A stretch of 64,000 nt of DNA from a virus, in the IMG/VR virus record IMGVR_UViG_3300045988_123324, positions 1 to 64,000 of that record; one strand, written 5' to 3'. The first letter of the stretch is position 1, and every line of letters starts with the position of its first letter. Under the pieces are notes generated by a model. That model made no database searches, had not been told where the DNA came from, and was given only the letters and a program-made list of their open reading frames with translations. Shown here piece by piece: positions 1-64,000 of the stretch. A program made the translations under genes and the position numbers.

Positions 1-147
1 AAGAACAATCTTCCCACCTGCTTTTTTATACTTCTTCATTACCTCAATAGCTCTATAGTTCACAGACTCTACATAAGGATATGTTTCTGGTGTAGTATAA
101 GCTACAGTCCCATCAAAGTCTAGTGCTACACTCTTATGTTTAAGCAT
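1..147 (-). CDS. HAD-superfamily phosphatase/hydrolase, N-terminal fragment (gene continues past the left edge)
   Basis: ATG at 145-147 opens MLKHKSVALDFDGTVAYTTPE...; DFDGT matches HAD motif I (DxDxT); frame still open at nt 1. Confidence 0.5.
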   Translation of the reverse strand, partial: MLKHKSVALDFDGTVAYTTPETYPYVESVNYRAIEVMKKYKKAGGKIVL

Positions 148-259
148 GATAGATCCACGCCCCAATTTCTTCACAAGCCCTGCTGGATAGCTCACCAACA
201 AACACAAAGAACTGTAAAAAACAAATGATAGGCGCACAGATAACCAGCTTAATATTCAT
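140..259 (-). CDS. small hydrophobic protein (39 aa)
   Basis: Below the ORF-track size cut-off. ATG shares a base with the TGA of the upstream gene (TGATG) and its end overlaps the HAD start. Hydrophobic core LVICAPIICFLQFFVFVG. Confidence 0.3.
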   Translation of the reverse strand: MNIKLVICAPIICFLQFFVFVGELSSRACEEIGAWIYHA

Positions 260-576
260 CAGAGCCACCGATTTCTGCTCCTCTCCATTGTCTCTTCATA
301 CCGTCTCTGCAAGACCTTTTCAAACTCCTTGAGAACTCGTGTCTTTGCTTTGTCAAATCGACGATTAAGGTCACGGATAGCAATACGCTTGCCAACTTCA
401 ACGTCAAACACATCAGTTGGATACAGTCTCGCCTTGCCAGAGAAACATACAGTGCTGTTAATCACCTTGTCTACAATTTCATCTCTTTCCCATCTTCCAA
501 GGAGATCGTTTACATCAACATTATCTAGGGTTCTACCCAAGACATCTGCCCAATAACCACGATTGTCCTTATCCAC
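259..576 (-). CDS. hypothetical protein
   Basis: ORF track (GTG start at 576). The frame stays open upstream (577-636) to the TAA of the previous gene, behind GGAGG at 632-636, so the true start may be a non-canonical codon near 625-627. Confidence 0.55.
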   Translation of the reverse strand: MDKDNRGYWADVLGRTLDNVDVNDLLGRWERDEIVDKVINSTVCFSGKARLYPTDVFDVEVGKRIAIRDLNRRFDKAKTRVLKEFEKVLQRRYEETMERSRNRWL

Positions 577-636
577 ATACCGTGCAATAACAACACCTGC
601 ATTAAGATTGACTGTGAATTTCGTAATCCTTCCTCC

Positions 637-819
637 TTAAATTTGCTCCACATTTTCAACATAGTTGCCGCTGTTAGTATAGCACACATCACGTAGACGG
701 TCAACAAAATTATCAATGTCTCCATCCTCTACTTTTGCTTGTGCTTCCCATTCACTGTCTGCTGTGACCGTGACAGCAGCTCTAACTTCTGTAGTTAGTG
801 TAACCTCGTATTTATTCAT
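637..819 (-). CDS. small hypothetical protein, paralogue of 2393-2578
   Basis: ATG with GGAGGAG RBS. Aligns along its full length with the 61-aa ORF on the other side of iscB (MNxYE[IV]T..T.V.A.V.V.A.S..EA...VE..D...FV). Confidence 0.6.
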   Translation of the reverse strand: MNKYEVTLTTEVRAAVTVTADSEWEAQAKVEDGDIDNFVDRLRDVCYTNSGNYVENVEQI

Positions 820-843
820 TAAATCTCCTCCGCAATCTAAAAA

Positions 844-2106
844 TCAATAAGAAACTAATAATGCCTTGCGGCTTTCTAAGTGCTTTAACTTTTTATAGTT
901 GATATTTGGTTTGATTTTCTCACCATTTAGTTTACGAATGTCAAACGATCCACTAGAACGCCTTGCGAAGATAAAACCTTCCTGTCCTAGACACATAACT
1001 CTATCAAAAAGTTGATAGCCGAACACAAATTTTGGTGTCTGGTTCATCTTCCTCGTGCCACCTTTATTGATCTTGCATTTGTGAATTTGACGGTTATGTT
1101 GTCGTTTCGGAACTATCAACAAAGCCTTTTCTAGTCTTTCTGCATCAAGATTCTTTGCTATCACAAAGGCATCACTTATATGTGTCTTGGTGATATTTTT
1201 CTTCTCGCGCCAGTATTTTGTAATGTAGCCATAAATGCTACAAATATTTATGTCTAGGAACATATTGTGAAGCCTTTCTATCAGTGTCTTTCGCATGATT
1301 CCCATAAAGGTAGCGTCGCGAGTAGACCTTCTCTTACGCTTTGTCGTTGGTAGTGCAACAGTCCCAGCATGATACCCTGTATGACAATCTTCACAAAGAG
1401 TTATCAAGTTGTCAGGAGCGTTACCGCCCGTCTTGCGGGTTTCCAGATGGTGAACATGGAGTTTTACCTTCTTCTTATCTGTGCTATGAGCACCGCAACA
1501 CTGGCAGGAATAGCCATCACGGTGTAGAACATACTGTCTCACATTGTAGTGTCCATACATCTCTCCGAGTTGATAATCTTTACCAACTGGAATAGGCTCT
1601 CCTGCTTCCAAAGCCTTGAGTCTCTGTAAGTCAAATTCTGCTGTTTCTATGCAGATAGTTTTAATAGGCAAAAGTTTTGTTATCAACTTAATACCTTGAA
1701 TATGATTCCAGATTTTTACTTCAACAGATGGTGCAAGCCATCCTTTGTGTTTAGAGTGAATCCTATTAAGAAAACGAGCTTGACGATAGCGTGTAGTCCT
1801 ACTTCTACGAGAACGCCGTAACTCTCGTCTTGATGACATCAAATTTACGACATCATTTCGTGGGCGAAGCTCTGCTGCAAATAACTCCTTCTTTTCTGTC
1901 GAAGCTGATAGACCAACGTGTTTAGATCCTGCATCCACACCGAGCGTTATCTCCTGTGTGTACGTTTTGCTTGTACTGACCAACTGTATTGTGAATGGTG
2001 TTCTTTTGACAACCCTTGCCTTATTTGATTTAAGAAGTAGACGAACCTTTGCATGGTTCTCTGTTGGCATTATTGGCTGTCCTTCTTTGCTTATTACATA
2101 AACCAT
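844..2106 (-). CDS. iscB: IscB RNA-guided nuclease (Cas9 ancestor family)
   Basis: 420 aa with ordered hallmarks: PLMP domain (VYVISKEGQPIMPT...RTPFTIQL), RuvC-I (LGVDAGSKHVG), Arg-rich bridge helix (RRELRRSRRSRTTRYRQARFLNR), RuvC-II (ICIETAEFD), HNH (CQCCG..HVHH..NLITLCEDCH), RuvC-III (THISDAFVIA), and a C-terminal beta-rich domain. AAGGAG lies 9 nt upstream of the ATG. Confidence 0.9.
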   Translation of the reverse strand: MVYVISKEGQPIMPTENHAKVRLLLKSNKARVVKRTPFTIQLVSTSKTYTQEITLGVDAGSKHVGLSASTEKKELFAAELRPRNDVVNLMSSRRELRRSRRSRTTRYRQARFLNRIHSKHKGWLAPSVEVKIWNHIQGIKLITKLLPIKTICIETAEFDLQRLKALEAGEPIPVGKDYQLGEMYGHYNVRQYVLHRDGYSCQCCGAHSTDKKKVKLHVHHLETRKTGGNAPDNLITLCEDCHTGYHAGTVALPTTKRKRRSTRDATFMGIMRKTLIERLHNMFLDINICSIYGYITKYWREKKNITKTHISDAFVIAKNLDAERLEKALLIVPKRQHNRQIHKCKINKGGTRKMNQTPKFVFGYQLFDRVMCLGQEGFIFARRSSGSFDIRKLNGEKIKPNINYKKLKHLESRKALLVSY

Positions 2107-2391
2107 ATTATATAACTCCTTGTTTCAGCACCTATCAAAGCAGGTGTTATCTCCTAGTAATCTAGGGTTAGTTGTCCGTAGCCAATGTTATTCCAAGGTT
2201 TTATATGCTTACAGCACTGTTCCTACCTCTCAGAACTGTTTAACTGCAAGCCGCAGAGTTCGGGATTCGGACTCACGTCCCAAAGTGCCTATATATTCTC
2301 AGATAACGTAGTTCTCATGGAACTTAGGCTAATCAGTAAGGGATTGTAAAATCCCACGACTAAAGTCGTTGGTTACTGATCAAACTTAGCC
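2107..2391 (-). ncRNA. putative omega-RNA scaffold for IscB (guide predicted just upstream, ~2392-2407)
   Basis: 285 nt with no credible minus-strand ORF. Nested helices: 2387-2391/2327-2331 and 2373-2380/2332-2339 enclose hairpins 2356-2369 and 2340-2355. Further hairpins at 2310-2324, 2269-2280 (GTGA loop), 2244-2256, 2153-2166 and 2129-2146. Position immediately 5' of iscB fits known omega-RNAs. Confidence 0.7.
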
Positions 2392-2392
2392 A

Positions 2393-2578
2393 TTAAATAA
2401 TCTCCCTTACGTGTTCTACTTCCAAGTCCCAGTTGCTATAGCTGAAATCATATGCTTTATGAACAAAGTCATACACATCACTGTTTTCAACGCGTTCCAT
2501 AGCCTCTTCGGCTGAGTTTGCTTTTACTTTAACACTAGCTTCTACCTGTGTTCTGAATGTAATTTCATAGGTGTTCAT
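2393..2578 (-). CDS. small hypothetical protein, paralogue of 637-819
   Basis: ATG at 2576-2578 behind GAAGGAGG; the track start at 2581 is TTG. Paralogy with the 60-aa ORF downstream of iscB. Confidence 0.6.
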   Translation of the reverse strand: MNTYEITFRTQVEASVKVKANSAEEAMERVENSDVYDFVHKAYDFSYSNWDLEVEHVREII

Positions 2579-2906
2579 CAAATACCTCCTTCATTTTCTT
2601 AAAAGTCTTTTCGTCCAATACAAAATAATTTGTGCCATCTTCTTCAAATTGGAACACAAGGGCTGAATAAGGTATCTGCAAATCCATTCGCTCTCGTTCA
2701 TTTTTCTCAATCCACTCCTTTTTAATAGAGAATGATTCTTTAGGCTTCATGGATGTTTTACACTCAAACCCAAAATCACCTGCAATAACGTCAAGGGCGT
2801 TAAAGTGTGCAGCTCCACTATTACTGGTACACCTACCATCCAACAACTTAGCAACATACTGTTCTTGTTTACTAGAAAAATATCTAGTAGTTCCTTTCTT
2901 AGCCAT
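2565..2906 (-). CDS. PD-(D/E)XK nuclease, Hjc-like Holliday-junction-resolvase fold (putative)
   Basis: 113 aa. Pattern G..QE..VAKLL...SG....DVIAGDFGFECK matches the D..(E)xK core of Hjc/Hje-type resolvases. AAGGAGGG RBS. Confidence 0.5.
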   Translation of the reverse strand: MAKKGTTRYFSSKQEQYVAKLLDGRCTSNSGAAHFNALDVIAGDFGFECKTSMKPKESFSIKKEWIEKNERERMDLQIPYSALVFQFEEDGTNYFVLDEKTFKKMKEVFDEHL

Positions 2907-3357
2907 GAAACCCTCCTTTTACTACTCTTGACATGAAGTCATACAGCGGCTCATTTTCAATAACAACATCTTCTTTTGGATATCTTGCTTTAACTTTGTT
3001 TGTAGGGACAATATATTGATTCTCAAACAAATTATATAAGTCTAGTCTTGCGGCAAAGTAAAAATCTGTTGGGTAAAGAAACCAGTGCTCATTCGTTTTT
3101 CTAAAATCGCTTGCATTTGGTGGTAGGTAAGGTGTTTTCTCAGTAAAATAAACACAAGGATTTTCCTTAAATTCAGCCGAAAACATATATGATTTTAGTT
3201 GATTAAATCCAATAAGCCCTAGGAGACACTTATACAAAGAATCACTGACACAGATTCTAGGAATGTCTCCTTCTTCATCTTTAACAGCACTTTCTGGGAC
3301 TTTTGGCATAAATGTTTTCTTATTACCGACAAACTCTCTTGAGATATGAAACCACAT
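2899..3357 (-). CDS. hypothetical protein
   Basis: ORF track; ATG overlaps the stop of the upstream small ORF (TAATG). Confidence 0.6.
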   Translation of the reverse strand: MWFHISREFVGNKKTFMPKVPESAVKDEEGDIPRICVSDSLYKCLLGLIGFNQLKSYMFSAEFKENPCVYFTEKTPYLPPNASDFRKTNEHWFLYPTDFYFAARLDLYNLFENQYIVPTNKVKARYPKEDVVIENEPLYDFMSRVVKGGFHG

Positions 3358-3464
3358 TAGTCCTCCAACTCACTAGGGCGCAATAGTAGATATACTCCAT
3401 CTTCTACTACATATACCTCAATATATCCATCTTCTCTAATCGGATTATGTGGCACCCAGCACAT
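3357..3464 (-). CDS. small hypothetical protein (35 aa)
   Basis: Fills the otherwise empty 3358-3495 gap: MCWVPHNPIREDGYIEVYVVEDGVYLLLRPSELED. Stop overlaps the next ATG. Below the track size cut-off. Confidence 0.3.
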   Translation of the reverse strand: MCWVPHNPIREDGYIEVYVVEDGVYLLLRPSELED

Positions 3465-3495
3465 CTTTCCATTATACTTCTTGTATTCTTCCTTC

Positions 3496-3990
3496 TCAGT
3501 CCTTATCCGAAAAACGTACATCGAGTGCCTCCTTCAAAGATCTTTTCAAATCTGCTACTGTACCATTGTTATAAATAGTAAAGTCTGGTTCATAGTCATC
3601 AAGTGCGTGCTCTGATATGTCTGACATTTCCGAAACGTCTCGGATAATCCTAATGGTAGTTACATCCCTAAAGTAATCCTTGATGATTTGAATTTCATTT
3701 GGAAACCTACAATCGGTAACAACAGCAATATTAGGCATATCATGTTCAATAGCCTTGGCTACCTTTAACGCCCAGAATCCTTCTTTATAGGCTCTTACAG
3801 TTTGTCCTATGCCTTGTAGTAGCTTTCTTCCACGTTCATCCTTCCTGCCATCCCAACCCATCTCATAGGCAAAGGTTTTAAGTCGGTCAGCAAAGGCGTA
3901 TCTTTCAGCAGTAGGATAAAGTTCTTTGATACACTTGTAGGATTCATCCTTGCCCGCCCCTGCTTTTCCAATCAACAATACTACTTTCAT
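3496..3990 (-). CDS. deoxynucleoside monophosphate kinase (phage T5-type dNMP kinase family)
   Basis: P-loop LIGKAGAGKDE near the N-terminus and the DCRFPNE motif typical of this family. ATGA overlap with the upstream gene. Confidence 0.7.
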   Translation of the reverse strand: MKVVLLIGKAGAGKDESYKCIKELYPTAERYAFADRLKTFAYEMGWDGRKDERGRKLLQGIGQTVRAYKEGFWALKVAKAIEHDMPNIAVVTDCRFPNEIQIIKDYFRDVTTIRIIRDVSEMSDISEHALDDYEPDFTIYNNGTVADLKRSLKEALDVRFSDKD

Positions 3991-4358
3991 TCTTCAACCA
4001 CCTTAAAATGCTCATAGGCGTTAAAATCATTGGGAATACGTAGCTTGATGAGGTTATAAATATCATCTAGCTTCTTTGATAGTTCTTGAACTTCCATTGG
4101 TACTGCAATCATTCTATGTACTGCTACCTTTAAGATGTTTTGAAAACTACTTGCATAAAGAAGATTCTTGTAGCCTAGTGGCTGTTTTTCATTTACCTCT
4201 CTAAGAATCCACTGTAAGCCATCTGTGGCGATAAAAAGATCTGGTGTAAGAGCAATACTGCCTTTAGGATTATTCTTGCCCTTACGTTTAGGATTCTTTG
4301 CTAGATCCTTGATGTAATCATCTGTTGTACTGCTAACAACTTTCTTCTTCCTACCCAT
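3987..4358 (-). CDS. hypothetical basic protein
   Basis: ORF track trimmed to the ATG at 4356-4358 (MGRKKK...), 1 nt after the upstream stop; the track start is TTG. Confidence 0.55.
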   Translation of the reverse strand: MGRKKKVVSSTTDDYIKDLAKNPKRKGKNNPKGSIALTPDLFIATDGLQWILREVNEKQPLGYKNLLYASSFQNILKVAVHRMIAVPMEVQELSKKLDDIYNLIKLRIPNDFNAYEHFKVVEE

Positions 4359-4359
4359 G

Positions 4360-4578
4360 TTATAGCCCCCATACAATAAATGTTACAATCCATGCAGGAA
4401 GTCCAAAATGCCCAACACCAGGAATAAGTGCAAGCAATAAACACTTCCAATAAGCGACATACTCAATACCAGTCCAACACTCAATATTATATTGCCACAT
4501 GAACCCTAGAATTGCAGAAATGATTGCATAAACCCACAAAGGCGAGATGGCAATAATGAAAGAAACGAATTTACTCAT
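4360..4578 (-). CDS. small integral membrane protein
   Basis: Trimmed to the ATG at 4576-4578 behind TAGGAGGA. Two or three hydrophobic helices (FVSFIIAISPLWVYAIISAILGF, LLLALIPGVGHFGLPAWIVTFIVW). Confidence 0.5.
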   Translation of the reverse strand: MSKFVSFIIAISPLWVYAIISAILGFMWQYNIECWTGIEYVAYWKCLLLALIPGVGHFGLPAWIVTFIVWGL

Positions 4579-4612
4579 AAGTCCTCCTAATATAGAAATT
4601 AACCCTATGAAA

Positions 4613-4651
4613 ACAATAGCATAAATAAAGAGCCTTGTCAATAGGCTCTTT
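4613..4651 (-). terminator. hairpin after recA, with an embedded promoter-like TTGACA-17-TATTGT
   Basis: 8-bp stem 4627-4634/4644-4651, followed on the minus strand by TTTATTTAT. The loop carries TTGACA (4636-4641); TATTGT at 4613-4618. Confidence 0.4.
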
Positions 4652-4656
4652 ACAAT

Positions 4657-5781
4657 TTATTTCGTAATAATAGTATTAACTGCTTCCTCTAGCTCCTTAA
4701 ACACATCTTCATGTTCTTCCATGTATTTAATAACATTGGCTAGTCCCTGCCACTTGAGCGCGTTTCCGTTGCTGTCTATTTTTGCGTCCCCATTTTCATC
4801 TGAGATTGAGAACCATGCACCAGCTTTTTGAATAAGTCCTTGTGCAATAGCAAGATTGATTGTGTCATTCTTTCCATCAATACCCTTGGATGGAGTTATG
4901 CTAAAACGCGACATCTTTCTTGACGGATTTCCTGTTTTATTTTTTAAGCACTCAATCATACTGTAATGCCCGTAGAACACGTCTGGATGTGCATTTAGCT
5001 TGTTATATGATTCATCATAGTAGCTATCCCGCTTTAGAAAAAGTCGAATAAAACAGGTGTGCTTCCACATTCTACCACCAGTGCTAATAATTCTGTTGTA
5101 GTTTGACATATCATCCCGCATTTGATTTATACCAATAAAGGTTATATTATACTTTTTAACGATTGGTGACATTTTAGCACAGAATGTGGTAAGAGCGGCT
5201 GCAATTCCACCCATAGTTTTTTCTTCCATTGTTTTGTCCATAGCTTGTTGAGATACTAACATAGGGATAGAGTCAAGGACAACCATGCCAACCCCGCCAC
5301 TATCCATAAGGTCAAGAAGAATTTGAAATAGCTGTTCTGCTGTTTGATTTTCTGGTGCAATATAGATTAGATTATCAATATCTACACCAAGTTTTGTAAG
5401 CCATTCCTCATCAGAACTAAACTCTGAATCCAGAAGAACACAACGCATAACTCCTCGGTCTTTGAGATATTGTAGCCGCTCTTTCTGTTCCTTGTTTGGT
5501 TTTTCCATAGATTCAATTTCTGCAACTTCTTCGTCATACTCTTTTTGAAATTGCTTTTGTGCTTGTCCAATCATTGAATAGCAAAAGCAACTCTTTCCAG
5601 AAGACTCAGCCCCCAAGACCTCCATAATAGTTCTTGGAAGTCCACCATGAAACAAATAGGTAAATGCAGGAGAAACAAAAGGTATATTGCCAAAGTTTTT
5701 CTTCTTTACTGCTGATGTGCCTACAAGATTAAATTTATATTGCTTATTTATGTTTTTAATTACATCATCTAGTTTACTCAA
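4657..5781 (-). CDS. recA: RecA-family recombinase (RecA/UvsX-like)
   Basis: GGLPRTIMEVLGAESSGKS (Walker A, close to RecA GPESSGKT) and Walker B VVLDSIPMLV. TTG start 7 nt after GGAGGA. Confidence 0.85.
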   Translation of the reverse strand: MSKLDDVIKNINKQYKFNLVGTSAVKKKNFGNIPFVSPAFTYLFHGGLPRTIMEVLGAESSGKSCFCYSMIGQAQKQFQKEYDEEVAEIESMEKPNKEQKERLQYLKDRGVMRCVLLDSEFSSDEEWLTKLGVDIDNLIYIAPENQTAEQLFQILLDLMDSGGVGMVVLDSIPMLVSQQAMDKTMEEKTMGGIAAALTTFCAKMSPIVKKYNITFIGINQMRDDMSNYNRIISTGGRMWKHTCFIRLFLKRDSYYDESYNKLNAHPDVFYGHYSMIECLKNKTGNPSRKMSRFSITPSKGIDGKNDTINLAIAQGLIQKAGAWFSISDENGDAKIDSNGNALKWQGLANVIKYMEEHEDVFKELEEAVNTIITK

Positions 5782-5794
5782 ATATATTCCTCCA

Positions 5795-6550
5795 TCAATA
5801 GTTAGTTCCTATGATCTCTTTTACTTTTCCTCTTTTGGTCTTGTCACAATTAACCTGTCTGCCAACTTCAACATAGTGAATGTTATAATCTTTATACAGT
5901 TCTTCTGCATGAATACTGTTAGAGAACATTACCATAACACCATCATTGGTGAGTTTATCTATGAACTCCTTTAGCTCTTGGTGACTGAACTTATTTTTAA
6001 CATAATTAGTGAAGTTATCCACATATGGTGGGTCAATGTAAACAAAATCACCTTCTTTTGGTGTGATTGATTCATAACTCATACATTCAATGTTTACATC
6101 TTGTAGATATTTAGACATTTCTAATATTGCGTCATAATCAATTACTTTACCATTTTCTATCCACGGAACATTAAACTCACCCTTACTGTTTTCTCTATAA
6201 AGTCCATTGAAACATTTCTTATTCAGATAAATAAATGACGCTGCAATAGTAAGAGAATCATTTGTTGTATTAAACAAATCTCTCACTCTATAGTATTCTT
6301 CTTCTGTATTATTAAATGTCTTTATCAGATCAATAACTTCTTGTGGATGTTCTCTTACTTCTTTATACATAGTAATAAGCCTATGGTTTATGTCAGAGAG
6401 GTGTCTCTGCCCCCCCCCTAGGATTGAAAATGCAAGTGCTCCGCTGCCTAGAAATGGTTCGTAGTAATCATTATACTTCTTTGGCATAAGTTCTTTTAGT
6501 TTTGGAACTAGCCGTGACTTACCACCAACCCAATGTACTAATAGTTTCAT
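5795..6550 (-). CDS. dam: DNA adenine methyltransferase (Dam, D12 class N6-A)
   Basis: WVGGKSRL, EPFLGSGALAF (AdoMet motif), DINHRLI, and DPPY near the C-terminal third. Confidence 0.9.
   Translation of the reverse strand: MKLLVHWVGGKSRLVPKLKELMPKKYNDYYEPFLGSGALAFSILGGGQRHLSDINHRLITMYKEVREHPQEVIDLIKTFNNTEEEYYRVRDLFNTTNDSLTIAASFIYLNKKCFNGLYRENSKGEFNVPWIENGKVIDYDAILEMSKYLQDVNIECMSYESITPKEGDFVYIDPPYVDNFTNYVKNKFSHQELKEFIDKLTNDGVMVMFSNSIHAEELYKDYNIHYVEVGRQVNCDKTKRGKVKEIIGTNY
6410..6418 (-). repeat. G9 homopolymer (C9 on plus strand) inside dam
   Basis: Encodes GGG GGG GGG (Gly45-47), followed by CAG. Confidence 0.95.
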
Positions 6551-6843
6551 ACTTGTTCCATTTCTCCTAAGTCATAGTCACATAAATCTGCAAAAGAAAC
6601 AATAATTTCTGCTATATCATCTGTAACATATACATAGTTTTCCTCGTTGCAATATCCTACTATCTGAGTAAGACCATGATATTTTTCTCCCATAGCTTTA
6701 ATCCTATCAATCTGACAAAAGAAATGGTAGCCAATAGGAAAGTTATTTAAGTCCTCCGTCATAGTTCTTGTATTTTCTTTGACATTCTCTAAAACCTCTA
6801 AGCAGATGGTTTTTAGACGATCTGTACTGTTAAACTTAACCAT
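6547..6843 (-). CDS. hypothetical protein
   Basis: ORF track; ATG; 4-nt overlap with dam. Confidence 0.6.
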   Translation of the reverse strand: MVKFNSTDRLKTICLEVLENVKENTRTMTEDLNNFPIGYHFFCQIDRIKAMGEKYHGLTQIVGYCNEENYVYVTDDIAEIIVSFADLCDYDLGEMEQV

Positions 6844-7126
6844 TATCTACCTCCGCAATAGGTTCTAACTTTGTTGACGTAACCCATGTTTTATCATAAG
6901 GCAAAAGAACCTTACTATTGTGTCTCGCAAGGTCTAGCATCTCTTTTAGTTCTTGTAATTCTCTAATGCAGTCAGCCATCTCAAGAACAACATCATAATA
7001 ATCAACGCCACAAAACTTAAAGTTATTTGCTTCTTCCATGTATGCGTCAATCTCTAATGAAATACTGCTGATTTTATCTTCAACATCTTTGGCTAACTGC
7101 TCAGTATCATGGCACAAGTACCGCAT
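6836..7126 (-). CDS. hypothetical protein, M[KR]Y[LV]CxD family
   Basis: ORF track. N-terminus MRYLCHD and ARHNSKVLL resemble 9792-10106 (MKYLCND, ARSNSRLLI). Confidence 0.6.
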   Translation of the reverse strand: MRYLCHDTEQLAKDVEDKISSISLEIDAYMEEANNFKFCGVDYYDVVLEMADCIRELQELKEMLDLARHNSKVLLPYDKTWVTSTKLEPIAEVDNG

Positions 7127-7385
7127 TTACATCACCCTCATCAATTACCAACATATCTCCGACAGTGCTATAGCTTTTATGAGAAAGACGCAACATAAGG
7201 TCAAACTCTCCGCTATCCACTACATACACAACAGCAGTAGGAAATGCCATATGTGGTTTTATCTTGAACACTTTTTGTATTCCTTCTACTACTGATTCTT
7301 GATATTCCGTTAGGTCTTGATGTAATGCACTTTTGCAACATTCAAGAACTAAATCACGCTTTGACATTGGTATTGCTACTTTCAA
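7107..7385 (-). CDS. hypothetical protein
   Basis: Trimmed to the TTG at 7383-7385, 5 nt after AAGGAGG and overlapping the upstream stop (TTGA). Confidence 0.5.
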   Translation of the reverse strand: MKVAIPMSKRDLVLECCKSALHQDLTEYQESVVEGIQKVFKIKPHMAFPTAVVYVVDSGEFDLMLRLSHKSYSTVGDMLVIDEGDVNAVLVP

Positions 7386-7591
7386 TGTTTCCTCCTTGTC
7401 ATGCGAAAGCAAGATAGAAGTATCCGCATCTCATAGTCCTCAATCACAAGTTGTGTACCGATAAGTTCACAGCCAGCTTTAATATCTTTAATAACAGCTA
7501 GGTCTGCATAGTTAGGCGTATATATTAAGGAATTAAGTATTGCATCACATATATTGATATATCTTTGCTTGTCAGCAATGATGTGCTTCAC
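7382..7591 (-). CDS. hypothetical protein, related to 9521-9808
   Basis: Trimmed to the GTG at 7589-7591, overlapping the upstream stop (GTGA). VKHIIADKQRYINI resembles MIVICEDKRYTIKI. Confidence 0.5.
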   Translation of the reverse strand: MKHIIADKQRYINICDAILNSLIYTPNYADLAVIKDIKAGCELIGTQLVIEDYEMRILLSCFRMTRRKH

Positions 7592-8208
7592 GTTGCATAC
7601 CCCCAAAACGGATTACATTCTTGCAATGTAACATATTCAGCAGTTGTGAGTTCTTTTCCTTGTTCATACTTCTTGAGAATATCATAAAGCCTATTTTGTT
7701 GGTTCTCAATGAACTCAATGGAGTTCTCGATAAGTTTAAGATTCACAGGTTCAGTGCCAACATAATTGCTTTTTGAATACTTCTTAATAAGGTCAACAAT
7801 ATACCCACTAATCGGTGCTCTATGTCCCTTATACTTTTGAAGTGCATCTGTCACCTGTTGAAACATTGAAAAGGATTCACCAGCATCCTTAACATCTTTG
7901 CAGATACGATCAAGAGCATAGTTGCAACAATTCTCAAAAATATCTTTATTTGTAACAATGTGTTTCATTATATTAGCACCATCTTCTACTCTATAACCTG
8001 TGTAGATACGTAATAACTCTTTAGCATTATATGACACTTCTTGTGTAATATAAGCATCACAAACAGTAGCAAACCACTTTTTTCGCGAGTCAATCATTCC
8101 AGTAATGGATTCTGCTTCTGCATCATCTTCTGGTGACATACTAGACAATTCTTCAATTTCTGCCATGATTTTATCAAGCGTTTCAAGACATTTTGTTTCA
8201 AATTCCAT
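7588..8208 (-). CDS. hypothetical protein
   Basis: Trimmed to the ATG at 8206-8208 behind GAAGGAGA. Confidence 0.6.
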   Translation of the reverse strand: MEFETKCLETLDKIMAEIEELSSMSPEDDAEAESITGMIDSRKKWFATVCDAYITQEVSYNAKELLRIYTGYRVEDGANIMKHIVTNKDIFENCCNYALDRICKDVKDAGESFSMFQQVTDALQKYKGHRAPISGYIVDLIKKYSKSNYVGTEPVNLKLIENSIEFIENQQNRLYDILKKYEQGKELTTAEYVTLQECNPFWGYAT

Positions 8209-8210
8209 AA

Positions 8211-8696
8211 TTAAATCTCCTTCTGTGCAATCTGCCACTCTTGCATTTTAGCACTAATGATCTTCTTTACTGCGTCACTAAGACGTTCAATCGCCGCACA
8301 CTTGCCTTTGATAATCTTATATACGTTTCCATACACAAGTTTAACAATAGCTTCTTCTTTAGCCATCTCCTCTGCTCTTGCTGTCTTACTGGCAATCGTA
8401 CCACCTTGGAGGTTCATATAGCTCTCATTGAACTTCTCATCGTATACAAGCTCTGAAATACTTGCCCTAAGAGAAGCTAGTTCTTGCTTACTGATAAAGA
8501 AGTATGCGTATGTAGTGAGCCTAACAAGGATTCTATTCAAGTCCTCAATGGTTAAGTCTCCGCTATCTTCAAGAACGTCCTTAATCTTTTGGATGTATGT
8601 ATCTGCTTCATCAGTGTACTTACTTGCAATCTCCTCAACAATCTTTGATAGATTCTCTGACTGCTCCTCAACTCTTGTTTGGATTTCTGTATTCAT
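8211..8696 (-). CDS. hypothetical protein (helical, acidic N-terminus)
   Basis: ORF track. Confidence 0.6.
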   Translation of the reverse strand: MNTEIQTRVEEQSENLSKIVEEIASKYTDEADTYIQKIKDVLEDSGDLTIEDLNRILVRLTTYAYFFISKQELASLRASISELVYDEKFNESYMNLQGGTIASKTARAEEMAKEEAIVKLVYGNVYKIIKGKCAAIERLSDAVKKIISAKMQEWQIAQKEI

Positions 8697-8856
8697 TTAT
8701 CCTCCTTCTAAGATTTCCTTCCCACGTAAAAGTGTATGTCTCAAACAAATCATATATAGTGCCAACTAATATATTAAACATAGACAGTATAGCGATAGCA
8801 GTCAGCATAAATTTTCCTTTAAGTGTATAATACTTATACAAATGTATGTCTATCAT
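8668..8856 (-). CDS. small membrane protein
   Basis: ORF track; one hydrophobic helix (MLTAIAILSMFNILVGTIY); start uncertain. Confidence 0.4.
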   Translation of the reverse strand: MIDIHLYKYYTLKGKFMLTAIAILSMFNILVGTIYDLFETYTFTWEGNLRRRINEYRNPNKS

Positions 8857-9059
8857 TTATCTGCCTTTCGTATCGCAAACCATTTATCTGCCTTGTCACA
8901 AACTACTATACTTTTATCCATTAAATAATCTATGAAGTCAAGAACAATAATCGGAACTGCTGTTAATACAAGAATAAACTTTCCTAAATACGTAAACTCA
9001 TTCCAATACTTGATAAACTGTTTCTTAAATGTAGAACAATAGTTCCCAATTCCATTCAT
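8853..9059 (-). CDS. small membrane protein
   Basis: ORF track; helix LGKFILVLTAVPIIVLDFI. Confidence 0.5.
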   Translation of the reverse strand: MNGIGNYCSTFKKQFIKYWNEFTYLGKFILVLTAVPIIVLDFIDYLMDKSIVVCDKADKWFAIRKADK

Positions 9060-9519
9060 AGTAAACCCTCTTTTTTGTTCCTGTTATTTCTACGATTCTC
9101 TTATCCTCATGGTCATATCTTATGGACTTCTTACCATCGTTAATTAGCTCCTTGATAACGGATATAGGAATGGCTCTGCATGCCTCTTTATCATAGTACC
9201 ACACAATAACATAGCTGTCAATACCAAACTTTATAAAAGATTCCCATAAACTCTTTAACTGATAATCTGATATGTTCTTAAATGGCAAAGAAGCTCCTGC
9301 TGTTGTTTTACACTCAATCATATACATATTAGGTTTGTAATAACAAAAGTAATCACAAGGATTTGAGATGCCCATATAGTTAGAGTAGTCTAGAATCCTG
9401 TAACAATACACATCTCCTAGTGCTTCTACTTGTTCTCTGAATAGCTTTTCAAACTGTTTCCCTTTACTGATAGTATCACCCCCAAGGTATAGTATATCAT
9501 AGACAAATAAAAAAGGCAA
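9025..9519 (-). CDS. recU: RecU-like Holliday junction resolvase
   Basis: GKQFE...DYF..YK..MYMIECKTT..SLPFKNISDYQ...G..SYVIVWY...KKSI follows the RecU pattern. Trimmed to the TTG at 9517-9519, 5 nt after AAGGAG. Confidence 0.75.
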   Translation of the reverse strand: MPFLFVYDILYLGGDTISKGKQFEKLFREQVEALGDVYCYRILDYSNYMGISNPCDYFCYYKPNMYMIECKTTAGASLPFKNISDYQLKSLWESFIKFGIDSYVIVWYYDKEACRAIPISVIKELINDGKKSIRYDHEDKRIVEITGTKKRVYYEWNWELLFYI

Positions 9520-9520
9520 G

Positions 9521-9808
9521 TTAGCTCCTTGCCAGCTCACCTGCAAATGTAAACTTCTCTACGTTGATACTATATCTCTCCGCAATTTCATAGTATAGAT
9601 TACTGGAAATAACTGCTTTCTCAGAGTGAGACAACAGATAATAATGTTGCTGTGCTTCGTCTGCAAGAACTACCAGTCTAGTGATTCTCATTTCTGTTTC
9701 CTCACTACCAATATCAGTTGCAAGAAACTTTACTGCTTTCCATAAATCTCTGATAAGTTTATGCAGTATCTTTATAGTATACCGCTTATCTTCACATATA
9801 ACAATCAT
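9521..9808 (-). CDS. hypothetical protein, related to 7382-7591
   Basis: Trimmed to the ATG at 9806-9808 behind GAGGAAG. Confidence 0.5.
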   Translation of the reverse strand: MIVICEDKRYTIKILHKLIRDLWKAVKFLATDIGSEETEMRITRLVVLADEAQQHYYLLSHSEKAVISSNLYYEIAERYSINVEKFTFAGELARS

Positions 9809-10106
9809 TTTCTTCTTCCTCAATGCTGATAAATTTAATCCAGTCAAACATTTTAGACGTGCGTAAAAGTAGCACGGTTTCTGCTGTGATGAGAAGTCTG
9901 CTGTTACTTCTTGCTTGATAGTACAGAGTTTCTACACACTCATGCTTTCTTGTAGCATCTACAATATCTACACAGAGAGCAATAACATCTGTCTCCTTCT
10001 CATCTTTATACTCTCTTAGGAGACTATTTAGCATCTTCTCATATACTTGCATTTTGTCCTTGCACAAGTTCATAAGATAGTGCATATCATTACATAAATA
10101 CTTCAT
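9792..10106 (-). CDS. hypothetical protein, M[KR]Y[LV]CxD family
   Basis: ATGA overlap with the upstream gene; MKYLCND N-terminus. Confidence 0.6.
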   Translation of the reverse strand: MKYLCNDMHYLMNLCKDKMQVYEKMLNSLLREYKDEKETDVIALCVDIVDATRKHECVETLYYQARSNSRLLITAETVLLLRTSKMFDWIKFISIEEEENDCYM

Positions 10107-10399
10107 GTTTCCACCATCCTTAGTCTGTCAACCCAATCCTTCATCTTTGGCTCGTGCTGACGAAGAAACTTATACTGATCTTCTGAAAGCACAATACTAT
10201 CATCCATGTTCCACTTCAACGTCAATGCTATATCGTACTTCTCATATGAACTCATGACATCGAACAAATTATTCATTAGATCTTCTTGCCCCATCTGCAA
10301 TAGTTTTTCAGTTACGGCTTTTGTCATATCTTGTTCTATACGCTTACAGACCATAAATATATTTTTTCTAAACTCTTCTTTTGGTTTATATATCCACAA
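10103..10399 (-). CDS. hypothetical protein
   Basis: ORF track start is GTG. The TTG at 10397-10399, 5 nt after AGGTGA, is preferred. Confidence 0.5.
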   Translation of the reverse strand: MWIYKPKEEFRKNIFMVCKRIEQDMTKAVTEKLLQMGQEDLMNNLFDVMSSYEKYDIALTLKWNMDDSIVLSEDQYKFLRQHEPKMKDWVDRLRMVET

Positions 10400-10775
10400 T
10401 GTATTCACCTACAATTTCAACCCCTGTCTGCACAAGGTCAATGCCCCTCTTACTTGCCCAATGATAAACTGCACAGTTGATATATTCTTCAAGATCTTCC
10501 ATGTCCTCATCCGAGAACCGTTCTTCATAGGTCATACCAACCTCTTCAACAGGACAATTACATTCAAGATACGCCGTCATAGCTCTTGTTACTTCACTTG
10601 CCCAAATATGTGGATAATACGCATGGATTTCTCCGATGTAAACAATATGCCCATCATCTTCAAAATCATCTTCACTAAGATCAGCCCTTGCTGCGTTGAG
10701 ACACTCATCAATGGAGTTAAAATACTCAGTGTCATCCCAATGAGAAGGATCTGTCGTGTAAGTATAAAATTTCAT
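10386..10775 (-). CDS. strongly acidic hypothetical protein
   Basis: ORF track; D/E-rich runs (SEDDFEDDG, SDEDMEDLEE). Confidence 0.6.
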   Translation of the reverse strand: MKFYTYTTDPSHWDDTEYFNSIDECLNAARADLSEDDFEDDGHIVYIGEIHAYYPHIWASEVTRAMTAYLECNCPVEEVGMTYEERFSDEDMEDLEEYINCAVYHWASKRGIDLVQTGVEIVGEYIVDI

Positions 10776-10780
10776 AAGTC

Positions 10781-10975
10781 TTACTCACTTTCAATCTCGC
10801 CTAACATATCGTCTACGGCTTCATTGATGTCACCATACTCAGCAAAAGACTCTTCATAGCCAAACCAATTATCTACTCCACCACATTCCAGCGCATTTAA
10901 GCGTTCACTATCCATTAAGAGATCGCGAAGTTCTTCCAATGTGAGTTTATACATTCCATCTTTTGTCTTAATCAT
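10781..10975 (-). CDS. small acidic hypothetical protein
   Basis: ORF track; ECGGVDNWFGYEE motif; acidic tail. Confidence 0.6.
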   Translation of the reverse strand: MIKTKDGMYKLTLEELRDLLMDSERLNALECGGVDNWFGYEESFAEYGDINEAVDDMLGEIESE

Positions 10976-10993
10976 GTTTTTATCCTCCCTTGC

Positions 10994-11164
10994 TCACAAT
11001 AATCTACCACTAACGTCATGCAGAGAGTAAATATCCTTATACCCATACATATATTCCTCGGCGGCTTTCTTTGATGAGAAAAACACTGCACATACTCCGC
11101 ATAGAGAATCATAGAATACAACATATTTAGCCTTGTGACCCTTGGAACAAAGATTGAATTTCAT
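10994..11164 (-). CDS. small hypothetical protein (56 aa)
   Basis: Track ORF 10994-11395 trimmed to the ATG at 11162-11164, 8 nt after AAAGGAG. The long N-terminal extension overlaps the next gene. Confidence 0.45.
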   Translation of the reverse strand: MKFNLCSKGHKAKYVVFYDSLCGVCAVFFSSKKAAEEYMYGYKDIYSLHDVSGRLL

Positions 11165-11219
11165 ATCAACATCTCCTTTCATGACTATATTATCACGAAA
11201 ATGTAGATATGTCAATATT

Positions 11220-11417
11220 TTATTTATACACGCTCTCCAATATGTCAATCTTTCTCTGGTAAATATGCTTAATTTCTTCAACAACATCATCTTCAATAAC
11301 AATGATATTACCATGTAGCAGGTTCTTAAAGGCAAGTTTGTTCCTCTTGCACTTCTCAAGCCAGTCGAGAATGTCTTTATTCTTTCTGATTTCATATGAT
11401 ATATTTCTTTCCACCAT
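11220..11417 (-). CDS. small hypothetical protein
   Basis: Trimmed to the ATG at 11415-11417 behind TAAGGAGA. Confidence 0.5.
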   Translation of the reverse strand: MVERNISYEIRKNKDILDWLEKCKRNKLAFKNLLHGNIIVIEDDVVEEIKHIYQRKIDILESVYK

Positions 11418-11542
11418 GCTTAATCTCCTTATACCAGAATATGTCAATGTATATATCTCTATCTGTATTGAACCATCAAATCACTCACCTCACTTAGTAT
11501 TCTAACCTCTCTGTGCAAAACCCATCATCATTTTATCATATA

Positions 11543-11953
11543 TTACTGTAAAACTTCGTGACAATATCCATCTGAACTCGTATAATATATATCTTTAATA
11601 CCTAATTCCTTTATGTAAGAACTACAAGCAGGGCAAGGTCTCGACATCCTAATCTCTCCTGCTTTATTTACCCTATAAACATATATAGATACTTTTGACA
11701 TATCTAAATCCTTTAGATAAGGTCTAGCGTGCAAAAGAGCGAGCATCTCTGCGTGTAGACAACCCTTATCCTTATCATCTTTCCCAAATCTGTACTTTTC
11801 GTTACGTTTTTGTTGCAGCGGATTTCCTTTAGTAGTGTTCCACCCCACTCCTATGATTCTGTTTTTATATACCACTACTGAGCCAAGGAAATATTTTGCA
11901 TGGTCACTAAGCCTACTAGCATCTCTTGCCTTTTCAAAAAATTTCATTTTCAT
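11543..11953 (-). CDS. dCMP (deoxycytidylate) deaminase
   Basis: Zinc motifs CLHAEMLAL and PCPACSSYI (HAE...PCxxC), at the size typical of ComEB/dCMP deaminases. Confidence 0.85.
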   Translation of the reverse strand: MKMKFFEKARDASRLSDHAKYFLGSVVVYKNRIIGVGWNTTKGNPLQQKRNEKYRFGKDDKDKGCLHAEMLALLHARPYLKDLDMSKVSIYVYRVNKAGEIRMSRPCPACSSYIKELGIKDIYYTSSDGYCHEVLQ

Positions 11954-11989
11954 TTCTATTATTCTCCTGCTTTCGCTACTTCAAAGTAT

Positions 11990-12304
11990 TTAACATTCGC
12001 TGTAGACACACTTACAAATCCTTTCCATATTTGGATTGTATTTCATCAGTTTATGAAAGGTTCCAAACGCAAGCACAGCACCGCAAGGAGTTTTCTTAAT
12101 ATTGTTTTCAAGTGCAATTACTTTTTTATAATCGTCGGTAATCCCCCAAATTTTTGAAGCGTATTTCCCAAGCTCTGTATCTCCACACTCGTCAAGGTTT
12201 CTGAACACTCTCATAACATTCCTGAGTTCTTTTTCAATAGCACGCTGAACTATCAATAGCTCATCAAGGAACTTTTCAGTATCATCACATACGTATTTAA
12301 TCAT
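11990..12304 (-). CDS. hypothetical protein, M[KR]Y[LV]CxD family
   Basis: Trimmed to the ATG at 12302-12304 (MIKYVCDD). Confidence 0.5.
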   Translation of the reverse strand: MIKYVCDDTEKFLDELLIVQRAIEKELRNVMRVFRNLDECGDTELGKYASKIWGITDDYKKVIALENNIKKTPCGAVLAFGTFHKLMKYNPNMERICKCVYSEC

Positions 12305-12315
12305 TTTCTCATCCC

Positions 12316-12582
12316 CTACACACACCAACAACACTCACCAAAGCTAAATAATTCATTTAACTGTTCTATAATTTCATCATAATCATCTAATGAAATATTA
12401 TACTTCTTCAACACATTTTCTTTCGATGTCTTTGGCGTGAAGCCCATAAGCAAACAGGAATAGTTACCAATTCCTTTAACATTTACTTCCCCAAAATCGT
12501 CCTTACTTGCCTCAATTCCGTTGATAGTAAACACCTCATCTTCACAGGGTAGTGCTCTATATGCTCTAATTTCAAGATTCAT
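12316..12582 (-). CDS. hypothetical protein
   Basis: ORF track; ATG. Confidence 0.55.
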   Translation of the reverse strand: MNLEIRAYRALPCEDEVFTINGIEASKDDFGEVNVKGIGNYSCLLMGFTPKTSKENVLKKYNISLDDYDEIIEQLNELFSFGECCWCV

Positions 12583-12745
12583 TTTAATCTCCTCAAATAC
12601 TCAAAAAGATTTTTATGCACTTTATCAATATCTTTCCCCGCCTCATATAAAATTGCAGGAAATTTATCATCAAATGCTTCCATGTCGTATAATATATACA
12701 TTGATTCTTCCAATAAATCACATATCTTCTTTACACGATCTTCCA

Positions 12746-13054
12746 CTAAACCACAGCCTCCCGAATGATTAAATCATCTGGATAATCTACGTTATACTTA
12801 TTCAAATACACAAGTATTTGAATACTTGCATACACAACATCTGGTTGATGGTATCTTATCTCATTTATCAAATCAATGATTTCATCTTTAGCCTTTCCCA
12901 ATTTTGTTATTTCATACGCAATACTACCAGTACCCGCTAATTTGTCTGATTTATACTCAAGAAGTCTATTTGTTGATTCAAGATCTATAGCTGTTATTGT
13001 ACTTCTTAGATATTGAATTAACTCCTCTGGTCTATCACATCTTATTCTGAGCAT
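12746..13054 (-). CDS. hypothetical protein (possible distant member of the MxYxCxD family)
   Basis: ORF track; MLRIRCDRPEEL N-terminus. Confidence 0.55.
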   Translation of the reverse strand: MLRIRCDRPEELIQYLRSTITAIDLESTNRLLEYKSDKLAGTGSIAYEITKLGKAKDEIIDLINEIRYHQPDVVYASIQILVYLNKYNVDYPDDLIIREAVV

Positions 13055-13077
13055 TTAGATCATCTCCTTTAATGATT

Positions 13078-13329
13078 TCAGTTGTGATCCTCATATTCAA
13101 TATCTCTCTTCAAAACATCAATGTCACCCATAATAAGTTGCTTGATATATTCAAGGAACTCTCCCTTTAAAGTTGCTTTGATCGGCGCATTTTCATAGGT
13201 AAAAACAAATTCATCTGCCTCGCACAGATAATCAAGGCAAGCTGTTAGTTGGTGAATCCTATTAAACTTATCCTCATACGCCTTAATTGCTTCTTTAACG
13301 TCATTGATATTCTTTGTAGTTACCTTCAT
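13078..13329 (-). CDS. hypothetical protein
   Basis: Track start is TTG. The ATG at 13327-13329, 8 nt after GAGGAGG, is preferred. Confidence 0.55.
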   Translation of the reverse strand: MKVTTKNINDVKEAIKAYEDKFNRIHQLTACLDYLCEADEFVFTYENAPIKATLKGEFLEYIKQLIMGDIDVLKRDIEYEDHN

Positions 13330-13411
13330 ATTTTCTTCCTCCTCATAATTATCCAAACCATCTTTTGTCTATACACTAACATAGTATTTTATACTTGTCA
13401 AGTGCTTTTGC

Positions 13412-13445
13412 AAAAAAAAAATAAGAGGAATTTTTCATCCTCTTA
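13412..13445 (-). terminator. rho-independent terminator closing the structural/lysis transcription unit
   Basis: On the minus strand: TAAGAGGA-8 nt loop-TCCTCTTA followed by T10. Stem 13422-13429/13438-13445; the stop codon of the last lysis gene sits in the loop. Confidence 0.8.
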
Positions 13446-13917
13446 CTGCAATAACTCCGATAAGTCCAATGACTGCTATTTTTAGTATTTTATTTTTAAA
13501 CTCAATGCTCTTTCGCTGATTCTCTAGCTTTTTCAATGATTTGCTTGCTTCTGCTAATTCTTTGTTCGCTGTCTCTAGCGAGTTCTTGGCTTCGCTTGTT
13601 GATTTCTGCGCTTCGATCAATAAGTTCCTGAGTTCTCTGATTTGTCTCTGAGATTCTATCAGTTGTCCTTGTAGCACTGTTAATTGATTCTTCAACTCCG
13701 TTGAGTTTTGACTGGCTGCCATCAAGGATTCGTTCTGTTCTTGTAATAGACTCAGTAGCCCTCTGTTGTTGTTCTCTAACTGTGTCAAGTTGTTGCTCAG
13801 TTCGTCTAACTCCGTCTCTGATATTGTTATCTGAGAACATAGCCCATAAGAAGAACAAGCAAGCAATAACGCAACCGCCAAGAATGAAATACTTGCAATT
13901 TTTCTTAAAAAATTCAT
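13435..13917 (-). CDS. lipoprotein-signal + coiled-coil + C-terminal TM protein (unimolecular-spanin-like candidate)
   Basis: MNFLRKIASISFLAVALLLAC has an n-region, an h-region and a lipobox-like LLAC. The centre is heptad-rich. The C-terminus ILKIAVIGLIGVIAVRG is a TM helix. Last gene of the lysis cassette. Confidence 0.6.
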   Translation of the reverse strand: MNFLRKIASISFLAVALLLACSSYGLCSQITISETELDELSNNLTQLENNNRGLLSLLQEQNESLMAASQNSTELKNQLTVLQGQLIESQRQIRELRNLLIEAQKSTSEAKNSLETANKELAEASKSLKKLENQRKSIEFKNKILKIAVIGLIGVIAVRG

Positions 13918-13922
13918 TCAGC

Positions 13923-14111
13923 TTAAGTCACCCCGATTCTTTTAAACTCTCCCTCTAGCAAAATCAAAAATGTTTTTAATGAGCTTTCGTCTTTTCTTGT
14001 CATATCTGCTAACAACCAACTCATCATAATCAAAAGCTCTGCACTGTTTCCGTGTAGTTCTTCAATATGATGTTCGTCATTTTCAATATACATATTTATT
14101 ACTGTTTTCAT
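13923..14111 (-). CDS. small hypothetical protein in lysis cassette
   Basis: ORF track; 4-nt overlap with the amidase gene. Confidence 0.5.
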   Translation of the reverse strand: MKTVINMYIENDEHHIEELHGNSAELLIMMSWLLADMTRKDESSLKTFLILLEGEFKRIGVT

Positions 14112-14716
14112 AGTTGATTTCCATAAAAATTAGCTTTACCTCTAAGAATATTTCCACCATTTCTAGGATCATCATAACTGTCAGGAAAGCATGGTGATTC
14201 TGGTGTTCCTAGGAACAAATTATCCCATCGCTCGCAAGTAGAAAACGCACCATAGTCCTCATGAACATTTAGTCCATCATAGTTATCTGCGGCTTCTGAA
14301 TGAGTCATAACATGGTATTTGTCAATAGTTAACCACAGTGCCTTTGCTACTACTGCAATCACCTGTGCCATCATTTCAATCTGCTTTTCAGTTGGTGCAT
14401 ATTCTCCTAGGTCTTGTGTTGTTGCTCCATAACAAGCACATAGAGTAATTCCTACCGCCCCAGAATTTCTCATATATGTATGTGATAATACATCTGCAAA
14501 ATCATCTGTTGAAACCCAACAACGCCCTTCACCGTCAATATTGATGTGGTAATCCTCGAACTTCTGGTCGTAACGTCCTGCGCTCCAATGCAAAATGCAC
14601 GTAGCGTCTCTACCATACTTCTTAGCTAATGCCCAAATATCTTCTCTACTATCTTCTGCTATCTGTCTTACTTCATCTAGTGTTACGTATCTTCCCAAAA
14701 TATCAACCCCCTGCAT
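14108..14716 (-). CDS. N-acetylmuramoyl-L-alanine amidase endolysin (Amidase_2/PGRP, T7-lysozyme-like)
   Basis: ILHWSAG...H...N..AVGITLC...VMTHSE...C pattern of the zinc amidase family. ATG at 14714-14716; sits next to the holin. Confidence 0.8.
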   Translation of the reverse strand: MQGVDILGRYVTLDEVRQIAEDSREDIWALAKKYGRDATCILHWSAGRYDQKFEDYHINIDGEGRCWVSTDDFADVLSHTYMRNSGAVGITLCACYGATTQDLGEYAPTEKQIEMMAQVIAVVAKALWLTIDKYHVMTHSEAADNYDGLNVHEDYGAFSTCERWDNLFLGTPESPCFPDSYDDPRNGGNILRGKANFYGNQL

Positions 14717-15032
14717 CACTATTATTATACTTAGGTAGTTCTCCTTCTTTACTGTTAAATGTGCTGTCTATCTTATATTTTGAATGAACATTATATGCTA
14801 GTGTACCCAATGTTGTTACTGCTGTTGACATTATGGTTAAGAACCCATATGCTGCATTTAACTCGAAATGTGTTCCATATAAGCCGTTCATCCAGAAAGC
14901 CGCAAGTAGACTAGCACACCATATTAAAGTAAAAAATAGGATAATGGACGCTACAAATATAAGTAACGTCTCTTGATTTGCTTGCGCCCATCTTCCTAAT
15001 TTTAATATATTTCTTTTAATTGATATAATCAT
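14703..15032 (-). CDS. holin (putative)
   Basis: 109 aa with hydrophobic helices (TLLIFVASIILFFTLIWCASLLAAFWM, AAYGFLTIMSTAVTTLGTLAY) and a polar C-tail. Immediately upstream of the endolysin; ATGA overlap. Confidence 0.6.
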   Translation of the reverse strand: MIISIKRNILKLGRWAQANQETLLIFVASIILFFTLIWCASLLAAFWMNGLYGTHFELNAAYGFLTIMSTAVTTLGTLAYNVHSKYKIDSTFNSKEGELPKYNNSDAGG

Positions 15033-15334
15033 TTTAACTTATTCTTCCTAATATGAAATTCATCATCTGTTATAATTGGTAGTTTTATTGTTGACTTATA
15101 CAGTGCTTTTACTGCACCATTACCATTTAGTAGCTCGTAAGAACTTTCTAGCCCATCAATATTTTGTAGTTGTGTTATGGTTATTCCACCTACTTGTGAA
15201 ATAAAGTTACAACTTTGTACGATTCTGTCTTTCAGCAGTGCTCTTAGTCCATTCTTTAATGCTATATATTCTTCGTCCCTACGTTTTGATTCTGCATCGT
15301 GTCTGGCTTCTCTTGCTTTGAACTTTGCTACCAT
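15029..15334 (-). CDS. hypothetical protein, possibly N-terminally membrane-anchored (see findings)
   Basis: ORF track. An in-frame hydrophobic segment lies upstream of the annotated ATG. Confidence 0.5.
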   Translation of the reverse strand: MVAKFKAREARHDAESKRRDEEYIALKNGLRALLKDRIVQSCNFISQVGGITITQLQNIDGLESSYELLNGNGAVKALYKSTIKLPIITDDEFHIRKNKLK

Positions 15335-15399
15335 CCACCCAACTAATGCTACTACTATTGCATTAGCTGCTGCTAATAATATTTCCGTAGTTAATCACC

Positions 15400-15855
15400 T
15401 CATCTCATCCGTCTCATCCTATATTGTTTTTTATGTATAAATTTCAATGGACATTCTGGTTCATTTGAACAACTAATAGTTTCTTCGATAACAAACCCAA
15501 ATTTTTTATACATATTGATAGCTATATAGTTATCCGTAAATACATTAAGTACAATGTCTTTATTACCAAATTTATTTATTGCTAACTGCAATAAAGCTGA
15601 ACCAATCCCACAATTTTGAAAAGATTTATCAACAAATAACATATTTATTGAATATACATCTAATGATTTTATTCTAATAAATCCACGCATTATGTTGTTT
15701 ATGAAATATCCATATGTTATTCCAGAATGAAATAAACTAAATATAGTATCTTGTTCATCTGTATTGAACTCGTCTAACTTATATAACCAACCTAAAAACT
15801 TTGTATTTGTATAATCTCTTTCTGTGACTAATTTTATATTTACATTTATAGCCAT
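15400..15855 (-). CDS. GNAT-family N-acetyltransferase
   Basis: Acetyl-CoA motif A: VDKSFQNCGIGSALLQLAI (Q/R-x-x-G-x-G/A), plus the downstream Y..FGF element. Confidence 0.8.
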   Translation of the reverse strand: MAINVNIKLVTERDYTNTKFLGWLYKLDEFNTDEQDTIFSLFHSGITYGYFINNIMRGFIRIKSLDVYSINMLFVDKSFQNCGIGSALLQLAINKFGNKDIVLNVFTDNYIAINMYKKFGFVIEETISCSNEPECPLKFIHKKQYRMRRMR

Positions 15856-15858
15856 GCG

Positions 15859-17733
15859 TTATTCTCCTAGCGCATAGTTAATTTTATAACTTCCTGCGTT
15901 ATTCAGTGTTACGTCTAATGTTTCGTTATCAACAAAATCTGCAAGGTAATAATCCCCTGGTCTTACTTGTCTCCATTTACCTTTTTGGTTTACTGTTAAT
16001 GCTAAGTTATCTATATTAACGTCACTATTGCTATATGTTTGAGATAGACTAAATGCAACGCCTAGTTTATTTGTTACTATTGTGTCATTTTTTGTTATTA
16101 GCTTGTGCCACTTCTCTGTTGTTATCGCCTTTACTGATACATCAGTCATTCCCTTTGTTGGAATTTCATCTGGTTGTATCTCTACCCAATCTGTTGTATA
16201 TGTTAGATATTTTTCCCCGTCTACTGTAAACGCATATCTTATATCACTTTTTTGTGTCTTGTACGCTTCTGTTGGTGGCGTAAATTCGCTTGTCCATTTT
16301 GCATAAGGTACTACACTAAACTCATCTATTATTCCTTTTATATACGTTCCTGCTGTCCCACTTACTGATGTGCCAATACCACAAACTCTAAAATTTAGGT
16401 CTTTTGCACTATCTATAGTCTTTACTAGGTGTCCATCTTTATATAGATAAAACACTCCATCTTTTCGTACAAGTGCTATATGGTGCCAATTTCCATCCAT
16501 CAATGGATCAAACTTATTTTCATCCTTATACGTACCATCTGTAGAAAAATGTGTGTTTGTAAGTTTTATTGTGCCATCATAACTTGAGAATAATGTAGGA
16601 TTTGCTTGTGGTTGTGTAGCATCACATTTCTGCCAGAAGTCTACAGTAACATCTTCTTTGCCATAAACACAATCATTGTTGGTAAGATATATACAATTAT
16701 TCGCAGAGAATTTTATTGCCTTACCACCAAATTTACTATCCTCTGTGAACTCTGCTGTGTGTTGTGAAGTAGTAGGATTCCAATATTCATCGTCATAATC
16801 ACCATCAAAATGAAATAACATATTCGGCTTGACACTATTATTAAAATTAGATTTCGCTTTTTGTGTTGGAACAATACTTACTATATCTTCAACCTGTTTT
16901 ATACTGATTAGGTCTTTTGGTAATACTATTTGTGGTTTCATAGCCCCAAATATATATGGAGATGCTTGAACATTGTTCTCTGTAAATGTTGCAATCTTAA
17001 ATTTTCCCAATTCTTTTAGTTTTTCTGTTCCTCTTACAGAGCTTTTATTAAATAAATTCTCTTTATCTGTGTCAGATAGAGTAGTCCAATTATCCGCGAC
17101 TTTTTCTACTTTATCATTATACACATTGTTATTTTCTGTAATGTATAGTACACTTTTTGCTTTAGGTATTTCTATATCTGGTACTCCTGTGAATGGTCTT
17201 GCATAATCCCACAAAATCACATCCGATACTTTTCCATCAAATAATGGATATGATGCTGTCCCACCTACTTGTAAGCTACTGATAGCAAGAACGTAACTAT
17301 AATAACTATTTTGATAGATCTCTCCATTAATATATATAGTTCCTCGCCTATTATAGCCATTAAAGTATATATATATGTGAATCCATGTTCCAGTATCAAG
17401 TAATAGTTGTTTTTCGCTTCCAAAAGCAAAATAGGATCTGACATATTGTGCAGAACCATCACAGAAATATAAAGAATCTGAACCATTTACTGCAACTGGT
17501 TCAGCCCACACTGTTCTATTTCTCATATATGCCCAATATGAAATTGCCCAACTATTTACTGGTGTTTTGAACTGAACATAAACAACACTTTTGCCATCTG
17601 TCTTGTCTAGGCATCTTTCTCCATATTTGCCAGTTCCTATCTGTGGATTGCCTAATGGATATGATATTGTATTTTCTGTGTTATAGTCCTTAAACTTACC
17701 GTCACTATCTACATATATTCTACTCTTATACAT
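15859..17733 (-). CDS. tail fibre / receptor-binding protein with two LamG (concanavalin-like) domains
   Basis: TGTWIHIYIYFNG..GTIYINGE and DGNWHHIALVRKDGVFYLYKDGHLV are typical LamG beta-sandwich signatures. Follows the large fibre gene. Confidence 0.65.
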   Translation of the reverse strand: MYKSRIYVDSDGKFKDYNTENTISYPLGNPQIGTGKYGERCLDKTDGKSVVYVQFKTPVNSWAISYWAYMRNRTVWAEPVAVNGSDSLYFCDGSAQYVRSYFAFGSEKQLLLDTGTWIHIYIYFNGYNRRGTIYINGEIYQNSYYSYVLAISSLQVGGTASYPLFDGKVSDVILWDYARPFTGVPDIEIPKAKSVLYITENNNVYNDKVEKVADNWTTLSDTDKENLFNKSSVRGTEKLKELGKFKIATFTENNVQASPYIFGAMKPQIVLPKDLISIKQVEDIVSIVPTQKAKSNFNNSVKPNMLFHFDGDYDDEYWNPTTSQHTAEFTEDSKFGGKAIKFSANNCIYLTNNDCVYGKEDVTVDFWQKCDATQPQANPTLFSSYDGTIKLTNTHFSTDGTYKDENKFDPLMDGNWHHIALVRKDGVFYLYKDGHLVKTIDSAKDLNFRVCGIGTSVSGTAGTYIKGIIDEFSVVPYAKWTSEFTPPTEAYKTQKSDIRYAFTVDGEKYLTYTTDWVEIQPDEIPTKGMTDVSVKAITTEKWHKLITKNDTIVTNKLGVAFSLSQTYSNSDVNIDNLALTVNQKGKWRQVRPGDYYLADFVDNETLDVTLNNAGSYKINYALGE

Positions 17734-17734
17734 T

Positions 17735-20700
17735 TTAATATATCACATCCTCTATCATTGAATAATCCTCTGGATTTACATAATCAGATACACTAACATA
17801 GCCACTCCCTAGTGCTGTTTGCGCTGTGCTGTTTATCTTATGGTAAGTATTCGGTCTTACCACTGAATCAAATGTTACTTTATCGTATTTGAATTTACTT
17901 CCATCACCTACATCAAATGTATATACATTCATAACCATTCCAGATGTTCCTGGCTGTAACTGCAACACACTTATTGGTGGGAAACAAAAAGTTAATGTTT
18001 CTTTGAACTTTATTGTTACTTTTGTACCTGTTGGTGCATTTAGCTTAGTAACTTGTTTCCATCCTGCTACTGAGCCACTTCCACCACCTGATAGATTTTC
18101 CCACTTATCTTGGTTAAAGTCTGAAATTGATGTAAATGCTTCTTTTGCTTTCCACAAATTACCATTATAGGTTATTACTGCACCTTTGATATATGGTGTA
18201 TTTGCGTGCCATTCTTCAATCGTTGTTGGTTTTACTATTGCATCCCACTCTGTTTCATTAAATGTTGTTGCTGTGTTCTGCTTTGCTCTATATACAATAC
18301 CATCTTTTATCACAACTTCATTTAGTGAATATGATATTCCTGAATAATAGTCTTTTATAAACGCGCTACCATTTACATAGCCCCATTGTGCTTGAAATGT
18401 TGGAGATTTTGATATATCTGATACTGTTCTATATAAACTTCCTTGATAAAACACTAAGTCATTGGCTTTATAGTCTTTATTACTTGACCAATCTTCTATT
18501 CTTGTTTGTTGTGGCTGTGGTGTTGATGAGCCAGAGCCACTTGTTCCACTTGTTATTGATTCCCAATTTTCATCTTTAAACTCTACTTCGTCCTCGTGGT
18601 CTTTCTTGCATCTATAAATGTTTCCATCATGAACAACAACTGTATCCTTTTCATACTTTTTATACTTTTGCCAATTTTCTATCTTTGTCATATCGCCTAT
18701 TAACATCCAGTTATCATTTTTGTACCTTGCCTGTATGTCACTAATGATTATATAAGATCCACCGCTATCAAAACCAAAATTATTATATCCTGCATATCTT
18801 CCCTCTTGCTTTATAATAAATTTTTTGACTTTATCATAAATTTTTAACGGTTTTGCTGGTGGATATGCGCCATCATATACTTCGGTTTCGACATTATCTA
18901 TACCAACCTTTATTACTCTAAAATGTTGGTAGTGTGTCCAGTCTGGACGTGCAATACCTACCACAAAATTCAATGTGTAAACCGTACCACCACCAACATA
19001 TAGGTCAATTACATCATCCCCCAAATTTGATTGATGCCCAGTGGTATTTACAACACCAATTCCATCTGGATGTTCTGACCGAAACCTATTGCATATATCA
19101 ATACCGCCAGCAGCTCCATTTACTGACTTATGTGTTTCTATACACTTATATAGTTTTCCTTCACTGACTACTGTTACGCCTTTTTTGTAGTTTGCTCCTT
19201 CTTTCCACTCAGCTATGCTTGCATATTGTGGATCTACATGATTAAATTCAGAACTAAAAACTGCCTCTGTATCAAAATCTTCTTTTACTTGATAACTAAC
19301 ATCATATATAGTTATTAACGAATCTTTTTCATATATTGTATTTTTTGCCCACGGTCTTATTGCTTGTGAGTAATTTAGTATATCCCACTGTGACTGGTCA
19401 AATACTGAATTAGCAGCTACCAGTCCTCTTGCTCTATATAGTTTACCATTATATCTTACAATGTCATTTTGGCTATATGCTCGACCATCAAAATCATTGA
19501 TTACAACAAGTGGGAACAGGTTTGGTGTTCCACCTATGTCAACGTGCTCTGACGTTGCAGTAAAATTGTGCATTACATAATAAAAGGTATTCGCTGTTGC
19601 TAGTTTTACTATTTCACCGACTTCATAATTATTGCCTACAGTATATGTGCCTACTTTTATTGTTCCATTCTGTGTTAGTTTTTCCCATTTACTTATACTG
19701 AATGTTGCTTCTTTTACATTTTCTTTTGCTCTATATAGGTCATTTTGATACCAAACAACATCACCACTGTAATATTGCGTATCTGCCACCCAATTATTAA
19801 GGCTCCCCATCTTTCTCCAATAGTCTGATGTTAAGTCCTTGCCTTTTACATTATCAATACTGTAGTAGAATCCACCGTCTGTGTGCCTTACTACACTTCC
19901 TACTGGATAATATGAATCCTTCTTCCATTGTGGAATACTTGCATACATTACGTGGTATTTATCTTCTTGTACTGCCGCACCAGAATTATGTGCTACAGAT
20001 GATTTTACAAGCAGATCTTTAATAGCTATGGGCTGTTCTTCTGAATAATCTGTATTCTGTTTCCATTCTCCAAAATCGCCATTAACAAGTTTTTCCCACT
20101 TTGTTATGTCAAATGTAGTATCTTTACTGTCTGATTTCGCTCTATAAATGTCTTTATTCTTTGTAACAATGTCATTAACAGAATACTGCTTGTTCTGCTC
20201 CCAATCCTTGATATTTGCAACTGGCGTTACTTTCTTCCATAGTGTAATATCGTCTATAGGCTTATTCGCTTCTATGTCTTTAATGGCAAAATAGATATTT
20301 CCATCATCTGTTCTTACAACGGAATCTTTTTTATATGGTTTAGTCTTATCATGCTTATTTATACTAGCATCTACTTCGATAAATTTTGTGAAATCAATAT
20401 CAGTTCCAGATGTGTGTTCTTTTGCTCTTAATAGTATTCCATTATACATTACAAGCTGATTTTCTGTATACTTTGTATTTGCTCCCCAATCATATACAGT
20501 AGCACTTGCTCCACCGCCCAGTGTCTCCCACTTGCTTGTATCTGTTACAGATTCTCCGTTGGTATCTTCTTTTGCCCTATAGATAGAACCACTGTGAAAT
20601 ACCATTTCTCCTGCTTTATATGGTTTTGATTCATATTCAGTTATTTGATTATTGCTTATTTTCTTCCATGAACCTGCTTTGACTGCTTTTTCAAATGTAT

Positions 20701-21700
20701 TATAATCCTGTTCCTTGTCATTCAGTAGCTTTTTATATATAGAACCATCTTTCTCAACAACACTACCTATCGGATATACTATTGCAGATGTGTCATATGC
20801 CGCAATAGATGCATTGATTGGTTTTGTGTTGCTCCCTAAATCAGAAGTCCCTATATTTTCAACTGATACAAGTGTATTATGAACTACTGCTGTGTCTCCA
20901 TTCACATAAGGCTCATTCCTGTTTACATCCCAAAGCTTAATTACGTCCGTTAATTTATCCCAGTCTGAAAGGTCAAATGCTCGTTTAGAGTTTCTTTTTG
21001 CTTTATATAGGTTTCTGGCGTACTTAACCACATCACCTGTATAATACTGCCTATCAGGAACAAAATCTGCTCCTACATCATTTATCCTTTCCCAATTTAT
21101 GTCATCAAAGGTATCACCCGATGTATGTGCTTTCTTGCATTTATATGCCACAAAGTCAACAAGTACAGAGTCTCCAACATTATAAAATGTTTTCTTTTTC
21201 CAATTTCTTATACTAGCAAATACTTCTTGCCAGTTATCTTTATTATCTTCAAATGTTGTTGCATCATGTGGTCTTGTGCATCTATATATTACGTCTCCGT
21301 AATACACAACGTCACCACGCTTGTAATATGCTCCACTAAGCCATGTTGCAATAAGTCCATCTTTTGATGTCCCTGTTGCAATATCTAACACTTGGAATTT
21401 AGCTGTCCCAGATGTAAAAATAGAACCAGTAACATTGTTACTAGGTTCTACTGTATCTGTTTGTCCTGCTACTGTGCAATAAGCATATTGAGATGATCTT
21501 AAATTAGGATACCTTACAATATCTCCCACAGTATAGTCTGTATTCTTTTTCCAAAGTGTCCAATGGCTCTTATCCTGTACGTGAGATATTCCTACTAGCT
21601 TATCGTCTGCATCATCTATAAAGCGGTTAAAACTTTCTTCTGCAAAATACCATTCAGAATTTATTCTGAGCAAATCCAGCTTTCTTGTTCTATCTGCCAT
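17735..21700 (-). CDS. large tail fibre with ~20 CBM5/12-like (W..Y..GD.V.Y.G..YR.K) repeats
   Basis: 1321 aa. The repeated unit W-x3-5-Y-x2-G-[DE]-x-V-x5-9-Y-[RK]-[AC]-K recurs every ~45-55 aa. A non-repeat insert and a distinct C-terminal domain are present. Confidence 0.7.
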   Translation of the reverse strand: MADRTRKLDLLRINSEWYFAEESFNRFIDDADDKLVGISHVQDKSHWTLWKKNTDYTVGDIVRYPNLRSSQYAYCTVAGQTDTVEPSNNVTGSIFTSGTAKFQVLDIATGTSKDGLIATWLSGAYYKRGDVVYYGDVIYRCTRPHDATTFEDNKDNWQEVFASIRNWKKKTFYNVGDSVLVDFVAYKCKKAHTSGDTFDDINWERINDVGADFVPDRQYYTGDVVKYARNLYKAKRNSKRAFDLSDWDKLTDVIKLWDVNRNEPYVNGDTAVVHNTLVSVENIGTSDLGSNTKPINASIAAYDTSAIVYPIGSVVEKDGSIYKKLLNDKEQDYNTFEKAVKAGSWKKISNNQITEYESKPYKAGEMVFHSGSIYRAKEDTNGESVTDTSKWETLGGGASATVYDWGANTKYTENQLVMYNGILLRAKEHTSGTDIDFTKFIEVDASINKHDKTKPYKKDSVVRTDDGNIYFAIKDIEANKPIDDITLWKKVTPVANIKDWEQNKQYSVNDIVTKNKDIYRAKSDSKDTTFDITKWEKLVNGDFGEWKQNTDYSEEQPIAIKDLLVKSSVAHNSGAAVQEDKYHVMYASIPQWKKDSYYPVGSVVRHTDGGFYYSIDNVKGKDLTSDYWRKMGSLNNWVADTQYYSGDVVWYQNDLYRAKENVKEATFSISKWEKLTQNGTIKVGTYTVGNNYEVGEIVKLATANTFYYVMHNFTATSEHVDIGGTPNLFPLVVINDFDGRAYSQNDIVRYNGKLYRARGLVAANSVFDQSQWDILNYSQAIRPWAKNTIYEKDSLITIYDVSYQVKEDFDTEAVFSSEFNHVDPQYASIAEWKEGANYKKGVTVVSEGKLYKCIETHKSVNGAAGGIDICNRFRSEHPDGIGVVNTTGHQSNLGDDVIDLYVGGGTVYTLNFVVGIARPDWTHYQHFRVIKVGIDNVETEVYDGAYPPAKPLKIYDKVKKFIIKQEGRYAGYNNFGFDSGGSYIIISDIQARYKNDNWMLIGDMTKIENWQKYKKYEKDTVVVHDGNIYRCKKDHEDEVEFKDENWESITSGTSGSGSSTPQPQQTRIEDWSSNKDYKANDLVFYQGSLYRTVSDISKSPTFQAQWGYVNGSAFIKDYYSGISYSLNEVVIKDGIVYRAKQNTATTFNETEWDAIVKPTTIEEWHANTPYIKGAVITYNGNLWKAKEAFTSISDFNQDKWENLSGGGSGSVAGWKQVTKLNAPTGTKVTIKFKETLTFCFPPISVLQLQPGTSGMVMNVYTFDVGDGSKFKYDKVTFDSVVRPNTYHKINSTAQTALGSGYVSVSDYVNPEDYSMIEDVIY

Positions 21701-21720
21701 TAAATCACCCCTTACGCTAT

Positions 21721-21749
21721 ATTATAACACATTATTATTAAAAAATCAA
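21721..21749 (-). promoter_or_regulatory. sigma70-like promoter upstream of the fibre gene
   Basis: Minus strand TTGATT (21744-21749) - 17 nt - TGtTATAAT (TATAAT at 21721-26, extended -10). Confidence 0.5.
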
Positions 21750-24700
21750 GATTTGACATACAAATCATACTTTATAACATTTCCACTTCTTATTCTAAAA
21801 TAATCTGTTGTGTTGTTGCCAAAACTATTAAAATTATTTCTGAATATAAATTCTTCTTCCATTACTATCTTATGGTATATTGGATGTAGGATTGGTGGAT
21901 GCGTGCTGTTGTCTATATCCACTCCGTCAAGTCTATATGCAACATAGCCAGAAATATCATACATTTGCCCATCTTGTCCCTTAACAAGGTTGGTAGTACC
22001 ACCCTTCTTTCCAATAAGCACTAGCGCACCATCATCAAATAGCATCGTCTGTTGTTTTGATACTGTTGTATCAGGTATGAATATATTAGTCTCTCTAACA
22101 ATACTGTCCATATAATCTTGAACATCTTCAACACGTTCTACAATACCAACAATTCTTGGGACATTTATGATTATATCTTTCTCATACTTATCATATGAAT
22201 ATAGTCCTTTTGCACTATCATAAGTAAGTATTTCTATATGTGCTTGATTTGAGTCCATGATTCTGTTTCTCATCTTAGAACAAAATTCTTCCCACTTAGA
22301 GAAAAACTCCCCATTATTTGTGAGGTCATAGCTCATTTCAAACTCTCTGCCGTTACACGATACTCTGACAATTCCTACAGTAGAATTTGGTATATCTACT
22401 GGGTTATCAAGATGTGACTTAATTCCAATATCTGAGAACTTGTTTCTATTGTTAAACTTAAATCTCAACCCACAAGTAAATACTGTACCAGCAGGGAAGT
22501 TGTATTTGAATACTGACTTATTGCCTTTATTTGCACTAAACTGTAGATTGCCCATGATAGATGGTGATTCACTACGTCTAGCTGTCAGAATATTCGTTGT
22601 CTTATCTTTATCAAAGTCTTGTGCCTTTTCTGTTGTTGCACTTGTAACTTCCAGTGATTCTTTTGATGTCATTCCTGCACGGGCTACTGGTCTATTCTTA
22701 TTAACGTCTCTCTTAGTATCAAAGAAATAGCAATATGATGTAGCAAAATGCTTTCTTGGTACTGTGTCATACACACCACGAATAACATCTTTCAGCACAA
22801 AATTACCATTAGGAAGTTGATCTATACTTCCATAAGACATTATCTCACCGTCTGCAACAAACAGATTCATTCCACTTCGATTATTGATTGATTGTGGATT
22901 ATCCTTAATGTCTGCCATCTTTTTCTTTAGTAGTTCATCTGTCTGATTGCCAATAGCTTTTATCTCTATCGAGTTATCTATTCCATAATTTTCATCTGTA
23001 CCTGCAATCATTCTTCCGACCATAGACCAATTCGATGTTGTTTCATTCTTGTTATATGTACCATTCTCATATCGCCAAATAGACCAAGAATATGCTACAT
23101 CATTTGGTCTAGCCGCCCAAGCATCAATATATGTATCTAGTGACATTGTTGTTTCATATGGCATTTCCATAAACAAGAACTGCTTGATTTCTTCTGGCAA
23201 CTTTTCTGGTTCAGTCCAATCAGGAATACTTGCATATCTGTAGTCCGTAAGTTCAAACCCAAATACATCTTCTACTGCCGTAATACTGATCTGACCATCT
23301 GTCAAAGAGCCATAGTCTACGTCTGTTACTCGGTAAACTTGCTTGTCAATTCCATATGGTTCCCATGATACCATTATAGGATCTCCAATAGTTACATCAT
23401 GTCCATATCTATTACACTTAAAGTTGATTGAAGATAGTGGATATGCGGCTGTAAGTAACTGTGTCTTAGCCATATATCTAGCATTTTCAACTGTTGTAAA
23501 ATATGAGCCGTCTACAGTGCTTTCTTTATTTCTCTTTGTTATTAGTGTATTAGCAAGGTCATTAACTGAAAGTGTTCCTTCGTCATATTTATTCTCTGCA
23601 TCTGTAAATGTAAGAGATATAGAGGATGTTGTTTCCGACCAATCAAGTCTTGAAAACTCCATGCCTACACAGTTTGATGGATCAAACACTTTTATCTCAT
23701 TTACGTCATAGTCATTTCTTAGTAACTTAAATGTTAGCTTTCCTGTCTTAGGATCATCATACTTAACTCCACTGATATGAACCATTATATTATTAATGTA
23801 GTCTCCTGCTTTTGATACATTATTTATTAAACACGATATTCCTAATTTTTCTTTCTGGCACGTAAGCCCTAGTTTAATCAGACTCTCCTCATCAATAACA
23901 TCTTCGTCTGTGTTATAGTCACATCCCCAATAGTTATTTACAAGAATTTCGTAGATAACCTCTGCTGGGTTTGCGTCTTGTCCTATCTTTATTTCAAGTC
24001 CGCGATTCGGATATTTCTTTGATAGCCTGTCAGGATAGTTGGCTACTTCAAACCACATTTCTGGTATAGTCGCTTGCTTTCCTATATACGCCCCTCTGCT
24101 TTTATCTTTATCAGAAATAACACAAGTTAGATACATTGGATATTGTGGTGTTAAGCCTTTTAGATCTGCTGGTATTTTATCTGATTTTGTCATTTGCTCA
24201 ATCATCCACTGATCTTTCGGTTGGTGTCTATTGCCAAAATAATACCTTACTTCACCAACAAATCCACCGCCCTCGTCAACTCCACCAAACATTCCTTCAT
24301 CATTGATAAAGGCAGTAATACCATCTGTATTATCATTTTCCCATGCTATACTGTTATTGTTGTCCCAAACGCCTTTCTCTGTTGATGCTTCTACTTTGCT
24401 ATCGTACACATTCATCCATAGACGTTTTACACCAATGTTATCACCTGTCCAACAAATAATATGTTGCCAACCAAGATAATATTTAAATCCCTTCTGTATG
24501 GTGGTTCTGCCAAAGTGCTTATTAAACAGCCACATTAGCAGCGTTAGAATTGCATTATATACGGCACTCATCATCATCTTATTTTTCCACTTCTGGTCAA
24601 TTTCCTTTGCTGGCTTACCATCAGAGGTGATAACTTTATTTGGTGTTGCCAAGATTAAAATAATTTCAATGAGTAGGGGAATCAGTATATCCTTTACATT

Positions 24701-24988
24701 TAACTTGCTGTGCATCCCATATTCTTCTGTATATGGGTCTGCTCTAAATGCACCATAGTAAGATACAATAGGATTCTTTATCAACACTCTGCCTAATGCT
24801 ACGGGTATTGGACTTCCTATGCTGCTTGTATTATCTGATGTATATTTTGATGCTTTTTGTGTGGCTGTACTTCCACTCTTTTTACCTCTATTAAATAACA
24901 TCAATAGTAATGTACTAATACCCCAGCCCACAAATGGATTCAATCCATGAGACTTTTCTCCTGCGGATACAACTTGATACTGTTCCAA
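21746..24988 (-). CDS. tail tip / host-specificity protein (GTA g15 / lambda J-like)
   Basis: 1080 aa. N-terminal hydrophobic segment followed by SIGSPIPVALGRVLIKNPIVSYYG, resembling the G.PIP.vyG..r..G motif of GTA g15/J-type proteins. Sits after the gpL-like gene. TTG start behind GGGGGTGA. Confidence 0.65.
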   Translation of the reverse strand: MEQYQVVSAGEKSHGLNPFVGWGISTLLLMLFNRGKKSGSTATQKASKYTSDNTSSIGSPIPVALGRVLIKNPIVSYYGAFRADPYTEEYGMHSKLNVKDILIPLLIEIILILATPNKVITSDGKPAKEIDQKWKNKMMMSAVYNAILTLLMWLFNKHFGRTTIQKGFKYYLGWQHIICWTGDNIGVKRLWMNVYDSKVEASTEKGVWDNNNSIAWENDNTDGITAFINDEGMFGGVDEGGGFVGEVRYYFGNRHQPKDQWMIEQMTKSDKIPADLKGLTPQYPMYLTCVISDKDKSRGAYIGKQATIPEMWFEVANYPDRLSKKYPNRGLEIKIGQDANPAEVIYEILVNNYWGCDYNTDEDVIDEESLIKLGLTCQKEKLGISCLINNVSKAGDYINNIMVHISGVKYDDPKTGKLTFKLLRNDYDVNEIKVFDPSNCVGMEFSRLDWSETTSSISLTFTDAENKYDEGTLSVNDLANTLITKRNKESTVDGSYFTTVENARYMAKTQLLTAAYPLSSINFKCNRYGHDVTIGDPIMVSWEPYGIDKQVYRVTDVDYGSLTDGQISITAVEDVFGFELTDYRYASIPDWTEPEKLPEEIKQFLFMEMPYETTMSLDTYIDAWAARPNDVAYSWSIWRYENGTYNKNETTSNWSMVGRMIAGTDENYGIDNSIEIKAIGNQTDELLKKKMADIKDNPQSINNRSGMNLFVADGEIMSYGSIDQLPNGNFVLKDVIRGVYDTVPRKHFATSYCYFFDTKRDVNKNRPVARAGMTSKESLEVTSATTEKAQDFDKDKTTNILTARRSESPSIMGNLQFSANKGNKSVFKYNFPAGTVFTCGLRFKFNNRNKFSDIGIKSHLDNPVDIPNSTVGIVRVSCNGREFEMSYDLTNNGEFFSKWEEFCSKMRNRIMDSNQAHIEILTYDSAKGLYSYDKYEKDIIINVPRIVGIVERVEDVQDYMDSIVRETNIFIPDTTVSKQQTMLFDDGALVLIGKKGGTTNLVKGQDGQMYDISGYVAYRLDGVDIDNSTHPPILHPIYHKIVMEEEFIFRNNFNSFGNNTTDYFRIRSGNVIKYDLYVKS

Positions 24989-25001
24989 AATATATCACCC
25001 C

Positions 25002-25901
25002 CTAAACTCCCATTGTATGAATCCTGCCATGAGTATCACGTTCTATCACAGCATCATCAATCCAATATCCAGGTCTATTATCTACTGGATGTTTAAACGC
25101 ATCATATGGTTGTATATATGGTATGCCACTAAAGTTATCTGTATTTTTAAACTTCCTATGGCAAGCACTAAACAAACAATCACATCCTGGATACACCATA
25201 AATTCACTCATTCTATCGCTTGGATTGATTGGATATTTTATAGTAATAAATTCACCCTTATGCTCTTTAATCGCTCTAATGGCATGTCCCATGACAACGT
25301 ATCCGTTTGTAAAGTATCCATCTTCTTTTGTTGCAAGTTCATGAGACTGTATCTTTAGATGTTGAATACCACCAAATCCACCAACAGTCCAACAACGCAA
25401 CCCATAATCATCTTTATTCAAGTTGCATTTAGCATCATATATTCTATTCTGACAAAAATAAGAGAGTTTACCTACTGGTATCTCTCTATTTAATACATTT
25501 TCAATCGTTATAGTCAGTGTTGCTTCACTGTTGTTAAAAGATACTTGACTTACTATGCCTCTGAGTATTCTAATGTATTCTCCTTCGTGCATACGAAATA
25601 TTTCAACTCTTACAGAATCTTGCTCTGGTGGTGCTCCTTGGTAGAGGAGAGCTACATTATTTGTGCGGTTTACTGTTATTGAACAATTTTCCATAGTACC
25701 ATTACTATTTCCAAGCTTTAGGCTGTCACTTCTTTTTATATAGTCTGGTATAAAGTTATGCCAAACATTATCTATACTTACCTGCTGATATCTGTAACTA
25801 CTTGTATAAGCAAATTCTTCTCCATTATATTTAAATAAATATAGCTCTATCGGCGCAGCATCTTCTACTGATACTTCATGTGCTTCATACACTACCTGCA
25901 C
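25002..25901 (-). CDS. tail hub protein (lambda gpL / DUF2163 + phage BR0599-like)
   Basis: C-terminal YPGCDCLFSACHRKFKNTDNFSGIPYIQP matches the BR0599 Cys-rich signature. Earlier FCQNRIYDAKC supplies additional Cys. Confidence 0.6.
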   Translation of the reverse strand: MQVVYEAHEVSVEDAAPIELYLFKYNGEEFAYTSSYRYQQVSIDNVWHNFIPDYIKRSDSLKLGNSNGTMENCSITVNRTNNVALLYQGAPPEQDSVRVEIFRMHEGEYIRILRGIVSQVSFNNSEATLTITIENVLNREIPVGKLSYFCQNRIYDAKCNLNKDDYGLRCWTVGGFGGIQHLKIQSHELATKEDGYFTNGYVVMGHAIRAIKEHKGEFITIKYPINPSDRMSEFMVYPGCDCLFSACHRKFKNTDNFSGIPYIQPYDAFKHPVDNRPGYWIDDAVIERDTHGRIHTMGV

Positions 25902-27210
25902 CTTCTTTCTTCTCTTTCATCTTCCGTGCTTCTGCTCTCTTCTTTTTCTTTTCTTCCTCGGTCAATATCTCTGGATCATTCACTTCTCGCACAGAGAACT
26001 GAACTTCTGCAACAATATTTGATTCGTAGTTTAACTGTATTGCATCATCATTGAATCTAACACAATTAAAATAGGAGCACATCAATATGTCCTCTTTCTT
26101 CGCATTAAACCCTACGGCACTATCAAAAATTAACTTACCATAAGTTATATCGTCCTTTAATTTTTCATACGTATATGATTCAATCTTTAATATGTATGAC
26201 TTAAAGTCTTTTGTAAAGATTACAAGATATTTCTTTCTTGTGTTGGATAAATAAAACTTATACATTTTGTTGTATGTTGTGTATATTGCATTATCAGACG
26301 CTTCTACATCTCTGTCTATTTGAAAATCATTTACCCATGTTGGCATATAAAAACTCTTATACATCCCGCACATACGTCTAAAAAACTTCTTAAAGTTTGC
26401 TATCTGCTCATGACACATAAGATAGATGTCATAGGTATGTATATCATAGCTGTTACAGTTGATAAGGTCATATGTAAATATTCCTGTTGCATTATCTAAT
26501 CTAGCAACACCTTTATCAACAGTCAAGCCAACTGATGAATCATCTATCCATTGTGGATTATTAAAAAACACTTCTTTTCCATTGAATGTCTGTGGTAGTT
26601 TAAATGTATTATAGTGCTTGATATTCTCTTGATATTCAAACTCATCTTTGTAAGGAAGTTGTGTCTTTACTGATTCATTAAGATCCTCAAAAGATAATCC
26701 AACTTCTGTACCATTACTATATATGTATTGAAGTCCTGCATTTGGCTGTACGGAACATTTCTTTAGACCAAAAATCCATGTATTTTCTTTGAGTAGCGGT
26801 CTTGGTATCTTTTTGATGAGCATTATCTTTTCGTCATCATATCTTTTTACTTGTTTAACAATATTTATTCCTGTCTGGTTTACATCATCTCTCACAAATA
26901 TTTCTATATACTCGCAGTCAAGAAGATTATAAATGTATTTTGTATCTATGTATAATGCCTTGCCATTCTTGATAAAATCCTCTTTTAGATATACTGGTTG
27001 ATGCCACATTGGTATGTAATAAACGTCTGTGTGTCTCATTCGCAATATCCCTCTTAGATATTGTGCCTGATATGTGTCCATAGCCGAATAATCATAAGTG
27101 AGATAATGTCTAGGAACCTGTCTTGTCTTTATCCTTTGCTCGTCTCCATTATACATTTTTATTATATCTGTTTTGTATTCAAACTTTTCAGTGATTTTTG
27201 TATTAGACAT
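25885..27210 (-). CDS. tail tip/distal tail protein (lambda gpM / GTA g12 DUF2460-like position)
   Basis: N-terminal KTDIIKMYNGDEQRIKTRQVPRHYLTYDY resembles T.i....G.EQR......R.y.y of DUF2460 proteins. Synteny with the gpL-like gene. Confidence 0.4.
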   Translation of the reverse strand: MSNTKITEKFEYKTDIIKMYNGDEQRIKTRQVPRHYLTYDYSAMDTYQAQYLRGILRMRHTDVYYIPMWHQPVYLKEDFIKNGKALYIDTKYIYNLLDCEYIEIFVRDDVNQTGINIVKQVKRYDDEKIMLIKKIPRPLLKENTWIFGLKKCSVQPNAGLQYIYSNGTEVGLSFEDLNESVKTQLPYKDEFEYQENIKHYNTFKLPQTFNGKEVFFNNPQWIDDSSVGLTVDKGVARLDNATGIFTYDLINCNSYDIHTYDIYLMCHEQIANFKKFFRRMCGMYKSFYMPTWVNDFQIDRDVEASDNAIYTTYNKMYKFYLSNTRKKYLVIFTKDFKSYILKIESYTYEKLKDDITYGKLIFDSAVGFNAKKEDILMCSYFNCVRFNDDAIQLNYESNIVAEVQFSVREVNDPEILTEEEKKKKRAEARKMKEKKEGAGSV

Positions 27211-27222
27211 TAACTCACCTCC

Positions 27223-28167
27223 TTAATAAGCCCAGTTCGGTGACAAGTCGAGAAATTCTGGAAGCAGCTCATTTTCTTCCTCGTCTCTCTTTAGTGTTAA
27301 GAATTTATATACTCCCCAAATTAACCACGGTTCATATACAGGTCTGTTGTTTAAGAACTCATCTTGACGCAATATTGGACATAGCCACGGGAATAGCGTT
27401 ATTGACAGTAGTGGCAACAGTATGTGGAACTGTAGTGCCTTGCCTTTGAATATCTGCTTATTATGTTTTGCGTCAACCGCTCTTATACTATGTCCGTATA
27501 ATTTATTTATTTCTGGTGAATATTCTTCATTTCTCGGCAGTCTCCATACTTGACCTACATTATATATTTCAGAAATAACAAGATTCTTTTTAACTGTGTA
27601 GGTCTTAAATCTTGTAGGTGCATAAGGTATAATGCTTCTTCTGACTTGATAATTATGCTTATCATCAATACTATATTTATCTCTTTTTTCTGCAACAACA
27701 ATGTTCATTATTGGAGATTCGCCATAGTTCTTCTTTTTTAGTTTTGCAGGAATTAAAAATGTTCCTTTTAATGCTCTTGCATCTATTATTATAATAAACT
27801 GATGGCTCTTATGCACCTTAAAATCTATGTGCATATCTGCTATACTTTTTACATTAGGTACATTATAGACCACTGTCCCATGTTCATCATATATCTTAAA
27901 CTCATGCCTACTTGCGTGGTATATGTACTTATATCCATTGATTAGTGTCCACACTCTTTGTCCGTCTGGTTTACCATATTTTAGATTTAATAAAAACCAT
28001 ACTTTTAGTGGTATCTGATCTCCATGTAATGTCCTTATTCCATGATCTAGCACATCACAGTCTTGAACAAATATTCCATTAAAGTATGGTTTTGCGAACC
28101 AAATCAATTCATCTGTTGATGGCATGAGTGACTGAGTAATGTCTAGTATACACGCCTTTGTACCCAT
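27223..28167 (-). CDS. hypothetical protein, last gene of the paralogue block
   Basis: ORF track; ATG; no recognisable motifs. Confidence 0.55.
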   Translation of the reverse strand: MGTKACILDITQSLMPSTDELIWFAKPYFNGIFVQDCDVLDHGIRTLHGDQIPLKVWFLLNLKYGKPDGQRVWTLINGYKYIYHASRHEFKIYDEHGTVVYNVPNVKSIADMHIDFKVHKSHQFIIIIDARALKGTFLIPAKLKKKNYGESPIMNIVVAEKRDKYSIDDKHNYQVRRSIIPYAPTRFKTYTVKKNLVISEIYNVGQVWRLPRNEEYSPEINKLYGHSIRAVDAKHNKQIFKGKALQFHILLPLLSITLFPWLCPILRQDEFLNNRPVYEPWLIWGVYKFLTLKRDEEENELLPEFLDLSPNWAY

Positions 28168-28170
28168 AGA

Positions 28171-29508
28171 TTACACCCCATAGGTTCTTGTTGTATCTGT
28201 TGTTATATCTCCTGCAAAGCTATCGGAATCATCCTCATTCTGTCGAATACTAATCGCATCATATCCAAATCTTCCACGTCTCATTGAGTGCGAGAATATC
28301 TGACATAGATCCCCCGACCTTGGATAACTCATTTCATACACGCCTGTTGACTGCATATTTAAGCTACAAGCAAAGTATACACCTGCTACTTGTCCTGCCC
28401 CAGCATAGTTATTAAGTATATCTGGATCTACTCTTACTGCCACATATATTGGCATATTTAGTGTTAAGCAGTTCAGTGTATTTATATCTCTTCCCCAATC
28501 AAGATTTCCATTTGACTGCAAGTCCTTATAATGTGGAATCTCACCATTTCCACCGCCTAGCACCCTTACTGGAAGTGACATTGGTTTCCCAGTTACATTA
28601 TCTGTTCCACTACTTGCCCACCTTACTTCTCCACGCTCTTTGTATGGTGCTTCATCAATATCTATTCTTAGGAATGTGTTTGAAATCTGTCCACTACTCA
28701 ATACTGGCAATATACTACCATCTGCTATGGCATGGAATGACGCATAATCCTTTCTTGGATGACCGTCCTTATCAAGAGGTAGTGGATTAGCCGAGTAATC
28801 ACGTTCAATCCTAAAAATATTTCCTGCCTCTTTCATTAGGTTCGGTACAGATGATCCACTGAAAAACATTCCACCTTCCCAAGAATCATATTTATATAGA
28901 TTACCAAACACTAGATGAACGCATCTATAATCATGTCCAACTCTCACATCACCGCCAATATTTTCTGCAACTACCGAAAATACAAGTGTGTCATTTGGCT
29001 TTAACACATTATTGCAATATAGCTTATACTTATTCTTGTTTACTATCTCTGGTGTGTCAGATTTAACAAGTGTCTGCTCCGTATCCTCTCTAGGGATGAC
29101 TGGAATCCACACTGCCTGTACTTCTTTATTTCTGAATTTTGTAGGTACTTGAAACTGATTATACCATCTCTGTTTCTTTGAATACCCCTCTCCTACTGTT
29201 GCACCTATCCCATAAAAGTTCTTGTGCTTATGCTCGTCCTCAATGGTGCTATCATCTATTGCATCCATATCTGCATCATCATTTAGCCCAAAAATATCTG
29301 TACCATTTGCACTTCTTAGATATATAAAATATGTATTAGTTCTATCCATAAATACGAACTTCTTGCCGTCCACTGAATCTCTCTTATATATGTTCGTATC
29401 ATCCTTCAAATCCTCTACTACGGAATACCCTCTTGATTTTATATATTCTACCATCTTGGCAAGAACTTCATTTGGATTTTTCAGATTCTCATAAACTACA
29501 TATGCCAA
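28171..29508 (-). CDS. paralogue-block protein (shared core family)
   Basis: Track ORF starts at 29550 (ATG, 38-nt overlap). The TTG at 29506-29508 behind GGGGGT fits the family N-terminus better. Shares the HLVFGNLYKY..GG and GVY...RRGRFGYDAISIRQNE motifs with its neighbours. Confidence 0.6.
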   Translation of the reverse strand: MAYVVYENLKNPNEVLAKMVEYIKSRGYSVVEDLKDDTNIYKRDSVDGKKFVFMDRTNTYFIYLRSANGTDIFGLNDDADMDAIDDSTIEDEHKHKNFYGIGATVGEGYSKKQRWYNQFQVPTKFRNKEVQAVWIPVIPREDTEQTLVKSDTPEIVNKNKYKLYCNNVLKPNDTLVFSVVAENIGGDVRVGHDYRCVHLVFGNLYKYDSWEGGMFFSGSSVPNLMKEAGNIFRIERDYSANPLPLDKDGHPRKDYASFHAIADGSILPVLSSGQISNTFLRIDIDEAPYKERGEVRWASSGTDNVTGKPMSLPVRVLGGGNGEIPHYKDLQSNGNLDWGRDINTLNCLTLNMPIYVAVRVDPDILNNYAGAGQVAGVYFACSLNMQSTGVYEMSYPRSGDLCQIFSHSMRRGRFGYDAISIRQNEDDSDSFAGDITTDTTRTYGV

Positions 29509-29512
29509 TTTA

Positions 29513-31183
29513 TTACCCCCTAACCCCGACAATGCTTGTAATCTTAACATCGCCGGTATCTGCTATTTTAAGCGTCCGATCTGTTTCTATAGTTACATTA
29601 TACACTAAATTAGCGTCTCCTGTCAAGTTTACTGACAGATTAGCTAAGAACGCATTTTCTAATTCTTCTGATGTTATTATGTGTTTTGTATTCTTATTTG
29701 TTGTGACAATAATTTTATCATATGACAATATTTTATCACTCAACATAATCAAATCCATGTCTATTAATGACAATATTTCCTGCTTTTTATAATACTCAAA
29801 CATTACTATTACTTGATTTTTGTTGAAAAACTTTCCCATTAAAATATACTTAGATACATTATTATTATCTCTCTCAACAATCACATCAAAATTATGCTTC
29901 CCAACACCAGATATTAAACTAACACAATCATTTTCCAGTATTGCGGATAATGTGTTTGTATCAAATGGTTGTCTTGTGACATAATATATTAATGGGAATC
30001 TTGTTGTTGTGTTGTCTAATGATGATAACAATTTATTATCATTTCTATGTCTATTATAATCATCTTCTGCTGAAAAATCTGATGTTGCATCCATCTTTGG
30101 TATACCACCTATAGAATAATACTTCTTACTTACTGGTGGATCATTTACTTTATATGTGCTGTTTGCACTATAAAAATCATCCTGTAACACAAACGATGTA
30201 TCTAACCTATTCTTCAAATACCTTCGTACACATCTTATAACCCCCCGCTTATATGGAACATTATACCATGTTAAATAATTCGTCTGTGTTTTTGCCATGT
30301 AGAAAAAATGAAATCTCTTATCATCTCTCCAATTCTTATCCATAGCCAACACCCTATTTGTTGCAACTAAAATATCATTACTGTCCAGATTTAATATATA
30401 TTTATGTTGGTATATAAACGTTGATGATTCAGTATAGAACTCCCTCTTTGGATTATTATAGAATATAGAAATAAATCCTTTATTCTTAACTATCAAAATA
30501 GAATCGCTACGACGCAATTCTCTGCTAAATATGAAGAATCTATATACAGCTATCATACCATTAAATATCTCTGGTTTATAGTTTGCACCAAACTCAAAAC
30601 ACTTTTCTAACTCTTTTTCATCCGCAACTATTTGTGGTACTGCATCTGATATACTAGCCCCATATTTCTGCTCTTGATACGTTTTTGTCTTATCATACTC
30701 AAATAATATATCATACCACAAATCATACTGCCTATCTCTATGTGAGTTGCATATTTCTATGTAAAGGTATGAGTTGGTTTTCTTGTCATACAGAACAACA
30801 TATTCCTCTATTATTCGATTTAAGACATCAACTATATTTGTGTCATTTCCTATTGCGTCTCCTGTCCTAGCATACTGAGACCTATCTGCCGCCACCATAT
30901 CTATATATGGTTTCTTTTTCGTACATGCTACAAACGTGGTTGAATCTTTTGGTGATGTATCGTCTGACTCTATATATAGTCTATCATCGTCTGGGTCATA
31001 TGGAAATTTAGTCCCACCATTTTTTGTTTTGTCAACCTTCCACTGTTGCGTTTCCTCCACAACTGTTAGTCCAAACTCAATCATGGCATCTTTTATTATT
31101 TTCAGTAACTTCTTTTTAACATCAAGTTCGTTGGAGAAGTCCATTATATTTTGTAGGTCACTGCTTGTGTATTCTATTTTCAT
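29513..31183 (-). CDS. paralogue-block protein (divergent member)
   Basis: ORF track; ATGA overlap with the upstream gene; weak similarity in N-terminal and C-terminal elements. Confidence 0.55.
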   Translation of the reverse strand: MKIEYTSSDLQNIMDFSNELDVKKKLLKIIKDAMIEFGLTVVEETQQWKVDKTKNGGTKFPYDPDDDRLYIESDDTSPKDSTTFVACTKKKPYIDMVAADRSQYARTGDAIGNDTNIVDVLNRIIEEYVVLYDKKTNSYLYIEICNSHRDRQYDLWYDILFEYDKTKTYQEQKYGASISDAVPQIVADEKELEKCFEFGANYKPEIFNGMIAVYRFFIFSRELRRSDSILIVKNKGFISIFYNNPKREFYTESSTFIYQHKYILNLDSNDILVATNRVLAMDKNWRDDKRFHFFYMAKTQTNYLTWYNVPYKRGVIRCVRRYLKNRLDTSFVLQDDFYSANSTYKVNDPPVSKKYYSIGGIPKMDATSDFSAEDDYNRHRNDNKLLSSLDNTTTRFPLIYYVTRQPFDTNTLSAILENDCVSLISGVGKHNFDVIVERDNNNVSKYILMGKFFNKNQVIVMFEYYKKQEILSLIDMDLIMLSDKILSYDKIIVTTNKNTKHIITSEELENAFLANLSVNLTGDANLVYNVTIETDRTLKIADTGDVKITSIVGVRG

Positions 31184-33447
31184 ACTAGAATCTCCCCCAA
31201 TCTTATGAGTGTTCTATATAGAATCTTATTCCGCTTTTCGTCCATTTTCTTCTTTTCATATTCCTCAACTGTATCAAGTGGTTTCCATTCTTCATTTACA
31301 ACTTCAAGGTGTACTTTATAGTGATAAAGTCTCTCATCCCACACGCAAGGTAGATTCAAATACATTCCATCATTAAATTCTATTAATCCAAGTGGCATTA
31401 AGTAATCATAATGTATATATACGTTTGGAACACTACCAAGAAAATAATGAGCCTTATCAACACCATTGGCAACAATAGATATATCATCCATCTGTATATT
31501 ATACTCTCTAGCTTCTTTCTTTATTGTGTTATACTTCTTTTTAGTATTAATAAAAAATCTTTTCTTTTGGCTCATTGGATTTTTAGTTATCATAAAATCT
31601 GGTGTAAAATTACTTGGCTTTGCTAATCTTGTTGCATATGTTGGTGATGGTGCTCTACATTCAGGATAACCCACTGTCTCTGCCCCCTGTGATAGTGTAT
31701 ATATGCTTCTCCATTTTGAATCCTCACACAACACTTTGAAATTACTCCACCTAGCATTATAAAACTGTGTTGGGTTCACAATATCTGAGTTTGACATAGC
31801 TATATTTTTAACATTTAGATCATACACGTTACCATCTGTATAGGTTATACCTCCTTCTGATTGATATACATATATATCATTAGCAAGTCCCGTTGCTCCT
31901 CCTGCCACATATAATGAATACCTTGTGTTGGTTTCTCTGTGTGACTGTTCAAATCTACCAAATGATATTGCTGAGAATATTTCTTTCTCTCCTGTGTCTG
32001 TTTTATCTAAGTGCATTACTATACTTGCTGATGTGTTATCACGCCTAACTATAAACTCTATTGGGCATTTTACATCATTTCTACTTTTGTATTGCTCCTT
32101 GTTTTCTTCTGATATTACAAACCAAGGACAACCAGTTCCATGAAAAACTGGTGGCGGTATCATCTGTACCTCATGACCTCCTGGTGGACACCACTGACGA
32201 ATTTTTAATAAGTTACAAAACTGTTTAACACCGTCATTTGCTGTCACCCATTCATCATATCCTGTCGCTCCAAAATATTCGCATGAAAATAGGTTCTCAC
32301 TAAATCCAAGAGAAACACTTACTGTTATAAACTCACCGCTATTCTTGAATAAGTTCCAATGAGTTCCATCATTACAATATTTAGACTCCCATCTCCATGA
32401 TCCATGTATATCACCAGTTTTATATGATTGCTTATTTTGCTTTCCGTCTAGTGGATATTTACCATGAGTTCCAAAATATTTTGCATAAATGGTATCATTC
32501 ATATTGCTTCCGACAAAATAATGATTGAATGTTATATAATAAGAATTTTTCTTTATTCCAAATAATTTCTCTATTACTTTTCTCTTTATTTTATCATATA
32601 TGAACTGTAAATATCTCTTTGTGTAGTTTTCAGTTTCTACATAATAATGTTCAAAATACTTCTGCGATAATGGCTCATCTTCATTAGTTTTATATAGCCA
32701 CCCATATTCTCGCTCTATCTGATCTCCTGTATATGTTCCCTCTACATGGCACTTAAACTTTATTATATTTATGTGCTTATAAATATATTCTGCAATATCA
32801 AATATCAACATCTCATAATCATTTTGTCTTAACTCATTTATATGTGAAGTAAAATCATTCAATGTATTTGGTACTGTAGTAACTACACAACACTTTATAT
32901 TATTTTCTGAACACAGAACATCAAGTTCTTTTAGCTTATCTCTTTTTGGCTCCGACGTATTACACACAAGGTAATCTATATCTTTATGTGCTTTTACATA
33001 ATCAATCACTTTATCTAGTGTATTTAGTTCTGTAGCCCCATTTGAATAGTCTCCAACAACGTCTATTTCTGCATTTGGGAATATATCTTTTATTTCATCC
33101 TTTACAGAATAATACTTTGTGACCGCCCACCTATTATCTAATTCTGTCATTATTCTATTATATTCTGGATTTCTATATAGAATATTTTCTGACATCAACC
33201 ACTTATCCCCAACTATTGCCACTTTAATGGCTTCTTTTCTTTGTGTTGGTGGTTCTAGTGGCACTTCATATGTACTACCATAAAAAGAGTGGAAGCGGTC
33301 ATCTACCTGCTCCCACTTCTGTAATTTATTCCCATGATCTTCTGAGGAATCAAACTTAAAGGTATCACCAATCACATAGGAGTTGGCGATATTAAAAAAG
33401 TATTTGTCAAATTCTGCAAAACTTGTCATTTTATTTATTGCATACAT
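31180..33447 (-). CDS. paralogue-block protein, close paralogue of 35495-39046
   Basis: Collinear matches: FHSFYGSTYEVPL / SFFGSTLKIPL; HGTGCPWFVISEENKEQY / PGTGCPWLTISNRNKSQY; LYVAGGATGLA / LYVAGGNQALV; FKVLCEDSKWRSIY / FRVLCYDGKWRDVF; VWDERLYHY / GWDERLWHY. Confidence 0.65.
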   Translation of the reverse strand: MYAINKMTSFAEFDKYFFNIANSYVIGDTFKFDSSEDHGNKLQKWEQVDDRFHSFYGSTYEVPLEPPTQRKEAIKVAIVGDKWLMSENILYRNPEYNRIMTELDNRWAVTKYYSVKDEIKDIFPNAEIDVVGDYSNGATELNTLDKVIDYVKAHKDIDYLVCNTSEPKRDKLKELDVLCSENNIKCCVVTTVPNTLNDFTSHINELRQNDYEMLIFDIAEYIYKHINIIKFKCHVEGTYTGDQIEREYGWLYKTNEDEPLSQKYFEHYYVETENYTKRYLQFIYDKIKRKVIEKLFGIKKNSYYITFNHYFVGSNMNDTIYAKYFGTHGKYPLDGKQNKQSYKTGDIHGSWRWESKYCNDGTHWNLFKNSGEFITVSVSLGFSENLFSCEYFGATGYDEWVTANDGVKQFCNLLKIRQWCPPGGHEVQMIPPPVFHGTGCPWFVISEENKEQYKSRNDVKCPIEFIVRRDNTSASIVMHLDKTDTGEKEIFSAISFGRFEQSHRETNTRYSLYVAGGATGLANDIYVYQSEGGITYTDGNVYDLNVKNIAMSNSDIVNPTQFYNARWSNFKVLCEDSKWRSIYTLSQGAETVGYPECRAPSPTYATRLAKPSNFTPDFMITKNPMSQKKRFFINTKKKYNTIKKEAREYNIQMDDISIVANGVDKAHYFLGSVPNVYIHYDYLMPLGLIEFNDGMYLNLPCVWDERLYHYKVHLEVVNEEWKPLDTVEEYEKKKMDEKRNKILYRTLIRLGEILV

Positions 33448-35493
33448 TTACATTATCTCCTCTCCTATGTAATATGCCAATCCATAATTATTTAGATAAC
33501 CATATCCATCATCTGTTTTTATTGGTGAATCTATATGATGAGCACCTGTAAACTGTATTTTTTCACTACACCACTTTTGATTTAGTGTCCACGGATTCTT
33601 TCTCTTGCCCAATGAAAAACAACCATGATACTCATTTACTGTCTCTCTAGGTGTTAATACTGCCAAACTACTCATATTAAACATACTACAAAAGTTTATA
33701 TCATTAGTCATTCCAATCTTACTGAATGTTCCAAAGGAATCATCTTTTGGATCATCTTTACCTTCATCCTTTAATCCTACTGGGTTTCTCCTAACATAGA
33801 ATATAGTAGGTAGTAACTCAGTGCTTGTGTTTGCTGTATTTATATCCGCATTACATTTTCCTGCACTTTTTGATATAGTCTGTGTTATAAACTTATTTTC
33901 ATTATAGTTTGGAACTTCTTGTGTAAATTGATATGATTCTAGATCTGGATTCCAAAACACACCAACACCATCTTCTGTTGTGTGTTTAGTTATTGATGTA
34001 AATAATGGCTCTGCACTAAAATTACAATTCATTGGAGATGATACATTCCCACCAAATTTTGTGTGTACGAGTGTGCCAGTCTTTCTCTTACTTGCATCAT
34101 ATCTAGGCAGGTGGTCATAGAAATTCGTCACAAACCATGTGCTTGTACCATGAACATCTACCATCTTCTTTGTTGCCATATTTAACATCTTTGTAGTCTT
34201 TTTATCCGAATCATCAACAATAACTTTTATTGCCCCCATTAGATAGTTATTATTTTCGTCTCCAAAAGAATCTATTGCCATTACATTAGTATTTATACTT
34301 ACTCCATCTATATCATCACTATCTGGCGCAATTTCAAGATTTACTATATTGTGTGTAAAATCTCCATGCCATAGCTTATGAATCTCTTTAAGCAACTCAT
34401 CTGATGGATGCTTTTTATCTTTCATCTTATCATATAAGTCTTTAATTTGCTTTTTCATTTGTTCTACGTCTTCTTTTATTGCATCCTCTAGTTGCTCATT
34501 TAGTGGTTTTGGTGGTGGTGCATATATATCTGGCTGTGTGTGATATGCTTCATCCATTTTCTGCTGCTTTGCTTTTTCCATGTAGTCTTTAGTTTTTTGT
34601 GTTATTGACTTCTTAAACTCGTCCATTATCTTATTAAGTGCATTTTTAAATTCTGAATCATCTTGTATAGGCTCATTAGCTTTTGCAAGTTCATACATCT
34701 TTATCAGATTCACTAACTTTTCTGCATCTTCTATTGCTTTATCGTATTCCTTAACTCTAACATTTCCAACACCTAAGTTAGTATATAATGGCGTAACATC
34801 ATCATATTCATCTAATCCGTATCCACTTCCATGAAAATTAGCCTTTTGTGCAAGTATAGCAAATCCACCTTTTATTAGCTTATCTTCTTGCTCAAAAAAT
34901 CCAAAAGTATAGTGGGTTGAAGTCTTTGGATACTCATTTGTTGTTAATATAAAAGAAAACAACCCACTATTATAATAACAGTCTAGGCATAGCACATTTT
35001 CATTTTTTGGAACATACAGAGAAAATGTCACCCTAACTGGAAATTTACCAGTAATTCTTCTCGGAACTTTCTTAAACTTTCTTATCTTTGATATACTTTT
35101 AGATATTTCATCCCTATAATATTCATCCGCAAATTCTTTATAATATAATCTAGTTTCTTTTATTATACTATATGCTTTACCATTTGCTTCTTCTACTTTA
35201 GCCCTTGCTTTTGCTGTCTCAACATCATCCAACTCATTAACCTTCATATCTATATGTTGATGTGAGTATATCATGTAGTCTTGTGCTTCCTCTCTTTTAT
35301 GTGGGCTATTAGTAAAATATGCGGAAGCACTTAATTCAGAATCAATATTGACCTTGACATACATTTCCTTTTCTGGATATTCAATTTTAAGAATACTACC
35401 AGAATCGATTATCTTCCTATCTGGTAGCATATCTTTTATAAACTGCTTTGCTTTTTCCTGCCAAGAATCAACATTCATATATCTTTTGTGCAT
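33448..35493 (-). CDS. paralogue-block protein (divergent member with long helical insert)
   Basis: ORF track. HYTFGFFEQ..GGFAIL and the C-terminal YGLAYYIGEE echo the family core and tail. Confidence 0.55.
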   Translation of the reverse strand: MHKRYMNVDSWQEKAKQFIKDMLPDRKIIDSGSILKIEYPEKEMYVKVNIDSELSASAYFTNSPHKREEAQDYMIYSHQHIDMKVNELDDVETAKARAKVEEANGKAYSIIKETRLYYKEFADEYYRDEISKSISKIRKFKKVPRRITGKFPVRVTFSLYVPKNENVLCLDCYYNSGLFSFILTTNEYPKTSTHYTFGFFEQEDKLIKGGFAILAQKANFHGSGYGLDEYDDVTPLYTNLGVGNVRVKEYDKAIEDAEKLVNLIKMYELAKANEPIQDDSEFKNALNKIMDEFKKSITQKTKDYMEKAKQQKMDEAYHTQPDIYAPPPKPLNEQLEDAIKEDVEQMKKQIKDLYDKMKDKKHPSDELLKEIHKLWHGDFTHNIVNLEIAPDSDDIDGVSINTNVMAIDSFGDENNNYLMGAIKVIVDDSDKKTTKMLNMATKKMVDVHGTSTWFVTNFYDHLPRYDASKRKTGTLVHTKFGGNVSSPMNCNFSAEPLFTSITKHTTEDGVGVFWNPDLESYQFTQEVPNYNENKFITQTISKSAGKCNADINTANTSTELLPTIFYVRRNPVGLKDEGKDDPKDDSFGTFSKIGMTNDINFCSMFNMSSLAVLTPRETVNEYHGCFSLGKRKNPWTLNQKWCSEKIQFTGAHHIDSPIKTDDGYGYLNNYGLAYYIGEEIM

Positions 35494-35494
35494 A

Positions 35495-38400
35495 TTATAC
35501 TATCAACTCCTTAAATGTTAATTCTGGATTTGCTTTACTGAATTTATCTATCTGCTCTTTCTTACAGTAGAACGGATAATGTTTCATATTTCCACTCATG
35601 TCTACTACGTGGAAAACTGTGTCTGAATATATATTAAACCTTATCTTATTATCCTTTTTAGGTTCTGGGAAGTGGTCTACATACAATAACTTTACTCTCT
35701 TACATAGATGTATTTGAACATCCCAATATTCTATATTGTGAACATCTAAATATACAGAATCTCTTACTCCCTTAAAATATATATTCTTGAATGTACTTTC
35801 ATATATGTGAATCCATGATTTTTTATCATCAACAATATTCTTCTCATAGAAATAAAAATCTGTCAAGTCATTTGGATCTTTTCTTTCGAGATTCGCTGTT
35901 CTCATTTTCCCGCCAAAGAAATCACTGCAAAAATCTTCTTTTAGTTTATTGGTCTCGCCAGTTCTCTGTAGAATCATCCACCATGTCTTGTCCTGATTTT
36001 CAAATATATCCTCAAACCTACCATTAAGTTGATAATTTACAAGACTACCTAGCCAATTACTTGATATAATCTTTTCTTCTTGACTATATCTTTCTTTCTC
36101 TCCATTTGATTCTCCTAATAATGGTTGATCTGGAACTACAAACTCTTTTCCTTCTGCATCCAGTTCAGTTTGAACTAATCCATCAATATTATACATCTGA
36201 CCTATATTTGGTTTATGATCTAAATCAAACTTTGGTCTTTCTACTGTATAATAAAAATCTGGATTTATCTTATAGTCAATTTCATCATTTTCTCTCGGAA
36301 CTGTTGCTCCATCTATACTCAAGCCACCACAAAACTTCATCACAGAGTCTACTATCTTCTTCTTATCAGTTAGCTTTTCTTTTTCGTCATATACAGGTAA
36401 TTCTTTTCTTACTGGCACTTCTGCAAAGAACTGAACAATTCCTTGATGTCTGTCTAAGTCTTCATGTAACTTAAATGTATTCTTATAACTATCATTATTC
36501 TCTGCATATATAGTGATTACATAATTTCCTTTATCTTGATATATGTGTCTCATTCGTGTTCTATATCTTCTCTTATTTACCCCATCACTATAATGTCTGT
36601 ATTCAGTTAGATTCTCCCACCCAGTGTAATACTGATACTCTGAGCCATCTCCCCAATCTACTAGTAATGTTCTTCCATCTGCATAGAATTGAAGTTCTGT
36701 TATCGTTGGATAATCAATAAACTCTATCTTATAATCTTTGGTATCGTCCCCAGTGTTGGAAATTCTTGTGATAATTTTCCGTGTTATTCCAACTGGTTTT
36801 TCTATGTGAATATATAATTCCATTAGTTTTCTTCTCTGTTCAGTATTTTCATTATCTTTTGTGATATTATTTTCTGCCCCTAAATCAAAATCTCTTATAT
36901 GTTCTACTTCACCAGTTTTTAATAACAGTTTAGTATTTATTTTATTTTCATTTCCCTCATAGTGATTTTCTCTATCATGATATGATTTATATGCTTGCTC
37001 GTTAGAAACCTGTGTGTTATAAACAGCACTATTTATTCCTGCCGCATTTTCTCCACCCCAATATATTCTTCCAACATACCAAGGATAATGCCACAGTCTC
37101 TCATCCCATCCATTAGGTACTAATACATATCTACTGTCTTTAGTCTCTAATTCTCCGCTCTCTTTATCAAAATCTGGAACTATGTAACAATTATCTATAA
37201 CGCCATGTATGTTGTGCTCGTCCTCACCTTCTTTTGGCTTTATAGATACCTCTACTGGATTCTTTAATAGGTGTCTATCCTTCAAATTATACTTTGGCTT
37301 ATTTGGTCTATACACCTCATCAAGATGTTGTTTTGGCTTATGTATGTGACTTGAATTACTATCTATATATGAGTGTTGATTTACTGGAACTCCCCATTGA
37401 TATATAGGTGCTCCGCATACATCAAAATATTTATACTCTGAATATGTCTGCTGCATACTAAACACATCTCGCCATTTACCATCATAACACAGCACTCTAA
37501 AATTAGACATATGTGATCCACCAAAATCTGTTGGATATGCTAAATTACTACTCGATAAGCATGGATTCTTCATGTCTAGCAAATATCTTAATCCGTTTAC
37601 GTGTAAATCTGGGGAAAAATAAACCCATACGTCTGGCACTAATGCTTGATTACCTCCTGCCACATACAGTGGTGGTATGGTTGAATATGTATCATATTTA
37701 AAGCATCCAAATACAAGTGTCTGCCAACAATCAGTATATATTCTACTCTTATCCATTATTCTGAACACTATAGTTGCACACTTATTAGACTTTGAAAAAT
37801 AATACTTTATCTTATTGTCTTTATCAATACCATACTGTGATTTATTTCTGTTTGATATGGTTAGCCAAGGGCATCCTGTTCCTGGATATTCTGGTATATC
37901 AAGTCTTTGATAAGGCGTTCCACCTCTAAAATCCCAAAATGGTAATAGGTTCATATGATTAGTTCCATCGTCTGCCTCTGCTTCACAGGTTATATTTCCT
38001 TGTTCTGTCATCCACAAATCTCTATCATAGGACATATGCAGTCCTACTGCAATCATTTCACCCGCATCATTAAACGCTTGTATACCATCTTTGCCGCGAA
38101 TAGATCTATTTCCAACACCTTCAACCTTGTTTATTTCTTCACTCATCACATCATGTTTTGTGCGGAAAAATTCTTCATAACTCCCACCAGTGATGTTTCT
38201 ATATTGAAATGATGTGTAATATACAGGTCTAAATGTTTTTAACATGATGTTCATGATTATGTCTATCTTTTTCATGAATCTGCTGAATGATTCTTTTCTT
38301 GGTCTATCTAGTACAGACTGTTCTTCCTCTTTTTCATTTCTATCCTTAAAGTGTTTCGGAACATCTTTCTCTCTCCAATAGATTGTAAAATTTGAAAAGA

Positions 38401-39046
38401 ATATGGAGTCATTCTTTCTCTCATACTCTTCTTGTACCCCCACAACCTCTTCCATCGGGTCATTTAGTATTTCGTCCCTAAAATAGAAAAACTGATGCTT
38501 AGACTCTCTAACATCATCTTTATACTTGTTCTTTCCATCATGACTGAAATAGAATAGTCTTAATTCTATCTTCTTTTCTTTGCACCAATCTACAAGTGCG
38601 TCATAACTATCAATGTTTCCATCTGCAAGCATTGTTTCAGTAATCCCACCAAAAAACGCAACATCTGGCAGGTCTGTTTGTTTCTTTAATGCTTTTAGTA
38701 AATTGGTTGCTGTAGCCTTATCTTCTATATTTACAACACTTATATGACTTCCATCTAGCATTTTTTCAAACATAGGAACTAAACTATCCATATGTATTGA
38801 TTTATTGTCATCAAATACTACATTATCAAAGAAATCAGATGAGTTTATCATCCATATTTTCTTATCCCTATACCCCGTGTATTTATATTCCCCAAGCGGT
38901 ATTTTTAAGGTTGAACCAAAAAATGAATCTGATCTATCATCAATGAGTTGCCATGAGACAGTAGATTCATTATATTTTTGAGCAAACACCAAAAACTTGT
39001 CCAACATTTCCTTTAGGGATATTGCTTCCCCTGTCTCATACATCAT
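35495..39046 (-). CDS. paralogue-block protein, largest member, with a PKD-like domain in the C-terminal extension
   Basis: Family core as above. LLVDWGDGSEYQYY...HIYQDKGNYVITIYAEN (about 36480-36720) fits the PKD signature WDFGDGS...H.Y...G.Y.V. Confidence 0.65.
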   Translation of the reverse strand: MMYETGEAISLKEMLDKFLVFAQKYNESTVSWQLIDDRSDSFFGSTLKIPLGEYKYTGYRDKKIWMINSSDFFDNVVFDDNKSIHMDSLVPMFEKMLDGSHISVVNIEDKATATNLLKALKKQTDLPDVAFFGGITETMLADGNIDSYDALVDWCKEKKIELRLFYFSHDGKNKYKDDVRESKHQFFYFRDEILNDPMEEVVGVQEEYERKNDSIFFSNFTIYWREKDVPKHFKDRNEKEEEQSVLDRPRKESFSRFMKKIDIIMNIMLKTFRPVYYTSFQYRNITGGSYEEFFRTKHDVMSEEINKVEGVGNRSIRGKDGIQAFNDAGEMIAVGLHMSYDRDLWMTEQGNITCEAEADDGTNHMNLLPFWDFRGGTPYQRLDIPEYPGTGCPWLTISNRNKSQYGIDKDNKIKYYFSKSNKCATIVFRIMDKSRIYTDCWQTLVFGCFKYDTYSTIPPLYVAGGNQALVPDVWVYFSPDLHVNGLRYLLDMKNPCLSSSNLAYPTDFGGSHMSNFRVLCYDGKWRDVFSMQQTYSEYKYFDVCGAPIYQWGVPVNQHSYIDSNSSHIHKPKQHLDEVYRPNKPKYNLKDRHLLKNPVEVSIKPKEGEDEHNIHGVIDNCYIVPDFDKESGELETKDSRYVLVPNGWDERLWHYPWYVGRIYWGGENAAGINSAVYNTQVSNEQAYKSYHDRENHYEGNENKINTKLLLKTGEVEHIRDFDLGAENNITKDNENTEQRRKLMELYIHIEKPVGITRKIITRISNTGDDTKDYKIEFIDYPTITELQFYADGRTLLVDWGDGSEYQYYTGWENLTEYRHYSDGVNKRRYRTRMRHIYQDKGNYVITIYAENNDSYKNTFKLHEDLDRHQGIVQFFAEVPVRKELPVYDEKEKLTDKKKIVDSVMKFCGGLSIDGATVPRENDEIDYKINPDFYYTVERPKFDLDHKPNIGQMYNIDGLVQTELDAEGKEFVVPDQPLLGESNGEKERYSQEEKIISSNWLGSLVNYQLNGRFEDIFENQDKTWWMILQRTGETNKLKEDFCSDFFGGKMRTANLERKDPNDLTDFYFYEKNIVDDKKSWIHIYESTFKNIYFKGVRDSVYLDVHNIEYWDVQIHLCKRVKLLYVDHFPEPKKDNKIRFNIYSDTVFHVVDMSGNMKHYPFYCKKEQIDKFSKANPELTFKELIV

Positions 39047-39053
39047 ATAGTCA

Positions 39054-39974
39054 TTACTCCTCTATCTTTATAGCAAAATATGTATTTGCCCCTCTATCCA
39101 TCTGTGTGTCAAACACTATAAACTTGCTTCCATCATACTGTAAGATTCTTTCTGCATCAATATCTCTTGCGCCAGAAATCCAATAGCATCCTCTAAGTAG
39201 TCCATTTAAGTCTACAGGATCATTTGTCTGTAGCATTATTGGAATGAGCAAGAAGTTATCCTGATTGATGCTATCAGTTTCCTTGTAGTTAGGAATCAGC
39301 TTTGTGTTGTGTGAAGCATACGGGAATACTGTCCCTGTTGATGAGGGACTTGGATTTGGCTTTGTTGCATTAAACGCTCTCCAATTCCCGTCTGCTCTGC
39401 GTAGCCATCCACTGCCACCATTAGGGAATACAAACGATCCTAATCCTTGTGCTGTCCACTCTTTAGTTCCTGCTACTGTATTACCACAAACATACATTGG
39501 ATATGGATACTGCCTCTCTGATGCAATAGGGTTGAGGAATCCTAGATACATTGATTCATATACGATTGACATTCTACATACAACAACGATTCTGTATGTA
39601 TCTACAAATATCCAATAGAAAAATCTTTCATTCTTAGTTATTGTGAAAGCAGGTTCATTTGCCTTGTACTGTGGTGCAAAATTTTCTTTCTCATCATCAT
39701 ACTTGCCCTCAGACTTTAGATATTGCTGTAGGCATCCTGGCTGTTCAAAGAACCCTAGCTTATCATCGTATCCAACCGCCGAATCAATTATAATCTTATT
39801 CTCTAAGTTGTGATAACTAATCATTATATAAATCTTATCTTGCCCACTACCTGTTCCACAATAAATATAAGTATCCTCTGATAGCTTATATGGTGTCCAT
39901 CCAACTGCCACCAATGCCTTTCTTATCTCATCAAATAGTATGCCTATACTATAGGTATTTCCTGTTACATACAA
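39054..39974 (-). CDS. paralogue-block protein, minimal (core-only) member
   Basis: 306 aa with TTG start 7 nt after AAGGAGTGA. MYLGFLNP...YPMYVCGN, ADGNWRAF, LLRGCYWISG and YFAIKIEE align with the larger members. Confidence 0.6.
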   Translation of the reverse strand: MYVTGNTYSIGILFDEIRKALVAVGWTPYKLSEDTYIYCGTGSGQDKIYIMISYHNLENKIIIDSAVGYDDKLGFFEQPGCLQQYLKSEGKYDDEKENFAPQYKANEPAFTITKNERFFYWIFVDTYRIVVVCRMSIVYESMYLGFLNPIASERQYPYPMYVCGNTVAGTKEWTAQGLGSFVFPNGGSGWLRRADGNWRAFNATKPNPSPSSTGTVFPYASHNTKLIPNYKETDSINQDNFLLIPIMLQTNDPVDLNGLLRGCYWISGARDIDAERILQYDGSKFIVFDTQMDRGANTYFAIKIEE

Positions 39975-39981
39975 TTATCAA

Positions 39982-40239
39982 TCACTCCTTTACAATTCCA
40001 TTAAGAAACTTACTCAGATCTAGTTGACTAAAATCTAGATCTTTCATCCCGTCCATTACAGTAGCTCTAATTTCAATTTCCTGCATATTGCTAATATTCA
40101 TTAAAAGCTGTGATAGCTTATAAGCTACATCAATATTATGATCTTTTGCGTCACCATAAACATTCTTTGATGCAACTCTCTTTAACTGCTCGTTAAAATA
40201 CTCCTCAATTCCACGCACAATCTCTTTTTCTATCTTCAT
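39982..40239 (-). CDS. small hypothetical protein, first gene after the internal promoter
   Basis: ORF track; ATG behind GAGGTGG. Confidence 0.55.
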   Translation of the reverse strand: MKIEKEIVRGIEEYFNEQLKRVASKNVYGDAKDHNIDVAYKLSQLLMNISNMQEIEIRATVMDGMKDLDFSQLDLSKFLNGIVKE

Positions 40240-40250
40240 ATTTCCACCTC

Positions 40251-40304
40251 AAAAAAAAATAAACCTACCAATATCACTAATTATTATAGCATATTAGTAG
40301 GTTT
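40251..40304 (-). terminator. possible terminator/attenuator hairpin after the tape measure gene
   Basis: 12-bp stem with one mismatch (40261-40272/40293-40304), 20-nt loop, then T9 on the minus strand (A9 at 40251-40259). Confidence 0.4.
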
Positions 40305-40311
40305 TTGTCAA
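40283..40311 (-). promoter_or_regulatory. consensus sigma70-type promoter for the paralogue block
   Basis: Minus strand TTGACA (40306-40311) - exactly 17 nt - TATAAT (40283-40288), starting 1 nt after the tape-measure stop codon. Confidence 0.6.
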
Positions 40312-40312
40312 T

Positions 40313-43300
40313 TTAGTTACTAAAGCTCATCTGTGCAAATGCACGTCCTGTTCCTCTCACTGTATCTAGTATATATCTTTCTCCCTTAGTTTTCATGAAG
40401 TGCTCCATAGCCTGTTCTTTATTATCAACAACTGCTATACTCATGTTGTTTGTAGTGGACACGCTTGTTCCAACCTTTTCAGCAAATGAGGTCATTCCTC
40501 TTGCTGTTTCTTGTTGTGCGTCTCCTACTGTACCACCATCTGCGAATCTTGGTAGATGTGCTCTAATCTTTGAAAGATTTCCATTATTTACTGCATTGAG
40601 GAAGTTTGTTCCCATCTGTCTAACTGCGCTAGCCTTTACAACAAATTCACCATTACTTAACATAGCAGGTATGCTGTCAGATGTTCCAGTTCCAATGCCT
40701 GAAATCAATCCACCATCTGCGTGCTTTCCTAAACTTGGCTTTGCACCTCTATTACCGCCACCAATTCCAAAACCTGTTATTGGTAGTCCCCCTAGCATCG
40801 ATCCACCGCCGAATCCCATACCTCCTAGGCTGTTGGTTATAGTGTTTATTGCTTGCACTAGCCCTTGTCCTGCCATCTCAAGATTTTGTCCTATGGTCTG
40901 AGTTACTTGAGCAATCTGATTTCCTGCGTCATCTCCGACTGCACTATTTGTGATGCTTTGTGCCATATCTTGTGTTGCCTTTGTTGCAGAATCCGTTCCT
41001 GCGCCAAAGTTTCCTAGATATAGTGTTGCATTTTGTAGCTGTGTGCCAAATCCAGTTAGGCTGTTTAGCGCATTACCTTTATAATCGACTTTATCCAAAG
41101 GCGAGTTTTTAACTTGAAATGCACCTTTTTTCTCCCACGGATGTAGATTTGGTTGACTAATGTCTATTCCCTGCATTGGTGAAATCGTTGTCATAACAAG
41201 AGGATTATTCTGTAACTTATGTCTACCCTGCCAAATTTGTGAGGATGTGGATTCTCCACGTAATGCCATTGTTGAAGCATACTGATCTTGTGGATTGCCA
41301 TTTTCATCGGTGCCATACTTTCTTGCACTTCTTGTTGGGAATAAAGTCTCCATTAGATTTGTGGTAAGCCTATCTGCAAAGAACTTCTGCATTGTTTTTA
41401 AGAAGTCAACAATCATGTTTTTAAGTGCATCACCAAGACTATTAGCGGAATTTATACCGTCAGTTAAGAACTTATTAAGACCATCTGCAAACGCTTGTTT
41501 TGCTTCTTTTCTTAAATCCCTTAGAAGTTCTGGTTGATGACTTTCCTCCTCTGCAAGCAGCTTTGCTGATTTTATGTCTTGACCGCGCATAACAAGTTTC
41601 TGCTTTTGTAGTCTTAATCCTTCTTGTTCACTTTTTAGAACAGCAATTTTATTTCTATATTCATTCTTCTCATTTGCGTCTTTTGCAAGTCTCTCTAGTT
41701 CGATATATTTAGCAAGACTGTTGTTTACATTCGTAAGTTGTTCGTCATACTGACCAAGTGACTTGTTTACAGCTTCAAGCCATGTTCCATATACCTGTGC
41801 TTTTTGCTCATTTTCTCTTGCTTTAATTTCTCTATGTGCAAATGTTTTCTGATAACTTGTCATATCAGTGGTGTCAACCCACTTGTCATAATTTCCATGA
41901 TATGTGGTAATTTGATTTATGTACTGATTAAATATTTCTCCAAGTGTATCAAACGCTTTTAATATTTTTTCTCTTAAATCTTGCGCTTTATCTACTTGCC
42001 CTATAGCTTCAAAGTCTCTAACCTTAGACCACATCTTATCCATTACAAAGGATGGAGACAGTGGGTTATTTACATCATCGTAAAAATACTTCATGTATTT
42101 CTGCATAAATGTAGATAGATCCATTGATCCTGGGTTTCTCTGGAATGTTTCAAATCCAGCATATTCACCCCATGTTTTAGCAGCTTTTAAGTTATAGTCC
42201 AATCTTCTTTCGAGTAATCCAGATTCAGCCTGATTTAGTTCTGCTAAGAAATTAGTTTTTAATGCCACAAGTAGCTTATCTCTATCTGCACCTTCTGGCA
42301 TCTCTGTTAATATCTTTTTAGCTACTTTTTTATATTTTTCTCTTATCTGTAGCGTCTTTGCAGCAAGTGCGGCTTTATAATCTTCTCCATATATATCTAA
42401 TATGTTTGATTGTGAATCTGCTGTTATTTGAAGTATATCTTCGTTAAATTTTTCTAGCTGTTTGTTTGTTTCAGATTCTATCTGTGTATTGCTTGCGTGT
42501 GTCTGATAAGAGCCACCTGGAACAAGACTACCACTTTGCCATCTGGCACCCATCATCTTATTATACCAATCTTCACCAGTGCTATTTGCTGTTATCTGCT
42601 GACCGCCGACACCACCCTTACCAAAGGATACGTCCCAGTGATCTCCTTCCCATCCAGCACCTACGCCGAACTGTCTAAGCAATTCTTCAAGAACTGCCTT
42701 ATTCATTAGTTTGGAGACATCCATTTTCCATCCTTGGTAGTGTCCCCAATTTCCACCGCTACTATGCTTGTCGCTACCAGTAAAGCTAGTTGGCTCTAGT
42801 CTTTCATGTGTTTGTTCATAATACATCTTAGCCAGCAAGTTGACAGCCATTCTTACATTTTCTTGTACTCTGTCTAGGCTCTCCCCAGATTCATTGAAAT
42901 CATCAAAGTTCAAATACCTTGTATCAAAACCATGAAAGTTATGCTCTTTGTCTGGTGTATATCCCATCAACTCGCCACTACTAGAAACCAATGTTTTTTC
43001 TACACCTTCCATTTGTGAAGATGCGTTATTCATGGCTTCTGCCGCGCTCTGCTGTGCTGATGCAGCTCTGTTTTGAGCATTTGCACTTGCTAAAATGTCA
43101 TTGATCGCTGGTAAGAATCTTTGTCTGCCTATTCCTTCTCCTTCTTTGTCTGCGGGTCTTTCTACAAACTTAGTGAAAGCATATGTCATAGCTTCTGCTG
43201 TCTGACCATTTTCGTTATAGTAAGCAAGTGCTTCTTCAAAATATGCTTTCTGTGTATCATTAAGCTCTTTTACTAAATATGCAAGCTGTGTAAGGATGTG

Positions 43301-46300
43301 ATATGGATCACTGTTATTTTGCGCCGCAAATTCAAACAAACCTTCACGCCGTTCTTTCCTCCACTGTGCAATTCCTGTTGCAAGACCAGCAGGTGAGCCA
43401 TCTGCATAATGATCCATATGTTCATTTTGTGGATTATCTAATGATTCGCCCTTTAGAGCAGCTATGATTCCTCTTGCAATAGCATCACTATATCCCTGAG
43501 AAGTAAGGAATCTATATGCTATTTCTTCATTTGTCATTCCTTGTGTATTTTCCGCATTAAGACCTATTGCTGGCGGTTGTCCTGGAACTGCAACACTTTT
43601 CTTTGATGACGTTGGCATACCATAACCGAATACAGCATTTATCATATCATCTCTTGATTGCTCATTTCTTGCTATTGCCTCTGATACACCACGGATTCCA
43701 TCTACTGCATTTCCAAGTTTCTTTTCATTTTCTCGTATTGCTCGTTCTACATCATGAAGTGCTTTTACTTTTTCATATTCATTATTAAACTGAGAGCCTT
43801 GTATTGTCTTTAATTCTTCTTGCGCTTCTTGTAGCCTTAGTTCAGCTTCTTGCTTTTCAATTTCTGCCTTTTGTGTGTAATAGTCTTTAATTGACATGAA
43901 TCCTTCGTCAAAGGCTATTTTGTTTTTATCTAGAATATCTTTTAAATCATCAAGTGATTCTTTCAGTGCATCTTTTAAGCCTTGAATATGCTCCCTCATA
44001 GCCGCCTGTGATGCCTTTATTGCTTCTTGCCGTGCTTTCTTATTTGCCTTTTCATCACTCTCTGGATTAGGATTACCTTTTACATCATTTAGTCCAACCT
44101 TTTTAGCCGAGCCTGTTTGACGCTCCATAGTCTTTTTAAGGTCTTTTATTCCTTGTTCTAATGATTCTGTTAATGTACCTTTCTTACTTAGTTCCCCGTA
44201 TCTTTCAGTTAAGTATTTCTGAAAACTATACCCGTCGGCTGACCATGTTTTTTCTGAAAGGTTATGATTCCATTCTACTGAATTTTTAAAGTCTTTTGCA
44301 GAATTTAGCGCCCAATTATTCACACGCCCAAGAGATTCTTTTACCCCAGTATCATCTATGCCGAAAAATTTCTTAACCCCGCTTGGTAAAGCATCAACTG
44401 CTGAAAGTAGTGCCTTTGCAATACCTGCTCCAAGCATAACAAAGGAAGAATAAAGTATTTTTACTTTCGCACCAATTAGTTGGAGTAACCTAATAACAGC
44501 CATTATTGGGGCTTCCATAATGGTAAATGCTTCAACAATTACGTCTCCAACCCATGTTGCGGCTCTTGCAAGTTCAAAGAATATTTGAATAGCATCCTTG
44601 ACAAGTTCAATAATTGCATCTATCGGATCTTCTGTTCCAGTGAGTTGTTCCAAAAATGCAATAAATCCATCTGCCAATTCTGCAATCATTTCTATTATTT
44701 CAGGCAGTGCTTCTTTTAGTTTCTCTATTGCCTCTGTTGGAATAAATTTTGCTTCTCCAACTTCACTATCTACATCAAGTCCACCTTGAACAATGTTCTT
44801 TTGTGCATCTAGTCCATAATCTTTTCCTTTTTGTTTCCACTTATTATCGACAATATCGAACTCGTTGCCCATCTCGTCTACCCATTTACCAGTAGCATTG
44901 GTAATGGTGTTAAATAGTCCCATAAACATTGGGGCTACATTTTCAACAATATCTGAGCTTACTTTTAACAATCTATCTTGCATACGTTCAAATGCACCGA
45001 CAGGTGTATTTGAATATTCTTCTAACATTTCTTTGTAGCTTTCAAACTTCTGCATTAGATAGTCAAATCTTGCATCTACATCGTCACCGAATTTTTTCAA
45101 ATCATCATTTGTAATATGTAGTGCATTTGCTACCTGTGATGAACGAGATGTTATACTATTCTGTGCTATATCTCTTGTTTCTTGAAGAACCTGATTTGGT
45201 GCTAACTGTAGTGTCTTTGCCGTCGCAGCTATGCCTTTATTTACTCTATATGCTTGGTCAAGGCTCATGCCCTTACTCATTAGCATTGGTAGAGTACCCT
45301 GCAAAGATTCAATTATTTCTGAAAAATCAAATACTGATTTTTCTGCATCAAGCATAGCCTTATTCATTAGTTTTTGGGATAGTGTTATGGAAGTTGCACC
45401 AGAAGCTTCACCATAGGCATCTTTAAATCCTTTTCCGCCAACATATCCCTGTGACTGTATCGCCGCAGCCATACCATATGTAGCCTTAGACTTCTTTACA
45501 TATAGTTCTATTCCTGGTTTTAACGCTTCATATATAAGCGACACAAGTTGCATTAGTGCATGTCCAAGAGAAGATGTAATGCTTAATAGTGATGAAAACG
45601 CCGCAAATACACCAGTAAGAACAGCAATCCCAGGAAGAATCCTAGCAGCAAATGTTCCAATAGCTCCGCTTGCTCCACCAGTGCCAGCATTTTTAGCAAG
45701 TTCTCCTAGTTGATATGCCGCAACTTCTAGTGCTGAACCAAAGCCCTTACTTGCGCGACCGATTGAGTAGATAGCATTGGAAGATGCTTTTGCATACCAA
45801 GGTGCCTCGTCAATATGATTATCTTTTCTTAGCAGGTCATCAACTTCGTATTCTCTTCCACCAGTATGTCTTTGTAGTCTACTCCTAGACCTGCGATTAG
45901 TTCCATCAGACAATCCAGTTTCTACCCTATTTGCTCTTGCATTTATATTTATATTACTGTTTCTCTTAATATCCGCAATCGCGTCTCTTATCTTTCCTAG
46001 AGTGCTTAATACGCCTTTATCTTCTAATGTTGTTGTAATCTTCTTATTTCCAGTTATTGAATCTAGGATCTTGCCAAGAGATACTGCTTTTGAGGTTGTA
46101 TCTTCAAACCCGCTTGGTTTAATGTTTACAGAATTACTCCCAGATAGTCCTTTTAATGCACTGCCTACTCTTGAGATTGCGCTCTCTGCACCCCTTGCAC
46201 TAGACGCATCAATATTTATTGACTTTCCCCTAATATTGTCTAGTTGCTTTCTAATGGATGCTATTTTTGACGTTACTTCTTTATCATCAAAATTAGTCTT

Positions 46301-46507
46301 TATCTTTGCAGTAAGTCCATCAAGTTGCTTTCTTAAACTGCTTAGTTCTTTATCTACTGATGCACTATCTACTCCTAATTTAATATTTCCTTGAAGTGAC
46401 TTTGTTGCGCCCTCTATTGCTTTGTTTAATTCTTTTATCTCTGCAATAGCTTTATCAGCTTTTGCTTTAAACTCAACTTCTTGTACTACTTTTGCCAAAC
46501 TATTCAT
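40313..46507 (-). CDS. tail tape measure protein with embedded cell-wall hydrolase domains
   Basis: 2064 aa, mostly coiled-coil/Gly-Ala-rich, directly after the G/GT chaperones. Contains a tail-lysozyme-like segment (AALKGESL...GLATGIAQWRKERREGLFEF) and an M15-like GHYQGWKMDV...GDHWDV segment. Confidence 0.9.
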   Translation of the reverse strand: MNSLAKVVQEVEFKAKADKAIAEIKELNKAIEGATKSLQGNIKLGVDSASVDKELSSLRKQLDGLTAKIKTNFDDKEVTSKIASIRKQLDNIRGKSINIDASSARGAESAISRVGSALKGLSGSNSVNIKPSGFEDTTSKAVSLGKILDSITGNKKITTTLEDKGVLSTLGKIRDAIADIKRNSNININARANRVETGLSDGTNRRSRSRLQRHTGGREYEVDDLLRKDNHIDEAPWYAKASSNAIYSIGRASKGFGSALEVAAYQLGELAKNAGTGGASGAIGTFAARILPGIAVLTGVFAAFSSLLSITSSLGHALMQLVSLIYEALKPGIELYVKKSKATYGMAAAIQSQGYVGGKGFKDAYGEASGATSITLSQKLMNKAMLDAEKSVFDFSEIIESLQGTLPMLMSKGMSLDQAYRVNKGIAATAKTLQLAPNQVLQETRDIAQNSITSRSSQVANALHITNDDLKKFGDDVDARFDYLMQKFESYKEMLEEYSNTPVGAFERMQDRLLKVSSDIVENVAPMFMGLFNTITNATGKWVDEMGNEFDIVDNKWKQKGKDYGLDAQKNIVQGGLDVDSEVGEAKFIPTEAIEKLKEALPEIIEMIAELADGFIAFLEQLTGTEDPIDAIIELVKDAIQIFFELARAATWVGDVIVEAFTIMEAPIMAVIRLLQLIGAKVKILYSSFVMLGAGIAKALLSAVDALPSGVKKFFGIDDTGVKESLGRVNNWALNSAKDFKNSVEWNHNLSEKTWSADGYSFQKYLTERYGELSKKGTLTESLEQGIKDLKKTMERQTGSAKKVGLNDVKGNPNPESDEKANKKARQEAIKASQAAMREHIQGLKDALKESLDDLKDILDKNKIAFDEGFMSIKDYYTQKAEIEKQEAELRLQEAQEELKTIQGSQFNNEYEKVKALHDVERAIRENEKKLGNAVDGIRGVSEAIARNEQSRDDMINAVFGYGMPTSSKKSVAVPGQPPAIGLNAENTQGMTNEEIAYRFLTSQGYSDAIARGIIAALKGESLDNPQNEHMDHYADGSPAGLATGIAQWRKERREGLFEFAAQNNSDPYHILTQLAYLVKELNDTQKAYFEEALAYYNENGQTAEAMTYAFTKFVERPADKEGEGIGRQRFLPAINDILASANAQNRAASAQQSAAEAMNNASSQMEGVEKTLVSSSGELMGYTPDKEHNFHGFDTRYLNFDDFNESGESLDRVQENVRMAVNLLAKMYYEQTHERLEPTSFTGSDKHSSGGNWGHYQGWKMDVSKLMNKAVLEELLRQFGVGAGWEGDHWDVSFGKGGVGGQQITANSTGEDWYNKMMGARWQSGSLVPGGSYQTHASNTQIESETNKQLEKFNEDILQITADSQSNILDIYGEDYKAALAAKTLQIREKYKKVAKKILTEMPEGADRDKLLVALKTNFLAELNQAESGLLERRLDYNLKAAKTWGEYAGFETFQRNPGSMDLSTFMQKYMKYFYDDVNNPLSPSFVMDKMWSKVRDFEAIGQVDKAQDLREKILKAFDTLGEIFNQYINQITTYHGNYDKWVDTTDMTSYQKTFAHREIKARENEQKAQVYGTWLEAVNKSLGQYDEQLTNVNNSLAKYIELERLAKDANEKNEYRNKIAVLKSEQEGLRLQKQKLVMRGQDIKSAKLLAEEESHQPELLRDLRKEAKQAFADGLNKFLTDGINSANSLGDALKNMIVDFLKTMQKFFADRLTTNLMETLFPTRSARKYGTDENGNPQDQYASTMALRGESTSSQIWQGRHKLQNNPLVMTTISPMQGIDISQPNLHPWEKKGAFQVKNSPLDKVDYKGNALNSLTGFGTQLQNATLYLGNFGAGTDSATKATQDMAQSITNSAVGDDAGNQIAQVTQTIGQNLEMAGQGLVQAINTITNSLGGMGFGGGSMLGGLPITGFGIGGGNRGAKPSLGKHADGGLISGIGTGTSDSIPAMLSNGEFVVKASAVRQMGTNFLNAVNNGNLSKIRAHLPRFADGGTVGDAQQETARGMTSFAEKVGTSVSTTNNMSIAVVDNKEQAMEHFMKTKGERYILDTVRGTGRAFAQMSFSN

Positions 46508-46516
46508 CTCCTCCTA

Positions 46517-46548
46517 AATAAAAAAAAGCCCTACTTTTGCAGGGCTTT
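46517..46548 (-). terminator. hairpin + T-run between the chaperone and tape measure genes (attenuator?)
   Basis: 8-bp stem 46525-46532/46541-46548, then T-rich run (TTTTTTTTATTT) and AGGAGGAG-ATG of the tape measure gene on the minus strand. Overlaps the stop of the T frame. Confidence 0.5.
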
Positions 46549-47241
46549 ATTTTCTCATATCCTCAAGAAGTTTCGGTATCTTCTTACTTCCACCAAACGC
46601 ACCAGATATTCCGACCATTACGCCCTCGATAAAGTCGGCGTTTTGTCTCATATCATATTTTATGCACTTCTCATAAAACATGGAAATCTCATCTTTTGAG
46701 TAGGTATGTATTATTTTTTCTTTATCATGACCATGAGCAACAAGTGTATTTATTGCATCATATATGGTTACTTCTACTTCTCCTTTTTTGATCTCTTCTT
46801 CTTTGGAGTCAGGTTTGCGTTTAGCTTGCTCCAACAATTCACGAAAAAACCCTTGTTTATCTTGTAAACCTCGGTAAGTAGATCAACACCCTCAAGGCAA
46901 TCGACACTCTCTACTTCTTCCTCTGTCATATTAGTTGATTTAAGAATGATGTATCTAATAATGTCAACACTATCATCACCAATAAGTCCAAGAAGGTCTA
47001 TAATACCTGTCATGCGAACTCCATTGATTTCTTCCTGTGATGCTCCCTCTTTTCGATACATAATCTTATTGAGTGAAATATCAAATATCTCTGGATTACC
47101 TAGCACCTTTGCAACAAGATCACTAATCTTAGCCGCAATTCGGATGGTGTCAAGAAGCGCAATGCGCTTTACTGTAACCATCTTACCCCCTACACTCATC
47201 TCTTTTTCTGAGAGAAGTAGATCCATCTCTTTATTTTCCAT
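46547..47241 (-). CDS. tail assembly chaperone GT fusion (needs -1 ribosomal frameshift)
   Basis: Two overlapping frames (46774-47241 and 46547-46837) immediately upstream of the tape measure gene. The downstream frame is -1 relative to the upstream frame and lacks its own ATG. Confidence 0.7.
46774..47241 (-). CDS. tail assembly chaperone G
   Basis: Trimmed to the ATG at 47239-47241, 8 nt after AGGAGG (MENKEMDLL...). The track start at 47301 lies further upstream. Confidence 0.7.
   Translation of the reverse strand: MENKEMDLLLSEKEMSVGGKMVTVKRIALLDTIRIAAKISDLVAKVLGNPEIFDISLNKIMYRKEGASQEEINGVRMTGIIDLLGLIGDDSVDIIRYIILKSTNMTEEEVESVDCLEGVDLLTEVYKINKGFFVNCWSKLNANLTPKKKRSKKEK
46783..46789 (-). 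promoter_or_regulatory. -1 frameshift slippery heptamer A AAA AAG
   Basis: In the G frame: tcA AAA AAG gag aag TAG. The -1 frame continues AAA AAA GGA GAA GTA... A second candidate, G GGT TTT, lies at 46846-46852. Confidence 0.6.
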
Positions 47242-47307
47242 GTTTATTTCCTCCTGATAATCGTTATATTTAATTATATCACATTTATCTTTATTTGTCA
47301 AATACCG

Positions 47308-47616
47308 CTACCACCAGCAGGTATAAAAAACTGCCATACCGTTCTTTAGTTCAGCAATAGCTTCATCTACAAGTTCACTATCTTCTGGGTTTTCTTTGGC
47401 TATTTCTCTAAGATCTTTTTCTGTAAGGAATGTTATAGAACAATTAAAATCGTCATAATTGCCTCCTTTTTCCACGAACAATCTTTGCACAAAATCATTC
47501 AGTTTATGATTTTTTCTCCAATAAGCCAATTCGTAAGATCTAAAGTTTTTGTCTTTCTTGATATTAGACAACTTTGCTCTCGCGTCTGTTGAATACATCC
47601 ACGCATCAAGCCCCAT
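47308..47616 (-). CDS. hypothetical protein
   Basis: ORF track; ATG behind GGAGG. Confidence 0.6.
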   Translation of the reverse strand: MGLDAWMYSTDARAKLSNIKKDKNFRSYELAYWRKNHKLNDFVQRLFVEKGGNYDDFNCSITFLTEKDLREIAKENPEDSELVDEAIAELKNGMAVFYTCWW

Positions 47617-47618
47617 TT

Positions 47619-49103
47619 TTATGCCTCCGTATTAAGATTCATTATCCATTTCGTGTTGCCAGCTCTGTAAACTTTTTTAGCACCAAGTCTGCCCATAATA
47701 AAATCTTCTTTATTGTTTGCGTTTTCTGTTACTGCCTCTGCATATAAATCTCCATATAATTCTTTCAACAAATGCAACTGACAAGAAGTTCTTTTTAGTT
47801 CCCTGTTATTATAAAACCAGTAATAGTTTTCTGAAACACCACAATTAGAAAATCCTAACTTTTTATATACATCACCACTAAAGAAGTCATTATCAGAATA
47901 ACTTTTTATGCTTTCTGGTTGATGGTCATTGATAAAATGTTTCAATAGTTTTTCAGCCCCACCAACAATAAAATATTTATCGCTAACTACATATCTATGC
48001 AACTCATATTGATTACCACCACTTTTTGCGAACCTTGGAGTCCCAAAAGACATCAAAGAGATCAACTCATTATTATAATATAAACCATAATTTATCTTGC
48101 ATAGTCTATACCACCCCTGCAAGTGATGTTTTTCAATAAACATTTTTGCAACTTGTAAGTCCACTAATCTAACTGAACAGTTTCTTGCAAAAACCCTTTC
48201 TTTTTGTATCAACAACGATCTTATATATGTTTTTATTTTTTCTTGTTTTTCTGACTTCCAGTCCACGTCAAAAATATTCAAAAGTTTAATTCCCATTGAT
48301 AGTGCAACAGAAAATTTATCATAATGATACGTTTTATTCACATTCTTAAATGCTCCGTTTATTGTGGCATGAAATGGGCTTCCATTATACTCAATTCCAA
48401 TTTTTAGCTGTGGGATATAAATATCAATTTCTTTTCCGTTCAAAATTTTTGCCTTTTCAATGTTTTTATCACCAATAATAGAACAGATAAATTCCTTTAT
48501 TTCTTTTTCTTCTTTTGACCCACAAACATGAACAACACTATGTCCACAAGATGTTGTATGTCCTCTCCTCAGATTATTAGCAGTTACTACAACTTCTTTT
48601 CCACAAGAACATTTGCATTTCCACATCGAGTGTAGATTTTTTCTTCCTACAAATTCAACAACTGTAAGCTCCCCATATGTATGCCCAGTTAAATCATTAA
48701 ACCACTCCGTTTTTGTTCTTTCTTTGTTTATACACCCACACGATGTAACCGCACCAGAAGTAAGGTTATATCCCTGAACAATAGTTTTATTCCCACAAGA
48801 ACATATGCAATTCCAATAATCTTTTCTGTTTTTATCAAAATGGCTAAATGAAACAACACTAAGTCTACCAAACGGTTTTTTCCCCAACAGCCTTGTTGTA
48901 TTTCCATGTTCTTCTTTCCGCAAACATCCACAAGACTTTATTCTTCCAGAATTTAGTCTATCTGCTCTTACTTCACACTCATTTCCACAATCACATTTAC
49001 AGTGCCATTTTTTATTTTCGTCATTAAACCACAACGGAACAAGTCTTTCAAATCTTTTCCCTGTCAAGTCAACAAAATTCCACGGACGTTTATTCCCACT
49101 CAT
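47619..49103 (-). CDS. homing-endonuclease-like protein: three Zn-ribbon repeats + restriction-endonuclease-like (Vsr/DUF559-type) core + C-terminal domain
   Basis: Three copies of L.G..FG.L.V......W.C.C.CG......L..G...SCGC. Then EIDIYIPQLKIGIEYNGSPFH (D..[IL]P....IEYNG). Free-standing between polA and the tail genes. ATG at 49101-49103. Confidence 0.5.
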   Translation of the reverse strand: MSGNKRPWNFVDLTGKRFERLVPLWFNDENKKWHCKCDCGNECEVRADRLNSGRIKSCGCLRKEEHGNTTRLLGKKPFGRLSVVSFSHFDKNRKDYWNCICSCGNKTIVQGYNLTSGAVTSCGCINKERTKTEWFNDLTGHTYGELTVVEFVGRKNLHSMWKCKCSCGKEVVVTANNLRRGHTTSCGHSVVHVCGSKEEKEIKEFICSIIGDKNIEKAKILNGKEIDIYIPQLKIGIEYNGSPFHATINGAFKNVNKTYHYDKFSVALSMGIKLLNIFDVDWKSEKQEKIKTYIRSLLIQKERVFARNCSVRLVDLQVAKMFIEKHHLQGWYRLCKINYGLYYNNELISLMSFGTPRFAKSGGNQYELHRYVVSDKYFIVGGAEKLLKHFINDHQPESIKSYSDNDFFSGDVYKKLGFSNCGVSENYYWFYNNRELKRTSCQLHLLKELYGDLYAEAVTENANNKEDFIMGRLGAKKVYRAGNTKWIMNLNTEA

Positions 49104-51354
49104 ATGGTTCTCCACTCCAACATTTTGATACCTCTACATCACATCTTAGTGCTGCGTCTATTCCTACACCACCAGCAAGAAACTCTTTTTTCAAAATAGG
49201 TATTGCTTCTTGTAAATGTTCTTTTGGAACGCTCATTCCACATTCGTCATGTATTGTCAGAAGTATATATACTCCAAGCTCTTTTAATCTTTCATTCCTC
49301 GCAATATTTAGCATAGCCCTCTTTGTAATATATGCCGCTGTTGATTGAACAGGGTAATTATAGCATAATCTTTCTGCCTGTGCAATAAATCCACCATTTT
49401 GTTTTATCAGTATTCCTTTGCGTTCTGCTTCACTGATAATTTCTTTTTTCTCGTCTTGTCCCCAAGCATTTTTCATCTTATTCCAGTATAGATTCCTATA
49501 GTAATCAAACTGCCTATCTGTAAGAATCTTATCTTTTTGTGTTATTTCATACTCAGGAAGATTTAAGTCTGGAAGTCTGCGCCGTCCACCATAGAAGTTT
49601 TCAACGTATCCATGCTTTCTCCCAAATTCTACAACATTTTTTAGATATCTAGCAAGATCTGGAAAAGCAACCATAATAGAATCTTTTATTTCCTGTGCCT
49701 TTTCCTTTGATACGTTTAAATCCTCTGCAATAGCCTTTACTCCCTTACCATAGCAAATTCCAAGACAAATTGCCTTTGCATGCTTCCTGCGCTCTTTACC
49801 CTCTTTGTTTGTTGTCCCGTCTGCATTAAACTCTAAGCAGTCCTCATACTTTTTGTTAAATGCAATAGACGCAACATGGCTATAAATGTCTCTGCCAAAA
49901 TTAAACGATTCTAACATCTTTTTTTCATCTGCCAGTGATGCTACTGCCATCATCTCTTGTTGACTGAAATCTAAAAACACAAACACTCTATCCTCACCTG
50001 CGACAAACATATTTCTTATGTCCTTATTTTTCGCAGGGATCTGCTGGGCGTTGGGATTACTGCTTGAAAAGCGCATCGTATCGGTTCCGCACTGATTGAA
50101 ATTCGGATGAATCTTTCCACGGTGTTCAAGTGCATCTTCTGTGAGTTTATCAATGAAAGAACTTATGAGTTTATCATATTTCTTTACTTCTTCTAGTGCT
50201 GAAAAAATTTCCCTTACTCTTGTTCCTTCATATTTTTTCTGCCCCATTACTGCATTTATGACATGTTTTCCTGTCCCTCTTGGTTCTTTTTCAAATATTA
50301 CACCAGTTTTCATAATATCATAAATCAGTATTTGAAGTTGCTTTGGGCTATTGAAATTTACTGGATATTCAATATCTCCCATGACTTCCATGCGGGCGCG
50401 TATTTCTGATTCTAGCGGTTCTATTGATTTAGCAAATTTATGCTGTGCGTCAACCAACAATTTAGTGTATTTTTCTTTTAGCTTATTTGCTGTACTAAAA
50501 TCGAAATTAATCCCGCGAACCTTCATGTCACATACTAATTTCTGTATTGGCATCTCTACTTCCCAGAACAACTTTGAAATACGCTCAAGTTTATAGTCAC
50601 TACACTCTTTTGTTCCTACAGTGAGATATGGTCTAAAGAACTCTCCTAAGTCTAGGCTCATGTCAGCATCTTTAGCCGCATATGGAAAACCAACTTCAGG
50701 TGGTATATAGTTAAATGGTATGCCATCGAACAATTCAGCGAATTTATCTGCTTTTTTACCACCACTACAATACTTACCATATAGATATTTTAACCCATGC
50801 TGTTCGTTCTCATTAAGGAGATGAGATGCAATTAGTGTATCAAATGTAGCCCACAGCCATATACCAAACTGCACCTTAATCAATACTGTATCAAAGTATG
50901 CGTTGTGCATATATATGTCTGCTCCACTATCTGCAAGTATCTGTAGACCCTCTTTTACTTTTTCTTTACTGATCTGTTTATCCAATAGCATATCTGTTAT
51001 TGGGCTTGTATGTCCTATTGGAATATACATGGCTTTCTGAGACGGGCTTTTCATAGACAGACCAACAATATCACACAATATGTTATCCAGAGAAGTAGTC
51101 TCAGTATCAATAGCAAATACACCGTCTTTTGCAGCTTGTCTACAATAGTCCAACCACCAATCCTCATCTGTAATAAGAAGAAAGTTATTTTTTTCTTCTC
51201 CAAGGTTTTTTTCAACGAGCCTACTGATTGATGCAATCTTTTCTATAAGTGTTCCTTTTTTGAGTTTTATCTTTGGTTTGTGTGTTTCTTGTGTTTTCTT
51301 TAATATGTTATGTATATTCTCAGTTGTCCGACATGGTAACTTGAACAATGCCAT
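49090..51354 (-). CDS. polA: family A DNA polymerase (Pol I-like, with 3'-5' exonuclease domain)
   Basis: Exo I FAIDTETTSL; motif A VFLDFSQQEM; motif B RRKHAKAICLGICYGKG; motif C LLTIHDEC. Confidence 0.9.
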   Translation of the reverse strand: MALFKLPCRTTENIHNILKKTQETHKPKIKLKKGTLIEKIASISRLVEKNLGEEKNNFLLITDEDWWLDYCRQAAKDGVFAIDTETTSLDNILCDIVGLSMKSPSQKAMYIPIGHTSPITDMLLDKQISKEKVKEGLQILADSGADIYMHNAYFDTVLIKVQFGIWLWATFDTLIASHLLNENEQHGLKYLYGKYCSGGKKADKFAELFDGIPFNYIPPEVGFPYAAKDADMSLDLGEFFRPYLTVGTKECSDYKLERISKLFWEVEMPIQKLVCDMKVRGINFDFSTANKLKEKYTKLLVDAQHKFAKSIEPLESEIRARMEVMGDIEYPVNFNSPKQLQILIYDIMKTGVIFEKEPRGTGKHVINAVMGQKKYEGTRVREIFSALEEVKKYDKLISSFIDKLTEDALEHRGKIHPNFNQCGTDTMRFSSSNPNAQQIPAKNKDIRNMFVAGEDRVFVFLDFSQQEMMAVASLADEKKMLESFNFGRDIYSHVASIAFNKKYEDCLEFNADGTTNKEGKERRKHAKAICLGICYGKGVKAIAEDLNVSKEKAQEIKDSIMVAFPDLARYLKNVVEFGRKHGYVENFYGGRRRLPDLNLPEYEITQKDKILTDRQFDYYRNLYWNKMKNAWGQDEKKEIISEAERKGILIKQNGGFIAQAERLCYNYPVQSTAAYITKRAMLNIARNERLKELGVYILLTIHDECGMSVPKEHLQEAIPILKKEFLAGGVGIDAALRCDVEVSKCWSGEPYEWE

Positions 51355-52105
51355 CTGATTTACACCTTTTCTTATACCTACAATATTGACAAACTTTTCT
51401 ATCTACGTCTGGTTTCTCTGGAATAGTATTTTCGTCCGCGAACTTATTCGCTCTATATATCAAATCCCTAATATCATTCTTTTCTTCTTGTGTTGGTGTA
51501 AAGACCATAGCTTTCTTTGTAAGTAGATCTCTATCCTCAAACAAAAACATAACATCAGGAATCTGCATTAAGTAACTATAGCACGTTGCTTGAAGTTTAT
51601 ACTCATCTGGTATTTCATCTTTGATTTTCATAAACTTCATGCTCATCATAGTTTTTATCTCTAATATAAAATATTTTCCATTATTATTTTTGATTATGCC
51701 GTCACACATATATGATACTCTATTTTTATCATCATATAGATGTAATTCATGGTCTGTCTTTTCACCAATGCGAAGATCTAGTCCTTTTTCTTTAACATAT
51801 TCTTCAACATCTACGAACTCCCACGACGGCATATGTGTGATATACTCTTGAAGTGTCTCATGCCTATATGTTCCTATTTCTGTTATTCCCCTGAGATTGT
51901 AACTTCTCTTTTCATCCTCAACAGGTGTTGATAACAATTTATATACAATCTGCCTAATACACTTGAGGGAAGAAGGTGTTATATTTGCTGATGGAGGTCT
52001 TTCTTCCCCAAACTTCTCTATATAATTAGTAAGAGAAAACAAAAACTCTTTAGCATCATCTTTCTTTGCAGATGCAAGCAACTCATATAATGACTTTCTC
52101 CCCAT
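51320..52105 (-). CDS. PD-(D/E)XK exonuclease, Cas4/RecB-like with Cys cluster
   Basis: CDGII...YFILEIKT (D...ExK), plus N-terminal Cys (LKCIRQ) and C-terminal CQYCRYKKRC, as in Cas4/AddB-type Fe-S nucleases. Confidence 0.7.
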   Translation of the reverse strand: MGRKSLYELLASAKKDDAKEFLFSLTNYIEKFGEERPPSANITPSSLKCIRQIVYKLLSTPVEDEKRSYNLRGITEIGTYRHETLQEYITHMPSWEFVDVEEYVKEKGLDLRIGEKTDHELHLYDDKNRVSYMCDGIIKNNNGKYFILEIKTMMSMKFMKIKDEIPDEYKLQATCYSYLMQIPDVMFLFEDRDLLTKKAMVFTPTQEEKNDIRDLIYRANKFADENTIPEKPDVDRKVCQYCRYKKRCKSDGIVQVTMSDN

Positions 52106-52111
52106 GATTTA

Positions 52112-52381
52112 TCAAATAGCTCCCTCTACAACATATGGAACAATTTGATATTTTGATGTTATTCCACCAAAAAGTTCCTTTTCCTTTCGATTAAGTTCAC
52201 TAATTCGCACATACGCATCTGCCTCTGTCTCAAACACTTCTGGTTTATTACCAATAGTAACATATTCAACACCATTATCTGTGTCAGAAATAATAGCATA
52301 CATATTTTTCTGCACATAAACTTTCTTTGTCGATATATCAAATATATTCGATGTCTTTTTCTTTCTTGCCAAATTTATCAC
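52112..52381 (-). CDS. hypothetical protein
   Basis: ORF track. Confidence 0.55.
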   Translation of the reverse strand: MINLARKKKTSNIFDISTKKVYVQKNMYAIISDTDNGVEYVTIGNKPEVFETEADAYVRISELNRKEKELFGGITSKYQIVPYVVEGAI

Positions 52382-53403
52382 TCCATTACTGAAATAATGT
52401 ACCTTCCTAGGTCATCTTCAATACAAATAAAATCATCTTCAATATATAGCCTTATATCATTCTCCATGTTTTTCAGAGTACCTAGAACATAGTCCGTCTT
52501 TACAACTGCCACACGGTTTTCCATATTCACTTCTACATCAATACGCTCCTCAGATGTCCCCTGTGTATTCCTAACAACAAGACTTCTGTCCTCAACGCAA
52601 AACTTCACTGTTGGTTCTTCAAATGGATTTCTAAATACAGACTGTCTCTTTATTACATTCAACATATCTTTTTTTGACAGTATTATAGGCTGATTTTCTG
52701 AAAAATCCATCTCTATAAATGGTTTAACCACGTCAATAGGAAAATCATCCCATACCTTGTTGTTAAACTGTATTTCAAAGTTATCACAGTGCGCCCTATA
52801 TTTTCCCATGAGTATATCATTATCTAGTTTTGACAGAGACTCCACAATAAATGGTTTGATTGCACCCGTGGGAAGATTAGGTATTTTTGTCACAGCCAAA
52901 ATCATACTATTTGTAGTTACAAGTAAGCCATTATAGTTATAATACAACTTGAAATCTTCATGGCTGTCTCCATCATAAACAGCAACCTTATTTCTCTTTA
53001 TCGCAAGCTCAAAATCACTAGGCTTATATACAACCTCATTAGACAAATCATCCATAGATAGCGGCAGAACAATATCTGATCCATCCGCTTCTAACTGTAT
53101 CGGTATTTTGTATTTTCCATTCCCTTTAAACTCAATATATTTACCCATGTTCTTTATTTCTACAGTGTCTTTTGTTGTTAGTTTAAGTAGTTTAAGTAGA
53201 ATAGATAAAGAAATTACCGAATTATCAATGTCATTTTCACAATCGACCTTTGCCACAACTGTTGTAAATCCGTCAGTAGAACCAAGTTTCATTATTCCTT
53301 CTTTTGCATATAACTCAACTAACCCAGTAATAGGTTTTATAGGATTATAGGTTATCAGCGAATGTATCATTGTCACCGTGTTCAATAGCTCTTTTGTATT
53401 CAC
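52378..53403 (-). CDS. DNA polymerase sliding clamp (DnaN beta-clamp-like, putative)
   Basis: ~340 aa. The N-terminal pattern KELLNTV.....L......KPITGLVELYAKEGIMKLGSTDG mirrors DnaN (..P.L..v.l......l.l.aTD). Replication-module context. Start uncertain (GTG at 53401-53403 behind GAGGAA). Confidence 0.5.
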   Translation of the reverse strand: MNTKELLNTVTMIHSLITYNPIKPITGLVELYAKEGIMKLGSTDGFTTVVAKVDCENDIDNSVISLSILLKLLKLTTKDTVEIKNMGKYIEFKGNGKYKIPIQLEADGSDIVLPLSMDDLSNEVVYKPSDFELAIKRNKVAVYDGDSHEDFKLYYNYNGLLVTTNSMILAVTKIPNLPTGAIKPFIVESLSKLDNDILMGKYRAHCDNFEIQFNNKVWDDFPIDVVKPFIEMDFSENQPIILSKKDMLNVIKRQSVFRNPFEEPTVKFCVEDRSLVVRNTQGTSEERIDVEVNMENRVAVVKTDYVLGTLKNMENDIRLYIEDDFICIEDDLGRYIISVME

Positions 53404-53638
53404 GCTGTTTCCTCTCATAATCAAACACTATGTCACCACTATCAAACAACTCTTCTAGCGTTTTATATGGTGTCATATTTTCTAAAAACCAGTATGTCCA
53501 GCAATCATTATAGACACCAGTTGGTTTATGTATACCTGGCGCCCATCTTCTATTCTTTGGTTTTTTCACACTATCCCTCTGTGACGATACTTTTGAAGAA
53601 CTTTCCCATAATTCGTCTATCTTCATGTTTTCAAACAA
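53345..53638 (-). CDS. hypothetical protein
   Basis: ORF track; overlaps the neighbours at both ends. Confidence 0.5.
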   Translation of the reverse strand: MFENMKIDELWESSSKVSSQRDSVKKPKNRRWAPGIHKPTGVYNDCWTYWFLENMTPYKTLEELFDSGDIVFDYERKQREYKRAIEHGDNDTFADNL

Positions 53639-54648
53639 TCACCTCCACTCAATGCTTCTTTTATACCACCTAAAACATATGTAGCACAAGGAATAGCAAT
53701 ACCATTTCCAATGGCTTTATATCTTGCTGAACTCCCTCCGTGAGCAGTATACCCAACTGGAAGTCCCTGTAGTTTTTCACATTCTGACAGTGACAACTTC
53801 CTAAGTATTCCAGAACGGCTTGAACTATTATATGTATGGATAACAGGTATTTGATTTCCACCCGTACCCATTCTTGCGTTTAAGGTCTGTATACAGTCCT
53901 CTCCAACATATCTAAGGGCTTCATTTGCATGAGTCATATCATAGATTGTATTTTTAATGTATCCATTAGTTCCATCGACAGAAGTATCTGATTTTCTCTC
54001 ACTCTCCGAAGTATTCCAAGACACGCTTTTGGACTTAAATAATACTTCTGCAAACCTTCCTTGCCCCCCCCCGTTGTTTGGTCTAAAATCTGCGACAAGG
54101 AAGATTCTCTTTCTTCTCTGGGGAACTCCCCAACCTCTTGCATCAGTGAGCCTCCACGAAATGTCACAGTTTTTGCTTCTAACCAATCCTGCGTTTGCCC
54201 ATCTTCCAGATCTAGGTATTGGAATATTGGTTTCTGAGATTTCTTCAAGCACAGTTCTAAAATCATTCCCTTTATTGGTTCCAAATGCGTTTTTGACATT
54301 TTCCCAAACAATGAACTTTGGGTATTCTCCATTAGTCGCTTCCCTCATCTCTCTTATAATGCGTATAGCTTCATGAAACAAGCTACTTTCTTTTCCATGT
54401 AAACCAACCCTATTTCCTGCAACACTCAAATTTTGACAAGGACTAGAGAATGTAATAATATCAACCGTCTCAATCTCTTTTCCATTAATATGCCTAATAT
54501 CTCCTAACTGTTTAACATATGGAAAATGAGCATTGCTTACTTTCATTGGAAACGCTTCAATTTCACTACTCCACAGCGGCTTTATTCCAAGTCTCTCTGC
54601 CACAAGCATCCAAGAACCAATGCCGTCAAATAGGCTTCCTAGTGTCAT
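53623..54648 (-). CDS. dcm: DNA (cytosine-5)-methyltransferase
   Basis: Motif I LFDGIGS, motif IV SSPCQNLS, motif VI VWENVKN, motif VIII QRRKRIFLV, motif X GNGIAIP. ATG at 54646-54648 behind AAGGAGG. Confidence 0.9.
   Translation of the reverse strand: MTLGSLFDGIGSWMLVAERLGIKPLWSSEIEAFPMKVSNAHFPYVKQLGDIRHINGKEIETVDIITFSSPCQNLSVAGNRVGLHGKESSLFHEAIRIIREMREATNGEYPKFIVWENVKNAFGTNKGNDFRTVLEEISETNIPIPRSGRWANAGLVRSKNCDISWRLTDARGWGVPQRRKRIFLVADFRPNNGGGQGRFAEVLFKSKSVSWNTSESERKSDTSVDGTNGYIKNTIYDMTHANEALRYVGEDCIQTLNARMGTGGNQIPVIHTYNSSSRSGILRKLSLSECEKLQGLPVGYTAHGGSSARYKAIGNGIAIPCATYVLGGIKEALSGGDCLKT
54064..54072 (-). repeat. G9 homopolymer (C9 on plus strand) inside dcm
   Basis: Encodes GGG GGG GGG (Gly199-201 of the track ORF), followed by CAA. 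Located in the variable region after motif VIII. Confidence 0.95.
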
Positions 54649-54672
54649 TTTTCTTCCTCCTTGCACATAGCA

Positions 54673-54701
54673 AGTATAACATATTTATGGATTTTTGTCA
54701 A
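54673..54701 (-). promoter_or_regulatory. sigma70-like promoter upstream of dcm
   Basis: Minus strand TTGACA (54696-54701) - 17 nt - TATACT (54673-54678). Confidence 0.55.
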
Positions 54702-54703
54702 AC

Positions 54704-54727
54704 AAAAAGGCAGGTTTTATCCTGCCT
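54704..54727 (-). terminator. rho-independent terminator after the SSB-like gene
   Basis: 7-bp GC-rich stem 54708-54714/54721-54727, 6-nt loop, then TTTTTGTTT on the minus strand. Confidence 0.6.
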
Positions 54728-54734
54728 AATTTTA

Positions 54735-55493
54735 TCAAAATCCGTGGTTCACCGACCGTGCGCGTGGTGTAACAACTTCCTGCGGTGTTTCCTTCTTACC
54801 AGAGGGATATTCACCAGTCTCAAGATATTGATTCATTTGCTCCGCTGTCCAATTCTTGATATAAGAATCAGCGCGACCAAAAATATCGTCATTCTGTACG
54901 TTAAACTTCGCACGCAGACTTGCAACACTCTCCGATGTATCCAGTGCATTCCCTTCAAAGTCCTTTCGTGCTTCAAACAGATTCCACTGTGTCTGCGCTG
55001 GTGTTGCACCATTCACACGTTCAATCTCAATATAGTTATCAATTCCATACCGTGTCATAAACCCCATTAGATTTGTGCGATAATAATTTGTTGACCGAGA
55101 GAACAATTCATAATTATCTTCCCTCTCTCCCTTATAGTTATAAAGGCTGATAACAGGTGCATAGAAAGAATCATTCACTCGTGTAACCATCTGCGGGAAT
55201 GGATCAGATGCAAACTTCTTTGCAGCTTCACATAGCGGGCATCCATCACCAAGGCAACTAACCTCCACTGGATATGTTTTTCCATTCTTACGAGTCATTC
55301 GTACTGTATGGGTGCTATAAATCTCAATGTCCTCTGGTTTATCAACAAGCATCCGAACAATAGTGTGTGCCTTATTCTCCTTTAGCTGTACCTTATTCAA
55401 AAACTTTCGTGTAGTATTCTCAGCATGTGTATTATCATTCTTTGTTCGCTTATCAAGTCTCGCGTTCATTTCTTCAAAACTAATTCTCGCCAT
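54735..55493 (-). CDS. single-stranded DNA-binding protein, T4 gp32-like (putative)
   Basis: Architecture parallels gp32: TIVRMLVDKPEDI (cf. AVIRFLP), H...NGKTYPVEVSC....GCPLC (cf. H..KKNGKWYIETC...CPVC zinc site). Sits between the primase and methylase genes. Confidence 0.55.
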   Translation of the reverse strand: MARISFEEMNARLDKRTKNDNTHAENTTRKFLNKVQLKENKAHTIVRMLVDKPEDIEIYSTHTVRMTRKNGKTYPVEVSCLGDGCPLCEAAKKFASDPFPQMVTRVNDSFYAPVISLYNYKGEREDNYELFSRSTNYYRTNLMGFMTRYGIDNYIEIERVNGATPAQTQWNLFEARKDFEGNALDTSESVASLRAKFNVQNDDIFGRADSYIKNWTAEQMNQYLETGEYPSGKKETPQEVVTPRARSVNHGF

Positions 55494-55495
55494 AA

Positions 55496-56503
55496 TCAAA
55501 TTCCTCTTTCTTCTTTACAATAATTCATAAAATCATCAAATGTTTCTAAATAACCATAGTCATTTATATCTTTTCCTTTTTCCTTTATGACTAATTTAGA
55601 TATAAATTTATTTCTATCCAATTTTCTGCACAGCTTATTGCTCGCCATTTCTCCTGCTGAATCATTATCCAGACATAATATTATCCTCCTGTAGTCCAGC
55701 TCCCTTAACATATTTATCTGATAATCACTGCCTGTACCTAACAAGGCAACAGCAGGTTTACCCCATTTAACCAACATAAGTGCATTTAGTATGCTTTCAC
55801 ACACATATAGTTCAACAGATTTAGAAAAATTCTTTAACACTTGATATATCCCATATAAAGGCTTATCAACACCATCTGGTATATAAAATCTTTTTCCTCT
55901 AACACTTCTCTTAACAATAAACAAGGATCTTCCTTTTGTGTCGTGTACTGGAAAGGTTATGCAGTCAGTCAACTTATCATATCCAACATCATAGTCAACA
56001 ATCTGTTGATATTCCAGATACCGTTCTTTCATATATGGATGTATAAAGGAATATTTTGCTAGCTCATCTTCACTAACATATTCTTGTTTCTTTTCTGTAC
56101 TTTCTTGCTTGATTGGTGTAAAGAAACAAGCACGATTGTCAACGTCAGATGTAAACCTATCTATTAACCACCTAGCACCAAATGCACCACCGTCATTTAA
56201 GCCAAAACAATGAGAAATGAATTTTTCTATTGTGACCTTTTCATGACAACTGAAACAATGACAATATCCAATAGGTATAACCCTATTTATTTTCTTTATT
56301 TCTCTTGTTGTCATTCCCATAGACGGCTTCTTCTCTATGCCGCCACCATGATACGGGCAAGTAAGCATTATGCTTCCAGTATTTGCAGTCTTATAATTTA
56401 TATCATGGAGAAGATTACTGCCTGACATCCTAAGTTCTGTTTGTAATAATCTTAATATATCAGGAATATTAGCCAAAATTGGCACATCATCAACTATTAT
56501 CAT
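55496..56503 (-). CDS. dnaG: DNA primase (DnaG-type: zinc finger + TOPRIM)
   Basis: CPYHGGG....CHCFSCH zinc ribbon. TOPRIM elements YVCESILNAL and ILCLDNDSAG. Confidence 0.8.
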   Translation of the reverse strand: MIIVDDVPILANIPDILRLLQTELRMSGSNLLHDINYKTANTGSIMLTCPYHGGGIEKKPSMGMTTREIKKINRVIPIGYCHCFSCHEKVTIEKFISHCFGLNDGGAFGARWLIDRFTSDVDNRACFFTPIKQESTEKKQEYVSEDELAKYSFIHPYMKERYLEYQQIVDYDVGYDKLTDCITFPVHDTKGRSLFIVKRSVRGKRFYIPDGVDKPLYGIYQVLKNFSKSVELYVCESILNALMLVKWGKPAVALLGTGSDYQINMLRELDYRRIILCLDNDSAGEMASNKLCRKLDRNKFISKLVIKEKGKDINDYGYLETFDDFMNYCKEERGI

Positions 56504-56684
56504 TGCTATCCTCTAATATATCATATTTAACACTGACCCGTGTTTTCAATATATCAATCAGCGTATCTTTTATGTAATCATTCCATGAATTTAAGTTGCA
56601 CTTTTCTTCTGGAATGACAAGAGTTATTTCTTTTGGTAGATGCTCTGTAACACTCTTCCAATCAAGACTTGCTTTAACTTCCAT
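56490..56684 (-). CDS. small hypothetical protein
   Basis: ORF track; ATG behind GCAGGAGGTGA; first gene after the promoter. Confidence 0.5.
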   Translation of the reverse strand: MEVKASLDWKSVTEHLPKEITLVIPEEKCNLNSWNDYIKDTLIDILKTRVSVKYDILEDSNDNS

Positions 56685-56708
56685 ATAATCACCTCCTGCT
56701 AAAAGATG

Positions 56709-56737
56709 ATTATATCACAAAAAGCTGAAAAAGTCAA
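56709..56737 (-). promoter_or_regulatory. sigma70-like promoter (extended -10)
   Basis: Minus strand TTGACT (56732-56737) - 17 nt - TGaTATAAT (TATAAT at 56709-14). Confidence 0.55.
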
Positions 56738-56797
56738 TCTATCACAGCAAGTAAGATTCCAATTATTGCAAAAACAACAACTGTCCCAAATATCATT

Positions 56798-57673
56798 TTA
56801 GAACAACTCCTTCATTGTTTCCTTGATCTTATCTGTAACCATAACATTCAATAACTTAAAATTAACATTTGGATTCTTATACTTCTTAACGAAGTTATAC
56901 GTTTCTTCTTTTACAAACTCACGCCACACAACGCCAATAAGTCTAGGAATCATTTTACTGTTCCACTCACCAGCATCATTCACAATCTTCTCATACTCTT
57001 TTCGGATAAACTGCTCTGTGCAAAAGTTATCAACTATATCCTTTTCAACACTCTTACCATCAATAGGTTTATTTGCTTTCTTTGTCTGCTTAAACTCCCC
57101 GCGAACTATCTTAGCCCATGTAGTTCGACCATATTTATTTGTGTAGTCATATCGCTTTACACAAATACCCTCGCCAAGATTTCCTTCTGTTTGTAGAAAT
57201 GTGCATTTATCAACATATTCTCTTACTTGTTCCTCTGTCGGATTTTCAGGTTTTGCAATCAGCGGAATATACTCAATTCCAAATTCTTCGAGCATCGGAA
57301 CATATTCTTCATAAGCAAGATATGAGCCATCCTCTCGCATAACATCAAAAACATACAGCTTTCTCCAAGCATCCTCTTCGTATGTGCGAATATGGTGCTT
57401 TACAAGCCATTCACCATACAGATAAACATTTGTGTGTTTCTCAAAAAACTTCTTGAATTTTTCTTGGGATAATACATAAGCATATGATCCTGCATTATCA
57501 TTTTCTATAGTAAGTTGTCTGTTTCTGCTTCCTCCACATACAACACCATCTTTATCAAACAGCACCATGTTACTTCCATCCAACTTCGTAAACAGATACA
57601 CAGTTCCATTAAGTATTCCTTCAACCTCTGACGTTCCAAGTCTTTCGACATGCTGATACTTCTGATAAATCAT
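56798..57673 (-). CDS. ATP-dependent RNA ligase (RNA_ligase/Rnl family nucleotidyltransferase)
   Basis: Motif I FTKLDGSN (KxDGxN as in RNA ligases, not KxDGxR), YLYGEWL, EGICVK, WAKIVRGEFK. Confidence 0.65.
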   Translation of the reverse strand: MIYQKYQHVERLGTSEVEGILNGTVYLFTKLDGSNMVLFDKDGVVCGGSRNRQLTIENDNAGSYAYVLSQEKFKKFFEKHTNVYLYGEWLVKHHIRTYEEDAWRKLYVFDVMREDGSYLAYEEYVPMLEEFGIEYIPLIAKPENPTEEQVREYVDKCTFLQTEGNLGEGICVKRYDYTNKYGRTTWAKIVRGEFKQTKKANKPIDGKSVEKDIVDNFCTEQFIRKEYEKIVNDAGEWNSKMIPRLIGVVWREFVKEETYNFVKKYKNPNVNFKLLNVMVTDKIKETMKELF

Positions 57674-57683
57674 AAATATACTC

Positions 57684-57866
57684 CTATCTAATTATTTTAT
57701 ACGCAGACCACGCTATTGCTCCAAACAATGCGTGATTAACAATAGTAAACTCTGTTCCAATAAGTAGATTGCTTAATGCAAAAACTGTGCCGAATATGAA
57801 GAAATAAATCATTAAAGACACTAGAACTACTGATATTTCATAAGCAATTTTATTCAAAAGTTCCAC
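57684..57866 (-). CDS. small membrane protein
   Basis: ORF track (GTG); two hydrophobic helices. Confidence 0.45.
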   Translation of the reverse strand: MELLNKIAYEISVVLVSLMIYFFIFGTVFALSNLLIGTEFTIVNHALFGAIAWSAYKIIR

Positions 57867-58294
57867 ATCTTTCTTGCTTTAATAAGACTGTCAATATCTG
57901 TAAAATAGTTATTAAGAGATTGGCTTTCAATAAAGCCGAGAACTTCTTTAAGATCTGATATTCGTCTGTAATCATCTTCAAATAGCGCCTCTGCTTTTAA
58001 TCTGTTTATTTCACTTGAGACAGTCTTTGCCAGTTTCTTTCTCATTTTTCTATATCTATTTGCAACATTTATCTGCAAATGGCATTTACACGGCTTTTCA
58101 TTCTTTCGCAATTTATATGCTGTCATTCTATGTAATTTGCCACAAAACAAGCACTTACATATGCACCTGTGTCGCGTTCTTCTACTTTCATTGGTATAAA
58201 ACATATCTTCTAATACGATATACCCATTTATAATTTTCCCCTTTAGCTTACTTATTCGCGGTTTATTTTTAGGTTTTTCCCCTACAAAAATCAT
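57854..58294 (-). CDS. Zn-ribbon protein (single copy of the repeat seen in 47619-49103)
   Basis: LKGKIINGYIVLE......RHRCICKCLFCGK......KL....KPCKCH matches the L.G....L.V...W.C.C.CG...L..G..SCGC unit. Confidence 0.55.
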   Translation of the reverse strand: MIFVGEKPKNKPRISKLKGKIINGYIVLEDMFYTNESRRTRHRCICKCLFCGKLHRMTAYKLRKNEKPCKCHLQINVANRYRKMRKKLAKTVSSEINRLKAEALFEDDYRRISDLKEVLGFIESQSLNNYFTDIDSLIKARKMWNF

Positions 58295-58306
58295 ATAATC
58301 ACCAAC

Positions 58307-59590
58307 TTAAAACATATGCTTCAATTCACTTTTTAGTTCTTCCAACTCTTCCTTTGACGTATCGTCACTCTCAATATCTTCAAGGCTAGGAATAAACGTA
58401 TAACTCATTCTATCAATATCAAAACTATACGTATATGTTTTCCCAGCAATATTCCCACGATTCTTTGATATATAGAATTTCAGTGCATTTTCTGACTTAT
58501 TGATTGACACCATCTTTGTTGCCGCCCTGCTTACATCATAGCTATCGGCAATAGACTCTGAATCATCAAGCGCCTCATCTTCTGAACGCTTTTCTGAACT
58601 TCGTCTACGCGACTGTGCAACAACAACAACAGGAATCTTAAAGTCATTAGACAGTCTCAATAACTGCCTAGCAGCCATACCCATCTTTGCACTGATTGAC
58701 AACTTCCTTGTGTCACCATCTGGTTCAATATATACAAGACCATCAATAAACAATATATCAAGTCTCTTTGATTTAATAAACTGTCTACATTTTGAAATGG
58801 TTATATTACCATCAAAATCTTCACTGTCTGCAACAAATACGTGTTCCTCTGATAGGTTCAGTTCATCAAAATACTTTTCATACCCATTGATTAGTAGCCC
58901 CTTTTGCATGGCAGAATTAGAAAAATGTGTTCTCGAACTATCCCACCTAAAACCAATGGACTGCGTGCTCATCTCTGGGGAAATAAACCCAACTCTATTC
59001 CCCAGCTTTGATGCGTGTTCCGCACACATAGTAAGAGCGACACTCTTTCCCACGTTCGATTTAGCGAAGAACACAAACAATTCTTCACCACGTTGAAACC
59101 CAAGTAGATCTTCATTCAATTCCTTAAATGGTATCTCAATAAAGCTACTTTCAGGATCTCTCTGTCTACGTTTCCATTCCTCTAGCCTTGACCTGTCATG
59201 AATGATGTCAGTACATGAAAAATCCTCTTGTGGTTGTAGCTTATCAATCTGCGATAACAGATATTTGCTTGCTTCATTTGCATTTTTCTCATAGAGTTTT
59301 GATGCTTTATTTATAACATCCACCGCTCTGTTAAACAATACTTGCTCTCGAAGATCATCAACTATAGATTTATCTGTCTGTGTTACAATAAAAAATTCAA
59401 AGTTAGGAAATTTCTCTATAAACTTCTCTTTATCTGGGACACTACCATATTTTTTATAGAAGTCACTTAGGTATTGGAACTCTTTCTTTACCCTAGGAAG
59501 ATATTCCTCTGTAATCAGATTATCTTCAACTATATTAAAGCTCTTGTCGGAGAGGATTTTATTGATTAGCTGATATTCTCCTACGCTCAA
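58307..59590 (-). CDS. dnaB: replicative DNA helicase (DnaB family)
   Basis: Walker A FFAKSNVGKS, Walker B ILFIDGLVYI, RecA-like C-terminal domain with VVVVAQSRR. TTG start behind AAAGGAGA. Confidence 0.85.
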   Translation of the reverse strand: MSVGEYQLINKILSDKSFNIVEDNLITEEYLPRVKKEFQYLSDFYKKYGSVPDKEKFIEKFPNFEFFIVTQTDKSIVDDLREQVLFNRAVDVINKASKLYEKNANEASKYLLSQIDKLQPQEDFSCTDIIHDRSRLEEWKRRQRDPESSFIEIPFKELNEDLLGFQRGEELFVFFAKSNVGKSVALTMCAEHASKLGNRVGFISPEMSTQSIGFRWDSSRTHFSNSAMQKGLLINGYEKYFDELNLSEEHVFVADSEDFDGNITISKCRQFIKSKRLDILFIDGLVYIEPDGDTRKLSISAKMGMAARQLLRLSNDFKIPVVVVAQSRRRSSEKRSEDEALDDSESIADSYDVSRAATKMVSINKSENALKFYISKNRGNIAGKTYTYSFDIDRMSYTFIPSLEDIESDDTSKEELEELKSELKHMF

Positions 59591-59593
59591 TGT

Positions 59594-60292
59594 TTATTCT
59601 CTCCTTTCATACGTTGCAACTCCTTTTCTTCTTCCATCGCCCTTGAGTTCAATTACTATATCCGTACAAGCCCTATCTGCAATTCTGCTGTTTATTTTAT
59701 ATAGTTCATCTGGATGCAGATTTGAACTATATAGCGTAGACAACGATTTTGCATATCTTGTGTTGATTATATTGGTAAGTACAGATATGTCATACTCTGA
59801 AGTTCTTACTGCTCCAATATCATCTAATATACACAACTCTCTTTTCATCAATGCCGAAATATGCTCATTTGCAGTTTCTCTATCTTCAAAGTTCTTTGCT
59901 GTCAATAGGAACGTCGGAATAAATTCAAACCAACACCTATCGGAAAATTCATTTCCTACACATATAGTAGCCATATAGGATTTCATTAACTTTGTCAGCC
60001 ACTCAGTCTTTCCATTCCCATAATTATAGCTCCAAAGATATAATGTTCTTCCATTCTTTACAAAGTTTTCTATATCATCTTTTATCTCTGCCAAAGTTGT
60101 AAAAGCATCTATATCTTCAACTGATGGAAATAACTTCTTAGCCACTTCATATCTTTCTGGCAAATTACTTGTTTTCAGTAGGTAATAAAATTCTGGCTGA
60201 ATCGTACATGACGGATCACATCCAAGTTTTTTCTCCCTTGGACACCCGCCCTTAAACACACAATTCTCTGTGTATCTATATTCCAATAACAT
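59594..60292 (-). CDS. helicase loader, DnaC/DnaI-like AAA+ ATPase
   Basis: Walker A YNYGNGKTE, Walker B ILDDIG, N-terminal Cys cluster. Directly upstream of dnaB. Confidence 0.7.
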   Translation of the reverse strand: MLLEYRYTENCVFKGGCPREKKLGCDPSCTIQPEFYYLLKTSNLPERYEVAKKLFPSVEDIDAFTTLAEIKDDIENFVKNGRTLYLWSYNYGNGKTEWLTKLMKSYMATICVGNEFSDRCWFEFIPTFLLTAKNFEDRETANEHISALMKRELCILDDIGAVRTSEYDISVLTNIINTRYAKSLSTLYSSNLHPDELYKINSRIADRACTDIVIELKGDGRRKGVATYERRE

Positions 60293-60309
60293 TACCTCCT
60301 CTCATATAG

Positions 60310-60338
60310 ATTCTACCACAATACAAAAAGAAGGTCAA
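60310..60338 (-). promoter_or_regulatory. sigma70-like promoter overlapping the terminator 3' arm
   Basis: Minus strand TTGACC (60333-60338) - 17 nt - TGgTAGAAT (TAGAAT at 60310-15). Confidence 0.5.
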
Positions 60339-60353
60339 GTGTTTTCTTGACCT
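60321..60353 (-). terminator. rho-independent terminator
   Basis: 8-bp stem 60332-60339/60346-60353, 6-nt loop, then TCTTTTTGTAT on the minus strand. Stop codon of the upstream ORF lies inside the stem. Confidence 0.6.
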
Positions 60354-60544
60354 AATTCATAGTAATCTTTCATTTTCTTTGATCGCCGTATTGCCAACTG
60401 TAACTTTGAAATCAATTCCTCTTTCACAACACCATATTCCATTGACTTTACCATATCTATAATACTTTTATATGGTGCTCTAATTACTATGGTGTCAGAA
60501 GCACAATCAGCAAACACGCTCGTTTCAATCACTATATTCTCCAT
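60335..60544 (-). CDS. small hypothetical protein
   Basis: Track ORF 60335-60637 trimmed to the internal ATG (MENIVIETS...), because its first 31 codons lie inside thyX. Confidence 0.45.
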   Translation of the reverse strand: MENIVIETSVFADCASDTIVIRAPYKSIIDMVKSMEYGVVKEELISKLQLAIRRSKKMKDYYELGQENT

Positions 60545-61157
60545 ACTCCTTATAAATATCTTCAAAAAACACTGGATACATTCCATGCACAAGTTCAAGC
60601 AGATCATACATAACCACACGAATATCTCTTTGTGCATGACTATCCAGCCGTAGAGTTAGAATATGTCGGAGTTCTCTAAAATTAACGTGCATAAATATAG
60701 TAGTTGCTAGGCTCTGTGGAAGTACACTCCTTGCAACCTCTGCCGACACCTTATCTTCTTGAATCATCTTCATGTAGGCTGTTTCTGCCATCAACATACT
60801 TGTATGCCATGTAGCGTATGCGTGATTATTAAGTCCTTCTGGGACGATTACCTTGATTTCACCAGACTTATTATAGTTACAGTATCTTGTAGATTCTATG
60901 CAAAATGTGGCAAGCCTATGTCTTGTTAGTTGTGCCATTGTCGCTCTGTCGATAACTAACTTTATAGTCACGCCTGCAAACTCAATCGGTGTTAAGTGTC
61001 TATTTTTAATAAGGAATCTAACTATTTTCTCTGCGCTACCCACTGAAATCTTATCTCCACTCTGATAGCAATTCCTTGCAGCTTGTTCAACTGTATTTAA
61101 GGCTTCGTCATACGAAATAGGATTTATTAGTTCAACACTTTTCTTAACTTTAAGCAC
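60525..61157 (-). CDS. thyX: flavin-dependent thymidylate synthase ThyX
   Basis: ThyX motif RHRLATFCIESTRY (RHRxx[ST]xxxxSxR). GTG at 61155-61157, 6 nt after AAGGAGA. Confidence 0.85.
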   Translation of the reverse strand: MLKVKKSVELINPISYDEALNTVEQAARNCYQSGDKISVGSAEKIVRFLIKNRHLTPIEFAGVTIKLVIDRATMAQLTRHRLATFCIESTRYCNYNKSGEIKVIVPEGLNNHAYATWHTSMLMAETAYMKMIQEDKVSAEVARSVLPQSLATTIFMHVNFRELRHILTLRLDSHAQRDIRVVMYDLLELVHGMYPVFFEDIYKEYGEYSD

Positions 61158-61837
61158 TTTCAATCTCCTTTAGTCTACCTACTGCTATGTTGTAGTATTT
61201 TGGGTCAATTTCACACCCAACAAAATCTCTATTTAGTTTCTTACACGCAATGGCTGTTGTTCCAATTCCAAATGCAAAATCACACACAACTTCTCCTTGT
61301 TTTGACGAATTTTCAATAAGAATTTCCATCAATTCCACTGGTTTACTTGTATCATGAAGGTTATTTCCATGTTCATCCTTTAATTTTACGTTCGGAACAT
61401 CAAGAACATCGGCGGTTCCACAGTTATTTATTTTTACCGCTTTTCCTTTTCTGAAAAATAGTATATACTCGAAACTATTCATGTAGTACAGTCCAGCAAC
61501 CTTGTTTCCCTTATTCCATATAAGAGATTTTATGAAATGGAAACCACAATTTTGTGCAACCGTTAAAAACTCGTACAAATTTGTATGGTTACACATAATA
61601 TAGCAATGTCCACCATCTTTTAGTACCCTAAAACATTCTGGAAACCACTCTTCACATTTAACATTATTGTGTCTAAAAACAGTCCCGTCCATACCACGCT
61701 TAGTTGCGAGAAATCCATGATTTTATGCAATTACCTCTTGCAGTAATCTTATATGGAGGGTCACATACAATTAAATCTACAGACTCATCTTTTATCTGTT
61801 TAAAGAAGTCCACGCAATCTGCATTTTCAATAATCAT
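61150..61837 (-). pseudogene. N6/N4 DNA methyltransferase (N6_N4_Mtase family) split by a 1-nt frameshift
   Basis: 45-codon ORF 61700-61837 (MIIENADCVDFFKQIKDESVDLIVCDPPYKITARGN...) carries DPPY. ORF 61150-61692 carries the rest (EWFPECFRVLKDGGHCYIM...DTSKPVELMEILIENSS..GEVVCDFAFGIGTTAIA). The frames differ by +1 around the A4 run at 61721-61724. Confidence 0.7.
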
Positions 61838-61905
61838 TTTTTATACCAACAACCACATCATACAGAACGTATATAAAAAACACAGATGTAAACAGATACA
61901 CTATA

Positions 61906-62151
61906 TCAAATATAATCATGCTCAATCACCGAAAACCTCTGAACAACATCTAGCCAACCACCATTTTTTCCTTCTTCATAAGCCTCTGTAAATGCTTTAT
62001 CAAAGTTATTCTTGTTCTTTATGTCAGAATATTCAAACATCATCTGCTTAATATCCTTATAGATATTTGGTCGCTTTCCACTTACATATTCGTCAACCAT
62101 TTCACTGATTCTATTGTATAAGTTTCCTACCTGTACTTTCAATTTCACCAT
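61906..62151 (-). CDS. hypothetical protein
   Basis: ORF track. Confidence 0.55.
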   Translation of the reverse strand: MVKLKVQVGNLYNRISEMVDEYVSGKRPNIYKDIKQMMFEYSDIKNKNNFDKAFTEAYEEGKNGGWLDVVQRFSVIEHDYI

Positions 62152-62170
62152 TCTCCTTAATCAAAAACAA

Positions 62171-62557
62171 TCAATCAATTTTCTCTTTCGCAAGTCCTCT
62201 CCTACGAATGATCTTAATTGCCAAATCTACTGGGCTATTTTCTCCATACTGTAGCCTATGAGGGCTTCCAGACGCTCTAAGCCTTGTACCATTCTTCAAC
62301 TCAACTGTAGTACCTGTAATAACATACCACTTCTCTTTTGTATTGACAATAACCCCCATCGCTGTCACCACATCAATGTTAGTGTTATCCACAAGCATAT
62401 TAAATCCATACAGAGAGCCACATTTATAAATATCTGTGTTTCCCATATATGTATAGATTCCATCTTCCTCACCAACGAAGATAAGTCCAGTATCCTTTGC
62501 TGAACACACACCGACAAGCATCATCATTGCAAATACAAATGATACAATCGTTTTCAT
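62171..62557 (-). CDS. secreted/exported hypothetical protein
   Basis: Trimmed to the ATG at 62555-62557. Signal-peptide-like MKTIVSFVFAMMMLVGVCSA-KD. Confidence 0.5.
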   Translation of the reverse strand: MKTIVSFVFAMMMLVGVCSAKDTGLIFVGEEDGIYTYMGNTDIYKCGSLYGFNMLVDNTNIDVVTAMGVIVNTKEKWYVITGTTVELKNGTRLRASGSPHRLQYGENSPVDLAIKIIRRRGLAKEKID

Positions 62558-62558
62558 T

Positions 62559-63023
62559 TTAAAGTCCTTTCTTGAACAGTCGAATATTTTCTTTTCCAAT
62601 AGGATCAATCACAGCATAGTCACCACTCGTTTCATTTGCTGTGTATGAACTCCTGCCGTGTGTAAAATAGTATGTCTTACCACCAATATATCCTGCAAAG
62701 AACGCTGGCTTCCAGACGCCGCCAATCCTCACTTCAACCTTTGTGTCAACAGGGATGCGTTCCCAATCAACACCAGACGCATCAAAGCATGGAGGAATCA
62801 ACTTTGAAACATTATCAATAGATTCATATAGTGCTGGATAATCCCACACCTTATCAATCTTAACCTCACGGAGAGGGATTATCTCTGTCTTTAGATACAG
62901 ATAGCCACCAAATGCTATGCCGATCTGCCCAGTTGTGAGCCTAACTATTGATCTATCTGGTACATTTTCACTTGTAATCGGCTTTCCTTCATTGTCATAC
63001 CCATAAATAAAAAAGTTCTTCAT
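62559..63023 (-). CDS. hypothetical protein
   Basis: Track start is GTG. The ATG at 63021-63023, 8 nt after GAGGAG, is preferred. Confidence 0.55.
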   Translation of the reverse strand: MKNFFIYGYDNEGKPITSENVPDRSIVRLTTGQIGIAFGGYLYLKTEIIPLREVKIDKVWDYPALYESIDNVSKLIPPCFDASGVDWERIPVDTKVEVRIGGVWKPAFFAGYIGGKTYYFTHGRSSYTANETSGDYAVIDPIGKENIRLFKKGL

Positions 63024-63027
63024 TCTA

Positions 63028-63162
63028 TCACTCCTCACTCAATACTACAATTCCAATAAACATCATGTTTAAAATATCTTGCAACAGTCTAATTTCTGTC
63101 ACCTCTCCAAATATAGCGGAAAGAAGAATTAATGATCCAAGAATCTTAAAAATGGTTTTCAT
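63028..63162 (-). CDS. small membrane protein (44 aa)
   Basis: Below the track cut-off. ATGA overlap with the dut stop. MKTIFKILGSLILLSAIFGE...FIGIVVLSEE. Confidence 0.35.
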   Translation of the reverse strand: MKTIFKILGSLILLSAIFGEVTEIRLLQDILNMMFIGIVVLSEE

Positions 63163-63602
63163 TTTCCCGTGCTCCCAATTCCACCAACTCTTGTTCCAGT
63201 AGGGTTATCATCATCTGTTGTAAAATACTTCATAAAAATACCCTGTGCAATCTTTGCCATCGGAGGAATTACTTGTGTTTTATTCCCAATGTTTGTAATG
63301 GCAATATGGATATGCCCCTCATTATCTGTATTATTATAGTACGAAGAATCAATAATTCCTGTCCCGTTACTCAAAACAAGCTGTTGCTTAAACCCCATCG
63401 AGCTACGAACGTACATCATAAGGACTTCATCTTCTGGAAAACAAGCCTTGATCCCTGTCTCAAAATACACAGTCTCCTGCGGTTTTATGTATGTGTCATA
63501 GTTTCTTGTGATATGAAAGTCATATCCACAACTACCAGTATCATTTCTTGTTGGTATCTTTGCTACATCTTCATACCCTGTTACTACTTCAAATTTACGC
63601 AT
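63159..63602 (-). CDS. dut: dUTP diphosphatase (trimeric dUTPase)
   Basis: Motifs GSCGYDF, VRSSMG, GIIDSSYYN, and the C-terminal GGIGSTGK. ATG at 63600-63602 behind GGGGGT. Confidence 0.85.
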   Translation of the reverse strand: MRKFEVVTGYEDVAKIPTRNDTGSCGYDFHITRNYDTYIKPQETVYFETGIKACFPEDEVLMMYVRSSMGFKQQLVLSNGTGIIDSSYYNNTDNEGHIHIAITNIGNKTQVIPPMAKIAQGIFMKYFTTDDDNPTGTRVGGIGSTGK

Positions 63603-63966
63603 TTTTACCCCCATATATTTTTATCTCACCAGAACCTTGTGTATCTACTGAGTGCAAAATTCCCATGTCTGCAAGGATGCTACTTAAAAGACTTGTTACA
63701 GTTTCATCTTGTGTATAAATAGTTCCTTTCCCTTCATCTATGAGGTCTTGAATGGCTTTCCTTGCTTTATTCTTGCTAGTCAAAGCTATACTAGCAAGTT
63801 CCGTAGATGTGATTCCCACTCTGTAACCCCCTAAAGAAAGCATGGATATGGTCAACAAGCACGCCCATATTCTGAAAATCAACATATTTATGAAATACTG
63901 GATTTGCATAATCAATTTTTCCGTTCTTTTTGCATTTAAAGAACATAAGCTCACAGTAGTTGTCAA
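63595..63966 (-). CDS. hypothetical protein, possible winged-helix DNA-binding domain
   Basis: ORF track. ITSTELASIALTSKNKARKAIQDLIDEG looks like an HTH recognition unit. Start uncertain. Confidence 0.4.
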   Translation of the reverse strand: MTTTVSLCSLNAKRTEKLIMQIQYFINMLIFRIWACLLTISMLSLGGYRVGITSTELASIALTSKNKARKAIQDLIDEGKGTIYTQDETVTSLLSSILADMGILHSVDTQGSGEIKIYGGKNA

Positions 63967-64000
63967 GCTTTGCTAAACTACAATGGTATACAGTTCCACG

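Follow-up and report, generated by a model that had tools for sequence, protein, structure and literature searches.

Introduction

Repeat-controlled phase variation of methylases is a classic theme in bacteria, one example being the poly-G-controlled Type IIG enzyme cj0031 of Campylobacter jejuni (PMC4889913). Among phages, homopolymers act as contingency loci in T2 and T4 (Gomez, Barrick & Waters 2025, preprint, PMC12633550), and that preprint also cites poly-G tracts in receptor-binding genes of Campylobacter Fletchervirus phages (Sorensen 2021) and a poly-G in a methylase gene of Bordetella phage BPP-1, which, going by the preprint's account, was noted without further study (Liu 2004). Split C5 methylases and the complementation of their fragments are documented as well (PMC3404938, PMC2836561). 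M.AquI is split past motif VIII in the variable region, with motifs I-VIII in the alpha chain and the remainder, including motifs IX-X, in the beta chain (PMC3404938). The beta chain of M.EcoHK31I is encoded wholly by an alternative frame within the alpha gene; it bears motif IX, and activity requires it (PMC2836561).

Here, we describe a C5-cytosine methylase gene (dcm) with a run of nine G residues (G9) in its coding sequence, found in a 64,000-nt stretch of viral DNA (positions 1 to 64,000 of IMG/VR record IMGVR_UViG_3300045988_123324; this whole stretch is called the window) that also holds a Dam-type methylase gene (dam) with its own G9. As in bacterial phasevarions and cj0031, the G run lies in a methyltransferase coding sequence, its length shifts the frame, in- and out-of-frame alleles exist among related genomes, and tracts can combine. 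Unlike in those systems, the carrier is a large virulent-type gut phage with its own replisome rather than a bacterial chromosome. Unlike in phasevarions, moreover, the methylases appear to be orphans (no adjacent nuclease was recognised), which points to self-protection against host restriction as the likely role rather than control of a host regulon, and one of the two tracts sits in a dual-coding stretch. With the known phage contingency loci, the locus would share homopolymer slippage that yields heritable frameshift variants as a form of bet-hedging. It differs from BPP-1 in having a natural allele series in two methylase genes of one lineage, with combinations on single contigs, and in having G runs that are enriched, family-wide and on one strand, in a methylase family found in gut phages and prophages.

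In its architecture, the locus resembles M.EcoHK31I in that a conserved second ORF is nested in an alternative frame of the C5-methylase gene, but the window gene keeps motif IX in its main frame, and its nested ORF instead has a KYYLS...GILRRA module for which there are no activity data. Split members of the family divide past motif VIII as M.AquI does, whereas their two ORFs lie in different frames and share an overlap of about 100 codons or more. We found no literature on the dual-coding architecture or the poly-G enrichment of this family; most subscription journals lay outside the search, and this is absence of evidence only. With that limit, a poly-G in a phage methylase gene had already been noted, and what seems new is the package of two switchable methylases, family-wide G runs, a nested ORF and slippage between fused and split forms.

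Results and Discussion

The methylase gene and its G9 tract

The features of the locus, all on the minus strand, are as follows.

53623-54648 (-): dcm, C5-cytosine DNA methyltransferase, 341 aa from ATG 54648, identified by PF00145 and motifs
54094-54120 (-): motif VIII (QRRKRIFLV); the same nucleotides in the +1 frame read REERESSLS
54064-54072 (-): G9 homopolymer (C9 on the plus strand), AAC GGG GGG GGG CAA, N-G-G-G-Q; Gly-Gly-Gly both in the dcm frame and in the nested +1 frame
54673-54701 (-): sigma70-type promoter-like site for dcm, TTGACA-17-TATACT with TG before the -10, near-consensus (11 of 12 matches)
54708-54727 (-): terminator-like hairpin and T run closing the upstream gene

Dcm fulfils what defines a C5-cytosine DNA methyltransferase, namely a profile match together with ordered motifs in a single frame: Pfam PF00145 matches residues 7-336 (E=7e-45), and motifs I (LFDGIG), IV (SPCQ), VI (ENV), VIII (QRRKR), IX (LSLSECEKLQG) and X (GNGIAIP) follow one another in order. 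The ORF as called spans 53623-54666 (-) and extends to GTG 54666, but the true start is most likely ATG 54648, which is preceded by GGAGG. Because the promoter-like site and the terminator-like hairpin lie upstream, dcm appears to form its own transcription unit. Its neighbours are a primase, two ORFs of 254 and 97 aa without Pfam matches, and a clamp-like protein; no nuclease was recognised among them, with two of these neighbours unannotated. The phage also carries its own DNA polymerase, DnaB-type helicase, primase, and clamp-like and RecA-like proteins. The Dcm protein matches DAF57422.1 from the uncultured "Myoviridae sp. ctqfO1" (present on contigs of about 119 kb) at 100% identity, and the nearest characterised methylases (41-55% amino acid identity) come from gut Clostridia and Streptococcus phages. 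A megablast search of the locus against GenBank phages gave zero matches.

The first-pass annotation had placed the codons AAC GGG GGG GGG CAA after motif VIII of an in-frame C5-cytosine methylase and pointed to a twin tract, likewise followed by a Gln codon, in dam. Direct reading of both genes bears this out: the dcm tract starts 7 codons past the end of motif VIII, the ORF is intact at G9, and dam has CTA GGG GGG GGG CAG at 6410-6418 (-). The annotation had also judged two such runs very unlikely to arise by chance, and composition agrees with this judgement. Runs of C in the window number 19 at length 5, one at length 6, none at lengths 7-8 and two at length 9, and the dcm and dam tracts are the only G/C runs longer than 6. 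Second-order Markov simulations predict 0.02 G/C runs of at least 9 nt per window and geometric extrapolation predicts 0.05, against the two observed, and none of 200 simulations yielded two or more. The two methylase genes make up 2.8% of the window, so that the probability of both runs falling inside them at random positions is about 8e-4. Spelling is also unusual, as GGG accounts for only 14% of the Gly codons in the window, and GGG GGG GGG is used in two of the ten Gly-Gly-Gly tripeptides of its 39 ORFs, both in the methylases.

G runs across the methylase family

We surveyed 80 IMG/VR loci with related methylase genes, 57 of which remained after dereplication. G runs of at least 7 nt occurred at 0.54/kb in the methylase gene versus 0.03/kb in the flanks, about 15 times more densely, and the coding-strand runs comprised 51 of G versus a single one of C. 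At least one G run was present in 21 of the 57 dereplicated loci. The runs return at about five positions in the gene:

before YPRF-WENV
before motif VIII
past motif VIII, the site occupied in the window
at the end of the nested ORF
within the recognition domain

By tblastn, sister contigs differ by one G precisely where the frame changes. In one lineage, G7 is in frame (L057, L058, L067 and L069) and G8 is shifted (L085, L089, L091 and L098).

Length alleles of the dcm tract

Length variation was sought in relatives whose Dcm is 84-100% identical and whose tract flanks are identical. The alleles found in these contigs were:

G6: in frame; L219-L221, three samples
G7: shifted; L217
G9: in frame; window
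G10: shifted; L005 and L218
GGGGGGCGG: in frame, interrupted; L003, L004 and L136

The claim of a switchable tract would have failed had no length polymorphism existed; instead, G6, G7, G9, G10 and GGGGGGCGG are present between identical flanks. An exact search of IMG/VR for the flank pattern gave 0 matches because one flank base differs in relatives, and the single metagenome scan returned only one contig, which carries the interrupted allele. Protein clusters at 90% identity around the window Dcm gave a second view of the same series, in which the tract is inferred from the product:

341 aa, NNGGGQ: tract inferred as G9; five distinct sequences
340 aa, NNGGQ: tract inferred as G6; five distinct sequences
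NNRGQ (P0397) and NNGGRQ (P0385/P0384): tract inferred as interrupted
204 aa, ending ...NNGGGARKVCRSII: tract inferred as G10; four distinct sequences, one of them on 4 contigs
203 aa, ending ...NNGGARKVCRSII: tract inferred as G7; two distinct sequences

The clustered products are exactly those predicted from tract length, and several occur on 2-4 contigs each. The frameshifted genes show no further lesion: the L005 alignment is gap-free elsewhere, and the C-terminal halves, still intact, appear as PF00145 ORFs of their own. Six out-of-frame dcm alleles were seen, and each belongs to the +1 class (G7 and G10).

Every allele is an assembly consensus without read-level data, and for each contig taken alone a homopolymer error in assembly remains possible. 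As the evidence for variation comes wholly from assembled contigs and several platforms are error-prone on long G runs, the tract might be nothing more than a Gly3 loop whose length differences are sequencing or assembly errors. This is scarcely credible to us, however, since the same alleles turn up in separate samples and with different assemblers (G6 from three samples, G10 from five or more contigs), and ENA, Logan and JGI together supply four distinct sequences of the 204-aa product. Moreover, the in-frame G6 and G12 (the latter in dam, below) are whole-codon differences, which random error would not favour, and the roughly 15-fold enrichment is confined to methylase genes and to one strand.

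The dam tract and its combinations with dcm

The second methylase gene and its tract are the following.

5795-6550 (-): dam, D12-class Dam-type adenine methyltransferase, 251 aa, PF02086 (E=1.4e-45)
6410-6418 (-): dam G9 tract, CTA GGG GGG GGG CAG, ILGGGQ, in the loop past motif I

The dam products predicted for G8 and G10 are only 53 and 52 aa, respectively. The Dam cluster contains members of 251 aa (G9), 252 aa (ILGGGGQ, G12), 53 aa (G8) and 52 aa (G10-type), as well as many 191-aa C-terminal pieces. The dam alleles were thus G8, G9, G12 and a 10-nt interrupted form, GGGGGGTGGG. A more distant relative, L134 (Dam 84% identical), keeps the dam G9, and there a third methylase-like gene adjoins dam and has an out-of-frame G10. 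L135 has no dam tract and its dam is two codons shorter; the tract, or the whole dam gene, is absent in some relatives.

On single contigs, the two tracts were combined as follows.

Window: dam G9, in frame; dcm G9, in frame
ERZ28633935 scaffold_164: dam G12, in frame; dcm G7, shifted
ERZ28660240 scaffold_32: dam GGGGGGTGGG, shifted; dcm G10, shifted

Independent switching had been expected to give four methylation states. Three of the four in- and out-of-frame combinations thus exist on single contigs, but the fourth is not among them.

A probable slipped-strand contingency tract

The dcm G9 has two of the marks of a contingency locus: a homopolymer of slip length (about 7 nt or more) beyond the expectation from composition, and in- and out-of-frame length polymorphism among near-identical genomes. 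We consider it probable that the G9 is a slipped-strand contingency tract that heritably changes the coding state of an apparently orphan phage methylase, independently of the dam tract; reversibility, rate, loss of methylation and benefit are inferred. Replication slippage would alter the tract length heritably and thereby the coding content of the locus. In-frame lengths would give normal cytosine methylation of the phage genome, which is an inference without methylation data, and +1 lengths would presumably turn methylation off, strongly reduce it or alter it. Again by inference, the population might then hedge its bets, with methylation guarding against restriction enzymes that are methylation-sensitive but inviting restriction of the methylation-dependent (Type IV) kind. 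For a lytic-type phage, we infer that such an anti-restriction role is likelier than phasevarion-type control of a regulon, with no expression data at hand.

Phage methylases decide survival under restriction by the host, and the methylation they lay down also exposes the DNA to defences that attack methylated targets. If two methylases of a phage switched stochastically and heritably, several epigenetic states could coexist in a single population, which bears on host range, phage therapy and the interpretation of gut-virome methylomes.

The same alleles could also be seen as gene decay, in which the methylases are dispensable, the G runs are mere mutational hotspots and the shifted alleles are pseudogenes heading to loss. 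Some alleles do look locked or degraded: GGGGGGTGGG in dam (10 nt, shifted) occurs with dcm G10 on one contig, the GGGGGGCGG and NNRGQ alleles are interrupted, and some relatives lack the dam tract or gene. Nevertheless, decay is an unlikely explanation. The shifted genes have no other lesions and their downstream frames are intact, long perfect tracts persist in lineages that are 84-100% identical (in dam, at 84% identity), and G runs recur at five sites although GGG is a minority codon, which is the opposite of what removal of hotspots would leave.

A nested ORF in the +1 frame

The tract in dcm may not be a plain ON/OFF device, because it lies in a dual-coding stretch and the +1 alleles rebuild a two-ORF methylase that possibly keeps some activity. 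The features concerned are listed below.

53934-54332 (-): nested ORF, +1 frame of dcm, 132 aa, ATG 54332, with the SD-like GAGGGAAG upstream
53934-54047 (-): 'KYYLS' module of the nested ORF, KYYLSPKACLGILRRV..., with two predicted helices

The nested ORF crosses the G9 tract uninterrupted (...SLSQILDQTTGGGKEGLQKYYLS...). Searched against GenBank phages, its translation recovers this frame within the methylase genes of 47 of them, and it has 305 matches among called proteins. A profile of its 55 C-terminal positions matched 4,343 clusters of a library of 1.84 billion proteins, and it also found at least 563 viral contigs and genomes of at least 509 species, mostly Clostridia and Negativicutes. 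Relative to motif VIII, the nested frame was +1 in every one of 80 viral loci and in 72 of 80 genomic loci. One candidate for a stand-alone nested protein (P0016) was ruled out, as the methylase frame is also present beneath it.

We compared amino acid identity in the three frames over the 33 codons from KYYLS in 40 non-redundant genes with 62% DNA identity. It was 0.68 in the +1 frame against 0.34 in both the dcm frame and the third frame, and 0.69 versus 0.35 (+1 versus dcm) when only single-chain genes (45 genes) were considered. In the dcm codon alignment, third-position conservation rose from 0.41-0.55 over motifs I-V to 0.63-0.88 in the overlap and returned to 0.34-0.53 past the nested stop, and just past motif VIII, conservation increased from the first to the second to the third codon position (p1<p2<p3). 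These comparisons show that purifying selection there is stronger on the +1 frame than on the dcm frame. The two halves of the nested ORF differ in this respect. Its upstream half is mostly dictated by the conserved dcm motifs, PQRRKRIFLVADF reading P.EE.ESSLSQIL in the +1 frame, whereas its downstream half (KYYLSPKAC.GILRRA..RGK.LP..L..AL) overlies a dcm linker of low conservation.

AlphaFold was confident only over the last ~37 residues of the nested ORF (pLDDT 77-95 for the KYYLS module), and in a beta-type relative only for the KYYLS module and motifs IX-X. With Foldseek, the IX-X region alone of a relative was matched, superposing on M.HhaI and DRM structures, so that no function for the module emerged. 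Searches of the nested ORF against Pfam (E up to 10) and with a PDB sequence profile gave no match. The KYYLS stretch may resemble the segment after motif VIII of canonical C5 methylases, a lead with no match behind it in these searches. Of the two marks of an M.EcoHK31I-type arrangement, the nested ORF has one, a second ORF in another frame under purifying selection, but fails the other, as its product lacks motif IX and LSLSECEKLQG is in the main frame. The tolerance of the dual-coding loop for runs of G, rather than of C, A or T, has a simple explanation: a G run encodes Gly whichever of the three frames is read, so that both overlapping genes can accept it.

Fused and split forms

We assigned fused and split forms from the tblastn frames of 80 bacterial-genome loci. 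Motifs IX/X were in the motif VIII frame (fused, like the window) in 24 of the 80 and in the nested-ORF frame (split alpha/beta with overlapping ORFs) in 20-25, mostly without a G run; the split form makes up about half of the related bacterial-genome loci. Many long proteins combine, in one frame, the nested leader, the KYYLS module, the recognition domain and motifs IX-X. In one case, a single additional G where the nested ORF ends turns the fused L059 into the split L063/L070. L065 and three sister contigs show a three-ORF version that has no homopolymer. Judged from the assembled genomes, conversion between fused and split forms is a matter of single-base changes, which in several lineages fall at poly-G runs.

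For the window gene, the predicted products by tract length are:

G9, G6 or G12: full-length enzyme (341 aa at G9, 340 at G6) plus the nested protein (132 aa)
G7 or G10: truncated alpha (~204 aa) plus a 236-aa product with nested leader, linker, recognition domain and motifs IX-X, without the KYYLS module
G8 or G11: alpha joined to the KYYLS tail (~238 aa); motifs IX-X uncovered

At G7/G10, the catalytic half (motifs I-VIII) stops ten codons past the tract. An M.AquI-type split is therefore not met by the window G9, which encodes a single chain, but is met by the natural G7/G10 alleles.

These products raise the possibility that the tract switches architecture rather than activity: G7 and G10 would give a two-subunit enzyme that still methylates, perhaps at a different level, timing or specificity. 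Alpha would comprise motifs I-VIII and beta' the nested leader, linker, recognition domain and motifs IX-X, with the nested ORF supplying the start and leader of beta. We hold this to be possible but do not expect it. The family has two stable forms (24 fused, 20-25 split), mostly without a G run; a single G turns the L059 form into that of L063/L070; and long 'beta-type' proteins are common. Outside the family, M.AquI is naturally split, and complementation between fragments is documented for M.HhaI, M.BspRI, M.BsuRI and M.SssI (PMC3404938). The +1 class also dominates among out-of-frame alleles, with 6 of 6 in the window lineage, 4 of 4 in the L057 lineage and 5 of 6 at site D. Against a working two-subunit enzyme, the beta' of the window lineage is without the conserved KYYLS module that natural split members keep in beta, there is no evidence that the nested ORF is translated, and dam shows both +1 and -1 alleles that are null only (52-53 aa). 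The +1 excess could likewise reflect a mutational bias towards insertion; at present, it may come either from such a bias in slippage or from tolerance of the one class that still expresses both halves.

Changes at the RNA level could in principle produce several of these forms at once. Homopolymers of at least 9 nt are recognised slippage sites for RNA polymerases, and both frames past the tract are open and conserved, so that transcriptional slippage or ribosomal frameshifting at G9 might yield the full-length enzyme, an alpha-KYYLS fusion and beta' together, with the DNA changes being secondary. We find this highly doubtful, because most family members keep the nested ORF without a homopolymer, which implies expression independent of a slippery run, and because variation was seen directly in DNA; there are no RNA data.

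Returning to heritable slippage of the DNA tract, we tentatively extend it to the whole family, as a conjecture that may well prove wrong: this very widespread methylase family of gut phages and prophages would be dual-coding, its nested ORF would be translated and needed, and poly-G would act as a three-state switch among a single chain with a small subunit, a split alpha/beta form and a null form. If so, phages would adjust which form their own methylation takes and at what level, instead of merely switching it between two states. Gene callers miss the conserved nested ORF inside thousands of annotated 'DNA cytosine methyltransferase' genes, and this ORF accounts for numerous puzzling database entries, both 'hypothetical proteins' of ~130 aa and methylases called as split. 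G-run variation in this gene extends to a cultured virus, as Clostridium phage Saumur carries an out-of-frame G12 at the site before motif VIII.

Direction of frame shifts in dcm and dam

The out-of-frame alleles of dcm, the C5-cytosine methylase gene, nearly all belonged to the +1 class, with one G above the in-frame length (lineages of the window, L057 and L059). In this class, the frame of the nested ORF, a conserved +1-frame ORF inside dcm that carries the KYYLS module, becomes continuous with the downstream methylase frame. The −1 class was almost absent from dcm, yet was found for the Dam-type adenine methyltransferase gene dam (G8, 53 aa). Both genes were affected in L222 (ERZ28660240 scaffold_32), where the dam tract, GGGGGGTGGG, was interrupted as well as out of frame, and this shifted tract shared one contig with a G10 dcm. 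L222 is a candidate for a 'locked-off' double mutant.

The methylase also occurred in a form without any homopolymer, on contigs of three samples:

L065:1631-3146 (also in L007-L009): methylase in three ORFs

In L065, alpha, the part with motifs I-VIII, occupies one frame, and the nested KYYLS ORF and the ORF for the recognition domain and motifs IX-X are both +1, divided from each other by a single stop codon (2382-2384).

Further G runs outside dcm

These runs were located on other contigs:

L134:2272-2600 (IMGVR_UViG_3300045988_142297): third methylase-like gene (MKVLVACEESQRVCISFRELGHEAYSCDILPA-G10-HEEWHLQQDV...AFPPCTY), immediately following the L134 dam
L056:760-767: G8 run directly after the sequence coding for DPPW (motif IV-like), in the gene upstream of dcm
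L093:1062-1082: compound run of G8, C and G12 in a single viral contig of 55% GC; the methylase match ends about 470 bases upstream of it

The G10 run of the L134 gene (L134:2366-2375) is out of frame, and the frame would be regained with G9. The window lacks this third gene; a RecA-like gene comes after its dam. Judged from sequence, the L056 run suggests that a slippery G run is also present in a neighbouring amino-methyltransferase of another phage.

Other features of the window and database labels

Other features of the window were recorded:

47619-49115 (−): 498-aa ORF that strongly matches HNH/homing-endonuclease PHROGs and shows a weak Mom-like match
13412-13421 (+; T run on the gene strand): A10 run, intergenic, just past the stop of ORF 13435-13917
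40251-40259 (+; T run on the gene strand): A9 run, intergenic, just past the stop of ORF 40313-46507

The HNH-type ORF lies immediately downstream of the DNA polymerase gene (49090-51354, −). Because the polymerase ORF covers only positions 645-1232 of a 1445-position profile, a split polymerase, or one into which a mobile endonuclease has inserted, is possible. The A10 and A9 runs are probably terminator tails and not coding repeats. Strand asymmetry was extreme, with 40 of the 42 ORFs of at least 150 aa on the − strand; the + strand contained 13,943 C versus 8,754 G and 23,513 T versus 17,790 A.

Two database labels, concerning records DAF57427.1 and DAU04294.1, look wrong: nr names the Dam-type protein of phage ctqfO1 'Cytosine specific methyltransferase', and the label 'Inoviridae sp.' is attached to a relative of 118 kb.
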